The notes beneath the pieces were generated by a model. It ran no database searches. It had not been told where the DNA came from and saw nothing but the letters and a program-made list of their open reading frames with translations. A stretch of 4,503 bases of DNA from a virus. This document shows positions 1 through 4,503 of the stretch, in pieces. The DNA lies in UHGV virus genome UHGV-1974775. One strand, given 5' to 3'. A program made the translations under genes and the position numbers. How positions within the stretch are numbered: position 1 is the stretch's first letter; each line of letters starts with the position of its first letter.

Positions 1-617
1 AAAAAATCGTAGCCAATTCCTGGCCTGTTACTCATAGCTGAAAACTCGGGTAGGCGATGTCCATAATGCTCCTCTGAACGGGAACCGGTGACTTTTTTAA
101 CACAGTATCGCGCCACATATGCAGCCGACTCAAAGCTAAAGCCAGCAATAACAGAAAAGCCAAAAGTCCAGCATCTTTCAAGAAGCGAAGACCTAAATAA
201 ATTAAATCTTCCAGCTTTATGCAGTGTCTTATCCGGAAAATCATATCCAAAAATAATCGCATGATAATGCGGTCGCTCTAATTTAGAGCCATATTCACCA
301 CAGCCGAAAAAACGAATTGAAATATCATCAACAGACAAAGCCTTACGCAAACGCTTCATAAAATCGGTGAAATGTTTACGAACGAGAGTTCCGCCTTCGG
401 GTAAATTCTCAGGCGAATAAGTCAGGGTGATAAAACAATTGTGATCGTGCATGTGGGCTTCATGAACACAGCGGGTCGCCCAGTCACGAGAATGGGCAAG
501 ACGGCAACCGATGCACTGACCGCAAGGCAACTGAATGAATTTAGCGCCACGTGACGGCGTGAAAAAAATCTTCCCCGATGGCATCTGGTACGCGTTTAAC
601 GGACGGGTACAAGCCAT
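1..617 (-). CDS. VP4: Replication initiation protein (HUH rolling-circle endonuclease), 5' portion (codons 1-205 plus two bases of codon 206); continues at 4257..4503 across the circular junction
   Basis: Hand translation of the minus strand from ATG at 617..615 gives MACTRPLNAYQMPSGKIFFTPSRGAKFIQLPCGQCIGCRLAHSRDWATRCVHEAHMHDHNCFITLTYSPENL...RPHYHAIIFGYDF...SAAYVARYCVKKVTGS...NRPGIGYDF, with no stop before position 1. It carries the three rolling-circle motifs: motif I CFITLTY (417..437), HUH motif PHYHAIIFG (246..272) and the two-tyrosine motif YVARYCVKK (93..119; compare phiX174 gene A YVAKYVNKK). SD GGAGG at 628..624, 6 nt before the ATG. Not in the ORF track because no stop falls inside the window. 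Confidence 0.88.
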   Translation of the reverse strand, partial: MACTRPLNAYQMPSGKIFFTPSRGAKFIQLPCGQCIGCRLAHSRDWATRCVHEAHMHDHNCFITLTYSPENLPEGGTLVRKHFTDFMKRLRKALSVDDISIRFFGCGEYGSKLERPHYHAIIFGYDFPDKTLHKAGRFNLFRSSLLERCWTFGFSVIAGFSFESAAYVARYCVKKVTGSRSEEHYGHRLPEFSAMSNRPGIGYDF

Positions 618-638
618 GACACACCTCCATAATTCACG

Positions 639-660
639 TATGCGCACCTTGGTGCGCATA
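639..660. repeat. Perfect inverted repeat TATGCGCACC-tt-GGTGCGCATA; its right arm is the XerC-binding arm of the dif-like site
   Basis: rc(639..648) = 651..660 exactly (10 nt arms, GC-rich). It would fold into a hairpin in the ssDNA genome and in the rep 5' leader, about 10 nt upstream of the rep SD. Confidence 0.7.
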
Positions 661-678
661 ATGTATATTTAGTTTAAC
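651..678. other. dif-like XerC/XerD recombination site (putative attP for host-Xer-mediated integration)
   Basis: Plus strand GGTGCGCATAA-TGTATA-TTTAGTTTAAC compared with canonical E. coli dif GGTGCGCATAA-TGTATA-TTATGTTAAAT (as I recall it): XerC arm 11/11, central region 6/6, XerD arm 7/11, total 24/28. It lies in the VP8-rep intergenic region. Confidence 0.75.
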
Positions 679-692
679 AAAAACAACGACTT

Positions 693-720
693 ACGATAAT
701 TATCGTAGATCGTTACGATC
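693..720. repeat. Two adjacent palindromes ACGATAATTATCGT (693..706) and GATCGTtACGATC (708..720) sharing the half-site ACGAT/ATCGT; contains two GATC sites (708..711, 717..720)
   Basis: Both palindromes are visible directly in the sequence: four copies of the pentamer ACGAT/ATCGT in alternating orientation within 28 nt, overlapping the candidate rep promoter spacer and -10. Confidence 0.6.
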
Positions 721-731
721 AACTTTGTCAA
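702..731 (-). promoter_or_regulatory. Candidate sigma70-type promoter for rep: -35 TTGACA (731..726), 18-nt spacer, -10 TACGAT (707..702)
   Basis: Minus strand reads TGA(VP8 stop)-TTGACA-aagttgatcgtaacgatc-TACGAT. The -35 is a perfect consensus; the -10 matches TATAAT at 4 of 6 positions including the key T1, A2 and T6. Identified by eye only. Confidence 0.35.
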
Positions 732-851
732 TCAAAGACGAATACCGCCACGCATCGAACGGGCTTTAAAGTTTCGCTTATGCGTCTTTGCGTACTTACG
801 GAACGAACGACGAGAAGAACGCTTGGACATACGACGGCGAGAACGAGCCAT
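732..851 (-). CDS. VP8: Small arginine-rich DNA-binding protein (VP8/J-like), 39 aa
   Basis: Hand translation of minus strand 851..732 gives MARSRRRMSKRSSRRSFRKYAKTHKRNFKARSMRGGIRL, followed by TGA (734..732). About 40% of residues are Arg or Lys (11 R, 5 K in 39 aa). The C-terminal MRGGIRL resembles the C-terminus I recall for the Chlamydia-phage small basic ORF8 protein. ATG is 1 nt after the VP2 stop (TAA 855..853), with GGAGG at 860..856. Absent from the ORF track, probably because it is below the length cutoff. Confidence 0.72.
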   Translation of the reverse strand: MARSRRRMSKRSSRRSFRKYAKTHKRNFKARSMRGGIRL

Positions 852-852
852 A

Positions 853-1635
853 TTACCTCCTAGGGGTTACTCGGAAAAACAGGGGGGAAGAATCCCCCCT
901 TTGGTTTACGGACTTAGCACTATTAGAATCGCGAAAGCCAAAGCCATCAAGACCTGAAATACGACGTAACCAACTACCAATCGCATTACCTTGTCCGACA
1001 AACCCTTTCCCTTGAGAGTCATAATTAACCTTAAGTGATTGAGCACCAGTCGGTGTATTCAAATAATCAGCCAGAACCTTGTCCTGAACAGTTTGATACT
1101 GTGTTCTAATCCGCTGCGCAGAACTGAGGCCTGTCTGTGCTTCAATATTGGCACGACGAGAAGCCTCGGTCAAAACCTGCTGATTAATCAGATTCGACTG
1201 CGATCGCATGTTATCGGCACTCTGGATAGCCTGGTCAGCCTGAGCCGTTTTAAGACGCACATCAGCCGCGCTATTCGCAATCTGGTTACGTTGTAACGCA
1301 ATCTGAGACTCAATGCCTTCACGGGCAACCTTTTGCTGCTCACGCTTCGTCAGAGCGTCGAACGCGGCAACGGCAGAGTTAACCGCACCAGAATAATCGG
1401 CAGGGGCAGCCTGCTGAATACCGGAAGAACTGACGGAACCAAGACCACCGGAACCATTAACGGCCAGAATCGGGTTAAGACCTGCTTTTCGCAAATCCTG
1501 TACGCGGTACTGCATACCGTTTTTGGCCAAATCCATCGTTAACTTGTTCGCCTGAGCGGCGTTCTGCTGGGCAGAGTGGGCACCAAGAAGAGAACCGGCA
1601 ACGGAACCTACAGCACCTGCAATTGCTCCCCACAT
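853..1635 (-). CDS. VP2: Minor capsid / DNA pilot protein
   Basis: 260-aa ORF immediately downstream of VP1 on the same strand. It has a Gly/Ala/Ser-rich N-terminus, the motif YRVQDLRKAGLNPILAV (the AGLNP motif recalled from Microviridae pilot proteins) and a Gln/Ala-rich central region that looks coiled-coil-like. SD GAGGTG lies 5 nt upstream of the ATG at 1635. Confidence 0.78.
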   Translation of the reverse strand: MWGAIAGAVGSVAGSLLGAHSAQQNAAQANKLTMDLAKNGMQYRVQDLRKAGLNPILAVNGSGGLGSVSSSGIQQAAPADYSGAVNSAVAAFDALTKREQQKVAREGIESQIALQRNQIANSAADVRLKTAQADQAIQSADNMRSQSNLINQQVLTEASRRANIEAQTGLSSAQRIRTQYQTVQDKVLADYLNTPTGAQSLKVNYDSQGKGFVGQGNAIGSWLRRISGLDGFGFRDSNSAKSVNQRGDSSPLFFRVTPRR

Positions 1636-1649
1636 AATTTCACCTCATG

Positions 1650-1672
1650 AAAAAAAGGCCTCCGAAGAGGCC
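1650..1672 (-). terminator. Rho-independent terminator/attenuator between VP1 and VP2
   Basis: On the minus-strand transcript, 13 nt after the VP1 stop (TAA 1688..1686): GGCCUC-UUCG-GAGGCC (6-bp GC-rich stem 1657..1662/1667..1672 with a UUCG tetraloop) followed directly by seven U (1656..1650). The VP2 SD and ATG follow 14 nt later. Confidence 0.6.
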
Positions 1673-1685
1673 AAAGAGTTGGGTT

Positions 1686-3365
1686 TTAAAAATGGTCAAT
1701 AAGACCGGGTACTGAATAAACTGGCATAGGCCGCACACATTTCAGGTCAAAGAATGCATCCAGAATGAACTGAGGCTCGTCCTGAACGGCCAGAACACGA
1801 CTCATCGGTGGATTCTCTTCGATGAACTCCTGATTCAATGCGGGCAGAGAGTCGAACCGCTGGGCTAAATGCCACACATCGAGGGATTGCGGGTCTGTGG
1901 AACGTAATTTACCAGTAATCTGGGATGGACGATAGCGGTACTCCGCGTAACGTTCCTGATAGCCAAAGACTTCATCATCTTTAGCGTTGCCTTGCGCATA
2001 AATCTCCTTGTTAAGAATAGCCTGTTCGCCCAGGTGGGCCAGTGCAGGCCAGTAGAAATCAAAGCGGGTCTGACGGGAGAACATGCGCGGGATGCCTTGC
2101 TGATAGGTCAAATCTGCACGGACAGATACAAGACCAATGACAAAACAGTGCTCCACAAAAGAATGTGAAAAACCACGGTTAACACCACCGGAAACACCAT
2201 AAGCTGCGAGGTTACCTTGTGGGCTGGCATCGGTAGTCGCAGAGTTCTGAAGAACGGGATTGATATTTATATCGAACGAACCAGAGCCAAGATACTCAGG
2301 ACGCTGAACACGGGCATCAGGAGAAATGACGCCAAAATGACTGCGAATAATCTCAATGTATCGCGTACCACCGCGAGCATCACGCTCAAGCAGGCGCTGA
2401 AGCTGGAACGCCTGACGCAATGAGTTAATCGTGAGATTGTCAACAACTTCACCACCTGTCTTTTCCAAAGTAACCGGAGGTTTGCCCGGAAGGAAACCGG
2501 AAATAACGTCATAACGTCCCTGAACAGGAGATTCAGGCCAGTTAATACCATTCTGAAGGCCACCGCTCAAATAGAGACCTGTATCGGCGTCAAGACCACT
2601 ACGGGCAATATAGCCCGTACCAGCAACAGTCTGGCCGCCGGCGCCATAAGACTGCGTAAAGAACGCTAAACCATCCGGATATTCCGGATAATTCAACGAG
2701 TACGACGGCGGAACGCCTAAACCAATCTCAACACCTTCGCCTTTCTGAGGCCACGGAAGGGCACTTGTGAAGTAATCATGACGCTTGGCACGCTTACGCA
2801 GCGGGAAATTTGCGAGACCTGTTTCCGTCTCATCGCCAAGCGGAAGCGGGGCGGAATTAATCAGGTTTTCGTCACGATACCACTCGTTATAAATCAGGTT
2901 ATAAGCGCGGAACGGCAGGGCGCTTACGCTGATACCTTCGACACCTGTAGGAACACCAAAATAATCGGCAAGAGAGCCAACAGGGAAACCGCCAGCAGGG
3001 GCTGTAATCTGCGGAATCAAATAATCCGTAGAATCACCAGGGTTCTTCTGTTCTCCGTTGAATTTCTGCCAGTTATCCCAGACGAGGCGATAAGGTACAG
3101 AAAAATACTGAATATCCAGACGTAGATTATCCATGAAAGGAACCACGGGCGTGGAAAGACGCGCGAGAACACTCGTTTTAAGGTGGAACGTATCACCCGG
3201 CAAAGCCTCATCCAGAAACACGGGAATCAAATAACCAGCGTCAAAGGTGGTTTTATAACCAGAACTACGGTTAAAGACCGAACGCTGAATATTAGCACTC
3301 GGGATTACTGAAAAATTATGCTGACTTTTTGCATTACTAGGTACTTTACGACCGAATTTACTCAT
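1686..3365 (-). CDS. VP1: Major capsid protein
   Basis: 559-aa ORF. The N-terminal region (SVIPSANIQRSVFNRSSGYKTTFDAGYLIPVF...LARLSTPVVPFMDNLRLDIQYFSVPYRLVWDNWQKFNGEQKNPGDSTDYL...YFTSALPWPQKG) matches the conserved pattern of gokushovirus VP1 as I recall it from Chlamydia-phage-type capsid proteins. ATG at 3365 preceded by a G-rich SD (GAGGGGGG). It is the largest ORF and fills 37% of the genome. Confidence 0.95.
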   Translation of the reverse strand: MSKFGRKVPSNAKSQHNFSVIPSANIQRSVFNRSSGYKTTFDAGYLIPVFLDEALPGDTFHLKTSVLARLSTPVVPFMDNLRLDIQYFSVPYRLVWDNWQKFNGEQKNPGDSTDYLIPQITAPAGGFPVGSLADYFGVPTGVEGISVSALPFRAYNLIYNEWYRDENLINSAPLPLGDETETGLANFPLRKRAKRHDYFTSALPWPQKGEGVEIGLGVPPSYSLNYPEYPDGLAFFTQSYGAGGQTVAGTGYIARSGLDADTGLYLSGGLQNGINWPESPVQGRYDVISGFLPGKPPVTLEKTGGEVVDNLTINSLRQAFQLQRLLERDARGGTRYIEIIRSHFGVISPDARVQRPEYLGSGSFDININPVLQNSATTDASPQGNLAAYGVSGGVNRGFSHSFVEHCFVIGLVSVRADLTYQQGIPRMFSRQTRFDFYWPALAHLGEQAILNKEIYAQGNAKDDEVFGYQERYAEYRYRPSQITGKLRSTDPQSLDVWHLAQRFDSLPALNQEFIEENPPMSRVLAVQDEPQFILDAFFDLKCVRPMPVYSVPGLIDHF

Positions 3366-3392
3366 AAACCCCCCTCAGGGAATTGTTTAAAT

Positions 3393-3421
3393 ACTATACA
3401 AACCACTGTATAAACTGACAC
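3393..3421 (-). promoter_or_regulatory. Weak candidate promoter upstream of VP1: -35 GTGTCA (3421..3416), 17-nt spacer, -10 TATAGT (3398..3393)
   Basis: By-eye match on the minus strand: -35 matches TTGACA at 4/6 and -10 matches TATAAT at 5/6, with a 17-nt spacer; about 28 nt upstream of the VP1 ATG. Confidence 0.25.
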
Positions 3422-3465
3422 CTTTTTACAGGCTTCGTGGGAGCCGCCTGTAAGTTTCGGTGTCA

Positions 3466-3502
3466 CCTGGCACAGTTACATCAAGTAGGGCACTGTGCCA
3501 GG
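3466..3502. repeat. Perfect 11-bp inverted repeat (stem-loop) in the VP3-VP1 intergenic region
   Basis: CCTGGCACAGT (3466..3476) pairs with ACTGTGCCAGG (3492..3502); loop of 15 nt (3477..3491). Located 9 nt downstream of the VP3 stop on the coding strand, with no U-run after it. Confidence 0.65.
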
Positions 3503-3510
3503 CTGCAGGG

Positions 3511-4020
3511 TCAGGAGCCGTCTGCAGGTTTCGCGGGTTCAGAACCCGCATTTGATGCTTTATTCACATCAGCACCGGAACGCTCCCGCGGGGACGCCGG
3601 AGCAGGTTCCGACTCGCGAACCTTCGGTTCGGTCGCCGAAACCTCTCCGCCGCTCAACAATCCAAGCTCACGGGCTTTATCCCAGTTCGCCGGATCACTC
3701 ATGAATTCAACGTACTGTTTAACGTTATTACCAAACATCGCGCGAGTAGCGGACGGCAGGCTATTAAAGTCGTCGTTAACGTCGTCAATTAAAGCCATTG
3801 CGTCCACATAATCGGTAATCGCGGATGCATCGTAAAATTCAGCACGTTGAGTACTGGTAAACACGGTCGTGTCTCCCGTTCTTATCGCACGCTCAACAAT
3901 CTTATTGATGTCGCACTCATCGCGGAAATGCTGCTGGGTCATCGTGGGTTCTTTGAACTCGATGCCGGGCGACGGTGGCGGGTCATAGCGGGTATGGAAC
4001 TTACGCTTCGATGTACGCAT
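3511..4020 (-). CDS. VP3: Internal scaffolding protein
   Basis: 169-aa ORF with motifs I recognise from gokushovirus VP3 proteins: FRDECDINKIV near the N-terminus and RAMFGNNVKQYVEFMSDPANWDKARELGL later. ATG at 4020 with AAGGA 8 nt upstream. The C-terminal ~45 aa form a Pro/Ser/Ala/Glu-rich low-complexity tail. Confidence 0.8.
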   Translation of the reverse strand: MRTSKRKFHTRYDPPPSPGIEFKEPTMTQQHFRDECDINKIVERAIRTGDTTVFTSTQRAEFYDASAITDYVDAMALIDDVNDDFNSLPSATRAMFGNNVKQYVEFMSDPANWDKARELGLLSGGEVSATEPKVRESEPAPASPRERSGADVNKASNAGSEPAKPADGS

Positions 4021-4270
4021 TTTCAGAATCCTTCAGAAAGGCCGGAGTAGCTTCACAAACATAAACACGGTCAACGCTGACCGGAATAAGCTGTTCACCC
4101 TCAAAATCAAACGAAGTTACGCGATACAACGCAAAATCAGTACGCTGCATGCGGTTACAAAACGCATGCAATTGACCTTTCGCAATACCATCATGCTGAG
4201 CCATAAACATATAAACATCAGCATTAATCAGCTTGTCGTGAAATACATAAACTGCATCAGAGTGAGCCAT
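4001..4270 (-). CDS. Hypothetical 89-aa protein at the position occupied by VP5 in gokushoviruses (between rep and scaffold genes)
   Basis: ATG at 4270..4268 preceded by SD GAGGA with a 9-nt spacer (rc of 4271..4290 = aatgatGAGGAaattagaaa). The start overlaps the rep stop by 14 nt and the 3' end overlaps the VP3 start by 20 nt, a compact arrangement typical of Microviridae. I do not recognise the sequence itself, so the call is positional. Confidence 0.5.
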   Translation of the reverse strand: MAHSDAVYVFHDKLINADVYMFMAQHDGIAKGQLHAFCNRMQRTDFALYRVTSFDFEGEQLIPVSVDRVYVCEATPAFLKDSENAYIEA

Positions 4271-4503
4271 TTTCTAATTTCCTCATCATTCGCTGGAATT
4301 TAACCAGATTAAATTTATCTAAATCCTGCAAACGCCACGGGTCTAATACCTGAGCATTTAACTGGCGCTTTTCTTTATTTTGCTGCAACTTTTCCAAATC
4401 ACAGCCTGATAATAACTTGTCATAATAGCGGGGCGGTTTTATCTGACGACCGCCACGACCAATACACGCATCTGAATTAACTATGTCATCGTAATACTCC
4501 ATA
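4257..4503 (-). CDS. VP4: Replication initiation protein, 3' portion (last 81 codons plus stop), contiguous in frame with 1..617 if the molecule is circular
   Basis: ORF-track 81-aa ORF (MEYYDDIVNSDACIGRGGRQIKPPRYYDKLL...). Its first codon (4502..4500) sits immediately after the junction codon formed by positions 2,1,4503 (aaa on the plus strand = TTT, Phe), so the reading frame runs ...GIGYDFF-MEYYDD... with no stop. The combined protein is 287 aa. Confidence 0.72.
   Translation of the reverse strand, partial: MEYYDDIVNSDACIGRGGRQIKPPRYYDKLLSGCDLEKLQQNKEKRQLNAQVLDPWRLQDLDKFNLVKFQRMMRKLENGSL

What the first reader, a model, noticed from the sequence alone, without database searches (positions are those of the whole stretch)
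1..4503. Window is a whole circular genome: rep ORF runs off position 1 and re-enters in frame at position 4503
The minus-strand rep ORF starting at 617 has no stop before position 1. Positions 2,1,4503 form a sense codon (TTT), and the next codon is the ATG of the 81-aa ORF at 4502 that ends at 4257. Joined, they give a 287-aa protein with the HUH and two-tyrosine motifs in the N-terminal two-thirds, a plausible size for a gokushovirus VP4. The gene complement is complete within 4503 nt. The chance of an in-frame, stop-free join at an arbitrary window boundary is low, so the input is most likely a circular contig cut inside rep, which means an annotation pipeline treating it as linear would split or miss rep.
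Basis: partly seen in the sequence, partly recalled or inferred. Interest (0 to 1): 0.55.

Follow-up and report, generated by a model that had tools for sequence, protein, structure and literature searches.

The report
Complete circular gokushovirus genome, cut in rep
The 4503-base window is one full copy of a small circular E. coli virus (an enterogokushovirus) that happens to be written starting in the middle of its replication gene, which is correct but ordinary bookkeeping for an already known kind of phage.

Summary
Observation confirmed and interpretation supported. The minus-strand rep ORF (ATG at 617) runs off position 1. Codon 2,1,4503 is TTT, and the frame continues to the stop at 4259-4257, giving 287 aa. 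That joined protein is 100% identical to an uninterrupted rep gene in seven independent public contigs.

In a 99.98%-identical prophage contig (ENA LEEK22-1 scaffold_7355), window positions 1 and 4503 are neighbouring bases. The distance between the two dif half-site repeats flanking that prophage is exactly 4503 nt. The window carries the joined VP8-dif-VP4 junction that the integrated form lacks, so the two maps are circular permutations of each other.

After rotation, the window aligns end to end with the complete genome of Escherichia phage EC6098 (87.8% identity) and has its six-gene order: VP4-VP5-VP3-VP1-VP2-VP8. This is an Enterogokushovirus, a kind described in 2020. About 93% of the genome is coding, so an arbitrary cut nearly always splits a gene. 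Interest is low.

Seen in passing: a covarying intergenic hairpin whose loop resembles the phiX174 origin nick site. It is conserved in 238 microvirus records and I found no description of it in the searched literature.

The parts
1..617 (-). rep / VP4, 5' part: ATG 617-615, codons 1-205 plus the first two bases of codon 206. Holds the CxxCxxC motif, motif I (CFITLTY), HUH (HYH 117-119) and YVARY (167-171).
4257..4503 (-). rep / VP4, 3' part: third base of codon 206 (position 4503), codons 207-287, stop at 4259-4257. The ATG at 4502 is internal Met207, not a start codon.
4001..4270 (-). VP5 (89 aa). It overlaps the rep 3' end by 14 nt, as in EC6098.
3511..4020 (-). VP3 internal scaffolding protein (169 aa), PF09675 E=6.5e-35
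3459..3502 (-). Conserved hairpin in the VP3-VP1 intergenic region. Stem 3502-3492 / 3476-3466, loop GCCCTACTTGATGTA, 3' flank TGACACC. Probable viral-strand replication origin, with a predicted nick between 3482 (G) and 3481 (A). The function is inferred, not shown.
1686..3365 (-). VP1 major capsid protein (559 aa), PF02305 E=6.6e-185
853..1635 (-). VP2 DNA pilot / minor capsid protein (260 aa)
732..851 (-). VP8 small basic putative DNA-binding protein (39 aa), phrog_10695
651..678 (+). Phage dif-like motif GGTGCGCATAA-TGTATA-TTTAGTTTAAC (XerC arm, spacer, phage-type XerD arm). Single copy, between VP8 and VP4. This is the attP junction of the circular form.
702..731 (-). Sigma-70-like promoter match TTGACA-18-TACGAT between VP8 and dif, pointing toward rep. 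It is overlapped by the palindrome at 685-714. This is a consensus match only.

Best explanation
The window is one exact unit length (4503 nt) of the circular genome of an Enterogokushovirus (Microviridae, Gokushovirinae). It is written as the complement of the viral coding strand and linearised at an arbitrary point inside codon 206 of the rolling-circle replication initiator VP4.

The 205-codon open end at position 1 and the 81-aa ORF at 4502-4257 are two halves of one 287-aa gene. The genome encodes VP4, VP5, VP3, VP1, VP2 and VP8. It has one 28-bp dif-like site between VP8 and VP4, through which the host XerC/XerD recombinases integrate it at the E. coli chromosomal dif. It also has an intergenic hairpin that probably serves as the origin where VP4 nicks.

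Shown here: the reading-frame join, the adjacency of the window ends in near-identical DNA, the collinearity with a complete genome, the gene set and the attP-type dif junction. [quoted passage not shown] Inferred: that the sampled molecule itself was circular, and the role of the hairpin.
For: - Frame join to 287 aa. Only one of three frames is open at the 4503 end.
- The joined rep is 100% identical to intact called genes in L098, L103, L100, L099, L101, L093 and L096.
- L098 36-704 equals window 669..1 at 100%. L098 705-4558 equals window 4503..650 with one mismatch. L103 is 100% identical across the junction.
- The repeat-to-repeat distance in prophage L098 (36 to 4539) is 4503, the window length.
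- The ends of L098 are the E. coli dif flanks. The window instead joins VP8-dif-VP4.
- L100 is an independent contig at about 97% identity, with a 30-nt terminal overlap. It is cut in VP1 and has rep intact.
- A 600-nt stretch across the junction aligns without gaps to EC6098 and to two E. coli prophages.
- The rotated window aligns full length with EC6098 in one HSP at 87.8%.
- Gene families match: Phage_F, Chlamy_scaf, REP_ORF2-G2P, phrog_942 spanning residues 1-258.
- All 84 related loci then held have one tblastn HSP across the junction.
- Six-gene order, 4316-4692 bp size range, dif flanks, XerCD dependence and PCR-detected circles are reported in PMC7062461.
Against: - The window has no terminal direct repeat, so it carries no assembler signature of circularity.
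- No reads or assembly graph are available.
- The window's own source record was not found. The exact junction 40-mer is absent from IMG/VR, and the exact VP1 is not on record.
- A 20-nt direct repeat (dif half-sites) flanks the integrated form, so a circular path could in principle be an assembly product from prophage reads.
Confidence: 0.95

Rival explanations
1. The genome content is right, but the sampled DNA was only an integrated prophage or a tandem or concatemeric array. The circular 4503-nt contig would then arise by closing an assembly path through the ~20-nt dif repeat, or by cutting one unit length out of a repeat array. There would be no free circle in the sample.
For: - The near-identical genome exists integrated at E. 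coli dif in public metagenome contigs L098 and L103.
- The prophage is flanked by a 20-nt direct repeat, window 650-669.
- No terminal overlap is left in the window.
Against: - A 20-nt repeat is shorter than the k-mers normally used for final assembly.
- The attP junction in the window is exactly the product expected of XerCD excision.
- Circular EC6098 DNA is readily detected by PCR in infected and lysogenic cultures (PMC7062461).
- An independent contig (L100) of a 97% relative is also closed on itself with the same VP8-dif-VP4 junction.
- The one tandem-like candidate checked (L096) is followed by non-phage DNA.
- Either way, the joined rep and the gene map are unchanged.
Confidence: 0.08
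2. The window is a linear fragment, such as a prophage excerpt or an incomplete contig, and the in-frame join of the two end ORFs is coincidence.
For: None beyond the absence of a terminal repeat.
Against: - The joined protein is identical to intact genes in 7 contigs.
- Alignments across the junction are gap-free.
- Host flanks in relatives sit at the dif motif, not at the window ends.
- A stop-free run of 82 codons occurred in 0.2% of shuffles, and the phase must also match.
Confidence: 0.01
3. The join is real, but bases are missing or duplicated at the cut through imperfect trimming of a circular contig, so the true genome is not exactly 4503 nt.
For: Overlap trimming errors are common in circular contigs (general knowledge).
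Against: - L098 and L103 run through the junction at 100% identity with no indel.
- The unit length measured in the prophage is 4503.
- EC6098 and two E. coli prophages align across the junction with 0 gaps.
Confidence: 0.01

Closest known systems
Escherichia phage EC6098 (MT185428 / NC_048874; Enterogokushovirus EC6098; Kirchberger and Ochman 2020, PMC7062461)
   Same: - Same six genes in the same order.
- Same 14-nt VP4/VP5 overlap.
- Same dif-like motif next to VP4, with an identical phage XerD arm and spacer.
- Same intergenic hairpin.
- Rep is 96.5% identical.
- Full-length collinear alignment after rotation.
   Different: - Nucleotide identity is 87-88% genome-wide. This is below the 95% used in that paper to delimit clades, with most divergence in VP1 and VP2.
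- 4503 nt against 4526 nt.
- The first base of the XerC arm is G here and A in EC6098.
- The EC6098 record starts at dif, so its rep is not split, and it is annotated from the upstream ATG as 301 aa.
Integrated prophage in ENA metagenome contig LEEK22-1_SAMEA8072201_METAG-scaffold_7355 (L098), and E. coli chromosomal dif prophages (for example NZ_CP104500 strain E9)
   Same: - L098 differs from the window at one base in 4503 (window 2491).
- It encodes identical rep, VP5 and VP3.
- The E. coli prophages sit between hipA and the fimbrial genes at dif, and carry the same phage dif on the VP8 side.
   Different: These are the linear, integrated permutation. They are opened at dif and flanked by host DNA, with a bacterial XerD arm on the VP4 side. 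The window is the closed permutation opened inside rep.
phiX174 gene A protein and its origin (NC_001422, nick at G4305/A4306)
   Same: - The rolling-circle initiator has HUH and Y-x-x-x-Y motifs.
- The hairpin loop CTACTTG|ATGTAAC resembles the phiX origin CAACTTG|ATATTAATAAC.
   Different: - The phiX origin lies inside gene A and is not presented in a hairpin loop.
- Here the motif is intergenic, between VP3 and VP1, in a covarying stem-loop.
- Nicking here is untested.
IMEX elements that integrate at dif via XerCD (CTXphi, VGJphi and others)
   Same: No integrase gene is present. A 28-bp dif-like attP is used, and integration is at the chromosomal dif (for the relative EC6098).
   Different: - The virus is a microvirus, not a filamentous phage.
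- Both flanking sites are retained, so integration is reversible (PMC7062461).

Membership tests
Microviridae / Gokushovirinae | Major capsid protein of the F/VP1 family | tested here: met
   PF02305 Phage_F E=6.6e-185, full-length 1-501/501. phrog_514 E=4e-217.
Microviridae / Gokushovirinae | HUH rolling-circle initiator (VP4) with HUH and paired-tyrosine motifs | tested here: met
   PF23343 E=5.6e-21 and phrog_942 E=4e-114. HYH 117-119 and YVARY 167-171 read from the sequence.
Microviridae / Gokushovirinae | Chlamydia-phage-type internal scaffold VP3, and no phiX-type external scaffold (D) or spike (G) genes | tested here: met
   PF09675 E=6.5e-35. The six genes cover 93% of the genome, and none matched D or G families.
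Microviridae / Gokushovirinae | Circular single-stranded DNA genome of about 4.3-4.7 kb | tested here: inconclusive
   The length of 4503 fits. Circular topology is supported by permutation against the prophage and by adjacency of the ends. Strandedness and the physical circle cannot be read from a sequence.
Enterogokushovirus (Kirchberger and Ochman 2020) | Six-gene order VP4-VP5-VP3-VP1-VP2-VP8 | tested here: met
   The same order and overlaps as EC6098. The definition is in PMC7062461.
Enterogokushovirus (Kirchberger and Ochman 2020) | 28-bp dif-like motif with XerC and XerD arms next to VP4 | tested here: met
   Window 651-678 is identical to the phage-side dif of E. coli prophages L003, L004 and L098.
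Enterogokushovirus (Kirchberger and Ochman 2020) | Found integrated at the dif site of Enterobacteriaceae | tested here: met
   A 99.98%-identical prophage (L098) is flanked by E. coli dif-region sequence. Prophages at 86.6-89.9% identity occur in 7 of 5426 complete E. coli genomes (the two inspected lie next to hipA).
Enterogokushovirus (Kirchberger and Ochman 2020) | XerC/XerD-dependent integration and excision | not testable with these tools
   Shown experimentally only for EC6098 (PMC7062461).
Complete circular contig | Terminal direct overlap left by the assembler | tested here: not met
   No terminal repeat of 10 nt or more. It was presumably trimmed. The related contig L100 does keep a 30-nt overlap.
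Complete circular contig | The two ends are neighbours in independent sequences, with no bases lost or duplicated | tested here: met
   L098 and L103 are 100% identical through 1|4503. The unit length in the prophage is 4503. Alignment to three further relatives is gap-free.
Complete circular contig | Reads or assembly graph closing the circle | not testable with these tools
   No reads are available.

The most novel reading that the evidence does not exclude
Two untested readings remain open.

(a) The covarying intergenic hairpin (3502-3459), with the loop CTACTTG|ATGTAAC, may be the so far undescribed viral-strand origin and VP4 nick site shared by much of the Gokushovirinae.

(b) The best sigma-70-like promoter on the coding strand (731-702) lies on the other side of dif from rep. 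XerCD integration would therefore cut rep off from its promoter, and closing the circle would restore it. This would be a repressor-free, topology-based lysogeny switch. It would fit the published observation that cultures with only circular DNA release more phage than cultures with integrated prophage.
Probability: 0.3. Interest if true: 0.45.

Novelty: already known. Interest (0 to 1): 0.12.

Why it matters
The practical point is for annotation. Treated as linear, this contig yields a truncated rep with no stop codon plus a spurious 81-aa hypothetical protein. The linear ORF lister here did exactly that. Rotating the sequence to start at the dif motif or the intergenic region fixes it.

Biologically the window adds one more lineage of a phage genus described in 2020, with a near-identical copy already public. 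Together with contig L098, it documents both the integrated and the closed form of essentially the same genome, differing at one base. That is a tidy sequence-level illustration of reversible XerCD integration, but not a new idea.

Tried and rejected
- Exact 40-mer across the junction in IMG/VR: no match.
- Exact look-up of VP1: not on record, so the window's own source record was not found.
- VP1 scan of species-representative genomes: only distant relatives at 54-65% identity, in Intestinirhabdus, Phascolarctobacterium and MAGs.
- Rfam at permissive threshold: only a sub-threshold suhB-like hit on the VP1-VP2 terminator.
- Terminal-repeat test on the window: none.
- Tandem-array idea: the one contig whose phage-side dif is followed by TAA (L096) continues into non-phage DNA.
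- Literature search for the hairpin: no paper in the searchable library prints the loop sequence in a microvirus context or describes a gokushovirus origin. Hairpins in other microvirus clades are discussed in PMC9865509. Subscription literature was not searchable, so this is not proof of novelty.
- The motif within 2 mismatches is absent from Chp2 and SpV4 but present in phiMH2K.
- The 301-aa rep start at ATG 659 was considered and judged less likely than ATG 617. ATG 659 has no Shine-Dalgarno sequence and lies inside dif, and RefSeq and the gene callers use 287 aa.
Full report
**1. The observation**

The window was read in full and its ORFs listed. On the minus strand, an ORF starts at ATG 617-615 and runs for 205 codons without a stop. 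Two bases are left over at positions 2-1. Joining the ends completes the codon with position 4503 as TTT (Phe). The next codon is the ATG at 4502, and the frame stays open to the stop at 4259-4257. The product is 287 aa.

- At the 4503 end, only this one of the three minus-strand frames is open. It runs 81 codons, against stops after 5 and 6 codons in the other two.
- An 82-codon stop-free run occurred in 0.2% of composition-matched shuffles.
- The linear ORF lister reported the 81-aa piece as a separate ORF and omitted the 205-codon fragment, because that fragment runs off the end.
- The catalytic motifs, HYH 117-119 and YVARY 167-171, lie before the junction. Pfam PF23343 covers residues 60-175.

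**2. What the window is**

Megablast against phage records finds Escherichia phage EC6098 (genus Enterogokushovirus) and Microvirus mar4 over nearly the whole length. EC6098 is annotated with vp4, vp5, vp3, vp1, vp2, vp8 and a dif-motif.

The window encodes the same six genes, all on its minus strand:

| Gene | Window coordinates | Evidence |
|---|---|---|
| VP4 (rep) | 617..1 + 4503..4257 | PF23343; phrog_942 E=4e-114 |
| VP5 | 4270-4001 | weak (sub-cutoff) Pfam PF20577 and phrog_1670 matches; position as in EC6098 |
| VP3 | 4020-3511 | PF09675 E=6.5e-35 |
| VP1 | 3365-1686 | PF02305 E=6.6e-185 |
| VP2 | 1635-853 | pilot-protein PHROGs |
| VP8 | 851-732 | phrog_10695 |

Together the genes cover 4193 of 4503 nt, or 93%. 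A random linearisation point therefore falls inside a gene about 93% of the time, and inside rep about 19% of the time. A split gene at the ends of a circular contig is the expected case, not a surprise.

Seven of 5426 complete E. coli genomes carry prophages of 86.6-89.9% identity; the two inspected lie between hipA and a fimbrial operon. In both, RefSeq annotates rep as an 864-nt gene, that is 287 aa.

**3. Is the join real?**

- Profile level: phrog_942 matches residues 1-258 of the joined protein in one stretch.
- Distant relatives: all 84 loci held at that point gave a single tblastn HSP spanning residues 190-225. These were 80 IMG/VR gokushoviruses at 40-97% rep identity plus four annotated relatives. 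The junction falls just after the conserved S-x-[RK]-P-G-I-G motif.
- DNA level: the 600 nt made of 4204-4503 plus 1-300 aligns with no gaps to EC6098 (93.8%) and to two E. coli prophages (92.3-92.7%).
- Rotation: the window rotated to start at dif aligns with the complete EC6098 genome as one HSP, 1-4502 against 1-4525, at 87.8% identity.

**4. Near-identical public copies**

Exact look-ups of the VP5 and VP3 proteins returned contigs that settle the question.

- L098 is ENA ERZ28595803, LEEK22-1_SAMEA8072201_METAG-scaffold_7355, 4593 nt.
  - L098 36-704 equals window 669..1 at 100%.
  - L098 705-4558 equals window 4503..650 with a single mismatch, at window 2491.
  - Window bases 1 and 4503 are therefore neighbours in a 99.98%-identical genome.
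- L103 is a Logan assembly of ERR6279667. It is 100% identical through the same junction.
- The joined 287-aa rep is identical, residue for residue, to an uninterrupted called gene in seven contigs. These are L098, L103, L100, L099, L101, L093 (NCBI GCA_053881835.1) and L096.

**5. Circle versus prophage**

L098 is the integrated form.

- Its left end is E. coli chromosomal flank followed by a perfect bacterial dif: ATTTAACATAA-TATACA-TTATGCGCACC on the viral strand.
- Its right end is the phage dif followed by the hipA-side host flank. This is the same arrangement as in E. coli strain E9.
- The 20 nt at window 650-669 occur at both ends of the prophage. The distance between the two copies (36 to 4539) is 4503, exactly the window length.

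The window holds a single dif-like site at 651-678: GGTGCGCATAA-TGTATA-TTTAGTTTAAC. VP8 lies on one side and VP4 on the other. This is the junction expected after XerCD excision, and a single-copy prophage does not contain it.

So the prophage map is opened at dif, and the window map is opened in rep. They are circular permutations of one another, which is the classical signature of a circular element that integrates by site-specific recombination.

An independent contig, L100, gives the same picture for a relative of about 97% identity. It is Logan SRR9703290, 4543 nt, and keeps a 30-nt terminal overlap. It is cut inside VP1, and it has the same VP8-dif-VP4 junction with rep intact.

For EC6098, the literature reports the following (PMC7062461):
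- prophages of 4316-4692 bp flanked by dif motifs;
- integration dependent on xerC, xerD and an intact phage dif;
- circular phage DNA readily detected by PCR.

**6. What remains uncertain**

- The window has no terminal repeat, and no reads are available.
- I could not find the window's own record.
- Sequence alone cannot exclude that the circular path was closed by an assembler through the 20-nt dif repeat using reads from an integrated copy. That would give the same sequence and the same gene map, so it does not affect the annotation conclusion. I give it about 8%.

**7. Start codon**

The frame is open upstream to an ATG at 659, which gives 301 aa and is the form annotated for EC6098 vp4. 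That ATG lies inside the XerC arm of dif and has no ribosome-binding site. The ATG at 617 has GGAGG 7 nt upstream, and RefSeq and the gene callers of the public contigs use it. The 287-aa form is the better call.

**8. Comparison and novelty**

This is a member of Enterogokushovirus. It shares the gene order, the dif motif and integration at the E. coli dif.

- Genome-wide identity to EC6098 is 87-88%. That is below the 95% used in PMC7062461 to delimit clades, so it is a different lineage from the type phage.
- A copy differing at one base, and several relatives at about 97%, are already in public assemblies.
- Records of circular microviruses with rep crossing the coordinate origin already exist, for example phiMH2K NC_002643.

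I rate the finding correct, ordinary and already known.

**9. Seen in passing**

*Intergenic hairpin.* The VP3-VP1 intergenic region holds a hairpin on the coding strand. The stem is 3502-3492 / 3476-3466, the loop is GCCCTACTTGATGTA, and the 3' flank is TGACACC.

- Its 44 nt are 95-98% identical in otherwise unrelated microviruses, namely an Eel River pequenovirus and bajarodmic viruses. There it sits in different intergenic positions.
- The loop motif ACTTGATGTAAC, allowing one mismatch, occurs in 53 of the 86 microvirus loci then held (plus the window), on the coding strand wherever rep sets the orientation.
- A 52-nt query finds it in 238 phage records; every organism name displayed is a microvirus.
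- In an alignment of 30 sequences, 10 of the 11 stem pairs show changes on both sides. 83.9% of cells are paired, against 27-40% when the partner is slid. None of 500 shuffles reached the observed score.
- The loop CTACTTG|ATGTAAC resembles the phiX174 origin CAACTTG|ATATTAATAAC, where the A protein nicks at G4305/A4306.
- phiMH2K has a similar hairpin, with loop ...CTACTTGTTGTAA. Chp2 and SpV4 do not within two mismatches.
- I infer that this is the viral-strand origin. I found no description of it in the searchable literature.

*Other features.*
- A promoter-like site, TTGACA-18-TACGAT at 731-702, is overlapped by a 30-bp palindrome at 685-714. It lies across dif from rep, so integration would separate the two.
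- A perfect 10-bp inverted copy of the XerC arm sits next to dif, at 639-648 against 651-660.
- A terminator-like hairpin with a T-run lies between VP1 and VP2, at 1672-1657.

Noticed in passing
window 3459-3502 (minus strand), VP3-VP1 intergenic region: Hairpin with an 11-bp covarying stem, a near-invariant loop CTACTTGATGTA(AC) and a conserved 3' flank TGACACC. It is found in 238 phage records (all displayed names are microviruses), in 53 of the 86 microvirus loci then held, and in phiMH2K. The loop resembles the phiX174 origin nick site CAACTTG|ATATTAATAAC, so this is probably the viral-strand origin. I found no description in the searchable literature.
   Followed up: partly
window 3405-3465 (minus strand): A second predicted hairpin lies directly 3' of the first. 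TGACACC pairs with GGTGTCA, enclosing TTACAGGC...GCCTGTAA. The whole 145-nt intergenic region folds at -29.1 kcal/mol as DNA, z = -3.9 against shuffles. It could be a complementary-strand priming site. Untested.
   Followed up: no
window 702-731 (minus strand) and palindrome 685-714: Best sigma-70-like match on the coding strand, TTGACA-18-TACGAT. It lies between VP8 and dif and is overlapped by a 30-bp palindrome. It is conserved in all close relatives checked (the -10 element varies: TACGAT, TATGGT, TATGAT). It sits on the opposite side of dif from rep, so integration at dif would uncouple rep from it.
   Followed up: partly
window 639-660: Perfect 10-bp inverted repeat TATGCGCACC-tt-GGTGCGCATA. 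One arm is the XerC-binding arm of dif and the other lies between dif and the rep start. It is conserved, with one inner mismatch, in EC6098 and the E. coli prophages, but not in mar4 or L006. Function unknown.
   Followed up: partly
window 651 (first base of the XerC arm): The window and its near-identical prophage L098 have G here, a perfect E. coli XerC arm. EC6098 and most E. coli prophages have A on the VP4 side.
   Followed up: partly
window 1657-1672 and 881-900 (minus strand): Terminator-like hairpins on the coding strand. GGCCTCTTCGGAGGCC followed by T7 lies between VP1 and VP2; this also explains the weak Rfam suhB hit. GGGGGGATTCTTCCCCCC followed by TGTTTTT lies inside the 3' end of VP2, just before VP8.
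   Followed up: no
L096 (ENA ERZ909726, human gut metagenome contig k127_20197), 171-4690: A relative of about 97% identity is integrated next to a dif site. Its flanks differ from the E. coli hipA and fimbrial context: an HTH_32 gene and an MFS transporter lie downstream. This suggests another host or another dif-region arrangement.
   Followed up: no
L087, L090 (genome contigs): VP1 relatives of 57-65% identity lie inside large chromosomal contigs of Intestinirhabdus alba and Phascolarctobacterium faecium. These are candidate gokushovirus prophages outside Escherichia, the second outside Enterobacteriaceae.
   Followed up: no
L105 (phiMH2K NC_002643): The RefSeq record of this cultivated gokushovirus annotates rep as a joined CDS, 3651..4, across the record origin. 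This is a precedent for the same coordinate issue.
   Followed up: yes

What the first reader, a model, noticed from the sequence alone, without database searches (positions are those of the whole stretch)
651..678. dif-like site with intact XerC arm and central region: likely XerCD-dependent integrative microvirus
The 28-nt stretch GGTGCGCATAATGTATATTTAGTTTAAC matches the E. coli chromosome dimer resolution site dif at 24 of 28 positions. The XerC-binding arm and the 6-bp central region are identical, and the XerD arm is degenerate (7/11). This is the pattern seen in attP sites of elements that hijack host XerC/XerD for integration (IMEX, for example CTX-type filamentous phages). For a lytic-type ssDNA microvirus it implies a temperate lifestyle with integration at host dif, as has been reported for enterobacterial gokushovirus prophages. 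The exact match to the E. coli-type XerC arm also points to an enterobacterial host.
Basis: partly seen in the sequence, partly recalled or inferred. Interest (0 to 1): 0.85.

Follow-up and report, generated by a model that had tools for sequence, protein, structure and literature searches.

The report
Gokushovirus dif-like attachment site (known)
This small single-stranded DNA phage of E. coli carries a copy-cat of the bacterial chromosome's dif site, which lets it borrow the host's XerC/XerD enzymes to insert into the chromosome; this trick was already shown experimentally in 2020 for its close relative, phage EC6098.

Summary
Window 651-678 matches E. coli dif at 24/28 (XerC arm 11/11, central region 6/6, XerD arm 7/11). 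The best of 200 shuffles was 20/28 and about 2e-7 matches are expected by chance.

The window is a complete 4,503-nt circular enterogokushovirus genome, 91.7% identical to Escherichia phage EC6098. It has no integrase.

A metagenome scaffold (L101) carries this same genome (4,502/4,503 nt) inserted exactly in an E. coli-type dif. It is flanked by the hybrid site (window sequence, 24/28) and a perfect dif (28/28). At least 20 further prophages (86-98% identical) show the same layout at the hipA-dif locus.

Kirchberger and Ochman (eLife 2020) showed that EC6098 integration needs xerC, xerD and both arms of a site 27/28 identical to this one. So the finding is real but already known.

One correction: the site is not CTX-type. 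It is a single double-stranded site with a weak XerD arm, as in TLC phage and the gonococcal island, but no XafT activator is encoded.

Minor additions: the site lies between a promoter-like element and VP4; a clade-specific hairpin overlaps the XerC arm; IS1202-family elements target these sites; a probable replication origin lies elsewhere.

The parts
651..678 (+). dif-like phage attachment site (attP), 24/28 to E. coli dif
   Evidence: It is identical to attL of the integrated copy L101 and of E. coli prophages E9, MEI7BO1-21 and 06-00048.
651..661 (+). XerC-binding arm GGTGCGCATAA (11/11)
   Evidence: It is 10-11/11 in all relatives across three attP types. Position 1 is G here, in L101 and in mar4, and A in EC6098 and most others.
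662..667 (+). central (overlap) region TGTATA, 6/6 identical to dif; the crossover must fall here
   Evidence: Prophage attL combines the bacterial flank and XerC arm with the phage XerD arm. attR combines the phage XerC arm with the bacterial XerD arm and flank.
668..678 (+). degenerate XerD-binding arm TTTAGTTTAAC (7/11)
   Evidence: It is invariant within the window clade apart from one variant (TTTAGTTCAAC in L100). Other clades have TGATGTTAAGG or (G)TTATGTCAAA(A) instead.
639..660 (.). perfect 10-bp inverted repeat TATGCGCACC-TT-GGTGCGCATA: an inverted copy of the XerC arm abutting the real one; it forms a hairpin in ssDNA or mRNA
   Evidence: predicted in the MFE and centroid folds; region z = -3.2. 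It is present only in the window/EC6098 clade, so it is not required for integration. In E9 it is followed by a T-run and scores as terminator-like.
702..731 (-). sigma-70 promoter-like site TTGACA-18 nt-TACGAT reading towards the dif-like site and VP4
   Evidence: 10/12, the best on the coding strand. The E9 prophage has TTGACA-18-TATGGT at the same place. EC6098-like relatives read TATGAT there by eye. It was not detected in the mar4 or tcmA_3 clades. This is a consensus match only.
624..629 (-). Shine-Dalgarno sequence (GGAGGT) of VP4
   Evidence: Read directly from the sequence. It is conserved as cacacctcc in relatives.
1..617 (-). VP4 replication initiator, N-terminal 205 codons plus 2 bases (the gene wraps across the window ends)
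   Evidence: 864-nt ORF continuous across the 1/4503 junction. Pfam REP_ORF2-G2P, E = 5.6e-21.
4257..4503 (-). VP4 C-terminal part
732..851 (-). VP8, 39-aa arginine-rich putative DNA-binding protein; the last gene before the site
   Evidence: EC6098 annotation.
853..1635 (-). VP2 DNA pilot protein
1686..3365 (-). VP1 major capsid protein
   Evidence: Pfam Phage_F, E = 6.6e-185.
3511..4020 (-). VP3 scaffold protein
   Evidence: Pfam Chlamy_scaf, E = 6.5e-35.
4001..4270 (-). VP5
   Evidence: Pfam Phage_ORF5, weak, below the curated cut-off; EC6098 annotation.
3459..3502 (-). conserved hairpin with loop ACTTGATGTAAC; probable rolling-circle origin. It is not part of attP but shows that the origin is elsewhere.

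Best explanation
Window 651-678 is the attachment site (attP) of a temperate enterogokushovirus.

Shown: the phage has no recombinase of its own. Its site offers host XerC a perfect binding arm and a central region identical to the chromosomal dif of E. coli, plus a weak XerD arm.

Shown from junctions: recombination between the replicative form and dif, with the crossover in or at the borders of the 6-bp central region, inserts the 4,503-nt genome. On the hipA side this gives attL (bacterial XerC arm + TGTATA + phage XerD arm, which equals the window sequence). On the other side it gives attR (phage XerC arm + TGTATA + bacterial XerD arm, 27-28/28). attR stays a working dif for chromosome dimer resolution.

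Shown for EC6098 in the literature, inferred for this window: the reaction needs xerC, xerD and both arms, and it is reversible, so lysogens keep shedding circles.

Inferred: the substrate is the double-stranded replicative form. The only elements invariant across all attP variants that integrate at dif are the XerC arm and the XerC-proximal TGTA of the central region, and no XafT-like activator is encoded. The most likely chemistry is therefore a XerC-initiated, FtsK-independent first strand exchange. The Holliday junction would then be finished by XerD or by replication.

Also inferred: the degenerate XerD arm in attL damps FtsK/XerD-driven excision, as proposed for the gonococcal genetic island.
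For: - Site statistics: 24/28, with chance expectation about 2e-7.
- Genome identity: complete gokushovirus gene set, 91.7% identical to EC6098.
- No integrase and no DUF3653 in any ORF.
- L101 is the same genome (1 mismatch in 4,503) integrated between attL (24/28) and a 28/28 dif, with E. coli flanks equal to K-12.
- Seven complete E. coli chromosomes and about 14 further contigs show the same attL/attR composition.
- Circular contigs with k-mer terminal overlaps carry the attP form (L102-L105). The window's own VP1 occurs on a 4,630-nt JGI contig, which is 4,503 + 127.
- Experiments on EC6098 (PMC7062461): 17.7% lysogens in wild type; 0% in the xerC and xerD deletion hosts; 0% for phage with either or both arms deleted; xerC complementation restored integration.
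- The XerC arm and TGTA are conserved across three attP types, while the rest of the intergenic region diverges beyond alignment.
- In the C5 prophage, attL keeps the phage central region TGTAAA and attR keeps the bacterial TGTATA.
- IS1202-family elements, which are reported to insert 5 bp from XerC-binding sites (PMC10132070), sit exactly 5 bp from the XerC arm of these phage-associated sites (L016 with a 5-bp duplication, and L013). This fits the idea that the sites behave as genuine Xer sites in cells.
Against: - No experiment has been done on this exact site. The G at XerC position 1 differs from the tested EC6098 site.
- The order of strand exchange is not established. The fully identical central region would also allow an FtsK-activated XerD-first reaction, as at dif itself.
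- The C5 junction pattern is expected half the time under a full two-strand exchange. It would also be favoured by selection for a working dif at attR.
- xerD complementation failed in the published work, so the XerD requirement is less securely shown than the XerC requirement.
- The double-stranded substrate is assumed, not shown.
Confidence: 0.92

Rival explanations
1. The site mainly acts as a cer/psi-like multimer-resolution site for the phage's double-stranded replicative form. On this view integration at dif is an occasional by-product.
For: dif-like sites on small circular replicons classically resolve multimers (general knowledge of cer, psi and pdif). L016 carries a variant with a 7-bp central region unrelated to dif (CAAGCGG), and it assembles as a 5.9-kb circle rather than as a prophage. 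The paper reports long-term carriage of circles without integration.
Against: The window's central region is 6/6 identical to chromosomal dif, which is exactly what integration needs. The same genome is found integrated, and more than 20 prophages sit at dif. No accessory-protein binding sequences of the cer/psi type were identified. Most gokushoviruses lack any such site (PMC7062461), so it is not needed for replication.
Confidence: 0.05
2. The resemblance to dif is incidental. The sequence is really a transcriptional or translational control element in the VP4 leader (hairpin, attenuator or operator).
For: The XerC arm forms half of a perfect 10-bp hairpin just upstream of the VP4 Shine-Dalgarno sequence. 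The equivalent hairpin in E9 scores as terminator-like. A promoter-like site lies just upstream.
Against: A 24/28 match including 17 consecutive identical bases has a chance expectation of about 2e-7. Prophage junctions fall inside this site. The hairpin partner is missing in two clades that keep the dif-like site. A regulatory side-role remains possible but cannot explain the site.
Confidence: 0.02
3. CTX-type mechanism. On this view the single-stranded genome folds into a forked hairpin attP(+) and integrates irreversibly by XerC alone.
For: The virion DNA is single-stranded, and a hairpin involving the XerC arm is predicted.
Against: There is no second inverted dif-like site in the genome; the best minus-strand match is 16/28, and a gapped scan finds nothing. 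The hairpin covers only the XerC arm, not the central region or the XerD arm, and it is clade-specific. After integration two compatible sites remain, and EC6098 excises continuously, unlike CTX.
Confidence: 0.01

Closest known systems
Escherichia phage EC6098 (Enterogokushovirus) dif-motif; Kirchberger and Ochman, eLife 2020 (PMC7062461)
   Same: Same genus, gene order and position of the site between VP8 and VP4. The genome is 91.7% identical over 90% of its length. The site is 27/28 identical, with the same central region and XerD arm. Both integrate at E. coli dif next to hipA with the same attL/attR composition.
   Different: The window has G rather than A at XerC-arm position 1, so its XerC arm is a perfect copy of dif. 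After integration attR is a perfect 28/28 dif (L101). The genome is a distinct lineage: the best deposited phage record is under 92% identical, and the closest prophages are 96-99.98% identical.
TLC-phi attP (TLC-type IMEX) of Vibrio cholerae
   Same: A single double-stranded site in which the XerC arm and central region are essentially identical to host dif and the XerD arm is degenerate.
   Different: TLC-phi encodes the XerD activator XafT (DUF3653) and uses XerD-first catalysis. The window encodes no DUF3653. Its XerD arm (7/11) is less degenerate, and deletion experiments on EC6098 show the arm is required.
Gonococcal genetic island (difGGI)
   Same: [quoted passage not shown] The degenerate arm is thought to limit FtsK-dependent excision.
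   Different: The GGI is a large island that is stably kept. The gokushovirus is a 4.5-kb replicating phage that excises readily.
VGJ-phi attP (VGJ-type IMEX)
   Same: A single double-stranded attP, reversible integration that leaves two compatible sites, and no accessory factor known. The mar4/C5 clade of enterogokushoviruses fits this type well: TGTA|AA(G) diverges on the XerD side, and a 7-bp spacer is possible.
   Different: The window's central region is fully identical to dif, so XerD-side exchange is not blocked by lack of homology.
CTX-phi attP(+) (CTX-type IMEX)
   Same: An ssDNA phage without an integrase that uses host XerCD at dif.
   Different: CTX needs two inverted sites folded in ssDNA, has a central region mismatched on the XerD side, and integrates irreversibly. 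None of these features is present here.
Bacteroidetes microvirus proviruses (Krupovic and Forterre 2011, PMC3091885)
   Same: Microviridae-related proviruses without an integrase, proposed to use XerCD and dif-like sites.
   Different: They belong to a different subfamily and host phylum, and their mechanism is only hypothesised. Here the host dif is known and the junctions are defined to the base.

Membership tests
IMEX (integrative mobile element exploiting Xer) | No self-encoded integrase or recombinase | tested here: met
   Pfam scan of the six genes and four further ORFs found only Rep, Phage_F, Chlamy_scaf and a weak Phage_ORF5.
IMEX (integrative mobile element exploiting Xer) | dif-like attP: 11-bp XerC and XerD arms separated by a 6-8 bp central region | tested here: met
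   651-678 scores 11/11, 6/6 and 7/11 against the host dif.
IMEX (integrative mobile element exploiting Xer) | Found integrated at the host dif, bracketed by direct dif-like repeats of hybrid composition | tested here: met
   L101 is 4,502/4,503 identical, with attL 24/28, attR 28/28 and E. coli flanks. Seven complete genomes and about 14 other contigs show the same. The empty K-12 site was used for comparison.
IMEX (integrative mobile element exploiting Xer) | Integration depends on host XerC and XerD | not testable with these tools
   Shown for EC6098, whose site is 27/28 identical, in PMC7062461. It is inferred for this genome.
Enterogokushovirus (Gokushovirinae) | Gene set and order VP4-VP5-VP3-VP1-VP2-VP8 on one strand, about 4.3-4.7 kb circular | tested here: met
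   The VP4 ORF closes the circle in frame.
Enterogokushovirus (Gokushovirinae) | Close nucleotide relationship to the type phage and to Escherichia prophages | tested here: met
   91.7% identical to EC6098, 86-90% to seven E. coli chromosomes, and 96-99.98% to further contigs.
CTX-type IMEX | Two inverted dif-like sites that fold in ssDNA into attP(+) | tested here: not met
   The best minus-strand match is 16/28. A gapped arm scan finds no second site.
CTX-type IMEX | Central region homologous to dif only next to the XerC arm; irreversible integration | tested here: not met
   The central region is 6/6 identical. EC6098 excises continuously.
VGJ-type IMEX | Single double-stranded attP that leaves two compatible sites | tested here: met
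   There is one site. attL and attR both retain arms and the central region.
VGJ-type IMEX | No homology to dif on the XerD side of the central region | tested here: not met
   The window's TGTATA equals dif. The feature is met only in the mar4/C5 clade, which has TGTAAA(G).
TLC-type IMEX | XerC arm and central region as in dif, with a degenerate XerD arm | tested here: met
TLC-type IMEX | Encodes a XafT (DUF3653) XerD-activation factor | tested here: not met
   No DUF3653 hit in any ORF at E <= 0.01. A non-homologous activator cannot be excluded.

The most novel reading that the evidence does not exclude
The position of the site may make integration itself the lysogeny switch. The crossover point (662-667) lies between the only good promoter-like element on the coding strand of this gap (TTGACA-18-TACGAT at 731-702; TATGAT in most relatives) and the Shine-Dalgarno/ATG of the replication initiator VP4 (629-615).

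In the circle, VP4 can be transcribed from this promoter or by read-through from VP8. In the prophage, VP4 becomes the outermost gene, 47 nt from bacterial DNA. It is cut off from all phage transcription, and the scan found no promoter-like site in about 420 nt of the bacterial flank.

A repressor-less phage would then be silenced by integration and re-armed by Xer-mediated excision. The XerC-arm hairpin would act as an extra attenuator.
Probability: 0.25. Interest if true: 0.5.

Novelty: already known. Interest (0 to 1): 0.2.

Why it matters
As a finding, it confirms that sequence reading alone can spot a Xer-hijacking temperate microvirus. It also adds a natural pair: the free circular genome and its integrated twin, which differ at one base.

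It does not change what is known. XerCD-dependent lysogeny of enterogokushoviruses was established in 2020.

What remains open, and what this site could help test, is the mechanism. The site is a perfect XerC arm and central region with a weak XerD arm and no XafT. This raises four questions:
- Which recombinase acts first?
- Is FtsK involved?
- What limits excision?
- Does integration silence the replication gene by separating it from its promoter?

Tried and rejected
1. Idea: G versus A at XerC-arm position 1 separates free genomes from prophages. After this looked plausible (window and mar4 have G; all attR sites had A). It was rejected by L101, an integrated copy with G at attR, and by circular contigs L102-L105 with A.

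2. Exact-pattern scans of the species-representative genomes found nothing. I tried the phage-type site and the L013 flank/dif junction, so the L013 host could not be named that way. Its right flank equals that of E. coli SWHEFF_68 next to a perfect dif.

3. The exact look-up of VP1 on contigs found nothing, although the cluster table shows it on JGI contigs. I could not fetch the JGI contig itself.

4. I considered using the C5 prophage (attL TGTAAA, attR TGTATA) as proof of XerC-side crossover. I judged it inconclusive. A complete two-strand exchange followed by replication gives the same pattern half the time, and selection for a working dif at attR biases it further.

5. Idea: the inverted XerC-arm hairpin is a conserved part of attP. 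It is absent in the tcmA_3/PSS-15 and mar4/C5 clades.

6. Idea: the promoter-like site is conserved across the genus. It was detected only in the window/EC6098 clade.

7. Rfam at a permissive threshold gave only a sub-threshold suhB hit on the VP1 terminator region.

8. Idea: the dif region is the replication origin. The conserved origin-like hairpin lies in the other non-coding gap.

Full report
**What the window is.** The 4,503-nt window is a complete, circularly permuted gokushovirus genome with all genes on the minus strand.
- VP4 (replication initiator) runs 617..1 and continues in frame at 4503..4257.
- The other genes are VP5 (4270..4001), VP3 (4020..3511), VP1 (3365..1686), VP2 (1635..853) and VP8 (851..732).
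- Pfam recognises Rep (REP_ORF2-G2P), the Phage_F capsid and the Chlamydia-phage scaffold. It finds no integrase and no DUF3653.
- The closest deposited phage is Escherichia phage EC6098, genus Enterogokushovirus, at 91.7% identity over 90% of the genome.
- The exact VP1 occurs only on JGI/IMG metagenome contigs, the longest 4,630 nt. That equals 4,503 + 127, the usual signature of a circular assembly.

**The observation.** Positions 651-678 read GGTGCGCATAA TGTATA TTTAGTTTAAC.
- Against E. coli dif this is 24/28: XerC arm 11/11, central region 6/6, XerD arm 7/11. I confirmed the dif sequence in MG1655 at 1590750-1590777.
- It is the only such site. The next best match on either strand is 16/28, the best of 200 shuffles reached 20/28, and the chance expectation is about 2e-7.
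- The XerD arm match at a fixed position has p = 0.008-0.02, so the arm is degenerate but recognisable.
- The site lies in the 114-nt gap between the VP8 stop and the VP4 start.

**Is it an attachment site?** Yes. The evidence is direct.
- Scaffold L101 (ENA ERZ28595803, 4,593 nt) contains this genome with one mismatch in 4,503 (window position 2491). It is bounded on the left by 36 nt that match the hipA-side flank of K-12 dif at 35 of 36 positions, followed by attL, which equals the window's 24/28 site.
- On the right it is bounded by a perfect 28/28 dif followed by 26 nt identical to the other K-12 flank. The repeat unit is exactly 4,503 nt.
- Seven of 5,426 complete E. coli chromosomes carry 86-90% identical prophages at the same place, just downstream of hipBA.
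- Further prophages, mostly 95-98% identical, occur in E. coli isolate and metagenome contigs.
- The composition is constant. attL is the bacterial flank and XerC arm, the central region, and the phage XerD arm. attR is the phage XerC arm, the central region, and the bacterial XerD arm and flank. The crossover therefore falls in or at the edges of the central region, as expected for Xer recombination.
- attR remains 27-28/28, so the host keeps a working dif.
- Circular contigs with k-mer terminal overlaps (L102-L105) carry the attP form, with phage DNA on both sides.

**Published experiments.** Kirchberger and Ochman (eLife 2020, PMC7062461) resurrected EC6098, whose site is 27/28 identical to the window's.
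- It integrates at dif of BW25113.
- Integration is lost in xerC and xerD deletion hosts. It is restored by xerC complementation, but xerD complementation failed.
- Integration is also lost when either arm of the phage motif is deleted.
- Lysogens continuously excise and reintegrate.
- They also reported that the phage-derived motifs vary mostly in the spacer and the XerD arm.

- CTX needs two inverted sites that fold in ssDNA, and a central region mismatched on the XerD side. The window has one site and a fully matching central region.
- The layout is the one described for TLC-phi and for the gonococcal island: a perfect XerC arm and central region with a degenerate XerD arm. However, the window lacks the TLC activator XafT/DUF3653.
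- Relatives show three attP types: the window type; TGTATA + TGATGTTAAGG (tcmA_3, PSS-15); and TGTAAA(G) + TTATGTCAAA(A) (mar4, C5). The third type diverges from dif on the XerD side of the spacer and is VGJ-like.
- Only the XerC arm (10-11/11) and the XerC-proximal TGTA are invariant across these three types. From that, and from the absence of an activator, I infer a XerC-initiated first exchange. This is inference.
- The C5 junction (attL phage-type spacer, attR bacterial spacer) agrees with that inference but does not prove it.
- An FtsK/XerD-first route remains possible for the window type.

**Surroundings.**
- *Hairpin.* A perfect 10-bp inverted repeat (639-648 / 651-660) makes the XerC arm half of a hairpin just upstream of the VP4 Shine-Dalgarno sequence. 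It is present only in the window/EC6098 clade, so integration does not depend on it. In E9 it is followed by a T-run and scores as terminator-like.
- *Promoter-like site.* The best promoter-like site on the coding strand (TTGACA-18-TACGAT, 731..702) lies just after VP8 and upstream of the site. The dif-like site therefore sits in the putative VP4 leader.
- *Consequence of integration.* In the prophage, VP4 is the outermost gene, 47 nt from bacterial DNA. The promoter-like element ends up at the opposite end of the prophage, pointing out towards hipA.
- *Bacterial flank.* No promoter-like site was found in about 420 nt of bacterial flank reading into VP4.
- *Status of the idea.* This suggests, but does not show, that integration silences VP4. 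The promoter match is clade-limited, and the eLife paper does not address transcription.

**Controls.** Among 78 distant gokushoviruses from IMG/VR (VP4 identity 50% or less), 71 match E. coli dif at only 15-18/28. Seven reach 20-22/28 with other dif flavours. This agrees with the published view that dif-motifs arose sporadically in the subfamily.

**Verdict.** The novelty rating is "already known": this is a further lineage of a characterised genus, carrying the characterised site. Interest is low, because the main finding repeats established work. The residual interest lies in the unresolved strand-exchange mechanism and in the possible promoter-severing switch.

Noticed in passing
window 3459-3502 (minus/viral strand), in the VP3-VP1 non-coding gap 3366-3510: A 44-nt hairpin, CCTGGCACAGT-GCCCTACTTGATGTA-ACTGTGCCAGG followed by TGACACC, is 95-98% identical in otherwise unrelated microviruses (Eel River pequenovirus, bajarodmic viruses 446 and 447). 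Its loop core ACTTGATGTAAC occurs on the VP4-sense strand in 30 of 78 distant gokushoviruses. From memory it resembles the phiX174 origin CAACTTG/ATATT, so it is probably the VP4 nick site and rolling-circle origin. The gap folds with z = -3.9. I found no paper describing it.
   Followed up: partly
L016 1-1564 and 5930-5956 (IMG/VR UViG_2938192669_000002); also L013, L098 and L099 upstream of attL: A 1.5-kb IS1202/ISNCY-family element (491-aa transposase, 5-bp duplication AAGGG) is inserted exactly 5 bp outside the XerC arm of a gokushovirus dif-like site. It turns the phage into a 5.9-kb circle that is probably too large to package. A second IS of this family abuts attL at the same 5-bp distance in L013, L098 and L099. 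This matches the reported targeting of dif/pdif sites by this IS family (PMC10132070), here hitting a phage attP.
   Followed up: partly
L016 5916-5944 (reverse strand): This relative's site is AGTGCGCATAA CAAGCGG TTATGTTAAAG. It has a good XerD arm (10/11) but a 7-bp central region unrelated to dif. It would be incompatible with strand exchange at chromosomal dif, so it may serve only in multimer resolution or target another site.
   Followed up: no
attL sites of L004, L100, L107, L110 and L111; attR of L108 and L109: Several prophages carry point changes in the bacterial-derived arms. attL has GATGCGCATAA in five loci, and attR ends ...TTAAAC in two. These could be dif polymorphisms, or mutations that lock the prophage in place. 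I did not resolve which.
   Followed up: no
window 657-659 (minus strand ATG inside the XerC arm): An ATG within the XerC arm is in frame with VP4 (14 extra codons, MRTKVRIRELWRCV). The EC6098 GenBank record starts VP4 there. The strong Shine-Dalgarno sequence before the ATG at 617, and the RefSeq calls in prophages, favour the shorter protein. In a prophage the longer start would still lie within attR.
   Followed up: partly
window 881-900 and 1657-1672 (minus strand): There are two strong terminator-like hairpins. GGCCTCTTCGGAGGCC+T7 lies just after the VP1 stop. AGGGGGGATTCTTCCCCCCT lies inside the 3' end of the VP2 ORF. Both are conserved in relatives, which suggests segmented transcription of the circle.
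   Followed up: no
L015 (E. coli SWHEFF_68) 7000-12900: In this strain and many others, the DNA immediately right of a perfect dif is an island encoding two adjacent site-specific integrases. This is the same right flank as in L013, L098 and L099. It represents a different dif-adjacent context from the K-12 yneL/fimbrial one.
   Followed up: no
L071, L081 and L088 (distant gokushoviruses): These carry ACGTCCGATAA TGTATA TTATGTTAAAT. The central region and XerD arm are identical to enterobacterial dif, but the XerC arm is degenerate. This is the reverse of the window's pattern.
   Followed up: no

What the first reader, a model, noticed from the sequence alone, without database searches (positions are those of the whole stretch)
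639..660. Hairpin built from an inverted copy of the XerC arm, immediately upstream of the rep ribosome-binding site
TATGCGCACC-tt-GGTGCGCATA is a perfect 10-nt inverted repeat whose right arm is the XerC-binding arm of the dif-like site. In the packaged ssDNA it would fold into a GC-rich hairpin that makes the XerC arm double-stranded. CTX phage builds its attP from folded ssDNA, so a structured ssDNA recombination substrate is conceivable. In the rep mRNA leader the same hairpin sits about 10 nt 5' of the SD and could modulate rep translation or transcript stability. Either role would link integration and replication control in one 40-nt element.
Basis: inference. Interest (0 to 1): 0.5.

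Follow-up and report, generated by a model that had tools for sequence, protein, structure and literature searches.

The report
XerC-arm hairpin before phage rep gene
A small E. coli single-stranded DNA phage carries an inverted copy of half of its chromosome-integration site just upstream of its replication gene; the hairpin this makes is real and kept in one lineage, but close relatives integrate and replicate without it, so it is an optional leader hairpin and not a new recombination device.

Summary
The window is a complete circular Enterogokushovirus genome, about 92% identical to Escherichia phage EC6098, with all genes on the minus strand. The repeat exists as described: TATGCGCACC (639-648), tt, GGTGCGCATA (651-660). 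The right arm is positions 1-10 of the XerC arm of the dif-like site (651-678). The stem base lies 10 nt 5' of the rep (VP4) Shine-Dalgarno sequence. It folds as 9 bp plus a 4-nt loop (RNA -14.9 kcal/mol, z -4.2). The tenth pair is seen only in this genome and L349.

Among eight distinct repeat-bearing leaders the left arm never varies (0/9 columns) while the adjacent spacer does (7/10; p=0.003). No compensatory change exists. Prophages sitting at host dif lack the arm. Two prophages encoding the identical Rep differ in having it. A published EC6098 mutant lacking the XerC arm still infects.

Only the XerC arm is duplicated. The central region and XerD arm stay unpaired in the folded viral strand, so a CTX-like ssDNA attP is excluded. 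In silico, destroying the left arm does not change SD accessibility.

Verdict: an undescribed, lineage-specific, dispensable leader stem-loop, or a template-switch quasi-palindrome. Low interest.

The parts
639..648 (.). Left arm of the inverted repeat: an inverted copy of XerC-arm positions 1-10 (reads GGTGCGCATA on the minus, VP4-sense strand)
   Evidence: 10/10 complementary. Invariant in 8 distinct repeat-bearing leaders. Absent or decayed in other alleles.
649..650 (.). Nominal 2-nt spacer. In all folds the effective loop is 648-651 (4 nt)
   Evidence: The loop and closing positions vary among relatives: TAAG, TGAG, CAAG in VP4 sense.
651..661 (+). XerC-binding arm of the dif-like site (GGTGCGCATAA). 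Positions 651-660 form the right arm of the repeat
   Evidence: Identical to the E. coli dif XerC arm seen at prophage junctions. Annotated as 'dif-motif' in EC6098 MT185428.
662..678 (+). Central region TGTATA (662-667) and degenerate XerD-like arm TTTAGTTTAAC (668-678). Neither has a complementary copy nearby
   Evidence: Unpaired in the ssDNA fold, apart from a weak 4-bp helix touching the outer end of the XerD arm.
657..659 (-). AUG embedded in the XerC arm. GenBank uses the equivalent ATG as the vp4 start in EC6098. It lies inside the stem
   Evidence: The frame relative to VP4 is not conserved, and no SD precedes it.
624..628 (-). Shine-Dalgarno GGAGG of rep (VP4), 6 nt before the ATG
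   Evidence: Invariant in alignment A1.
1..617 (-). 5' part of the rep/VP4 CDS (ATG 617-615). It continues across the circular junction
   Evidence: 864 nt, 287 aa, MACTRPLNAY.... PGAP calls the same start in 7 E. coli prophages. Pfam REP_ORF2-G2P.
4257..4503 (-). 3' part of the rep/VP4 CDS including the stop codon
679..731 (-). Rest of the non-coding attP module. It holds the palindrome 685-714 followed on the minus strand by G-TTTTT (terminator-like), the palindrome GATCGTTACGATC (708-720), and a promoter-like TTGACA (731-726) - 18 nt - TACGAT (707-702)

Best explanation
The element is a lineage-specific inverted duplication of the XerC arm. It lies in the non-coding leader between the dif-like attP site and the rep (VP4) ribosome-binding site of an Enterogokushovirus.

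On the viral, mRNA-sense strand it folds into a discrete 9-bp, 4-nt-loop stem-loop. The stem buries the AUG that the XerC arm unavoidably contains. It ends 10 nt before the SD.

It is an accessory leader hairpin and not part of the Xer recombination machinery. Integration uses the ordinary double-stranded 28-bp dif-like site together with host XerC and XerD.

Its most likely effect is on the rep transcript: a structural block in the 5' leader that could stabilise the RNA, damp read-through from upstream, or mask the upstream AUG. This is inferred, not shown.

Shown here: the repeat exists, it folds stably, it is conserved within one allele group, and it is dispensable for integration at dif and for Rep function.
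For: Repeat and fold:
- The repeat is real and not due to chance.
- The fold is stable and well defined on the VP4-sense strand: RNA -14.9 kcal/mol, z -4.2, 82% of the ensemble; DNA -9.1 kcal/mol.
- It folds as an independent module in the 136-nt context.

Conservation:
- In 8 distinct repeat-bearing leaders (VP4 84-100% identical to the window's) the left arm has 0/9 variable columns against 7/10 in the adjacent spacer (Fisher p=0.003).
- L356 lacks the XerC-arm copy but has an unrelated perfect 9-bp hairpin (-14.0 kcal/mol, z -4.3) at the same place between XerC arm and SD. This suggests that a hairpin as such, not a second XerC site, is what recurs there.

Dispensability:
- IR-less prophages sit at host dif in complete E. 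coli genomes: L004, L007, L009.
- L006 (with the repeat) and L007 (without) encode the identical Rep WP_180932805.1.
- An IR-less genome persists as a 4549-bp circular episome in a cultured E. coli.
- The EC6098 delta-difC construct removes the 11-nt XerC arm, which is the right arm, yet the phage still infects and persists as circles; it only fails to integrate (PMC7062461 and its primer table).
Against: - There is no compensatory change in any of the 10 pairs, and RNAalifold does not recover the stem across alleles. The conservation could reflect arm-to-arm correction rather than selection.
- Four or more leader alleles have no significant structure at all, with z >= -0.2.
- In silico, the hairpin does not alter SD or AUG accessibility.
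- The transcription start is unmapped, so whether the hairpin is in the rep mRNA at all rests on one promoter-like match.
- The tail after the stem (CGUGAAUUAU) is not U-rich, so it is not a canonical terminator.
- In the L357/L366 clade the arm decayed (3/9 changes) while the spacer was kept (1-2/10), which shows no constraint there.
Confidence: 0.45

Rival explanations
1. Neutral quasi-palindrome. The inverted copy arose, and is kept perfect, by intrastrand template switching on a single-stranded genome. The XerC arm, held constant by XerC binding, serves as template, so the left arm is repeatedly corrected. It has no function of its own.
For: - No covariation.
- The element was lost, decayed or replaced in many lineages without visible consequence.
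- The only variation in the repeat is at the loop and closing positions. In the window and L349 the XerC-arm base 651 is G, exactly complementary to the left arm's C648, where other relatives have a mismatching A. That is the signature expected of palindrome correction, although G is also the host dif base.
- Template-switch perfection of quasi-palindromes is established in E. coli (own knowledge).
Against: - The left arm is invariant across lineages whose VP4 differs by up to 16% while the adjacent spacer is saturated with changes.
- An analogous but unrelated hairpin occupies the same position in L356.
- Correction did not rescue the arm in L357, L366 or L009.
Confidence: 0.3
2. A double-stranded DNA-level modulator of Xer recombination. 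The left arm would be a second, back-to-back XerC half-site (GGTGCGCATAc) that binds XerC as a decoy. Alternatively the palindrome extrudes as a cruciform in the supercoiled replicative form. Either would tune XerC occupancy of the true arm and the balance between integration and excision.
For: - The left arm matches 10 of 11 XerC-arm positions, including the outer GGTGCG.
- It is conserved within one allele group.
- It travels with the dif site as one contiguous non-coding module.
Against: - The arms are outer-end to outer-end with a 2-bp gap, so they do not form a recombination site.
- There is no XerD partner arm to the left. The best candidate matches 5/11 positions with a 5-bp spacer, in this genome only (sequence inspection).
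- IR-less relatives integrate at dif.
- L356 replaces it with a hairpin unrelated to XerC.
- 9-bp arms are short for cruciform extrusion (own knowledge).
Confidence: 0.12
3. A CTX-like folded ssDNA attachment site. The hairpin in the packaged strand would make the XerC arm double-stranded so that Xer recombines the single-stranded genome with host dif.
For: The phage is a ssDNA phage that uses XerC/XerD (PMC7062461), and the hairpin is predicted to form in ssDNA at -9.1 kcal/mol.
Against: - Only the XerC arm is paired. The central region and XerD arm are single-stranded.
- The XerD arm is required for integration (delta-difD).
- CTX attP(+) consists of two complete inverted sites and gives irreversible integration. 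Here integration is reversible and prophages keep two intact sites.
- IR-less relatives are integrated at dif.
Confidence: 0.02
4. Coding sequence. VP4 would start at the ATG inside the XerC arm (659-657), as annotated for EC6098 in GenBank, and the repeat would be codons 1-7 (MRTKVRI) of a longer Rep.
For: The ATG is in frame and open in the alleles with a 42-nt leader.
Against: - No SD precedes it.
- The frame is broken in the repeat-bearing L351 (40-nt leader; L365 has the same 40-nt spacing by my count) and in L004/L007. A stop intervenes in L002, L012, L353 and L358.
- PGAP and the gene caller of the contig collection choose the downstream start, which has a perfect GGAGG.
- All sampled relatives begin with M-A/P-C at that start.
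Confidence: 0.03

Closest known systems
dif-motif (attP) of Enterogokushovirus EC6098 (Kirchberger & Ochman 2020, eLife, PMC7062461)
   Same: It is the same element in a roughly 92%-identical genome. A 28-bp XerC arm / 6-bp spacer / degenerate XerD arm lies between VP8 and VP4. Host XerC and XerD and both arms are needed for integration at dif. The 9-nt repeat is present in EC6098 too.
   Different: The paper never mentions a hairpin, a stem or an inverted repeat. Its primer design joined GGTGCGCATAA... to AAGGTGCGCATA..., so by my reconstruction the resurrected phage carries the same perfect 10-nt palindrome as this window, whereas the deposited EC6098 record (MT185428) and other prophages have the mismatching base. 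GenBank places the vp4 start inside the motif.
CTX-phi attP(+), a folded single-stranded attachment site (reviewed in PMC4246890)
   Same: It belongs to a ssDNA phage that exploits host XerCD, and intrastrand pairing makes a Xer arm double-stranded.
   Different: CTX needs two complete, inversely oriented attP sites about 90 nt apart that together rebuild the XerC arm, a bulged centre and the XerD arm. Neither duplex site works alone, and integration is irreversible. Here only 9-10 nt of the XerC arm are duplicated, the duplex site is complete, and integration is reversible.
VGJ-phi / TLC-phi type IMEX attP (a single double-stranded dif-like site)
   Same: A single 28-29-bp dif-like site is used as duplex DNA, the prophage is flanked by two Xer sites, and it can excise. 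That matches the behaviour reported for EC6098.
   Different: No adjacent inverted XerC arm is mentioned for those sites in the passages of the review I read. The order of strand exchange in the gokushovirus is unknown.
5'-leader stem-loops of bacterial and phage mRNAs, e.g. the ompA 5' hairpin (own knowledge)
   Same: A short GC-rich hairpin in a 5' leader that does not occlude the SD.
   Different: The transcription start here is unmapped. With the one promoter-like site found the hairpin would be about 35 nt from the 5' end, not terminal. No effect on expression has been measured.
Quasi-palindrome template-switch mutagenesis (own knowledge)
   Same: An imperfect palindrome (9 bp plus a C/A mismatch in most relatives) appears as a perfect one in this genome through a single base change that copies the opposite arm.
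   Different: The same base could equally come from the host dif XerC arm. No direct evidence of the mutational route exists.

Membership tests
CTX-type folded ssDNA attP(+) | Two complete dif-like sites (XerC arm, centre and XerD arm each) in inverted orientation | tested here: not met
   Only 639-648 mirrors 651-660. No complement of 661-678 lies nearby. The leftward candidate 'second site' matches 5/11 of a XerD arm with a 5-bp spacer and is not conserved.
CTX-type folded ssDNA attP(+) | The folded strand rebuilds a duplex containing both Xer arms around the exchange region | tested here: not met
   In the DNA fold of 600-735 (viral strand) the central region is unpaired and the XerD arm is unpaired apart from a weak 4-bp helix at its outer end. 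The pair lies between two separate hairpins.
CTX-type folded ssDNA attP(+) | The duplex form is not recombinogenic and integration is irreversible | tested here: not met
   The duplex site is a complete 11-6-11 dif-like site. Prophages are flanked by two intact sites. The literature reports continuous excision.
Enterogokushovirus dif-type attP (double-stranded IMEX site) | A 28-bp site with an XerC arm, a 6-bp centre identical to host dif, and a XerD-like arm, in the VP8-VP4 intergenic region | tested here: met
   651-678 reads GGTGCGCATAA TGTATA TTTAGTTTAAC. It is the same site as the annotated dif-motif of EC6098.
Enterogokushovirus dif-type attP (double-stranded IMEX site) | Relatives are integrated at host dif with hybrid attL and attR sites | tested here: met
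   Seven complete E. coli genomes carry such prophages next to hipA. attL is the host XerC arm plus the phage XerD arm. attR is the phage XerC arm plus the host XerD arm.
Enterogokushovirus dif-type attP (double-stranded IMEX site) | Dependence on host XerC and XerD | not testable with these tools
   Shown experimentally for EC6098 (PMC7062461).
Evolutionarily conserved structured RNA or DNA element | Base pairs maintained by compensatory changes across relatives | tested here: not met
   0 of 10 pairs show a double change, and the shuffles equal or exceed the observed values. RNAalifold omits the stem. No credible Rfam match at E<=1: the single hit (suhB, 21.2 bits against a gathering score of 41, E 0.41) lies at 1642-1713, away from the element.
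Intrinsic (rho-independent) terminator | A GC-rich stem immediately followed by a U tract on the transcribed strand | tested here: not met
   On the gene-sense strand the tail is CGUGAAUUAU. The scan flags the hairpin only on the plus strand, which carries no genes.
Rep (VP4) origin or operator | It must co-occur with its cognate Rep | tested here: not met
   L006 (repeat present) and L007 (repeat absent) encode the identical Rep WP_180932805.1. A far better origin candidate lies at 3459-3502.
N-terminal coding extension of VP4 | A conserved open frame from the upstream ATG, with a ribosome-binding site | tested here: not met
   The frame is broken or stopped in 11 of 20 distinct leaders, including the repeat-bearing L351. 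No SD is present.

The most novel reading that the evidence does not exclude
The inverted XerC arm is a cis-acting tuner of Xer recombination specific to this attP allele. It would act in one of two ways. A second XerC monomer could bind back-to-back. Alternatively, hairpin or cruciform formation on the viral strand or the supercoiled replicative form could hide the true XerC arm. Either would set how often the phage enters or leaves the chromosome and would couple that choice to rep leader structure.
Probability: 0.1. Interest if true: 0.6.

Novelty: new member of a known kind. Interest (0 to 1): 0.25.

Why it matters
If the hairpin had been a CTX-like folded substrate, it would have been a second, independent invention of ssDNA Xer integration, in a different phage family. 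The evidence excludes that.

What remains is modest:
- an undescribed but optional structural feature of the enterogokushovirus attP/rep-leader module
- a caution that the laboratory-resurrected EC6098 appears, from its primer design, to carry a perfected version of the palindrome
- a probable mis-annotated vp4 start in the reference record

The comparative data also show that the whole non-coding attP module (leader, dif site and the VP8-side intergenic region) is exchanged as a cassette between phages with identical Rep. That is useful for anyone studying how microviruses gain or lose lysogeny.

Tried and rejected
1. Scans of metagenome contigs and genome contigs with the 15-mer CCATGACACACCTCC. 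The pattern was too short. The two capped scans were wasted.

2. A look-up of VP8 with 1.5-kb flanks. It returned prophage attL ends only, too far from the leader to be useful.

3. A second dif-like site reading leftwards from the left arm. The best register gives a 5-bp centre and 5/11 XerD-arm matches, in this genome only. Rejected.

4. SD sequestration by the XerC-arm complement (GCGCACC with GGUGUGU), with the left arm acting as anti-sequestrator. Folding shows the SD paired with VP4 codons 4-7 whether or not the left arm is intact. Rejected.

5. The repeat as Rep origin or operator. Rejected because an identical Rep occurs with and without it.

6. Coding extension of VP4. Rejected.

7. 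Rfam search. No credible match; the only hit at E<=1 is a sub-threshold suhB match at 1642-1713.

8. Search of IMG/VR for the repeat pattern. It found only EC6098 and two copies of one unrelated palindrome without a dif context, so this is not a general feature of Xer-exploiting viruses there.

9. A general 'hairpin at this position' hypothesis across alleles. It is only partly borne out. Structure is strong in the repeat allele and L356, moderate in L354, and absent in at least four alleles.

Full report
WHAT THE WINDOW IS

The 4503-nt window is a complete, circularly permuted Enterogokushovirus genome (Microviridae, Gokushovirinae). It is 91.7% identical over 90% of its length to Escherichia phage EC6098. 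It is 87-90% identical to seven prophages in complete E. coli chromosomes.

All genes are on the minus strand:
- rep/VP4 runs 617->1 and continues 4503->4257 (864 nt, 287 aa)
- VP5, 4001-4270
- VP3, 3511-4020
- VP1, 1686-3365
- VP2, 853-1635
- VP8, 732-851

The only sizeable non-coding stretch besides 3366-3510 is 618-731. It contains the finding.

THE OBSERVATION

The repeat is exactly as described: TATGCGCACC (639-648), tt, GGTGCGCATA (651-660), 10/10 complementary.

It is the only perfect inverted repeat of >=10 nt with a loop <=10 nt in the genome. Only 4.3% of 1000 dinucleotide-preserving shuffles contain one anywhere. A chance overlap with one particular 11-nt site is therefore of the order of 1e-4.

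The right arm is the XerC arm. Window 651-678 reads GGTGCGCATAA-TGTATA-TTTAGTTTAAC. The host dif at the prophage junctions reads GGTGCGCATAA-TGTATA-TTATGTTAAAT.

The rep start is the ATG at 617-615, with GGAGG at 628-624. The stem base is therefore 10 nt 5' of the SD.

A 2-nt loop cannot form. All folds give 9 bp and a 4-nt loop:
- RNA -14.9 kcal/mol, z -4.2, 82% of the ensemble
- DNA -9.1 kcal/mol

RELATIVES

I collected the region upstream of VP4 from about 40 related genomes:
- GenBank phages
- E. coli chromosomes
- IMG/VR
- an E. coli 'plasmid' that is really an episomal phage, and a Citrobacter plasmid
- contigs found through exact VP5 and VP4-homologue look-ups

They give 20 distinct leaders in alignment A1, plus L363, L365 and L366.

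Four things follow.

1. The shared core is 9+9 nt. Every other repeat-bearing relative sampled has A at the 651-equivalent (XerC arm AGTGCGCATAA), which leaves a C/A mismatch next to the loop. Only the window and L349 have G.
   - In prophages the host-side attL carries G and the phage-side attR carries A.
   - The tenth pair is therefore polymorphic. It may come from palindrome correction or from the host dif.
   - The published resurrection of EC6098 ligated primer GGTGCGCATAATGTATATTTAGTTTAAC to AAGGTGCGCATATGCG.... By my reconstruction the laboratory phage carries the same perfect palindrome as this window.

2. Within the eight distinct repeat-bearing leaders (VP4 84-100% identical to the window's) the left arm is invariant (0/9 variable columns). 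The adjacent 10-nt spacer is nearly saturated (7/10; Fisher p=0.003). Something keeps the arm, either selection or arm-to-arm correction.

3. The arm is not general.
   - It is absent in L004 and L007, which have a 23-nt longer leader with a second CTGGAGGT.
   - It is also absent in L002/mar4, L363, L352, L353, L354/355, L358/359 and L012.
   - It is a decayed relic in L009, L357 and L366. In L357 and L366 it has 3/9 changes while the spacer has 1-2/10.
   - L004, L007 and L009 are prophages sitting at the chromosomal dif of complete E. coli genomes.
   - L363 is a 4549-bp circular episome in a cultured strain.
   - L006 (repeat) and L007 (no repeat) encode the identical Rep, WP_180932805.1.
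   - A VP4 tree places IR-less genomes inside the clade whose VP4 is at least 92% identical to the window's.

4. There is no covariation. None of the 10 pairs shows a compensatory change, the shuffles match or beat the observed scores, and RNAalifold does not recover the stem.
   - One lineage (L356) has an unrelated perfect 9-bp hairpin, GAGCAGCAU-auu-AUGCUGCUC, at -14.0 kcal/mol and z -4.3, at the same position.
   - L354 pairs its variant XerC arm with a downstream GCGUAU (z -2.9).
   - At least four alleles have no structure.

(a) A CTX-like folded ssDNA substrate.
- CTX attP(+) is about 150 nt. It is built from two complete, inversely oriented attP sites. Neither duplex site is functional, and integration is irreversible (PMC4246890).
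- Here only the XerC arm has a complement.
- In the fold of the viral strand (600-735) the central region and XerD arm lie essentially unpaired between two separate hairpins.
- Both arms and both recombinases are needed. Prophages keep two sites and excise continuously (PMC7062461).
- IR-less relatives integrate. This mechanism is excluded.

(b) Control of rep translation.
- Folding the leader from three possible 5' ends shows the hairpin as an isolated module.
- The SD is predicted to pair with VP4 codons 4-7 instead (unpaired probability 0.09).
- Replacing the left arm by three different 10-mers leaves this at 0.10-0.18.
- An effect on mRNA stability or read-through cannot be tested here. 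The only promoter-like site on the gene strand (TTGACA 731-726, 18 nt, TACGAT 707-702) would put the hairpin about 35 nt into a roughly 78-nt leader.
- The published delta-difC phage lacks the right arm yet still infects and persists as circles. The stem is therefore not essential.

OTHER READINGS

- Coding. GenBank starts EC6098 vp4 at the ATG inside the XerC arm. That ATG has no SD. Its frame is broken in the repeat-bearing L351 and in L004/L007, and stops intervene in others. PGAP uses the downstream start.
- Origin or operator for Rep. Excluded by an identical Rep with and without the repeat. A much better origin candidate lies elsewhere (see the last section).
- Terminator. The gene-strand tail is not U-rich.
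- Second XerC site. The arms are outer-end to outer-end with 2 bp between them, and there is no XerD partner. This remains a minor possibility as a decoy.

CONCLUSION

The repeat is a real, previously unmentioned feature of one family of enterogokushovirus attP/rep-leader modules. Searches for 'hairpin', 'inverted' and 'stem' found nothing in the EC6098 paper.

It most likely acts, if at all, as an accessory stem-loop on the rep leader or viral strand. It may simply be a self-correcting quasi-palindrome. It is not part of the integration mechanism and does not link integration to replication control.

SEEN IN PASSING

- The hairpin at 3459-3502 has an 11-bp stem and the loop CTACTTGATGTAAC on the viral strand. 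It is invariant in EC6098, mar4 and two very distant microviruses.
- A 20-mer from it occurs exactly in 98 IMG/VR contigs, mostly 4-5 kb, nearly always once per contig.
- It shares ACTTGAT with the phiX174 gene A cleavage site (own knowledge). It is the obvious candidate for the plus-strand origin.
- The surrounding 195 nt fold with z -4.9.

Noticed in passing
window 3459-3502 (context 3366-3560), minus/viral strand: A perfect 11-bp hairpin (3466-3476 with 3492-3502) has the loop CTACTTGATGTAAC. The 44 nt are invariant in EC6098, mar4, Eel River basin pequenovirus and bajarodmic virus 446. The 20-mer CTACTTGATGTAACTGTGCC occurs exactly in 98 IMG/VR contigs, mostly 4-5 kb and nearly always once per contig. 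It shares ACTTGAT with the phiX174 origin nick site (own knowledge), so it is a candidate plus-strand origin. The whole 195-nt region folds with z -4.9.
   Followed up: partly
window 679-731: On the gene strand, the palindrome 714-685 (15-nt arms, 87%) is followed directly by G-TTTTT (683-679). That looks like a terminator after VP8. It is overlapped by a promoter-like TTGACA (731-726) - 18 nt - TACGAT (707-702). Integration at dif would separate rep from this promoter.
   Followed up: partly
window 708-720; L353, L365, L004: The palindrome GATCGTTACGATC (two Dam GATC sites) lies just after the VP8 stop. It recurs in other attP alleles with a changed centre: GATCGTTTCGATC in L353 and L365, and GATCGTGACGATC in L004. 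It is absent from the short-intergenic allele of mar4, L363 and L009.
   Followed up: no
window 588-640, minus strand: The rep SD (GGAGGUG) is predicted to pair with VP4 codons 4-7 (ACCCGUCC), enclosed by an outer helix CGUGA/ACGCG. The SD unpaired probability is 0.09. This could keep Rep translation low. Conservation was not tested.
   Followed up: no
L001 (MT185428 / NC_048874) vp4, record 21-926: The reference EC6098 annotation starts vp4 at the ATG inside the dif motif, giving a 906-nt CDS. The SD-preceded start 42 nt downstream gives the 864-nt CDS that PGAP calls in all seven E. coli prophages. The reference start is probably mis-annotated.
   Followed up: yes
L006 versus L007 (NZ_CM149560, NZ_AP027709): The two prophages share identical VP4, VP5 and VP3 proteins. 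They differ in the leader, the phage XerD arm (TTTAGTTTAAC versus TGATGTTAAGG), the VP8-side intergenic region, VP2 and VP1. The attP module therefore appears to be exchanged as a cassette between phages.
   Followed up: partly
L002, L009, L363, L356 dif-like sites: Some alleles have a 7-bp centre that differs from host dif (TGTAAAG, TGTAAGG, TGTTGCC) together with a near-canonical XerD arm. The window's allele has the host's exact 6-bp centre and a poor XerD arm (7/11). This suggests that enterogokushoviruses may use different Xer pathways, VGJ-like versus TLC-like.
   Followed up: no
L364 / L011 (Citrobacter sp. TSA-1 plasmid NZ_CP053574, 56-62 kb): A complete gokushovirus genome on a 171-kb IncF plasmid is bracketed by two identical ISNCY transposase genes. 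One IS is inserted just beyond the XerC arm. The arrangement resembles a composite transposon rather than a dif integration.
   Followed up: partly
L363 (E. coli RHB37-C16 'plasmid' pRHB37-C16_3, CP057117, 4549 bp): A record deposited as a plasmid is a circular enterogokushovirus genome without the repeat. This is consistent with the pseudolysogenic carrier state described for EC6098.
   Followed up: partly
window 881-900, minus strand: A strong terminator-like hairpin, AGGGGGGATTCTTCCCCCCT followed by GTTTTT, lies inside the 3' end of VP2, just upstream of VP8.
   Followed up: no
L353 (free circular phage, VP4 78% identical): A 7-nt inverted repeat, ACGCCGT ... ACGGCGT, brackets the whole dif-like site, overlapping the outer end of its XerD arm. 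It may be chance.
   Followed up: no

What the first reader, a model, noticed from the sequence alone, without database searches (positions are those of the whole stretch)
693..731. Palindromic ACGAT/GATC block overlapping a candidate rep promoter: possible operator or methylation-sensitive control region
Two abutting palindromes (ACGATAATTATCGT and GATCGTtACGATC) give four ACGAT/ATCGT half-sites in 28 nt, and two Dam-type GATC sites 9 nt apart. They overlap the spacer and -10 of a consensus -35 TTGACA promoter directed at rep. Dyad-symmetric sites over a promoter are the classic layout of a repressor operator, and paired GATC sites are the substrate for SeqA/Dam-dependent control in enterobacteria. 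This could be where rep expression is shut down in the integrated state or tied to replication, or it could be the rolling-circle origin recognised by Rep.
Basis: inference. Interest (0 to 1): 0.5.

Follow-up and report, generated by a model that had tools for sequence, protein, structure and literature searches.

The report
Promoter and conserved Dam-site palindrome beside attP
In this small temperate single-stranded-DNA phage of E. coli, the flagged palindromes sit in a likely promoter for the replication gene; only one palindrome, which carries two Dam methylation sites, is kept by evolution, and the chromosomal integration site lies between this promoter and the gene.

Summary
The window is a complete circular enterogokushovirus, 92% identical to Escherichia phage EC6098, with all genes on the minus strand. 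The block lies between VP8 and rep (VP4).

Three parts behave differently in relatives.
1. TTGACA-18-TACGAT is the best sigma-70 match on the coding strand. Most close relatives have TATGAT. A diverged lineage keeps the -35, the spacing and the key -10 bases.
2. The ACGATAATTATCGT palindrome is perfect in only three sequences and is lost elsewhere, so it is probably not an operator.
3. GATCG-N3-CGATC is invariant in seven lineage types whose flanks and centre are almost fully variable. These genomes are about threefold depleted in GATC.

The whole block is missing from relatives whose Rep is 92-94% identical to the window's, so it is not the rolling-circle origin. A covarying stem-loop with invariant ACTTGAT at 3459-3502 is the better origin candidate.

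The phage dif-like attP (651-678) lies between the block and rep. Integration therefore cuts rep off from this promoter.

Best reading: an accessory early-promoter module whose selected core is a Dam/SeqA-type or other host-read site. The function is inferred and untested.

The parts
726..731 (-). -35 hexamer TTGACA (6/6), immediately after the VP8 stop codon (732-734)
   Evidence: Invariant in the G1 sequences and in the diverged L120 type. Replaced by TCAAAT, TTAATT, TTAGTT or TTAATA in other lineages.
708..720 (.). Palindrome 2: GATCG-N3-CGATC, with two Dam-type GATC sites (708-711 and 717-720). It fills the 13 spacer bases that abut the -10.
   Evidence: The arms are invariant (0/10 variable columns) across 7 lineage types. 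The centre (3/3) and the flanks (10/11 and 11/12) vary.
702..707 (-). -10 hexamer TACGAT (TATGAT in most close relatives, TAATAT in L120, L131 and L139)
692..707 (.). Palindrome 1: TACGATAATTATCGTA. It is lineage-specific; its 5' arm on the coding strand is the -10 hexamer.
   Evidence: Perfect only in the window, L091 and L129. Imperfect in other G1 sequences and absent from G2, L130, L131, L138 and L139. The ssDNA hairpin is -3.3 kcal/mol here and -0.1 in the TATGAT relatives.
651..678 (+). Phage dif-like attP: XerC arm GGTGCGCATAA (651-661), spacer TGTATA (662-667), degenerate XerD arm TTTAGTTTAAC (668-678). It lies between the block and rep.
   Evidence: Read directly. It matches the bacterial dif at prophage left junctions. 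EC6098 carries a 'dif-motif' annotation. Function shown for EC6098 in PMC7062461.
639..660 (.). Perfect hairpin TATGCGCACC-tt-GGTGCGCATA, an inverted copy of the XerC arm. It would lie in the 5' leader of a rep transcript started at the block.
   Evidence: (I4). Present in G1, L120, L130 and L138; absent from G2, G3, L131 and L139.
615..628 (-). Shine-Dalgarno GGAGGTG (628..622) and the rep (VP4) start codon ATG (617..615). rep runs 617..1 and then 4503..4257.
   Evidence: 864 nt, 287 aa across the circular junction
732..851 (-). VP8, a 39-aa arginine-rich putative DNA-binding protein. Palindrome 2 starts 11 nt after its stop codon.

Best explanation
The block is a non-essential, lineage-variable regulatory module at the VP8/attP junction of a temperate gokushovirus.

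In this lineage it carries the main sigma-70 promoter of the early operon (rep-VP5-VP3): TTGACA, an 18-nt spacer, then TACGAT or TATGAT. Transcription would start near position 695 on the minus strand. It would run through the dif-like attP and a leader hairpin into rep.

The evolutionarily selected core is the 13-bp palindrome GATCG-N3-CGATC in the promoter spacer. Its second GATC occupies positions -16 to -13, directly against the -10. I propose that GATC-reading host machinery (Dam methylation and/or SeqA on hemimethylated DNA) reads it in duplex DNA. Promoter output would then depend on the methylation or replication state of the phage DNA, as at the IS10 and IS50 transposase promoters.

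The ACGATAATTATCGT palindrome is a by-product of the -10/AT-rich region and not an operator.

Because attP lies between the promoter and rep, XerCD integration disconnects rep from this promoter. Integration also disconnects rep from read-through out of VP8. Excision re-joins them. This gives repressor-free silencing of replication in the prophage.

Shown: the anatomy, the conservation pattern, GATC depletion and the prophage topology. Inferred: promoter activity, the Dam/SeqA read-out and the regulatory consequence.

My sub-estimates: promoter active 0.65; palindrome 2 under selection 0.9; read-out through Dam/SeqA 0.35.
For: - Promoter strength: it is the best sigma-70 match on the coding strand. 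It scores 10/12 here and 11/12 in most G1 relatives. Chance in the 114-nt intergenic region is about 0.01 and 0.0007 respectively.
- Promoter conservation: the diverged L120 type keeps TTGACA, the 18-nt spacing and T1, A2, T6 of the -10. Meanwhile 4 of the 5 spacer bases upstream of the palindrome differ.
- Only one other intergenic promoter-like site exists on the coding strand, upstream of VP1 (3421..3393). A strong terminator-like hairpin follows VP1 (1672..1657). The scan found no terminator-like site on the coding strand between the -10 and rep.
- Palindrome 2 conservation: arms vary in 0/10 columns against 24/26 for centre plus flanks, across 7 lineage types whose VP4 is 79-100% identical to the window's.
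- GATC depletion: 5 observed against 17.6 expected here, and 2-7 per genome in relatives. Gokushoviruses only distantly related to the window (VP4 about 50% identical) have 3.7 per kb, near expectation. The palindrome pair is kept in every block-bearing genome.
- PhiX174 avoids GATC, and its DNA is poorly methylated (PMC5014478).
- Two GATC sites in the IS50 transposase promoter give roughly 8-fold Dam control (PMC4265352).
- Topology: in every prophage examined the block sits at the VP8 end, followed by the phage dif and host DNA. rep sits at the other end, behind the bacterial dif.
- EC6098 lysogens yield fewer phage than carriers of circular DNA, and no repressor is known (PMC7062461).
Against: - No transcript, methylation or binding data exist for any of these phages.
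- Lineage G2 keeps the palindrome but has no -35 or -10 around it. L130 and L138 lack a -10 next to it. The palindrome therefore cannot act only through this promoter.
- The conserved unit is 5+5 bases, one more on each side than Dam, SeqA or MutH need.
- About half of the related lineages lack the block yet integrate, and at least one exists as a circular genome (mar4). Its contribution must be modulatory.
- The window's own -10 (TACGAT, 4/6) is weaker than its relatives', and an 18-nt spacer is suboptimal.
Confidence: 0.4

Rival explanations
1. GATCG-N3-CGATC is the operator of a sequence-specific dimeric DNA-binding protein that is unrelated to methylation. The protein could be a host factor or a phage protein such as VP5 or VP4. 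It would bind duplex DNA at the VP8/attP junction and repress or activate nearby promoters.
For: - The element has strict 5+3+5 dyad architecture with a free centre and invariant half-sites. The half-sites include one base beyond each GATC.
- It lies inside the promoter spacer in G1 and L120. It lies 6-9 nt upstream of a weak TTAAC(A/C/G)-16/18-TACATT promoter-like site in the other lineages.
- VP5 gives a weak hit to a PHROG annotated 'DNA binding protein'.
Against: - No phage protein has a recognisable sequence-specific DNA-binding domain.
- VP4 and VP5 are shared with genomes that lack the site.
- I could recall no E. coli regulator with this site, and a literature search found none.
- Ten conserved bases is short for a typical operator.
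Confidence: 0.2
2. The palindrome acts at the single-stranded stage. In the packaged (coding) strand it folds into a 5-bp stem with a 3-nt loop. This would present one duplex GATC with a G:C clamp, or serve as a priming signal for complementary-strand synthesis. Like the minus-strand origins of M13 or rolling-circle plasmids, it would be helpful but dispensable.
For: - All variation among lineages falls in the 3-nt loop (TAA, TGA, TAT, TCT, ACA, TTT) and none in the stem.
- The fold is predicted in every variant.
- Dispensability is compatible with known single-strand origins (my knowledge).
Against: - The hairpin is weak, -2.9 to -4.1 kcal/mol, with z-scores of only -1.2 to -2.0.
- There is no covariation in the stem. 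Conservation is of sequence, not of pairing.
- In the 161-nt ssDNA fold the right arm is used by a competing structure instead.
- No CTG primase start or other known priming motif is conserved next to it (by eye).
Confidence: 0.12
3. The block is an accessory element of the attP site. It would modulate XerCD integration or excision, for example by binding a host factor next to the degenerate XerD arm.
For: - It lies 16-29 nt from the XerD arm in every block-bearing lineage.
- All seven palindrome-bearing lineage types have a dif spacer identical to the host's (TATACA on the coding strand). Most lineages without the palindrome have a divergent spacer.
Against: - Lineages without it are also found integrated at dif.
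- The distance to the XerD arm is variable, whereas the distance to the VP8 stop is fixed.
- The association with the spacer may only reflect inheritance of one small module.
- I saw no ArgR, ArcA or PepA-type accessory sequence (by eye).
- EC6098 dif deletions alone abolish integration (PMC7062461). That shows dif is necessary. It says nothing about a need for the block.
Confidence: 0.08
4. The block is the rolling-circle (plus-strand) origin that Rep/VP4 recognises and nicks.
For: - It is palindromic and non-coding, and lies next to rep.
- In G1 the sequence AAAGTTGATCG loosely resembles the phiX174 nick context CAACTTGATA (my reading).
Against: - It is absent from mar4, L009, L011, L094 and L126. 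Their VP4 is 92-94% identical to the window's where measured, within the range of block-bearing genomes.
- mar4 was recovered as circular DNA at about 193x coverage.
- TTGAT is not kept in the other block types.
- A stem-loop at 3459-3502 has an invariant ACTTGAT loop and compensatory changes at 7 of 7 stem pairs. It is present in every enterogokushovirus type that spans that region and in most distant gokushoviruses.
Confidence: 0.03
5. Palindrome 1 (ACGATAATTATCGT) and the four ACGAT half-sites form a repressor operator over the -10.
For: - It is a perfect 16-nt dyad centred over the -10 in the window.
- An extended 30-nt imperfect dyad is also present (I1).
Against: - The dyad is perfect only in the window, L091 and L129.
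- Twelve other G1 sequences carry T for C (TATGAT). This breaks the dyad and improves the -10. L003 has TATGGT.
- L120 keeps only ATAATTAT, and five other lineages lack it altogether.
- No repressor gene is present.
Confidence: 0.04

Closest known systems
Dam-sensitive transposase promoters of IS10 (pIN) and IS50/Tn5 (T1)
   Same: - A mobile element's key replication or transposition gene is driven by a sigma-70 promoter with GATC site(s) in or against the -10.
- IS50 has two GATC sites, and destroying them raises the transcript about 8-fold (PMC4265352).
- Expression is thereby tied to hemimethylated, unmethylated or freshly replicated DNA.
   Different: - Here the two GATC sites form a 13-bp palindrome in the spacer (-25..-22 and -16..-13), not inside the hexamers.
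- One extra base per arm is conserved.
- One lineage keeps the palindrome without the promoter.
- No methylation dependence has been measured.
Circle-dependent expression in Tn916 and junction promoters of IS911/IS30-type circles
   Same: Excision and circularisation bring a promoter at one end of the element next to genes at the other end. Those genes are therefore silent while the element is integrated (my knowledge).
   Different: - Here both promoter hexamers are on one side of the joint, and the joint is a XerCD dif-like site.
- The element is a ssDNA phage.
- The effect is inferred from topology only.
Lambda int/sib retroregulation (attP placed between a gene and its control element)
   Same: Integration at attP separates a gene from a cis-acting control element, so its expression differs between the prophage and circular states (my knowledge).
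   Different: Lambda separates a 3' RNA-processing site from int. Here a 5' promoter would be separated from rep.
SeqA binding to paired hemimethylated GATC sites (oriC sequestration, lambda pR control)
   Same: Two GATC sites within about one helical turn are the minimal SeqA substrate (my knowledge). The host is Dam-positive, and the phage genome is otherwise purged of GATC.
   Different: No cluster of more than two sites is present. The 9-bp spacing is slightly short of a helical turn. Binding is untested.
PhiX174 gene-A origin (CAACTTG|ATATTAATAAC) and pC194-type nick sites
   Same: The block is a non-coding element next to rep, with a weak TTGAT resemblance in G1.
   Different: The block fails the test of presence in all genomes that encode a near-identical Rep. 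The real phiX-like ACTTGAT motif sits in a covarying stem-loop at 3459-3502.
EC6098 phage dif-motif (Kirchberger & Ochman 2020)
   Same: Same genus and same VP8-dif-VP4 arrangement. The EC6098 block is 98% identical to the window's over 56 nt.
   Different: The paper describes the dif motif and integration. It does not mention promoters, GATC sites or these palindromes. The GenBank record leaves the block unannotated.

Membership tests
Sigma-70 promoter | -35 hexamer close to TTGACA | tested here: met
   TTGACA, 6/6, at 731..726. Conserved in G1 and L120.
Sigma-70 promoter | -10 hexamer with A2 and T6, spaced 16-18 nt from the -35 | tested here: met
   TACGAT (4/6) after an 18-nt spacer. TATGAT (5/6) in most G1 sequences; TAATAT in L120.
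Sigma-70 promoter | Located upstream of a gene on the same strand, with no intervening terminator | tested here: met
   About 85 nt upstream of the rep ATG. The scan found no terminator-like site on the minus strand between 702 and 617.
Sigma-70 promoter | Mapped transcription start or RNA polymerase dependence | not testable with these tools
   No transcript data found for any enterogokushovirus.
Dam-regulated promoter (IS10/IS50 type) | GATC site(s) overlapping promoter elements or a regulator site | tested here: met
   GATC at 717-720 (-25..-22) and 708-711 (-16..-13, abutting the -10).
Dam-regulated promoter (IS10/IS50 type) | GATC sites conserved against the genomic background | tested here: met
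   Arms are invariant in 7 lineage types. The genome is about 3-fold GATC-depleted.
Dam-regulated promoter (IS10/IS50 type) | Promoter activity changes with methylation state | not testable with these tools
   Needs dam+/dam- reporter assays.
Dam-regulated promoter (IS10/IS50 type) | GATC element always accompanied by the promoter | tested here: not met
   G2, L130 and L138 keep the palindrome without a flanking -35/-10.
Repressor operator over a promoter | Dyad-symmetric half-sites conserved among relatives | tested here: inconclusive
   Palindrome 1 half-sites are not conserved. Palindrome 2 half-sites are conserved.
Repressor operator over a promoter | A cognate repressor encoded by the element | tested here: not met
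   Pfam and PHROG scans of the annotated proteins and five extra ORFs show no HTH or repressor family. VP5 gives only a weak 'DNA binding protein' PHROG hit.
Rolling-circle plus-strand origin of Microviridae | Present in every genome that encodes the same or a near-identical Rep | tested here: not met
   Absent from mar4, L009, L011 and L126, whose VP4 is 92-94% identical to the window's, and from L094 (VP4 not compared).
Rolling-circle plus-strand origin of Microviridae | Conserved nick-site motif of the phiX/pC194 type | tested here: not met
   TTGAT occurs only in G1. Invariant ACTTGAT is found instead in the stem-loop at 3459-3502.
SeqA target | At least two GATC sites within about 30 bp | tested here: met
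   Two sites, 9 bp start to start.
SeqA target | Hemimethylated state and SeqA binding | not testable with these tools
   Needs EMSA or ChIP.
Xer accessory sequences (cer/psi type) | Required for recombination at the adjacent core site | tested here: not met
   Lineages without the block are found integrated at dif.

The most novel reading that the evidence does not exclude
GATCG-N3-CGATC is an epigenetic switch of a repressor-less temperate ssDNA phage. The Dam methylation state of the two GATC sites would be read by SeqA or RNA polymerase. In the packaged strand the two sites could even be displayed as a self-paired duplex GATC. This state would tell the phage whether its DNA is freshly infecting or replicating, or long resident. 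It would set rep expression accordingly. Together with the attP-split promoter, it would decide between productive replication, the carrier state and the quiescent prophage. This would be the first methylation-based lifestyle control described in Microviridae.
Probability: 0.2. Interest if true: 0.7.

Novelty: new variant of a known kind. Interest (0 to 1): 0.5.

Why it matters
Enterogokushoviruses are the only cultivable temperate gokushoviruses. They encode six proteins and no repressor. How they stay quiet as prophages or persist as carriers is unexplained (PMC7062461).

This work yields two concrete, cheap-to-test leads in the EC6098 system:
- a probable early promoter that integration at dif disconnects from rep;
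- a deeply conserved Dam-site palindrome, kept in genomes that otherwise purge GATC.

It also removes the block from consideration as the replication origin and points to a much better origin candidate.

Tried and rejected
- Host-DNA capture: BLAST of the 57-nt block found it only in gokushovirus prophages among 5,426 E. coli genomes, and only in EC6098 among the phages. There is no evidence that it was captured from host DNA next to dif.
- Gapped pattern scans: the metagenome scan gave 5 true loci among 13 hits. The genome-contig scan gave only chance hits, mostly in Burkholderiales.
- IMG/VR pattern scans added nothing.
- The window's own Rep could not be looked up because it spans the window ends.
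- Rfam: there was no match in the region. The only hit was a weak, sub-threshold suhB match at 1642-1713.
- Hairpin roles: the hairpins are thermodynamically marginal. The whole-region ssDNA fold has z = -2.2, mostly due to the XerC-arm hairpin. The RNA leader fold is not significant.
- Known binding sites compared by eye, none convincing: Fur box (11/19 at best), ARG box, FNR, IHF, DnaA box, matS (same 5+3+5 layout, different sequence), Ter, GlpR/GntR-type sites, LexA.
- Literature searches for a CGATCG-type operator, for the ACTTGATG motif and for gokushovirus origins found nothing relevant.
- The single GATCG-N3-CGATC hit in a distant gokushovirus (L087) lies inside coding sequence and fits chance.

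Full report
WHAT THE WINDOW IS. The 4,503-nt window is a complete, circularly permuted enterogokushovirus genome (Microviridae, Gokushovirinae). It is 92% identical to Escherichia phage EC6098. It is 97.5-99.7% identical to a prophage in a metagenome contig, L091, whose VP4 is identical to the window's. All genes are on the minus strand: rep/VP4 (617..1 joined to 4503..4257; 287 aa), VP5, VP3, VP1, VP2 and VP8 (851..732). The packaged strand of Microviridae has mRNA sense (established knowledge). The viral ssDNA is therefore the minus strand of the window.

OBSERVATION. Palindrome 1 is in fact 16 nt, TACGATAATTATCGTA (692-707). Palindrome 2 is GATCGTTACGATC (708-720). GATC sites lie at 708 and 717. 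On the minus strand the promoter-like site is TTGACA (731..726), 18 nt, then TACGAT (707..702). Two abutting perfect palindromes of this size arose in 6 of 500 dinucleotide shuffles of the genome. GATCG-N3-CGATC is expected 0.01 times per genome.

Positions 651-678 (plus strand) read GGTGCGCATAA-TGTATA-TTTAGTTTAAC. This is the E. coli dif XerC arm and spacer, both exact, followed by a degenerate XerD arm (7 of 11 by my count). It corresponds to the phage dif-motif that Kirchberger & Ochman showed to be required for XerC/XerD-dependent integration of EC6098 (PMC7062461; annotated). On the coding strand the order is VP8 stop, -35, palindrome 2, -10/palindrome 1, attP, a 10-bp hairpin, Shine-Dalgarno sequence, rep.

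In every prophage I examined, the block stays at the VP8 end and is followed by the phage dif and host DNA. These prophages came from seven complete E. coli genomes, from metagenome contigs, and from ten further genomes found through the exact VP8 sequence. In E. coli the host DNA reached first is the 3' end of the convergent hipA gene. rep sits 4.5 kb away, behind the bacterial dif.

COMPARATIVE ANATOMY. I aligned the junction from about 35 related genomes. Reading the coding strand after the VP8 stop, the block falls into these types:
- G1 (window, EC6098 and about 15 others): TTGACA AAGTT GATCG-TAA-CGATC TA[T/C]GAT AATTATCGTAAG...
- L120: TTGACA TCTTC GATCG-TAT-CGATC TAATAT AATTATGTAAG...
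- G2 (six genomes): TCAAAT TCTTC GATCG-TGA-CGATC TCCAAA...
- L131 and L139 (VP4 79% and 78% identical to the window's): TTAATT or TTAGTT ... GATCG-ACA/TTT-CGATC TAATAT...
- L130 and L138 (VP4 84%): TTAATT or TTAATA ... GATCG-TCT/TTT-CGATC ATTTAT...
- No block at all: G3 (microvirus mar4, L009, L011, L094, L126), L012, L132/L133, L134, L135 and L140.

PROMOTER. TTGACA-18-TACGAT is the best sigma-70 match on the whole coding strand. A match of at least 10/12 in the 114-nt stretch upstream of rep is expected about 0.01 times. The 11/12 match of most G1 genomes (TATGAT) is expected about 0.0007 times. L120 is the only lineage diverged enough to test conservation. It keeps the -35 (6/6), the 18-nt spacing and positions 1, 2 and 6 of the -10, while 4 of the 5 spacer bases upstream of the palindrome differ.

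The only other intergenic promoter-like site on the coding strand precedes VP1 (3421..3393). A strong terminator-like hairpin follows VP1 (1672..1657). The simplest transcription map therefore has an early unit (rep-VP5-VP3) driven from the block and a late unit driven from the VP1 promoter. This map is inferred.

The other lineages lack this promoter. They have only weak TTAAC(A/C/G)-16/18-TACATT candidates that use the dif spacer as the -10.

PALINDROME 1. The perfect dyad exists only in the window, L091 and L129. Twelve other G1 sequences have T instead of C (TATGAT). That change breaks the dyad and improves the -10. L003 has TATGGT. L120 keeps only ATAATTAT, and the other five lineages have nothing. 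As an ssDNA hairpin it is worth -3.3 kcal/mol here and -0.1 kcal/mol in the TATGAT relatives. I conclude that it is a by-product of the -10/AT-rich region and not an operator.

PALINDROME 2. Across seven lineage types, the ten arm positions never vary. By contrast 3/3 centre positions, 10/11 positions upstream and 11/12 positions downstream do vary. The element starts 11 nt after the VP8 stop in six of the seven types.

These genomes are strongly depleted in GATC. The window has 5 against 17.6 +/- 3.8 expected, and relatives have 2-7. Gokushoviruses only distantly related to the window (VP4 about 50% identical) have 3.7 per kb, close to expectation. The pair in the palindrome is kept in every block-bearing genome; L003 has only three GATC sites in total, two of them this pair. 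GATC avoidance is classical for enterobacterial microviruses. PhiX174 has none, and its DNA is poorly methylated (PMC5014478). Retention of two sites in non-coding DNA therefore argues for a benefit.

The conservation is of sequence, not of pairing: there is no covariation, and the hairpin is marginal (-2.9 to -4.1 kcal/mol). This favours recognition in duplex DNA. In G1 and L120 the second GATC occupies -16..-13, against the -10. That is the zone of extended -10 contacts (my knowledge).

NOT THE ORIGIN. The block is absent from genomes whose Rep is 92-94% identical to the window's. That falls inside the 91.6-100% range of block-bearing G1 genomes. A G1 genome (L006) and a G2 genome (L007) share one identical Rep accession. 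Mar4, which lacks the block, was recovered as circular DNA at about 193x coverage from a viral nucleic-acid preparation (PMC8830333).

Independently, the VP3-VP1 intergenic region holds a stem-loop: CCTGGCACAGT-gccCTACTTGATGTA-ACTGTGCCAGG-TGACAC (window 3459-3502). It is present in every enterogokushovirus type whose locus spans that region, and in most distant gokushoviruses (78 of 141 loci). ACTTGAT and TGACA are invariant, and all 7 predicted stem pairs show compensatory changes. ACTTG|AT is the phiX174 gene-A nick context (my knowledge). This stem-loop is the better origin candidate. It also explains the 96-98% matches to unrelated microviruses.

NO REPRESSOR. Pfam and PHROG scans of the phage proteins and of five extra ORFs find no HTH or repressor family. 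VP5 gives only a weak hit to a PHROG annotated 'DNA binding protein'. The literature held here says nothing about promoters, GATC sites or these palindromes in EC6098.

MECHANISM (inferred). In circular DNA the block's promoter transcribes across attP into rep. After XerCD integration, rep-VP5-VP3 is separated from this promoter and from any read-through out of VP8. The prophage should then be unable to make Rep until XerCD excision re-joins the ends. This fits two reported findings: excision is continuous, and lysogens release fewer phage than carriers of circular DNA (PMC7062461).

The GATC palindrome most plausibly makes the region sensitive to Dam methylation or SeqA binding, as at the IS10 and IS50 transposase promoters. 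In IS50, two GATC sites give about 8-fold control (PMC4265352). Freshly made, under-methylated phage DNA and long-resident, fully methylated DNA would then differ in early expression.

There are caveats. G2, L130 and L138 keep the palindrome without this promoter. One extra base per arm is conserved. Half of the lineages do without the element. A methylation-independent binding protein, an ssDNA-stage role or an attP-accessory role therefore remain open.

VERDICT. It is directly testable in the EC6098 system.

Noticed in passing
window 3459-3502 (VP3-VP1 intergenic region; coding strand = minus): A stem-loop, CCTGGCACAGT / ACTGTGCCAGG, with an invariant ACTTGAT in the loop and a trailing TGACAC. 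It is found in 78 of 141 fetched loci, including distant gokushoviruses (VP4 about 50% identical). All 7 stem pairs show compensatory changes. The motif resembles the phiX174 and pC194 nick site, so this is probably the plus-strand origin of Gokushovirinae. I found no description of it in the searched literature.
   Followed up: partly
window 639-660: A perfect 10-bp inverted copy of the dif XerC arm (TATGCGCACC tt GGTGCGCATA) directly abuts attP, 11 nt upstream of the rep Shine-Dalgarno sequence. It is present in G1, L120, L130 and L138 and absent from other lineages. It could be a leader hairpin or a second XerC site. On the plus strand it scores as terminator-like.
   Followed up: partly
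window 662-667 and the equivalent dif spacers in loci L002-L140: All seven palindrome-bearing lineage types have a phage dif spacer identical to the host's (TATACA on the coding strand). Most lineages without the palindrome have divergent spacers (TTTACA, CGCTTG, GGTACA, GCAACA, TGTACA) that keep only the XerC-side ACA. This may mark two integration styles, or only shared ancestry of a small module.
   Followed up: no
L134 1186-9586 and L137 5501-11861: Two gokushovirus prophages sit in tandem at one dif locus. One copy in L134 has a different hairpin plus T-run (CATGCAC-N7-GTGCATG ATTTTATT) where the GATC palindrome sits in other lineages.
   Followed up: no
window 658-660 (ATG on minus strand inside the XerC arm): An in-frame ATG inside the dif XerC arm would add 14 residues to Rep. 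The EC6098 GenBank record annotates vp4 from that ATG (301 aa, overlapping the dif-motif), whereas RefSeq prophage annotations use the 287-aa start that has the strong Shine-Dalgarno sequence.
   Followed up: no
window 1657-1672 (minus) and 3393-3421 (minus): A strong intrinsic-terminator-like hairpin, GGCCTCTTCGGAGGCC followed by T7, sits right after VP1. A promoter-like GTGTCA-17-TATAGT sits upstream of VP1. Together they suggest a separate late transcription unit.
   Followed up: no
window 881-900: A perfect G6/C6 hairpin, AGGGGGGAAGAATCCCCCCT, scores as terminator-like on both strands and lies inside the 3' end of the VP2 ORF. Kirchberger & Ochman report the VP2 C-terminus and the VP2-VP8 region as hypervariable.
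   Followed up: no
window 443-446: This is the only GATC outside the palindrome that is shared by most relatives. It lies in rep coding sequence, at position 216 (239 in the G2 genomes L004 and L007) of the dif-anchored genomes.
   Followed up: no
L141 upstream of the bacterial dif (contig end): The Logan contig carries an Illumina adapter sequence (AGATCGGAAGAGCGTCGTGTAGG) next to the dif site. That flank is an assembly artefact.
   Followed up: no

What the first reader, a model, noticed from the sequence alone, without database searches (positions are those of the whole stretch)
732..851. Unlisted 39-aa arginine-rich ORF (VP8/J-like DNA-packaging protein) tightly coupled to VP2
The ORF track omits this ORF, but the minus strand encodes MARSRRRMSKRSSRRSFRKYAKTHKRNFKARSMRGGIRL, starting 1 nt after the VP2 stop and carrying its own GGAGG. 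Small, highly basic proteins of this kind condense ssDNA in Microviridae capsids (phiX174 J, gokushovirus VP8) and are often missed by annotation. The plus-strand 75-aa ORF at 788..1015 listed in the track is antisense to this gene and is probably spurious.
Basis: partly seen in the sequence, partly recalled or inferred. Interest (0 to 1): 0.45.

Follow-up and report, generated by a model that had tools for sequence, protein, structure and literature searches.

The report
Known gokushovirus VP8 DNA-binding protein gene
The 39-codon arginine-rich ORF is real, but it is the already described VP8 gene of an E. coli gokushovirus: a small basic protein that sits inside the capsid with the single-stranded DNA, and whose exact sequence is already in a solved virion structure.

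Summary
The window is a complete circular Enterogokushovirus genome of about 4.5 kb, 92% identical in DNA to Escherichia phage EC6098, with all genes on the minus strand.

ORF 851..732(-) encodes MARSRRRMSKRSSRRSFRKYAKTHKRNFKARSMRGGIRL. This is 100% identical to EC6098 vp8 ("putative DNA binding protein") and to chain E of PDB 8DES, the EC6098 virion structure.

- **Selection:** ten distinct DNA versions differ at 27 sites, 21 of them third codon positions, with only two conservative amino-acid changes. Pooled pN/pS is 0.06.
- **Family:** the ORF matches phrog_10695 together with Chlamydia phage Chp2 ORF8 and Bdellovibrio phage phiMH2K p10. It shares their C-terminal MRGGIR[LF]-stop motif and their position directly upstream of the replication gene VP4.
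- **Relation to J:** it works like phiX174 J but shows no detectable sequence similarity to it (no Pfam Microvir_J hit, hhalign null).
- **Antisense ORF:** the 75-aa plus-strand ORF is broken by stop codons in relatives and is spurious.
- **Annotation:** the gene is often missed. Seven of seven RefSeq E. coli prophage annotations omit it.

Nothing here is new, so interest is low. Side observations are an invariant G6/C6 hairpin just upstream, a dif-like site, and an origin-like stem-loop.

The parts
732..851 (-). vp8 coding sequence (39 aa plus TGA stop), the small basic DNA-binding protein of the virion interior
   Evidence: ORF and translation. 100% identical to EC6098 vp8 and to PDB 8DES chain E. 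phrog_10695 E=1.6e-10. pN/pS 0.059.
765..851 (-). Codons 1-29: N-terminal Arg/Lys-rich part, the inferred ssDNA-binding and charge-neutralising segment
   Evidence: 12 R, 5 K and no acidic residues in the whole protein. This part is disordered in the EC6098 virion and leads into the capsid interior, according to PMC11281519. DNA binding itself is inferred.
735..764 (-). Codons 30-39 (ARSMRGGIRL): C-terminal anchor that binds a pocket on the inner face of capsid protein VP1
   Evidence: MRGGIR[LF] followed by a stop is shared with Chp2 ORF8, phiMH2K p10 and 40 IMG/VR loci. PMC11281519 reports that only the C-terminal 10 aa of EC6098 VP8 are ordered in the virion.
856..861 (-). Shine-Dalgarno AGGAGG for vp8, made of the last two VP2 codons (AGG AGG), 4 nt before the ATG
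   Evidence: Sequence. GGAGG is kept in all 11 enterogokushovirus copies, even where the upstream coding sequence differs, including mar4 where another small ORF supplies it. AGG is otherwise rare in the genome and absent from vp8.
853..1635 (-). VP2 (DNA pilot protein, 260 aa). Its TAA stop (855..853) is 1 nt from the vp8 ATG.
   Evidence: ORF. phrog_8693 'pilot protein for DNA ejection' E=2.4e-19. EC6098 annotation.
881..900 (-). Context: invariant 8-bp hairpin AGGGGGG-ATTC-CCCCCCT inside the 3' end of VP2, 29 nt upstream of the vp8 ATG, followed here by a T-run
   Evidence: Terminator-like scan. Present with the same stem and a variable loop in all 11 relatives. Role unknown.
702..731 (-). 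Context: sigma-70-like promoter TTGACA-18-TACGAT starting directly after the vp8 stop, probably for VP4
   Evidence: Consensus scan, 10 of 12 matches. The same sequence follows vp8 in EC6098 and several prophages. Function not tested.
788..1015 (+). Antisense 75-aa ORF: spurious
   Evidence: No PHROG or Pfam hit. The frame is broken by stop codons in L001, L005, L010 and L015, and is unrelated beyond vp8. vp8 wobble positions fall on its second codon positions, and both non-mirror antisense frames have pN/pS of 3.8-7.3.

Best explanation
ORF 851..732(-) is vp8, the small basic structural DNA-binding protein of an Enterogokushovirus (Microviridae, Gokushovirinae).

Shown:
- It is a conserved protein-coding gene under strong purifying selection.
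- It is identical to a protein modelled inside the EC6098 virion.

Inferred from the EC6098 and SpV4 structures and from phiX174 J biology:
- About 60 copies per T=1 particle enter with the ssDNA during packaging.
- The C-terminal tail (..MRGGIRL) plugs into a pocket on the inner face of VP1.
- The Arg/Lys-rich N-terminal two thirds (17 positive charges, none negative) bind the ssDNA and neutralise its charge. Sixty copies would give about 1020 positive charges against 4503 phosphates, or about 23%. This tethers the genome to the capsid wall.

Expression is inferred to start at a strong AGGAGG formed by the last two VP2 codons, with the ATG 1 nt past the VP2 stop. Ribosomes can therefore initiate afresh or re-initiate after VP2.
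For: - **Genome identity:** an Enterogokushovirus, 91.7% identical over 90% of its length to EC6098, with the six-gene layout VP4-VP5-VP3-VP1-VP2-VP8 (PMC7062461).
- **Peptide identity:** identical to EC6098 vp8 and to 8DES chain E 'Putative DNA binding protein'. 8DES chain A matches window VP1 at 1174.8 bits.
- **Selection:** ten distinct nucleotide versions differ at 27 sites, 21 at codon position 3. The only amino-acid changes are T23S and R26K. Pooled pN/pS is 0.059, against 3.8-7.8 in the four non-mirror frames.
- **Signals:** start codon, stop codon and GGAGG are kept in all copies.
- **Family:** phrog_10695 is hit by this ORF (1.6e-10), Chp2 ORF8 (5.8e-19) and phiMH2K p10 (8e-08). Identity is 54% to Chp2 ORF8 and 41% to phiMH2K p10.
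- **Wider family:** 40 IMG/VR microvirus contigs carry a basic ORF, mostly 32-42 aa as called from the first ATG, that ends at MRGGIRL (38 of 40 with no residue after it). S13, F17 and N27 are invariant in the 18-sequence alignment, which also includes Chp2 ORF8 and phiMH2K p10. In all 37 loci with a VP4 match, the ORF lies directly upstream of VP4 on the same strand.
- **Literature:** VP8 has been seen on the capsid interior in SpV4 and EC6098 and is described as the analogue of phiX174 J (PMC11281519; PMC11945456).
- **Codon use:** vp8 uses CGT for 10 of its 12 Arg codons and never AGG, whereas VP2 ends in AGG AGG.
Against: - Nothing was measured on this particular virus. Virion presence is transferred from EC6098 by sequence identity.
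- DNA binding by VP8 has not been shown directly in the papers read. It is inferred from charge, location and the J analogy.
- RefSeq labels EC6098 vp8 'nonstructural protein', which conflicts with the structure.
- The 4-nt gap between SD and ATG is short.
- vp8 lies downstream of a canonical terminator after VP1 (1672..1657) and of a terminator-like hairpin (900..881). How a 60-copy protein is made in excess of VP2 is unexplained.
- SpV4 VP8 is also seen in empty capsids, so packaging may not follow the phiX174 scheme exactly.
Confidence: 0.93

Rival explanations
1. The ORF is a chance open frame in a non-coding or VP2-trailing region, with no protein product.
For: Short ORFs are common here: 44 of at least 30 aa in 4.5 kb. 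There is no Pfam hit. The exact peptide is absent from the 15-billion-protein collection.
Against: pN/pS is 0.059, with 21 of 27 variable sites at wobble positions. The peptide is identical to a chain modelled in a cryo-EM virion structure. It hits a PHROG profile, and homologues occur across Gokushovirinae with conserved synteny.
Confidence: 0.01
2. The real gene is on the plus strand (75-aa ORF 788..1015 or 44-aa ORF 823..957), and the minus-strand ORF is its mirror image.
For: Both plus-strand ORFs exist. The antisense frame whose wobble positions coincide with those of vp8 (the frame of 823..957) also shows a low pN/pS of 0.134.
Against: The 75-aa frame carries stop codons in L001, L005, L010 and L015 and is unrelated beyond vp8. 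The 44-aa ORF overlaps vp8 by only 29 nt. Its frame has no start codon upstream of 823, and its continuation into VP2 is not conserved. Its low pN/pS is the expected mirror effect. Neither ORF has a family hit. All other genes are on the minus strand.
Confidence: 0.01
3. VP8 is a real protein, but a non-structural regulator (for example a DNA- or RNA-binding factor acting in replication or gene expression) and not a virion component, as the RefSeq label 'nonstructural protein' implies.
For: RefSeq product name for EC6098 vp8. Chp2 ORF8 is also labelled non-structural. The gene always sits next to the replication gene VP4.
Against: The identical 39-aa sequence is a chain of the EC6098 virion entry 8DES. 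PMC11281519 reports VP8 density inside both EC6098 and SpV4 capsids and a 5-10 kDa band in purified SpV4. An extra intracellular role is not excluded.
Confidence: 0.03

Closest known systems
VP8 of Escherichia phage EC6098 (Enterogokushovirus; QIQ61034.1; PDB 8DES chain E)
   Same: 100% amino-acid identity over all 39 residues. Same position after VP2 and before the dif-like site and VP4. Same GGAGG-TAA-ATG junction.
   Different: Seven synonymous nucleotide differences in vp8. The gap between the VP2 stop and the ATG is 1 nt here and 2 nt in EC6098. The preceding VP2 C-terminus is a different mosaic variant.
Gokushovirinae VP8/ORF8 family (Chlamydia phage Chp2 ORF8, Bdellovibrio phage phiMH2K p10, Spiroplasma phage SpV4 VP8; phrog_10695)
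   Same: Small size and basic composition. Conserved S13, F17 and N27, and C-terminal MRGGIR[LF]-stop. Lies directly upstream of VP4. Same PHROG.
   Different: Identity is 54% to Chp2 ORF8 and 41% to phiMH2K p10. In those genomes, and in 38 of 40 IMG/VR loci, the upstream neighbour is VP3 or VP5 or non-coding DNA, not VP2. The tight VP2-VP8 junction is therefore specific to enterogokushoviruses in this sample. The SpV4 tail is RGGRRF.
phiX174 protein J (Pfam PF04726 Microvir_J; phrog_2354 'DNA condensation')
   Same: About 38 aa, with a basic N-terminal part and a short C-terminal tail that binds the inner face of the coat protein. Present in the virion with the ssDNA. The last four residues are structurally superposable according to PMC11281519.
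   Different: No detectable sequence relationship: no PF04726 or phrog_2354 hit, and hhalign probability is 0.4%. The gene position differs (between D/E and F in phiX174). The N-terminus runs towards the 5-fold axis in gokushoviruses and towards the 2-fold axis in phiX174. VP8 has more basic residues than J, 17 against 12.

Membership tests
Gokushovirinae VP8/ORF8 small DNA-binding protein (phrog_10695) | Significant match to the family profile | tested here: met
   phrog_10695 E=1.6e-10, residues 3-39 on profile positions 2-39 of 39. The reference members Chp2 ORF8 and phiMH2K p10 hit the same PHROG.
Gokushovirinae VP8/ORF8 small DNA-binding protein (phrog_10695) | Small (about 32-44 aa), highly basic, no acidic residues | tested here: met
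   39 aa, 12 R, 5 K, 0 D/E. Family members compared.
Gokushovirinae VP8/ORF8 small DNA-binding protein (phrog_10695) | C-terminal capsid-anchor motif MRGGIR[LF] immediately followed by a stop, plus conserved Ser, Phe and Asn in the body | tested here: met
   Ends ..SMRGGIRL*. S13, F17, N27, R31 and M33-R38 are invariant in the 18-sequence alignment. 38 of 40 IMG/VR ORFs stop right after the motif.
Gokushovirinae VP8/ORF8 small DNA-binding protein (phrog_10695) | Located directly upstream of the replication initiator gene VP4 on the same strand | tested here: met
   Window: vp8 851..732, then 114 nt, then the VP4 ATG at 617. Same arrangement in Chp2, phiMH2K and all 37 IMG/VR loci with a VP4 match.
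Gokushovirinae VP8/ORF8 small DNA-binding protein (phrog_10695) | Physically present inside the virion, bound to VP1 | tested here: met
   By sequence identity only. The 39-aa peptide equals PDB 8DES chain E, in the same entry as the capsid protein that matches window VP1. Confirmed in the literature. Not measured for this isolate.
Gokushovirinae VP8/ORF8 small DNA-binding protein (phrog_10695) | Binds ssDNA and is needed for packaging | not testable with these tools
   Inferred from charge, interior location and the analogy with phiX174 J. No biochemical test is available here.
Microvirus J protein (Pfam PF04726 Microvir_J) | Match to the Pfam Microvir_J profile | tested here: not met
   No Pfam hit even at E<=1. 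phiX174 J scores 60.9 bits, and Chp2 and phiMH2K VP8 also give no hit.
Microvirus J protein (Pfam PF04726 Microvir_J) | Profile-level similarity to J | tested here: not met
   hhalign of the 18-sequence VP8 alignment against phiX174 J gives probability 0.4% with 1 aligned column.
Microvirus J protein (Pfam PF04726 Microvir_J) | Architecture: basic N-terminal part plus a short C-terminal tail bound to the coat protein's inner surface | tested here: met
   Composition and the published structural comparison. This supports 'works like J', not membership.

The most novel reading that the evidence does not exclude
Three elements may form a previously undescribed expression module: the VP2-vp8 junction (rare AGG AGG codons doubling as the SD, and the ATG 1 nt after the VP2 stop) together with the invariant G6/C6 hairpin 29-44 nt upstream (146 nt in Microvirus mar4). 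The module would let a 60-copy protein be made from the far end of a transcript that also encodes VP2, whose phiX174 counterpart H is present at only 10-12 copies per virion. The hairpin could, for example, stabilise the 3' part of the mRNA or pause ribosomes. Alternatively, the hairpin could act in the ssDNA, as a priming or packaging signal.
Probability: 0.15. Interest if true: 0.35.

Novelty: already known. Interest (0 to 1): 0.08.

Why it matters
It matters mainly for annotation quality. vp8 is a real structural gene that automated pipelines miss: seven of seven RefSeq E. coli gokushovirus prophages omit it. Among the tblastn matches, all in microvirus records, 38 of 60 lie under no annotated feature. 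A simple rule would recover the gene in most of the gokushovirus genomes sampled here: a basic ORF of roughly 32-44 aa that ends in MRGGIR[LF] directly upstream of VP4. Biologically it adds nothing new, because the protein sequence is identical to one already seen in a solved virion.

Tried and rejected
- **Pfam** scan of the peptide: no hit.
- **hhalign** of a VP8 family alignment against phiX174 J: no similarity. Sequence homology to J cannot be claimed.
- **Exact look-up** in the 15-billion-protein collection: absent. This may reflect a length cut-off or gene callers skipping the ORF. For that reason I did not spend a homologous-protein search.
- **tblastn against phage records:** the low-complexity filter masked the N-terminal half, so only residues 19-39 aligned and most E-values were weak. 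I used it only for its taxonomic pattern (60 of 60 records are microviruses) and for annotation status.
- **Primary EC6098 cryo-EM paper** (PMC9645218): not held. Its findings are cited second-hand from PMC11281519.
- **Rfam and tRNA scans:** nothing in the region, so an RNA-gene reading is dropped.
- **Antisense gene:** considered and rejected.
- **Structure prediction:** not attempted, because a 39-aa disordered basic peptide would not give an informative model.

Full report
**What is there.** On the minus strand, an ATG at 851..849 opens a 39-codon frame that ends with TGA at 734..732.

- The preceding 260-aa ORF (1635..853) ends with ..CCT AGG AGG TAA. One base follows the stop, then the ATG.
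- The AGGAGG at 861..856 is therefore made of the last two codons of the upstream gene and sits 4 nt before the ATG.
- Length alone means little, since the window has 44 ORFs of at least 30 aa.
- With 12 Arg, 5 Lys and no acidic residue, the ORF has the highest K+R fraction of the ATG-started ORFs of at least 30 aa: 0.44 against 0.24 for the next.

**What the window is.** The whole window matches Escherichia phage EC6098 (genus Enterogokushovirus, Gokushovirinae, Microviridae) at 91.7% identity over 90% of its length. It matches Microvirus mar4 at 87%. All genes lie on the minus strand.

| Gene | Coordinates | Evidence |
|---|---|---|
| VP4 | starts at 617, runs across the window ends, 287 aa | |
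| VP5 | 4270..4001 | |
| VP3 | 4020..3511 | Chlamy_scaf, 6.5e-35 |
| VP1 | 3365..1686 | Phage_F, 6.6e-185 |
| VP2 | 1635..853 | phrog_8693 'pilot protein for DNA ejection' |
| small ORF | 851..732 | this finding |

This is the six-gene layout VP4-VP5-VP3-VP1-VP2-VP8 described for enterobacterial gokushovirus prophages (PMC7062461).

**Identity of the ORF.** The GenBank record of EC6098 annotates a 120-nt CDS in the same position as vp8, 'putative DNA binding protein'. Its translation is identical to the window peptide. The mar4 homologue differs by one residue.

A search of PDB sequences returns one hit, 8DES chain E, 'Putative DNA binding protein', 39 aa and identical. Chain A of the same entry is the major capsid protein and matches window VP1 at 1174.8 bits. 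I could not read the primary paper. PMC11281519 states that VP8 was observed in the EC6098 capsid with only its C-terminal 10 residues ordered. It also reports that SpV4 VP8 residues 9-38 line the inner capsid surface, with the C-terminus buried in a pocket of VP1.

**Is the frame under selection?** I collected the region from EC6098, mar4, seven E. coli chromosomal prophages (all next to hipBA) and one IMG/VR contig.

- All keep a 39-codon ORF.
- Ten distinct nucleotide versions differ at 27 sites. Twenty-one are third codon positions, and most of the others are synonymous CGN/AGA or CTT/TTR changes. Only T23S and R26K alter the protein.
- Nei-Gojobori counts pooled over all pairs give pN/pS = 0.059 in the vp8 frame.
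- The two other sense frames and two antisense frames give 3.8-7.8. The antisense frame whose wobble positions coincide with those of vp8 gives 0.134, the expected mirror effect.
- Synonymous divergence reaches about 0.5 between the most distant pairs, so the conservation is not due to recent common ancestry.
- The start codon, a stop codon (TGA or TAA) and GGAGG are retained in every copy. This holds even though the DNA just upstream falls into at least two unrelated variants. In mar4 an extra 32-aa ORF, not VP2, supplies the GGAGG.

**The antisense ORF.** In the frame of the plus-strand 75-aa ORF 788..1015, relatives L001, L005, L010 and L015 carry stop codons inside the vp8 overlap. Beyond vp8 the translations are unrelated. 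It has no PHROG or Pfam hit. The vp8 wobble positions fall on its second codon positions, so it accumulates replacements freely.

**Wider family.**
- The peptide hits phrog_10695 (E=1.6e-10), a family that PHROGs labels 'unknown function'. Chp2 ORF8 and phiMH2K p10 ('putative DNA binding protein; similar to phiX174 J') hit the same PHROG.
- Identity is 54% to Chp2 ORF8 and 41% to phiMH2K p10, and all three end in MRGGIR[LF]-stop.
- A pattern scan of IMG/VR found 40 loci on contigs of about 4.1-8.7 kb (all but two under 5.1 kb). Each carries a basic ORF, mostly 32-42 aa as called from the first ATG, and 38 of the 40 stop immediately after MRGGIRL.
- In an 18-sequence alignment, S13, F17 and N27 are invariant although the search pattern did not impose them.
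- In Chp2, phiMH2K and all 37 IMG/VR loci with a VP4 match, the ORF lies directly upstream of VP4 on the same strand. The same holds in the window.
- The upstream neighbour differs. It is VP3 or VP5 or non-coding DNA in most genomes, and VP2 only in the enterogokushoviruses. The tight VP2-vp8 junction is therefore a derived feature of this genus in my sample.

**Relation to phiX174 J.** J belongs to Pfam Microvir_J and phrog_2354 'DNA condensation'. VP8 hits neither. hhalign of the VP8 alignment against J finds nothing (probability 0.4%). The published structural comparison reports that only the last four residues superpose across subfamilies and that the N-termini run in different directions. 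So VP8 works like J but cannot be filed in the J sequence family.

**Mechanism.**
- Shown: the ORF is a conserved, translated-looking gene, identical to a virion-internal protein.
- Inferred from the structures and from established phiX174 J biology as cited: about 60 copies per particle; the C-terminal ARSMRGGIRL tail docks in VP1; the N-terminal basic part binds ssDNA.
- Sixty copies at +17 each give 1020 charges, about 23% of the 4503 phosphates. The same calculation for J on phiX174 gives 13%.
- Expression: vp8 uses CGT for 10 of its 12 Arg codons and never AGG, while VP2 ends in AGG AGG. This argues that those two codons are kept as an SD.
- Open point: vp8 lies downstream of a canonical terminator after VP1 (1672..1657) and of a terminator-like hairpin at 900..881. 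How it reaches a higher copy number than VP2 is not explained.

**Annotation.**
- None of the seven RefSeq (PGAP) prophage annotations has a CDS between VP2 and hipA, although the ORF is intact in all seven.
- Thirty-eight of 60 tblastn matches, all in microvirus records, lie under no annotated feature.
- The exact peptide is not in the 15-billion-protein collection.
- RefSeq calls EC6098 vp8 'nonstructural', which the structure contradicts.

**Verdict.** The feature is already known, down to an identical sequence in the PDB. Interest is low. The only loose ends are regulatory details around the gene, listed under things noticed in passing.

Noticed in passing
window 881..900 (- strand), inside the 3' end of VP2: Hairpin AGGGGGG-NNNN-CCCCCCT (8-bp stem, about -16 to -17 kcal/mol). 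The stem is invariant in all 11 enterogokushovirus copies, while the loop (ATTC, ACGC or AACC) and the flanks vary. It lies 29-44 nt before the vp8 ATG, and 146 nt in mar4. A T-run follows it only in the window, L004 and L005. This conservation inside a hypervariable part of VP2 suggests a role at the nucleic-acid level.
   Followed up: partly
window 651..678 (+ strand) and 639..660: dif-like site GGTGCGCATAATGTATATTTAGTTTAAC, with a degenerate putative XerD-binding arm. This is the phage dif-motif used for XerCD integration in this genus (PMC7062461). Here the GGTGCGCATA end of the site is repeated in inverted orientation (648..639), giving a hairpin TATGCGCACC-AA-GGTGCGCATA. In the prophages, host DNA follows the site instead.
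   Followed up: partly
window 3459..3502 (- strand), between the VP3 stop and the VP1 start: A 44-nt stretch that is 96-98% identical to distant microviruses (Eel River pequenovirus, bajarodmic viruses) in unannotated DNA. It is a 10-bp stem CCTGGCACAG/CTGTGCCAGG with a loop containing TACTTGATGTAA (DNA fold z = -4.2). The loop shares ACTTGAT with the phiX174 origin at the annotated nick position 4306. Chp2, L041 and L050 have the same loop on different stems. It is probably the rolling-circle origin.
   Followed up: partly
window 702..731 (- strand): A sigma-70-like promoter, TTGACA-18-TACGAT, begins directly after the vp8 stop codon and contains the palindromes GATCGTAACGATC and ACGATAATTATCGT. 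It is likely the VP4 promoter. It is conserved in EC6098 and some prophages and replaced by other sequence in L003, L005, L006 and L010.
   Followed up: no
window 1657..1672 (- strand): Canonical intrinsic terminator GGCCTCTTCGGAGGCC followed by T7, between the VP1 stop (1686) and the VP2 start (1635). It would lower transcription of VP2 and vp8 relative to VP1. A weak sub-threshold Rfam suhB match covers the same spot.
   Followed up: no
L003 (Microvirus mar4) 1959..2057: mar4 carries an extra 32-aa hydrophobic ORF (MFSRLLTPVLLALDSLYVAVDAIVKIVRSFGG) inserted between VP2 and vp8. Its last codons supply the GGAGG for vp8. It might be a small membrane or lysis peptide.
   Followed up: no
window about 853..1000 (VP2 C-terminus): The last 40 or so codons of VP2 are mosaic among close relatives. 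The window shares its variant (..SSPLFFRVTPRR) with prophages L004 and L005, whereas EC6098 and the others end ..QQQLINNYRR. vp8 immediately downstream stays invariant. This agrees with the variable region noted in PMC7062461.
   Followed up: partly

What the first reader, a model, noticed from the sequence alone, without database searches (positions are those of the whole stretch)
3466..3502. Perfect 11-bp stem-loop in the VP3-VP1 intergenic region: candidate complementary-strand origin or RNA processing/stability element
The longest perfect inverted repeat in the genome (11-bp stem, 15-nt loop) sits in the 145-nt non-coding gap between scaffold and capsid genes. It lacks a following U-run, so it is not a classical terminator. 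ssDNA phages need a structured site in the virion strand for host priming of complementary-strand synthesis, as in G4 and phiX174, and an intergenic hairpin is the usual form. Alternatively it could stabilise the 3' end of the upstream transcript or act as a packaging signal.
Basis: inference. Interest (0 to 1): 0.45.

Follow-up and report, generated by a model that had tools for sequence, protein, structure and literature searches.

The report
Likely gokushovirus viral-strand origin hairpin
The hairpin is real and is one copy of a stem-loop found in nearly every gokushovirus-type small ssDNA phage; its loop carries the ACTTG/AT sequence that phiX174's replication protein cuts, so it is most likely where the phage's own Rep protein nicks the DNA to start rolling-circle replication, not a host priming site or an RNA signal.

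Summary
In detail: a perfect 11-bp stem with a 15-nt loop at 3466-3502, the longest in this 4503-nt Enterogokushovirus genome (all genes on the window's minus strand); 1.7% of shuffles reach it.

It is not lineage-specific. A covariance model finds one copy per genome in 77 of 80 genomes chosen only by Rep (VP4) similarity. Chp2, Chp1, phiMH2K and SpV4 carry variants. The stem covaries (10 of 11 pairs change on both sides, almost only Watson-Crick). The loop YTACTTGATGTA and a 3' box TGACACC are near-invariant, even where Rep is about 40% identical.

The loop holds ACTTG^AT, the phiX174 gene-A cleavage site, and the 30-nt core aligns with the phiX174 ori(+) in register (17/30). VP4 is an HUH Rep homologous to protein A.

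In about 4% of genomes the element is inverted in place. That excludes an mRNA role, and in 5 of 7 such genomes the T-rich strand bias flips with it.

Best reading (about 0.7): the viral-strand origin, with the VP4 nick site in a hairpin loop. I found no prior description in the searchable literature. Nicking is untested.

The parts
3466..3502 (-). Hairpin H1 as reported. On the coding (minus) strand: 5' arm CCTGGCACAGT (3502-3492), loop GCCCTACTTGATGTA (3491-3477), 3' arm ACTGTGCCAGG (3476-3466). The universal core of the stem is the upper 8 bp; the lower 3 bp are lineage-specific.
   Evidence: Covariation in 82 relatives: alignment A2 columns 19-26 paired with 45-52. Covariance model R1 scores 69.6 bits on the minus strand against 12.7 bits on the plus strand.
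3459..3488 (-). 30-nt conserved core CTACTTGATGTAACTGTGCCAGGTGACACC: the 3' two-thirds of the loop, the 3' arm and the 3' flank. It is collinear with the phiX174 30-nt ori(+) CAACTTGATATTAATAACACTATAGACCAC (17/30 identical, no gaps).
   Evidence: Identical in genomes whose VP4 is only 37-40% identical to the window's. phiX174 ori verified in NC_001422 at 4299-4328. A weight matrix from the gokushovirus element ranks the true phiX ori 2nd-15th of 10,772 positions.
3481..3482 (-). Predicted VP4 cleavage position: between G3482 and A3481 of CTACTTG^ATG on the minus strand, by analogy with G4305^A4306 of phiX174. In the predicted DNA fold these bases lie in an apical TTGAT pentaloop closed by a TAC/GTA mini-stem.
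   Evidence: Inference from the sequence match and the fold. Not tested experimentally.
3459..3465 (-). Conserved 3' box TGACACC, immediately after the stem. Candidate Rep-binding ('key') sequence; compare AGACCAC at the same positions of the phiX ori.
   Evidence: Near-invariant columns in A2; information content 1.4-1.6 bits per position. Its function is inferred.
3503..3527 (-). Companion hairpin H0, abutting H1 on its 5' side: CTGCAG (3527-3522) pairs with CTGCAG (3508-3503). The 13-nt loop contains the VP3 stop codon (3513-3511). Candidate accessory element or complementary-strand origin.
   Evidence: Folds. Compensatory changes among enterobacterial relatives: CTGAAG/CTTCAG, CCTCCAGC/GCTGGAGG, CCCGAAA/TTTCGGG. 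Across 82 genomes the 40 nt upstream fold to -7.3 kcal/mol against -3.5 for shuffles (p about 1e-13), and the structure stays on the 5' side of the element in the inverted genomes examined.
3415..3465 (-). Hairpin H2. The outer stem TGACACC (3465-3459) / GGTGTCA (3421-3415) encloses the inner stem TTACAGGC (3453-3446) / GCCTGTAA (3433-3426). Lineage-variable accessory.
   Evidence: A complement of the TGACACC box lies within 90 nt downstream in 22 of 82 genomes, against 7 of 82 in an upstream control.
3393..3421 (-). Sigma-70-like promoter candidate for VP1 (GTGTCA, 17 nt, TATAGT). Its -35 hexamer is the 3' arm of H2.
   Evidence: Consensus scan only, 9 of 12 matches. Not otherwise tested.
3511..4020 (-). 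VP3 internal scaffolding protein gene. The element sits directly after this gene in 71 of 76 direct-orientation genomes.
   Evidence: Pfam Chlamy_scaf, E = 6.5e-35; gene-order survey.
1..659 (-). 5' part of VP4 (Rep), which wraps the window ends and continues at 4503-4257. HUH rolling-circle initiator with RPHYHAI and AAYVARY motifs; the presumed protein partner of the hairpin.
   Evidence: Pfam REP_ORF2-G2P, E = 5.6e-21. hhalign against phiX174 protein A over motif 1 to HUH: probability 83%, E = 9.5e-6.
4257..4503 (-). 3' part of VP4 (Rep), continuing from 659-1 across the ends of the circular genome.
   Evidence: ORF 4257-4502 (MEYYDDIV...) is contiguous with the VP4 sequence of EC6098, 96% identical.

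Best explanation
The hairpin is the viral-strand (plus) origin of rolling-circle replication of this gokushovirus, that is, the recognition and nick site of its HUH initiator VP4.

Proposed mechanism. Steps 1, 4 and the conservation in step 3 are shown; the rest is inferred.
1. On the coding strand, an 8-11-bp stem presents the conserved loop YTACTTGATGTA.
2. In supercoiled replicative-form DNA the inverted repeat extrudes or melts. This plays the role of the AT-rich spacer of the phiX174 origin.
3. VP4 binds the conserved 3' arm and TGACACC box and cleaves CTACTTG^ATG (between window 3482 and 3481, minus strand). One tyrosine of its YVARY motif becomes linked to the 5' phosphate.
4. The strand that carries the element is therefore the one displaced, re-circularised at the regenerated site, and packaged.

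The small hairpin abutting it on the 5' side (3503-3527) belongs to the same module. It may be an accessory element or the complementary-strand origin.
For: 1. Family-wide, single-copy, strand-specific element. The best ungapped match to the 30-nt core is 20/30 or better in about 70 of 80 VP4-selected genomes, while shuffles never exceed 19. Model R1 hits 77 of 80 at E <= 1e-3, once per genome unit. 329 phage records, essentially all Microviridae, match by blastn. The 18-mer core occurs in at least 119 IMG/VR contigs, all of microvirus size. Variants occur in Chp2, Chp1, phiMH2K and SpV4.
2. The structure is selected. Ten of 11 stem pairs show changes on both sides; 117 doubly changed cells against 43 +/- 5 in shuffles and 11-28 in slid registers. 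Pairs 20-51, 21-50 and 22-49 have 34 double changes and no one-sided (G.T) changes, as expected for a DNA stem.
3. Sequence is selected as well. The 30-nt core is identical in genomes with VP4 37-40% and VP1 46-54% identical. Among enterobacterial relatives only the core is invariant.
4. Link to a known nick site. The loop holds ACTTGAT, the only copy in the window. phiX174 is cut at CAACTTG^ATA inside a 30-nt ori(+) that G4 shares 30/30 and alpha3 28/30. The two 30-mers align in register, 17/30. The gokushovirus matrix ranks the true phiX and G4 origins 2nd-15th of about 11,000 positions.
5. The cognate enzyme is homologous. VP4 is an HUH Rep that aligns with protein A. Rep monophyly of the two subfamilies is published (PMC6668415).
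6. It acts at the DNA level and defines a strand. In 7 of 187 genomes the element is inverted in place while all genes keep their orientation. In 5 of those 7 the four-fold-site AT skew of the coding strand is reversed (+0.25 to +0.75) against -0.39 +/- 0.32 in 180 direct genomes. In a G+C-matched comparison p = 0.0017. The flipped segment is small: the whole gap is 157 nt in L083.
7. The same loop occurs in phages or prophages of Enterobacteriaceae, Desulfovibrionaceae, Chlamydia, Bdellovibrio and Spiroplasma. That fits recognition by a phage protein better than by host priming machinery (inference).
Against: - Nothing here shows cleavage; the assignment is comparative.
- Similarity to the phiX origin is partial (17/30). 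The phiX decamer at 2 or fewer mismatches is not enriched in the window (3 hits, about 4 expected). By raw identity the window core's best hit in phiX174 is elsewhere (19/30 in gene H).
- Unlike phiX174, the site is intergenic, GC-rich and hairpinned.
- The element is linked to the 3' end of VP3 across two gene orders, not to the VP4 gene. One might not expect that for a Rep-origin module.
- Two inverted genomes (L076, L151) do not show reversed skew. The number of independent inversions is small (3-5), and four-fold skew is also shaped by codon usage.
- A complementary-strand origin would also be strand-specific and would also have to lie on the packaged strand.
- R1 was built from the same sequences it was then run on.
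- Older subscription papers on Chp2, phiMH2K and SpV4 could not be read.
Confidence: 0.72

Rival explanations
1. Complementary-strand (minus) origin, the first reader's main proposal: in the incoming ssDNA the hairpin is recognised by host primase, the primosome or RNA polymerase to prime synthesis of the second strand.
For: It is a stable intergenic hairpin in the presumed virion strand. It is conserved, covarying and strand-specific, and the skew results fit equally well with an element that must sit on the packaged strand. Precedents exist: G4's record annotates ori(-) in the F-G intergenic region, and phiX174's ori(-) is an intergenic hairpin bound by PriA. A recent paper interprets conserved hairpins of other small microviruses this way, with explicit caution (PMC9865509).
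Against: - The conserved part is the loop sequence that matches the protein-A cleavage site, not only the structure.
- The same loop is kept in phages of hosts from different phyla, whose priming systems differ (inference).
- If this were only ori(-), the separate ori(+) would have had to invert together with it within a gap as small as 157 nt, and that gap has no other conserved element.
- R1 finds nothing comparable at the G4 or phiX ori(-).
- The abutting hairpin H0 is a better candidate for this role.
Confidence: 0.12
2. Dual or composite origin: the H0-H1(-H2) hairpin cluster holds both origins side by side, as in the intergenic region of filamentous phages. H1 would serve in nicking and would also contribute to priming or to packaging recognition.
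For: The whole 121-nt cluster is far more structured than chance (z = -5.9). H0 is general across the family and inverts together with H1. In phiX174 packaging is coupled to the plus origin (my own knowledge, not checked here). VP4 falls in a Pfam family named for filamentous-phage gene II protein.
Against: There is no direct evidence for any second function. H2 is present in only about a quarter of genomes.
Confidence: 0.1
3. mRNA-level element: a transcription terminator, 3'-end stabiliser or RNase processing site for the VP4-VP5-VP3 transcript.
For: It lies directly after the VP3 stop in 71 of 76 direct-orientation genomes. It is very stable as RNA (-20.2 kcal/mol).
Against: - There is no U tract, and the terminator scan does not list it, although the same genome has classical terminators after VP1 and VP2.
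- In 7 of 187 genomes the element lies on the strand opposite all genes with its loop sequence intact.
- Covariation is almost purely Watson-Crick, with no G.U intermediates at the most variable pairs.
- Loop invariance across the family is not a terminator property.
Confidence: 0.03
4. Chance palindrome, or a recently transferred mobile hairpin with no function in this genome.
For: A single 11-bp perfect stem arises in 1.7% of shuffles. 44 of 45 nt are identical to an otherwise very distant pequenovirus, which could suggest transfer.
Against: It is near-universal, single-copy and positionally conserved, with graded sequence variation and compensatory stem changes across 80+ genomes.
Confidence: 0.01

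Closest known systems
phiX174-type 30-nt viral-strand origin (gene A protein recognition and cleavage site) of Bullavirinae
   Same: Same virus family and homologous HUH initiators with a Y-x-x-x-Y motif. Shared ACTTG^AT at the start of a 30-nt block that is near-invariant within each subfamily. Collinear layout: nick motif, then 11-13 nt, then a xGACxxC box. It lies on the coding strand in 96% of genomes.
   Different: Only 17 of 30 positions match. The phiX origin lies inside gene A, has an AT-rich spacer and forms no hairpin. Here the site is intergenic, directly after VP3, and the spacer is the GC-rich 3' arm of a covarying stem that places the nick motif in a loop. Cleavage has been shown for phiX174 and not here.
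Stem-loop origins of other HUH-Rep replicons (nonanucleotide hairpin of circoviruses, geminiviruses and nanoviruses; double-strand origins of rolling-circle plasmids)
   Same: A conserved nick motif in the loop of a hairpin whose stem covaries, one copy per genome, with a conserved flanking box as a candidate Rep-binding site. In many relatives the loop closes to the 9-mer YTACTTGAT, with the predicted cut between bases 7 and 8, the position cut in the CRESS nonanucleotide (that position is from my own knowledge).
   Different: The loop sequence and Rep family differ (VP4 has no helicase domain). No iterated repeats were detected; there is only a single TGACACC box, with an inverted partner in about 27% of genomes.
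Complementary-strand origins of ssDNA coliphages (G4 primase site, phiX174 PriA assembly site)
   Same: Intergenic hairpins in the virion strand next to capsid genes.
   Different: Those sites are recognised by host proteins, are not conserved between phiX174 and G4, and carry no Rep cleavage motif. The present element is conserved in sequence across phages of unrelated hosts.

Membership tests
phiX174-type (Bullavirinae) 30-nt ori(+) | The conserved 30-mer CAACTTGATATTAATAACACTATAGACCAC | tested here: not met
   17 of 30 identical in an ungapped alignment. G4 matches 30/30 and alpha3 28/30. The gokushovirus weight matrix ranks the true origins 2nd-39th of about 11,000 positions, so the element is related but not the same sequence family.
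phiX174-type (Bullavirinae) 30-nt ori(+) | Cleavage motif ACTTG^AT on the viral strand | tested here: met
   ACTTGAT occurs once in the window, at 3486-3480 on the minus strand, inside the hairpin loop. CTTG is kept in all cultured gokushoviruses examined. The cleavage itself was not tested.
phiX174-type (Bullavirinae) 30-nt ori(+) | Located inside the initiator gene, with an AT-rich spacer and no hairpin | tested here: not met
   In phiX174 the rep_origin at 4306 lies inside gene A. Here the site is in the VP3-VP1 gap, and the spacer is a GC-rich stem arm.
phiX174-type (Bullavirinae) 30-nt ori(+) | Cognate HUH initiator with two catalytic tyrosines | tested here: met
   VP4 has RPHYHAI and AAYVARY. 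Pfam REP_ORF2-G2P. hhalign against protein A: probability 83%, E = 9.5e-6.
Stem-loop plus origins of HUH-Rep replicons | Hairpin maintained by compensatory substitutions | tested here: met
   10 of 11 pairs have changes on both sides; 82.5% of cells are paired against 26-38% in slid registers.
Stem-loop plus origins of HUH-Rep replicons | Invariant nick motif in the loop; one copy per genome | tested here: met
   Invariant and near-invariant columns fall in the loop. There is one R1 hit per genome unit, with double hits only in concatemeric or terminally redundant contigs.
Stem-loop plus origins of HUH-Rep replicons | The element lies on the strand that is displaced and packaged | tested here: inconclusive
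   T-richness at four-fold sites follows the element strand in 180 direct genomes and in 5 of 7 inverted genomes, but not in L076 or L151. The strand in virions was not determined.
Stem-loop plus origins of HUH-Rep replicons | Site-specific cleavage and joining by the Rep protein | not testable with these tools
   Needs purified VP4 or mapping of the RF II nick.
Complementary-strand origins (G4 / phiX174 / Ff types) | Hairpin(s) in the packaged strand in a non-coding region | tested here: met
   but this feature is shared with plus origins.
Complementary-strand origins (G4 / phiX174 / Ff types) | Recognition by host priming proteins, so the sequence is expected to track the host and not the phage Rep | tested here: not met
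   The same loop motif occurs in phages or prophages of Enterobacteriaceae, Desulfovibrionaceae, Chlamydia, Bdellovibrio and Spiroplasma. The expectation itself is an inference.
Complementary-strand origins (G4 / phiX174 / Ff types) | Primer synthesis starts at the site on SSB-coated ssDNA | not testable with these tools
   Needs an in vitro priming assay.
Intrinsic (Rho-independent) terminator | GC-rich hairpin followed by a U tract, oriented with transcription | tested here: not met
   No T run follows the stem; the scan lists terminators after VP1 and VP2 but not this hairpin. The element is inverted relative to the genes in 7 of 187 genomes.
Any Rfam RNA family | Match to a curated covariance model | tested here: not met
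   No hit overlaps 3400-3560 even at E <= 10.

The most novel reading that the evidence does not exclude
The hairpin is the determinant of which strand a gokushovirus packages. Because the module can flip in place, a minority of microviruses (about 4% here, for example the L023/L026/L039 clade) would package the strand antisense to all their genes. That would make them negative-sense members of a family regarded as uniformly positive-sense. Their coding strands show the mirror-image base bias (T only 6-8% of four-fold sites).
Probability: 0.4. Interest if true: 0.8.

Novelty: new variant of a known kind. Interest (0 to 1): 0.62.

Why it matters
Gokushoviruses are among the most abundant ssDNA phages in gut, marine and soil viromes. 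As far as the literature I could search shows, their origin of replication has not been defined. The EC6098 paper, large genome surveys and recent reviews do not mention this element.

A defined plus origin would:
- give a natural zero coordinate and strand convention for thousands of metagenomic genomes;
- allow design of phagemids or mini-replicons for the culturable E. coli system EC6098;
- explain how the phiX174 origin relates to the hairpin origins of other HUH replicons (same nick motif, with a hairpin in place of the AT-rich spacer);
- make testable the idea that ori inversion switches the packaged strand.

It also cautions against the default reading of conserved microvirus hairpins as complementary-strand origins.

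Tried and rejected
- **Rfam:** a scan of the whole window at E <= 10 found nothing at the hairpin.
- **Terminator reading:** rejected, because there is no T run and classical terminators exist elsewhere in the genome.
- **Sigma-54 promoter (TGGCAC in the 5' arm):** rejected by eye, because the -12 element is absent at the required spacing.
- **Raw-identity scan of phiX174 with the window's 30-mer:** the top hit was in gene H (19/30), not the origin, so I switched to a conservation-weighted matrix.
- **phiX decamer in the window:** not significant on its own.
- **Mobile or transferred hairpin** (suggested by 44/45 nt identity with a pequenovirus): rejected after seeing graded variation and covariation across the family.
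- **Genome-contig scan:** about 11 of 25 hits (Yersinia similis, Lachnospiraceae, Thioalkalivibrio and others) have no hairpin context and no phage genes. They match the number of chance 18-mers expected, so I did not count them.
- **Downstream complement of TGACACC:** enriched (22/82 against 7/82) but not universal, so it is not part of the core element.
- **Four-fold GC skew:** does not separate inverted from direct genomes (p = 0.2).
- **G+C content as a confounder of the AT-skew result:** checked and rejected.
- **L128** (two element copies with no phage genes): examined briefly and left as a probable decaying remnant.
- **Original Chp2 and phiMH2K genome papers:** not held in the library, so an earlier description in them cannot be excluded.

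Full report
**What the window is.** The 4503-nt window is a complete circular gokushovirus genome, 92% identical to Escherichia phage EC6098 (genus Enterogokushovirus) and 87% to Microvirus mar4. All genes are on the window's minus strand:
- VP4 (Rep) wraps the ends: 659-1, then 4503-4257.
- VP5: 4001-4270.
- VP3 scaffold: 3511-4020.
- VP1 capsid: 1686-3365.
- VP2: 853-1635.
- A 39-aa basic VP8: 735-851.

These assignments rest. The coding sense is therefore the reverse complement of the sequence as displayed.

**The observation.** The arms 3466-3476 and 3492-3502 form a perfect 11-bp stem around a 15-nt loop. This is the longest perfect inverted repeat in the genome. A stem that long arises in 1.7% of dinucleotide shuffles. 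The 37-mer folds far better than shuffles, both as DNA (-12.4 kcal/mol, z = -5.5) and as RNA. It lies in the 145-nt VP3-VP1 gap, and no T run follows it.

**First surprise.** A megablast of the genome against GenBank phages returned three very distant microviruses: an Eel River methane-seep pequenovirus and two woodrat-faeces viruses. They matched only window 3459-3502, the hairpin itself, at 95-98% identity. Their Rep and capsid proteins are only 37-41% and 46-50% identical to the window's. In all of them the match is intergenic and on the gene strand. An exact 23-mer scan of IMG/VR added 15 microvirus-sized contigs.

Read on the coding strand, the 30 nt CTACTTGATGTAACTGTGCCAGGTGACACC (window 3488 to 3459) are identical in all of these genomes. 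The 5' arm and the first loop bases vary. EC6098 has lost the top base pair, and one group has a G.G mismatch.

**How general it is.** A blastn of the 81-nt region hit 329 phage records, essentially all Microviridae, almost always on the gene strand and mostly in unannotated DNA. I then fetched 80 genomes selected only by VP4 similarity.
- About 70 have at least 20 of 30 matches to the core; shuffles never exceed 19.
- A covariance model built from 82 non-redundant copies (A2, R1) finds the element in 77 of 80 at E <= 1e-3, once per genome unit.
- Two more genomes have weaker variants.
- The model scores the window at 69.6 bits on the minus strand and only 12.7 on the plus strand, so the element is strand-specific despite its palindromic stem.
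- The cultured reference gokushoviruses carry versions in an intergenic gap: Chp2 (loop tCTACTTGATc), phiMH2K (CTACTTGTTGTAA), SpV4 (TTACTTGTTATA) and Chp1 (CTCTTG).
- An 18-mer of the core occurs in at least 119 IMG/VR contigs, all 3-8 kb.
- It also occurs in integrated prophages of Intestinirhabdus alba and a Desulfovibrionaceae MAG. About 11 further genome hits were chance matches with no hairpin and were discarded.

**Structure versus sequence.** On A2 the stem is strongly supported. 82.5% of cells are paired, against 26-38% when the register is slid. Ten of 11 pairs have changes on both sides. There are 117 doubly changed cells, against 43 +/- 5 in shuffles. The universal stem is the upper 8 bp; the lower 3 bp of the window's stem are lineage-specific. 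At the three most variable upper pairs there are 34 double changes and no one-sided (G.T) changes. That pattern is expected for a DNA hairpin more than for an RNA one.

The loop (YTACTTGATGTA), the top of the stem (ACTG) and a 3' box (TGACACC) are close to invariant. In many relatives the 5' arm extends (GCACAGTTAC/GTAACTGTGC), leaving the 9-nt loop YTACTTGAT. In the window a TAC/GTA mini-stem leaves an apical TTGAT.

**Link to a known mechanism.** The phiX174 viral-strand origin is CAACTTG^ATATTAATAACACTATAGACCAC (NC_001422, 4299-4328, rep_origin at 4306). Protein A cuts between G4305 and A4306 within a 30-nt ori(+) (preprint 10.64898/2026.07.25.740675). G4 shares it 30/30 and alpha3 28/30.

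The gokushovirus core starts with CTACTTGATG and aligns with the phiX 30-mer without gaps at 17 of 30 positions. The matches include ACTTGAT at the start and GAC near the end. ACTTGAT occurs once in the window, in the loop. A conservation-weighted matrix from the gokushovirus element ranks the true phiX174 origin 2nd, 4th or 15th of 10,772 positions, depending on the columns used, and G4's 2nd to 13th.

On its own the phiX decamer is not enriched in the window, so this link is supported but not overwhelming. VP4 is an HUH initiator (RPHYHAI, AAYVARY; Pfam REP_ORF2-G2P) that aligns with protein A over motif 1 to HUH. Published work finds the Reps of the two subfamilies monophyletic (PMC6668415).

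**Position and orientation.** The element lies directly after VP3 in 71 of 76 direct-orientation genomes. That holds whether the next block is VP8-VP4-VP5 (50 genomes) or VP1-VP2 (18, including the window).

In six of the first 82 genomes, and 7 of 187 overall, every gene keeps its orientation but the whole element lies on the other strand in the same gap, loop and 3' box included. This excludes a role in the mRNA.

It also allowed a test. At four-fold degenerate sites of VP1 and VP4, 180 direct genomes have a T-rich coding strand (AT skew -0.39 +/- 0.32; 87% negative; 5 at +0.25 or more). Five of the seven inverted genomes have +0.25 to +0.75. The L023/L026/L039 clade is more extreme than all but one of the 180 direct genomes. 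G+C content does not explain this: all 13 direct genomes with G+C >= 0.50 are negative, and p = 0.0017.

Two inverted genomes (L076, L151) are not reversed, and there are only three to five independent inversions. The result is therefore supportive, not decisive.

The flipped segment is small. The whole gap is 157 nt in L083. The element starts 2-16 nt after the VP3 stop in L038 and L076, and it overlaps the end of VP3 in the L023 clade. If the strand bias reports the packaged strand, the determinant of that strand lies within this segment. In rolling-circle replication that determinant is the plus-origin nick.

**Surroundings.** H1 is the centre of a hairpin cluster (121 nt, z = -5.9).
- **H0 (3503-3527)** directly abuts its 5' side. 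It is a 6-bp hairpin whose loop holds the VP3 stop. It shows compensatory changes among enterobacterial relatives. An equivalent structure is general: the 40 nt upstream fold to -7.3 kcal/mol against -3.5 for shuffles (p about 1e-13). It stays on the element's 5' side in the inverted genomes examined.
- **H2 (3415-3465)** pairs the TGACACC box with GGTGTCA on the 3' side. That arrangement occurs in about a quarter of genomes. GGTGTCA overlaps a promoter-like site upstream of VP1.

**Conclusion.** The best-supported reading is that 3459-3502 is the gokushovirus plus origin. It is a hairpin-presented variant of the phiX174-type Rep cleavage site, with the predicted cut between 3482 and 3481 on the minus strand. 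It is not a member of the Bullavirinae 30-mer family in the strict sense: the sequence, location and spacer type differ. It appears to work like that origin and like the stem-loop origins of other HUH replicons.

RNA-level roles are disfavoured.

I found no description of this element in the open-access literature searched. The original genome papers of Chp2 and phiMH2K could not be read, so prior mention cannot be excluded. No cleavage, priming or packaging experiment is available.

Noticed in passing
window 3503-3527 (minus strand); A4; L020-L099: A small GC-rich hairpin (H0) directly abuts the 5' side of the main hairpin. In the window its loop contains the VP3 stop codon. It covaries among enterobacterial relatives, an equivalent structure is present in most of 82 genomes, and it stays on the element's 5' side in the inverted genomes examined. 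It is a candidate complementary-strand origin or accessory element.
   Followed up: partly
L023, L026, L039, L038, L076, L083, L151: In about 4% of genomes the origin-like module is inverted in place relative to all genes. In five of the seven the base bias at four-fold sites is the mirror image of the family norm, which suggests that these phages package the antisense strand.
   Followed up: partly
window 639-678 (plus strand as displayed): A dif-like motif GGTGCGCATAATGTATATTTAGTTTAAC sits next to a 10-bp palindrome (TATGCGCACC/GGTGCGCATA), overlapping the start of VP4. This corresponds to where the XerCD dif-motif is annotated in EC6098, so this genome is probably temperate as well.
   Followed up: no
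window 1657-1672 and 881-900 (minus strand): Classical intrinsic terminators follow VP1 (GGCCTCTTCGGAGGCC, then T7) and VP2 (AGGGGGGATTCTTCCCCCCT, then GTTTTT). The genome does use canonical terminators, which makes the U-less hairpin after VP3 stand out.
   Followed up: no
window 3415-3465 and 3393-3421 (minus strand): The conserved TGACACC box pairs with GGTGTCA 36 nt downstream, enclosing an 8-bp hairpin. GGTGTCA also overlaps the -35-like hexamer of a promoter-like site (GTGTCA, 17 nt, TATAGT) upstream of VP1. A downstream complement of the box occurs in 22 of 82 genomes, against 7 of 82 in an upstream control.
   Followed up: partly
L128 (Pseudomonadota MAG JBCCKS010000015) 2785-2844 and 4403-4462: Two direct copies of the element, about 85% identical over roughly 100 nt, lie 1.6 kb apart in a 49-kb bacterial contig with no recognisable microvirus genes nearby. 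The second copy has stem-breaking changes. It is probably a decaying prophage remnant, but it has the layout of a Rep-mobilisable mini-element.
   Followed up: partly
L020-L099 gene orders: There are two circular gene orders: ori-VP8-VP4-VP5-VP1-VP2-VP3 and ori-VP1-VP2-VP8-VP4-VP5-VP3. In both, the element stays attached to the 3' end of VP3 and not to the Rep gene. The rearrangement breakpoint therefore coincides with the origin-like module.
   Followed up: partly
L120 and L126 (Intestinirhabdus alba NZ_WMJZ01000007): Two different gokushovirus prophages, each with its own copy of the element, lie about 3.7 kb apart on one scaffold (VP4 74% and 65% identical to the window's). They look like tandem integrations at one site.
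   Followed up: no
L211: One IMG/VR microvirus contig has its VP1 and VP4 homologues on opposite strands. This is either an ambisense arrangement or a misassembly.
   Followed up: no
E. coli complete genomes: Only 7 of 5426 complete E. coli genomes carry this intergenic region (89-95% identical), all on chromosomes. There the stretch is annotated as 'hypothetical protein' or not at all.
   Followed up: no

What the first reader, a model, noticed from the sequence alone, without database searches (positions are those of the whole stretch)
3511..3650. GC-rich, low-complexity acidic/proline-rich tail on the scaffold protein, with an embedded 17-nt perfect palindrome
The last ~45 residues of VP3 (GGEVSATEPKVRESEPAPASPRERSGADVNKASNAGSEPAKPADGS) are compositionally unlike the rest of the protein and are encoded by the most GC-rich stretch of the genome. 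That stretch contains the perfect palindrome GCGGGTTCaGAACCCGC (3533..3549). The tail may be a lineage-specific disordered extension, or the DNA may carry a second function such as a structured element or recombination remnant overprinted on the coding sequence.
Basis: seen in the sequence. Interest (0 to 1): 0.25.

Follow-up and report, generated by a model that had tools for sequence, protein, structure and literature searches.

The report
Scaffold-protein tail encoded by conserved hairpin DNA
The floppy C-terminal tail of this small phage's scaffolding protein is ordinary for its family, but the DNA that encodes it is also folded into a chain of conserved hairpins (the reported palindrome is one) that runs straight into the probable replication-origin hairpin.

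Summary
VP3 (3511-4020, minus strand) ends in a 47-residue Ala/Ser/Glu/Pro/Gly-rich tail, encoded by the most GC-rich stretch of this enterogokushovirus genome, and the 17-nt perfect palindrome lies at 3533-3549.

The tail is not lineage-specific. All 106 distant gokushovirus VP3s examined carry one (median 34 residues). AlphaFold predicts disorder. The GC excess sits only at codon positions 1 and 2, so it reflects amino-acid composition.

The DNA has a constraint of its own:
- The tail plus the VP3-VP1 spacer is the most stably folded block of the genome.
- The tail folds far better than its codon-shuffled versions (z -3.5).
- Third-position diversity in residues 123-150 is lower than in any gene, and codon periodicity is lost.
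- Helices, including the palindrome, are kept by compensatory changes, some of which change amino acids.

The hairpin chain abuts an 11-bp hairpin (3466-3502) whose loop, CTACTTGATGTAAC, resembles the phiX174 nick site and is conserved across gokushoviruses.

Best reading: a disordered tail whose coding DNA doubles as an origin-associated single-strand element, possibly the complementary-strand origin. The function is inferred, not shown.

The parts
3511..4020 (-). VP3 internal scaffolding protein gene (169 codons plus stop at 3511-3513)
   Evidence: ORF list; Pfam PF09675 E=6.5e-35; 89% identical to the annotated vp3 of Escherichia phage EC6098
3514..3654 (-). Coding DNA of the low-complexity, predicted-disordered C-terminal tail (residues 123-169)
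   Evidence: Composition and GC by codon position; pLDDT <50; tail present in all relatives
3571..3654 (-). Closing stem (AGCGGCGGA / TCCGGTGCT) of a branched fold that encloses H0 and H0b; residues 123-150
   Evidence: Predicted in both the DNA and RNA folds; 88.8% of cells paired, no double changes (helix 1); third-position diversity 0.10 with no codon periodicity
3604..3644 (-). Hairpin H0: outer stem AGGTTTCGG/TCGGAACCT and inner stem CGAAC(C)-GAA-(G)GTTCG (3617-3631)
   Evidence: helices 2 and 3: pair 32-69 is UA:12 / AU:7 / CG:1, and L141 carries the compensated CGGAC/GTCCG. Relatives with a 3-nt insertion rebuild the apex as CGAACGC-GCCA-GCGTTCG
3582..3603 (-). Hairpin H0b GCTCC.GCG-TCCC-CGC.GGAGC, which encodes the invariant PAPASPRER core
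   Evidence: Invariant in 20 of 20 sequences, so there is no covariation evidence for or against it (helix 5). The same codons CCG CGG GAG CGT are kept even in relatives whose VP3 is 65-73% identical (L147, L148, L152)
3533..3549 (-).
   Evidence: Compensated variants: EC6098 GCAGGTT/AACCTGC and L137 GAGGGTT/AACCCTC. helix 8. Unrelated palindromes occupy the same place in L147, L146 and L151
3503..3527 (-). Hairpin H2, CTGCAG-13 nt-CTGCAG, with the VP3 stop codon (3511-3513) in its loop
   Evidence: helix 9: pair 189-207 is CG:10 / AU:9 / GU:1. EC6098 has CTGAAG/CTTCAG, L129 has ATGAAG/CTTCAT, L147 has CTGACAG/CTGTCAG. In EC6098 the stop codon lies in the 5' arm, so the rest of H2 is untranslated there
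3514..3524 (-). Copy 1 of the direct repeat CAGRCGGCTCC, in the H2 loop; it encodes the last four VP3 codons (A-D-G-S)
   Evidence: Two matches in the genome against 0.12 expected; 1 of 200 shuffles reaches two; conserved whether translated or not
3466..3502 (-). Hairpin H3, CCTGGCACAGT-15 nt-ACTGTGCCAGG; the loop holds CTACTTGATGTAAC (motif at 3475-3485). Probable viral-strand replication origin
   Evidence: Perfect 11-bp arms; pi 0.021, about an eighth of the genome mean of 0.161; single copy; exact 20-mer in 26 IMG/VR contigs and matches in 59 further Microviridae records; resembles the phiX174 origin CAACTTG/ATATTAATAAC, annotated rep_origin at 4306; equivalent hairpins in Chp2, phiMH2K and SpV4
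3416..3465 (-). Hairpin H4 (TGACACC/GGTGTCA) enclosing H5 (TTACAGGC/GCCTGTAA, 3426-3453), whose loop carries copy 2 of CAGRCGGCTCC (3440-3450)
   Evidence: helix 11, has compensated changes (L139 GACAGC/GCTGTC, L141 GACAGT/ACTGTC)
3393..3421 (-). Promoter-like site GTGTCA-17-TATAGT upstream of VP1
   Evidence: Consensus scan only, 9 of 12 matches

Best explanation
The last 47 residues of VP3 are the family-typical, intrinsically disordered C-terminal tail of the gokushovirus internal scaffolding protein. Its GC-richness is a by-product of its Ala/Gly/Pro/Ser/Glu codons. Because the protein constraint on this tail is weak, its coding DNA has also been shaped into a chain of hairpins on the viral strand: a branched H0/H0b domain, H1 (the reported palindrome), and H2, which spans the stop codon. 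The chain leads without a gap into an 11-bp hairpin whose loop carries a phiX174-like nick sequence, the probable origin where the VP4 replication protein cuts. Selection acts on the fold, so substitutions are compensated even when that changes amino acids, and silent sites are unusually conserved. The most likely role is a cis-acting element of the single-stranded stage that belongs to the origin region. Within that, I favour a complementary-strand origin or priming site placed just 5' of the nick, as in filamentous phages and rolling-circle plasmids. An origin accessory that includes binding sites for the replication protein is the second option. Shown here: the tail is typical and predicted disordered, the region folds, the helices covary, and silent sites are constrained. 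Inferred: that H3 is the origin, and that the hairpins serve replication.
For: Tail is typical and disordered. GC excess only at codon positions 1 and 2: window 0.72/0.65/0.52 against body 0.51/0.42/0.57; 72 lineages, position 3 p=0.39. Folding: the 281 nt at 3380-3660 give z=-7.9 as viral-strand DNA and -7.6 as RNA. The two lowest-energy 120-nt windows of the genome are 3514-3633 and 3544-3663. Codon-order shuffles give z=-3.46 for the tail against -0.16 for VP3 body segments. Covariation: 14 pairs change on both sides against 5.7+-1.4 in shuffles (0/500) and 3-8 in slid controls; score 0.097 against <=0.039. Independent compensated events occur in H0, H1, H2 and H4, including L137's A->E plus A->S in H1. 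Divergent relatives have unrelated hairpins at the same position. Nucleotide constraint: synonymous diversity 0.061 against 0.227 (p=3e-7) while amino-acid diversity is 0.236 against 0.104. Third-position diversity is 0.10 in residues 123-150 against 0.17-0.38 in every gene, with flat periodicity as in the adjacent spacer. The same DNA (H2 and the repeat) is coding in the window and non-coding in EC6098. Link to the origin: H3 evidence. In 33 lineages the 120 nt upstream of H3 fold better than control windows (median z -2.9 against -0.96, p=7e-7).
Against: No experiment bears on function. H0b and H3 are invariant, so they give no covariation evidence. The 20 sequences are related, so the counts of cells overstate the number of independent events; I count roughly a dozen. 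The palindrome-bearing part of the tail (residues 151-169) has only average nucleotide diversity (0.158). The G.T versus A.C test for which strand folds is weak (64 against 38 cells overall). There is no similarity to any known complementary-strand origin, single-strand origin or Rfam family. VP3 bodies also fold somewhat better than their codon shuffles (median z -1.8), so part of the signal is a genome-wide habit of single-stranded DNA phages. In Chp2 and phiMH2K the tail exists without the origin hairpin next to it, so the DNA role cannot be the reason the tail exists.
Confidence: 0.55

Rival explanations
1. RNA-level element. The hairpins act in the VP4-VP5-VP3 messenger RNA, which has the same sense as the viral strand, as a 3' stabiliser, a processing site or an attenuator that sets the ratio of VP3 to VP1 expression.
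For: The RNA fold is as significant as the DNA fold (z=-7.6). Several conserved G.U pairs are standard pairs in RNA. The hairpins lie between the VP3 stop and a promoter-like site for VP1.
Against: No hairpin in 3380-3660 is followed by a T-run, whereas canonical terminator-like sites do exist elsewhere on the viral strand (1672-1657 after VP1; 900-881). H0 and H0b lie well inside the translated region, where ribosomes would unfold them. The chain is contiguous with the origin-like hairpin.
Confidence: 0.15
2. By-product only. The tail is a disordered protein segment, and its palindromes arise because Ala (GCN), Gly (GGN) and Pro (CCN) codons are mutually complementary. The low diversity reflects recent recombination near the origin rather than selection on a fold.
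For: Six of the eight pairs of the palindrome are fixed by the peptide AGSEPA, and the chance of the palindrome given that peptide is 7.6%. The GC excess is compositional. Tail variants are mosaic. Divergence varies by region; for example VP4 has pi 0.04-0.05.
Against: Codon-order shuffles that keep composition still give z=-3.46. Double changes exceed the shuffled and slid controls. Third-position diversity in the tail is below even that of VP4 (0.10 against 0.17). Unrelated tail sequences carry hairpins at the same position.
Confidence: 0.12
3. Mutational origin. Palindromes are kept perfect by strand-switch (quasi-palindrome templated) mutation during single-stranded DNA replication, which copies a change from one arm to the other without any selected function.
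For: The compensated changes in H1 and H2 are exact complementary pairs, which is the signature of templated correction. That mechanism is known to me from established work on quasi-palindromes, not from a result obtained here.
Against: It does not explain why hairpins of unrelated sequence recur at the same position in divergent lineages. It does not explain the suppressed third-position variation in unpaired as well as paired positions, or the family-wide enrichment of folding upstream of the origin hairpin. Imperfect helices with conserved mismatches and G.T pairs persist.
Confidence: 0.08
4. A second protein-coding frame overlaps the tail, on either strand, and its purifying selection suppresses silent changes in VP3.
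For: Silent sites are conserved while amino acids vary, which is the classic sign of overlapping genes in microviruses. Complementary-strand frames stay open for 83-102 codons in all relatives. Window ORFs: 3437-3811 (+) and 3495-3704 (+).
Against: Diversity is flat across all three codon positions in residues 123-150 (0.090/0.107/0.108), with no shifted periodicity. Open antisense frames are expected in GC-rich coding DNA. The 1-nt and 3-nt indels among relatives would break any overlapping frame. These ORFs would run through the origin hairpin. To my knowledge, microviruses transcribe one strand only.
Confidence: 0.03

Closest known systems
Gokushovirus VP3 / phiX174 protein B internal scaffolding proteins (Pfam Chlamy_scaf PF09675)
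   Same: Clear family member (E=6.5e-35). Same gene position between VP5 and VP1. Helical conserved core followed by a variable low-complexity tail, as in all homologues sampled.
   Different: The tail is at the long end (47 residues against a median of 34). Its coding DNA carries conserved, covarying hairpins and unusually conserved silent sites.
phiX174 viral-strand origin (30-nt site in gene A, nick after CAACTTG)
   Same: The H3 loop CCCTACTTGATGT matches the phiX174 sequence CCCCAACTTGATAT around the annotated nick. The replication protein is of the same rolling-circle type (annotated in relatives). Like the phiX174 origin, the element touches or overlaps coding sequence. In L149, L150, L083, L177 and L107 the VP3 stop codon is the TGA of CTTGATG.
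   Different: Here the motif sits in the loop of an 11-bp hairpin next to VP3 rather than inside the replication gene, and it is flanked by a direct repeat. Cleavage has not been tested.
Complementary-strand origins placed next to the viral-strand origin: hairpins B and C of the f1/M13 intergenic region, and the single-strand origins (sso) of rolling-circle plasmids
   Same: A run of stable imperfect hairpins on the displaced strand lies immediately 5' of the nick site. This comparison rests on my knowledge of those systems.
   Different: No sequence or model similarity to any of them. The element here lies inside a protein-coding region. Priming activity and orientation dependence are untested.
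G4-type and phiX174-type complementary-strand origins of Bullavirinae (primase site, PriA assembly site)
   Same: Same host group (Escherichia) and the same need to convert incoming single-stranded DNA to duplex. Both are hairpin-based.
   Different: Those lie in the F-G intergenic region. A blastn search found no match to any Bullavirinae record.

Membership tests
Gokushovirinae VP3 internal scaffolding protein (Pfam PF09675) | Profile match above the curated cut-off | tested here: met
   120.6 bits against a cut-off of 25, E=6.5e-35, residues 11-144
Gokushovirinae VP3 internal scaffolding protein (Pfam PF09675) | Gene order VP4-VP5-VP3-VP1-VP2-VP8 in a circular genome of about 4.5 kb | tested here: met
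   ORFs and Pfam hits; collinear with the annotated EC6098 genome
Gokushovirinae VP3 internal scaffolding protein (Pfam PF09675) | Variable low-complexity C-terminal tail after the conserved core | tested here: met
   All 128 distinct loci have one; distant set median 34 residues, 10th-90th percentile 22-41.5; also Chp2 and phiMH2K
phiX174-type viral-strand (rolling-circle) origin | Nick-site sequence related to CAACTTG/ATATTAATAAC | tested here: met
   CTACTTGATGTAAC at 3475-3488 compared with phiX174 positions 4299-4316 and its rep_origin annotation
phiX174-type viral-strand (rolling-circle) origin | Single copy, and conserved wherever the cognate replication protein is found | tested here: met
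   One match in the window; pi 0.021; present in 84 of 128 VP3 loci, 26 IMG/VR contigs, 59 further GenBank microviruses, and Chp2, phiMH2K and SpV4
phiX174-type viral-strand (rolling-circle) origin | Site-specific cleavage and joining by the replication protein | not testable with these tools
   Requires a VP4 nicking assay
Complementary-strand / single-strand origin (sso, f1 minus origin, G4 origin) | Extensive stable secondary structure on the displaced (viral) strand | tested here: met
   z=-7.9; lowest folding energies in the genome; covariation
Complementary-strand / single-strand origin (sso, f1 minus origin, G4 origin) | Lies just upstream of the nick site on the viral strand | tested here: met
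   H0 to H2 occupy 3503-3654, directly 5' of H3 at 3466-3502. This depends on H3 being the origin
Complementary-strand / single-strand origin (sso, f1 minus origin, G4 origin) | Strand-specific (works in one orientation only) | tested here: inconclusive
   The viral strand folds better than its complement (-67.9 against -60.5 kcal/mol); G.T against A.C cells 64 against 38
Complementary-strand / single-strand origin (sso, f1 minus origin, G4 origin) | Sequence or model similarity to a described class | tested here: not met
   No Rfam match in the region; no blastn match outside gokushoviruses
Complementary-strand / single-strand origin (sso, f1 minus origin, G4 origin) | Primes complementary-strand synthesis | not testable with these tools
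   Requires a cloning assay in an origin-deficient replicon, or in vitro priming
Intrinsic (rho-independent) terminator | GC-rich hairpin followed by a T-run | tested here: not met
   No site reported on the viral strand in 3380-3660, while sites are found at 1672-1657 and 900-881
Overlapping (overprinted) gene | A conserved open frame with its own codon periodicity | tested here: not met
   Flat diversity across codon positions; frame-breaking indels among relatives

The most novel reading that the evidence does not exclude
The hairpin chain inside the VP3 tail coding region is the so far unidentified complementary-strand origin of enterobacterial gokushoviruses. It would be a new class of single-strand origin with no similarity to the phiX174, G4, f1 or plasmid types. 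It would be written into a protein-coding region, so that the scaffolding protein's tail evolves in step with the DNA fold, with amino-acid changes that covary to keep base pairs. The flanking CAGRCGGCTCC repeats would be binding sites for the replication protein.
Probability: 0.3. Interest if true: 0.6.

Novelty: new variant of a known kind. Interest (0 to 1): 0.45.

Why it matters
Gokushoviruses are among the most abundant single-stranded DNA phages in gut and aquatic samples. I found no description of their replication origins in the literature I could search. EC6098, a close relative of this genome, is a cultivable, genetically tractable Escherichia model. This analysis gives exact coordinates and ready-made natural compensatory variants for:
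- a probable viral-strand origin hairpin shared across the subfamily;
- an adjacent structured element that overlaps the scaffolding gene.

That makes both origins directly testable. It is also a clean example of a disordered protein segment that lets a nucleic-acid fold dictate its sequence. This matters for genome annotation and selection scans, where such regions mimic positive selection, and for recoding or synthetic redesign of these phages.

Tried and rejected
- Rfam at a permissive threshold found nothing in the region; the only hit is a sub-threshold suhB match at 1642-1713.
- A distant blastn of 3400-3660 against 50,697 phage records found only the ~45-nt H3 outside the clade, and nothing in Bullavirinae.
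- The terminator scan found no hairpin with a T-run in the region.
- The overlapping-gene idea was rejected on flat codon-position diversity and frame-breaking indels.
- 'GC-richness reflects selection for GC-rich DNA' was rejected, because the excess is absent at third positions in the window and across 72 lineages.
- 'Tail unique to this lineage' was rejected.
- 'Tail exists because of the origin hairpins' was rejected, because Chp2 and phiMH2K have tails without an adjacent origin hairpin.
- The G.T versus A.C strand test was too weak to decide which strand, or which molecule, folds.
- The genome-contig scan gave only two distant loci.
- Literature searches for a described gokushovirus origin hairpin found nothing. 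The EC6098 cryo-EM paper and the phiMH2K paper are not held. I therefore cannot exclude that older subscription papers on SpV4, Chp2 or phiMH2K already noted the H3 hairpin.
- Kirchberger and Ochman 2020 (PMC7062461) list the variable regions of these prophages and do not mention the VP3 tail or this spacer.

Full report
**What the window is.** The 4503 bases are a complete circular gokushovirus genome, cut inside the replication gene, with every gene on the minus strand. It is about 92% identical to Escherichia phage EC6098 (genus Enterogokushovirus) over 90% of its length and collinear with that annotated genome. ORF 3511-4020 (minus strand) is VP3, the internal scaffolding protein (Pfam PF09675, E=6.5e-35). 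Close relatives occur as prophages beside hipA in Escherichia chromosomes.

**The observation.** It is correct. The 17-nt perfect palindrome lies at 3533-3549. The quoted residues are the end of VP3. The window 3501-3650 has the highest GC of the genome, 0.633 against a mean of 0.48. The tail is Ala/Ser/Glu/Pro/Gly-rich and only mildly acidic, with net charge about -2. On its own the palindrome is weak evidence. It encodes A-G-S-E-P-A in frame, so six of its eight pairs are fixed by the amino acids and only two wobble-wobble pairs are free. Random synonymous coding of that peptide gives the palindrome 7.6% of the time. Shuffling the tail's codons gives one of that size 2.3% of the time, and 12% of whole-genome shuffles contain one.

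**The tail as protein.** It is not lineage-specific.
- All 22 homologues in the protein database that reach the C-terminus have it. Their sequences fall into several variants around a nearly invariant PRER core.
- Among 128 distinct VP3 loci from viral, metagenomic and genomic collections, every one has a low-complexity tail after the conserved ELGLL. For the 106 with under 59% identity, the median is 34 residues, the 10th-90th percentiles are 22-41.5, and none is 10 or shorter.
- Chp2 and phiMH2K have tails of 35-38 residues.
- AlphaFold gives pLDDT below 50 and no secondary structure for residues 125-169, against 72-88 for the helical core at 71-118.
- The GC excess is at codon positions 1 and 2 only: 0.72/0.65/0.52 in the tail against 0.51/0.42/0.57 in the body. 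The same holds across 72 lineages, with position 3 at p=0.39. The GC-richness therefore follows from the amino acids.

**The tail as DNA.** Three independent lines show a constraint on the nucleotides themselves.
- *Folding.* The 281 nt at 3380-3660 fold with z=-7.9 as viral-strand DNA, -7.6 as RNA, and -5.8 for the complementary strand. In a scan of the whole genome, the two lowest-energy 120-nt windows are 3514-3633 and 3544-3663, and the block from about 3394 to 3663 holds most of the strongest z-scores. Against shuffles of codon order, which keep amino-acid and codon composition, the tail gives z=-3.46 while VP3 body segments give -0.16.
- *Covariation.* On an alignment of 20 distinct relatives, 14 predicted pairs change on both sides, against 5.7+-1.4 in shuffles (0 of 500) and 3-8 when partners are slid. 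The covariation score is 0.097 against at most 0.039 in any slid control.
  - In the palindrome (H1), EC6098 has GCAGGTT/AACCTGC through two silent changes. L137 has GAGGGTT/AACCCTC through Ala->Glu plus Ala->Ser. The five basal GC pairs never carry an uncompensated change; the only uncompensated changes touch the three loop-proximal pairs.
  - H2, which spans the stop codon, alternates among CTGCAG/CTGCAG, CTGAAG/CTTCAG, ATGAAG/CTTCAT and CTGACAG/CTGTCAG.
  - H0 shows U-A, A-U and C-G at one pair, a compensated CGGAC/GTCCG in L141, and an apex rebuilt around a 3-nt insertion.
  - More divergent relatives, whose tail sequences cannot be aligned, carry different hairpins at the same place. Examples are Salmonella GATGCAGG-TGCG-CCTGCATC and L151 ATGCATCC-ACCCC-GGATGCAT.
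- *Substitution pattern.* Synonymous diversity in the tail is 0.061 against 0.227 in the body (p=3e-7), while amino-acid diversity is twice as high. In residues 123-150, diversity is flat across codon positions (0.090/0.107/0.108). Third-position diversity there (0.10) is below that of every gene: VP4 0.17, VP3 body 0.23, VP1 0.33, VP5 0.33, VP2 0.38. This stretch behaves like the neighbouring conserved spacer, whose pi is 0.083.

The difference in the final residues between the window (PADGS) and EC6098 (T) comes from a 1-nt indel. The same conserved DNA, H2 with the motif CAGACGGCTCC, is translated in one and untranslated in the other.

**What the hairpins lead to.** Directly after H2 comes an 11-bp perfect hairpin (3466-3502) with the loop TGCCCTACTTGATGTAA.
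- Its nucleotide diversity is about an eighth of the genome mean (pi 0.021 against 0.161), and its core motif occurs once in the genome.
- It is shared almost unchanged with very distant microviruses: the exact 20-mer occurs in 26 IMG/VR contigs, and 59 further GenBank records match.
- Chp2, phiMH2K and SpV4 have equivalent hairpins with a (C/T)TACTTG(A/T)T loop.
- The loop resembles the phiX174 viral-strand origin CCCCCAACTTG/ATATTAATAAC, whose nick position is annotated in the record.

I infer that this is the gokushovirus viral-strand origin. In 84 of 128 VP3 loci the motif lies within a few dozen bases of the VP3 stop. In five lineages the stop codon is the TGA of CTTGATG itself. The 11-mer CAGRCGGCTCC occurs exactly twice, in the loops of H2 and H5, 74 nt apart on either side of the origin hairpin (expected 0.12). 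Across 33 lineage representatives, the 120 nt upstream of the origin hairpin fold better than control windows (median z -2.9 against -0.96, p=7e-7) and are 10.6 GC points above the genome average.

**Interpretation.** The tail exists for protein reasons. It is universal, and it is present even where the origin hairpin is not adjacent. Because it is disordered and tolerant of change, its coding DNA in this clade has been taken over by a structured cis element that belongs to the origin region. I favour a role in the single-stranded stage, as a complementary-strand origin or priming site just 5' of the nick. That is the arrangement in f1/M13 and in rolling-circle plasmids. An origin accessory is the second choice. 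This step is inference from position and analogy.

Rivals, in order of weight:
- An RNA-level role, weakened because T-runs are absent here although canonical terminators exist elsewhere in the genome.
- A compositional or recombinational by-product, weakened by the codon-shuffle control, the covariation, and third-position diversity below that of any gene.
- Templated quasi-palindrome mutation, which does not explain recurrent hairpins of unrelated sequence at one position.
- An overlapping gene, excluded in practice by the flat periodicity and the indels.

**Limits.** The sequences are related, and I count roughly a dozen independent compensatory events. H0b and H3 are invariant, so they say nothing about pairing. 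The palindrome-bearing part of the tail has only average diversity. VP3 bodies also fold somewhat better than codon shuffles (median z -1.8). The strand test is weak. I could not read the older gokushovirus papers, so the origin hairpin may already have been noted there.

**Verdict.** The tail itself is ordinary for the family. The palindrome is a real, conserved hairpin, one of a chain overprinted on the tail's coding DNA next to the probable origin. That is a new variant of a known kind of element and is directly testable in the EC6098 system.

Noticed in passing
window 3466-3502 (minus strand); also L003, L153-L177, L179-L181: An 11-bp hairpin with the loop CTACTTGATGTAAC is nearly invariant across very distant microviruses and resembles the phiX174 nick site. 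It is probably the gokushovirus viral-strand origin. I found no description of it in the searchable literature.
   Followed up: yes
window 3440-3450 and 3514-3524 (minus strand): The direct repeat CAGRCGGCTCC occurs exactly twice (expected 0.12), in the loops of the hairpins on either side of the origin hairpin, 74 nt apart. The copies could be binding sites for the replication protein.
   Followed up: partly
L149, L150, L083, L177, L107: In these lineages the VP3 reading frame runs through the left arm and loop of the origin hairpin and stops at the TGA inside CTTGATG, so the scaffolding gene physically overlaps the putative nick site.
   Followed up: partly
window 639-678: A dif-like motif GGTGCGCATAATGTATATT (from 651) lies next to a 10-bp perfect inverted repeat (639-660), in the spacer upstream of VP4. 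EC6098 annotates a dif-motif beside the VP4 start. All E. coli prophage relatives sit beside hipA.
   Followed up: partly
window 2664-2698 (inside VP1): A 16-nt-arm imperfect inverted repeat lies here, and the 120-nt window 2584-2703 has the second strongest folding z-score in the genome (-5.8). This is unexplained.
   Followed up: no
window 1657-1672 and 881-900 (minus strand): Canonical terminator-like hairpins with T-runs: GGCCTCTTCGGAGGCC followed by TTTTTTT between VP1 and VP2, and AGGGGGGATTCTTCCCCCCT followed by GTTTTT near the end of VP2.
   Followed up: no
P0019 (E. coli prophage protein, 122 residues): A natural VP3 variant loses the region after residue 89 and continues in the frame of the small window ORF 3426-3551 (LQTAPDPAAWHSALLDVTVPGDTETYRRLPRSL). 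It looks like a deletion in a decaying prophage.
   Followed up: no
L134, L145, L146 (alignment A4, columns 97-129): A tail variant has a 33-nt insertion and a different ending (..ERTSESSPKGESEKSANNDAGS). The insertion brings its own hairpin (CTTCGG-8 nt-CCGAAG). The ANNDAG segment is shared with the Salmonella relative L147, which suggests mosaic exchange within the tail.
   Followed up: partly
VP3 body segments in 72 lineages: Even outside the tail, VP3 coding DNA folds better than codon-order shuffles (median z -1.8). This suggests pervasive secondary structure in these single-stranded genomes.
   Followed up: no
L079 (OLSJ01000077.1, an 86.9-kb metagenome contig): This contig carries a VP3 99.4% identical to the window's, inside a long bacterial contig. 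It is the closest relative found and is probably an integrated copy of nearly the same phage.
   Followed up: no
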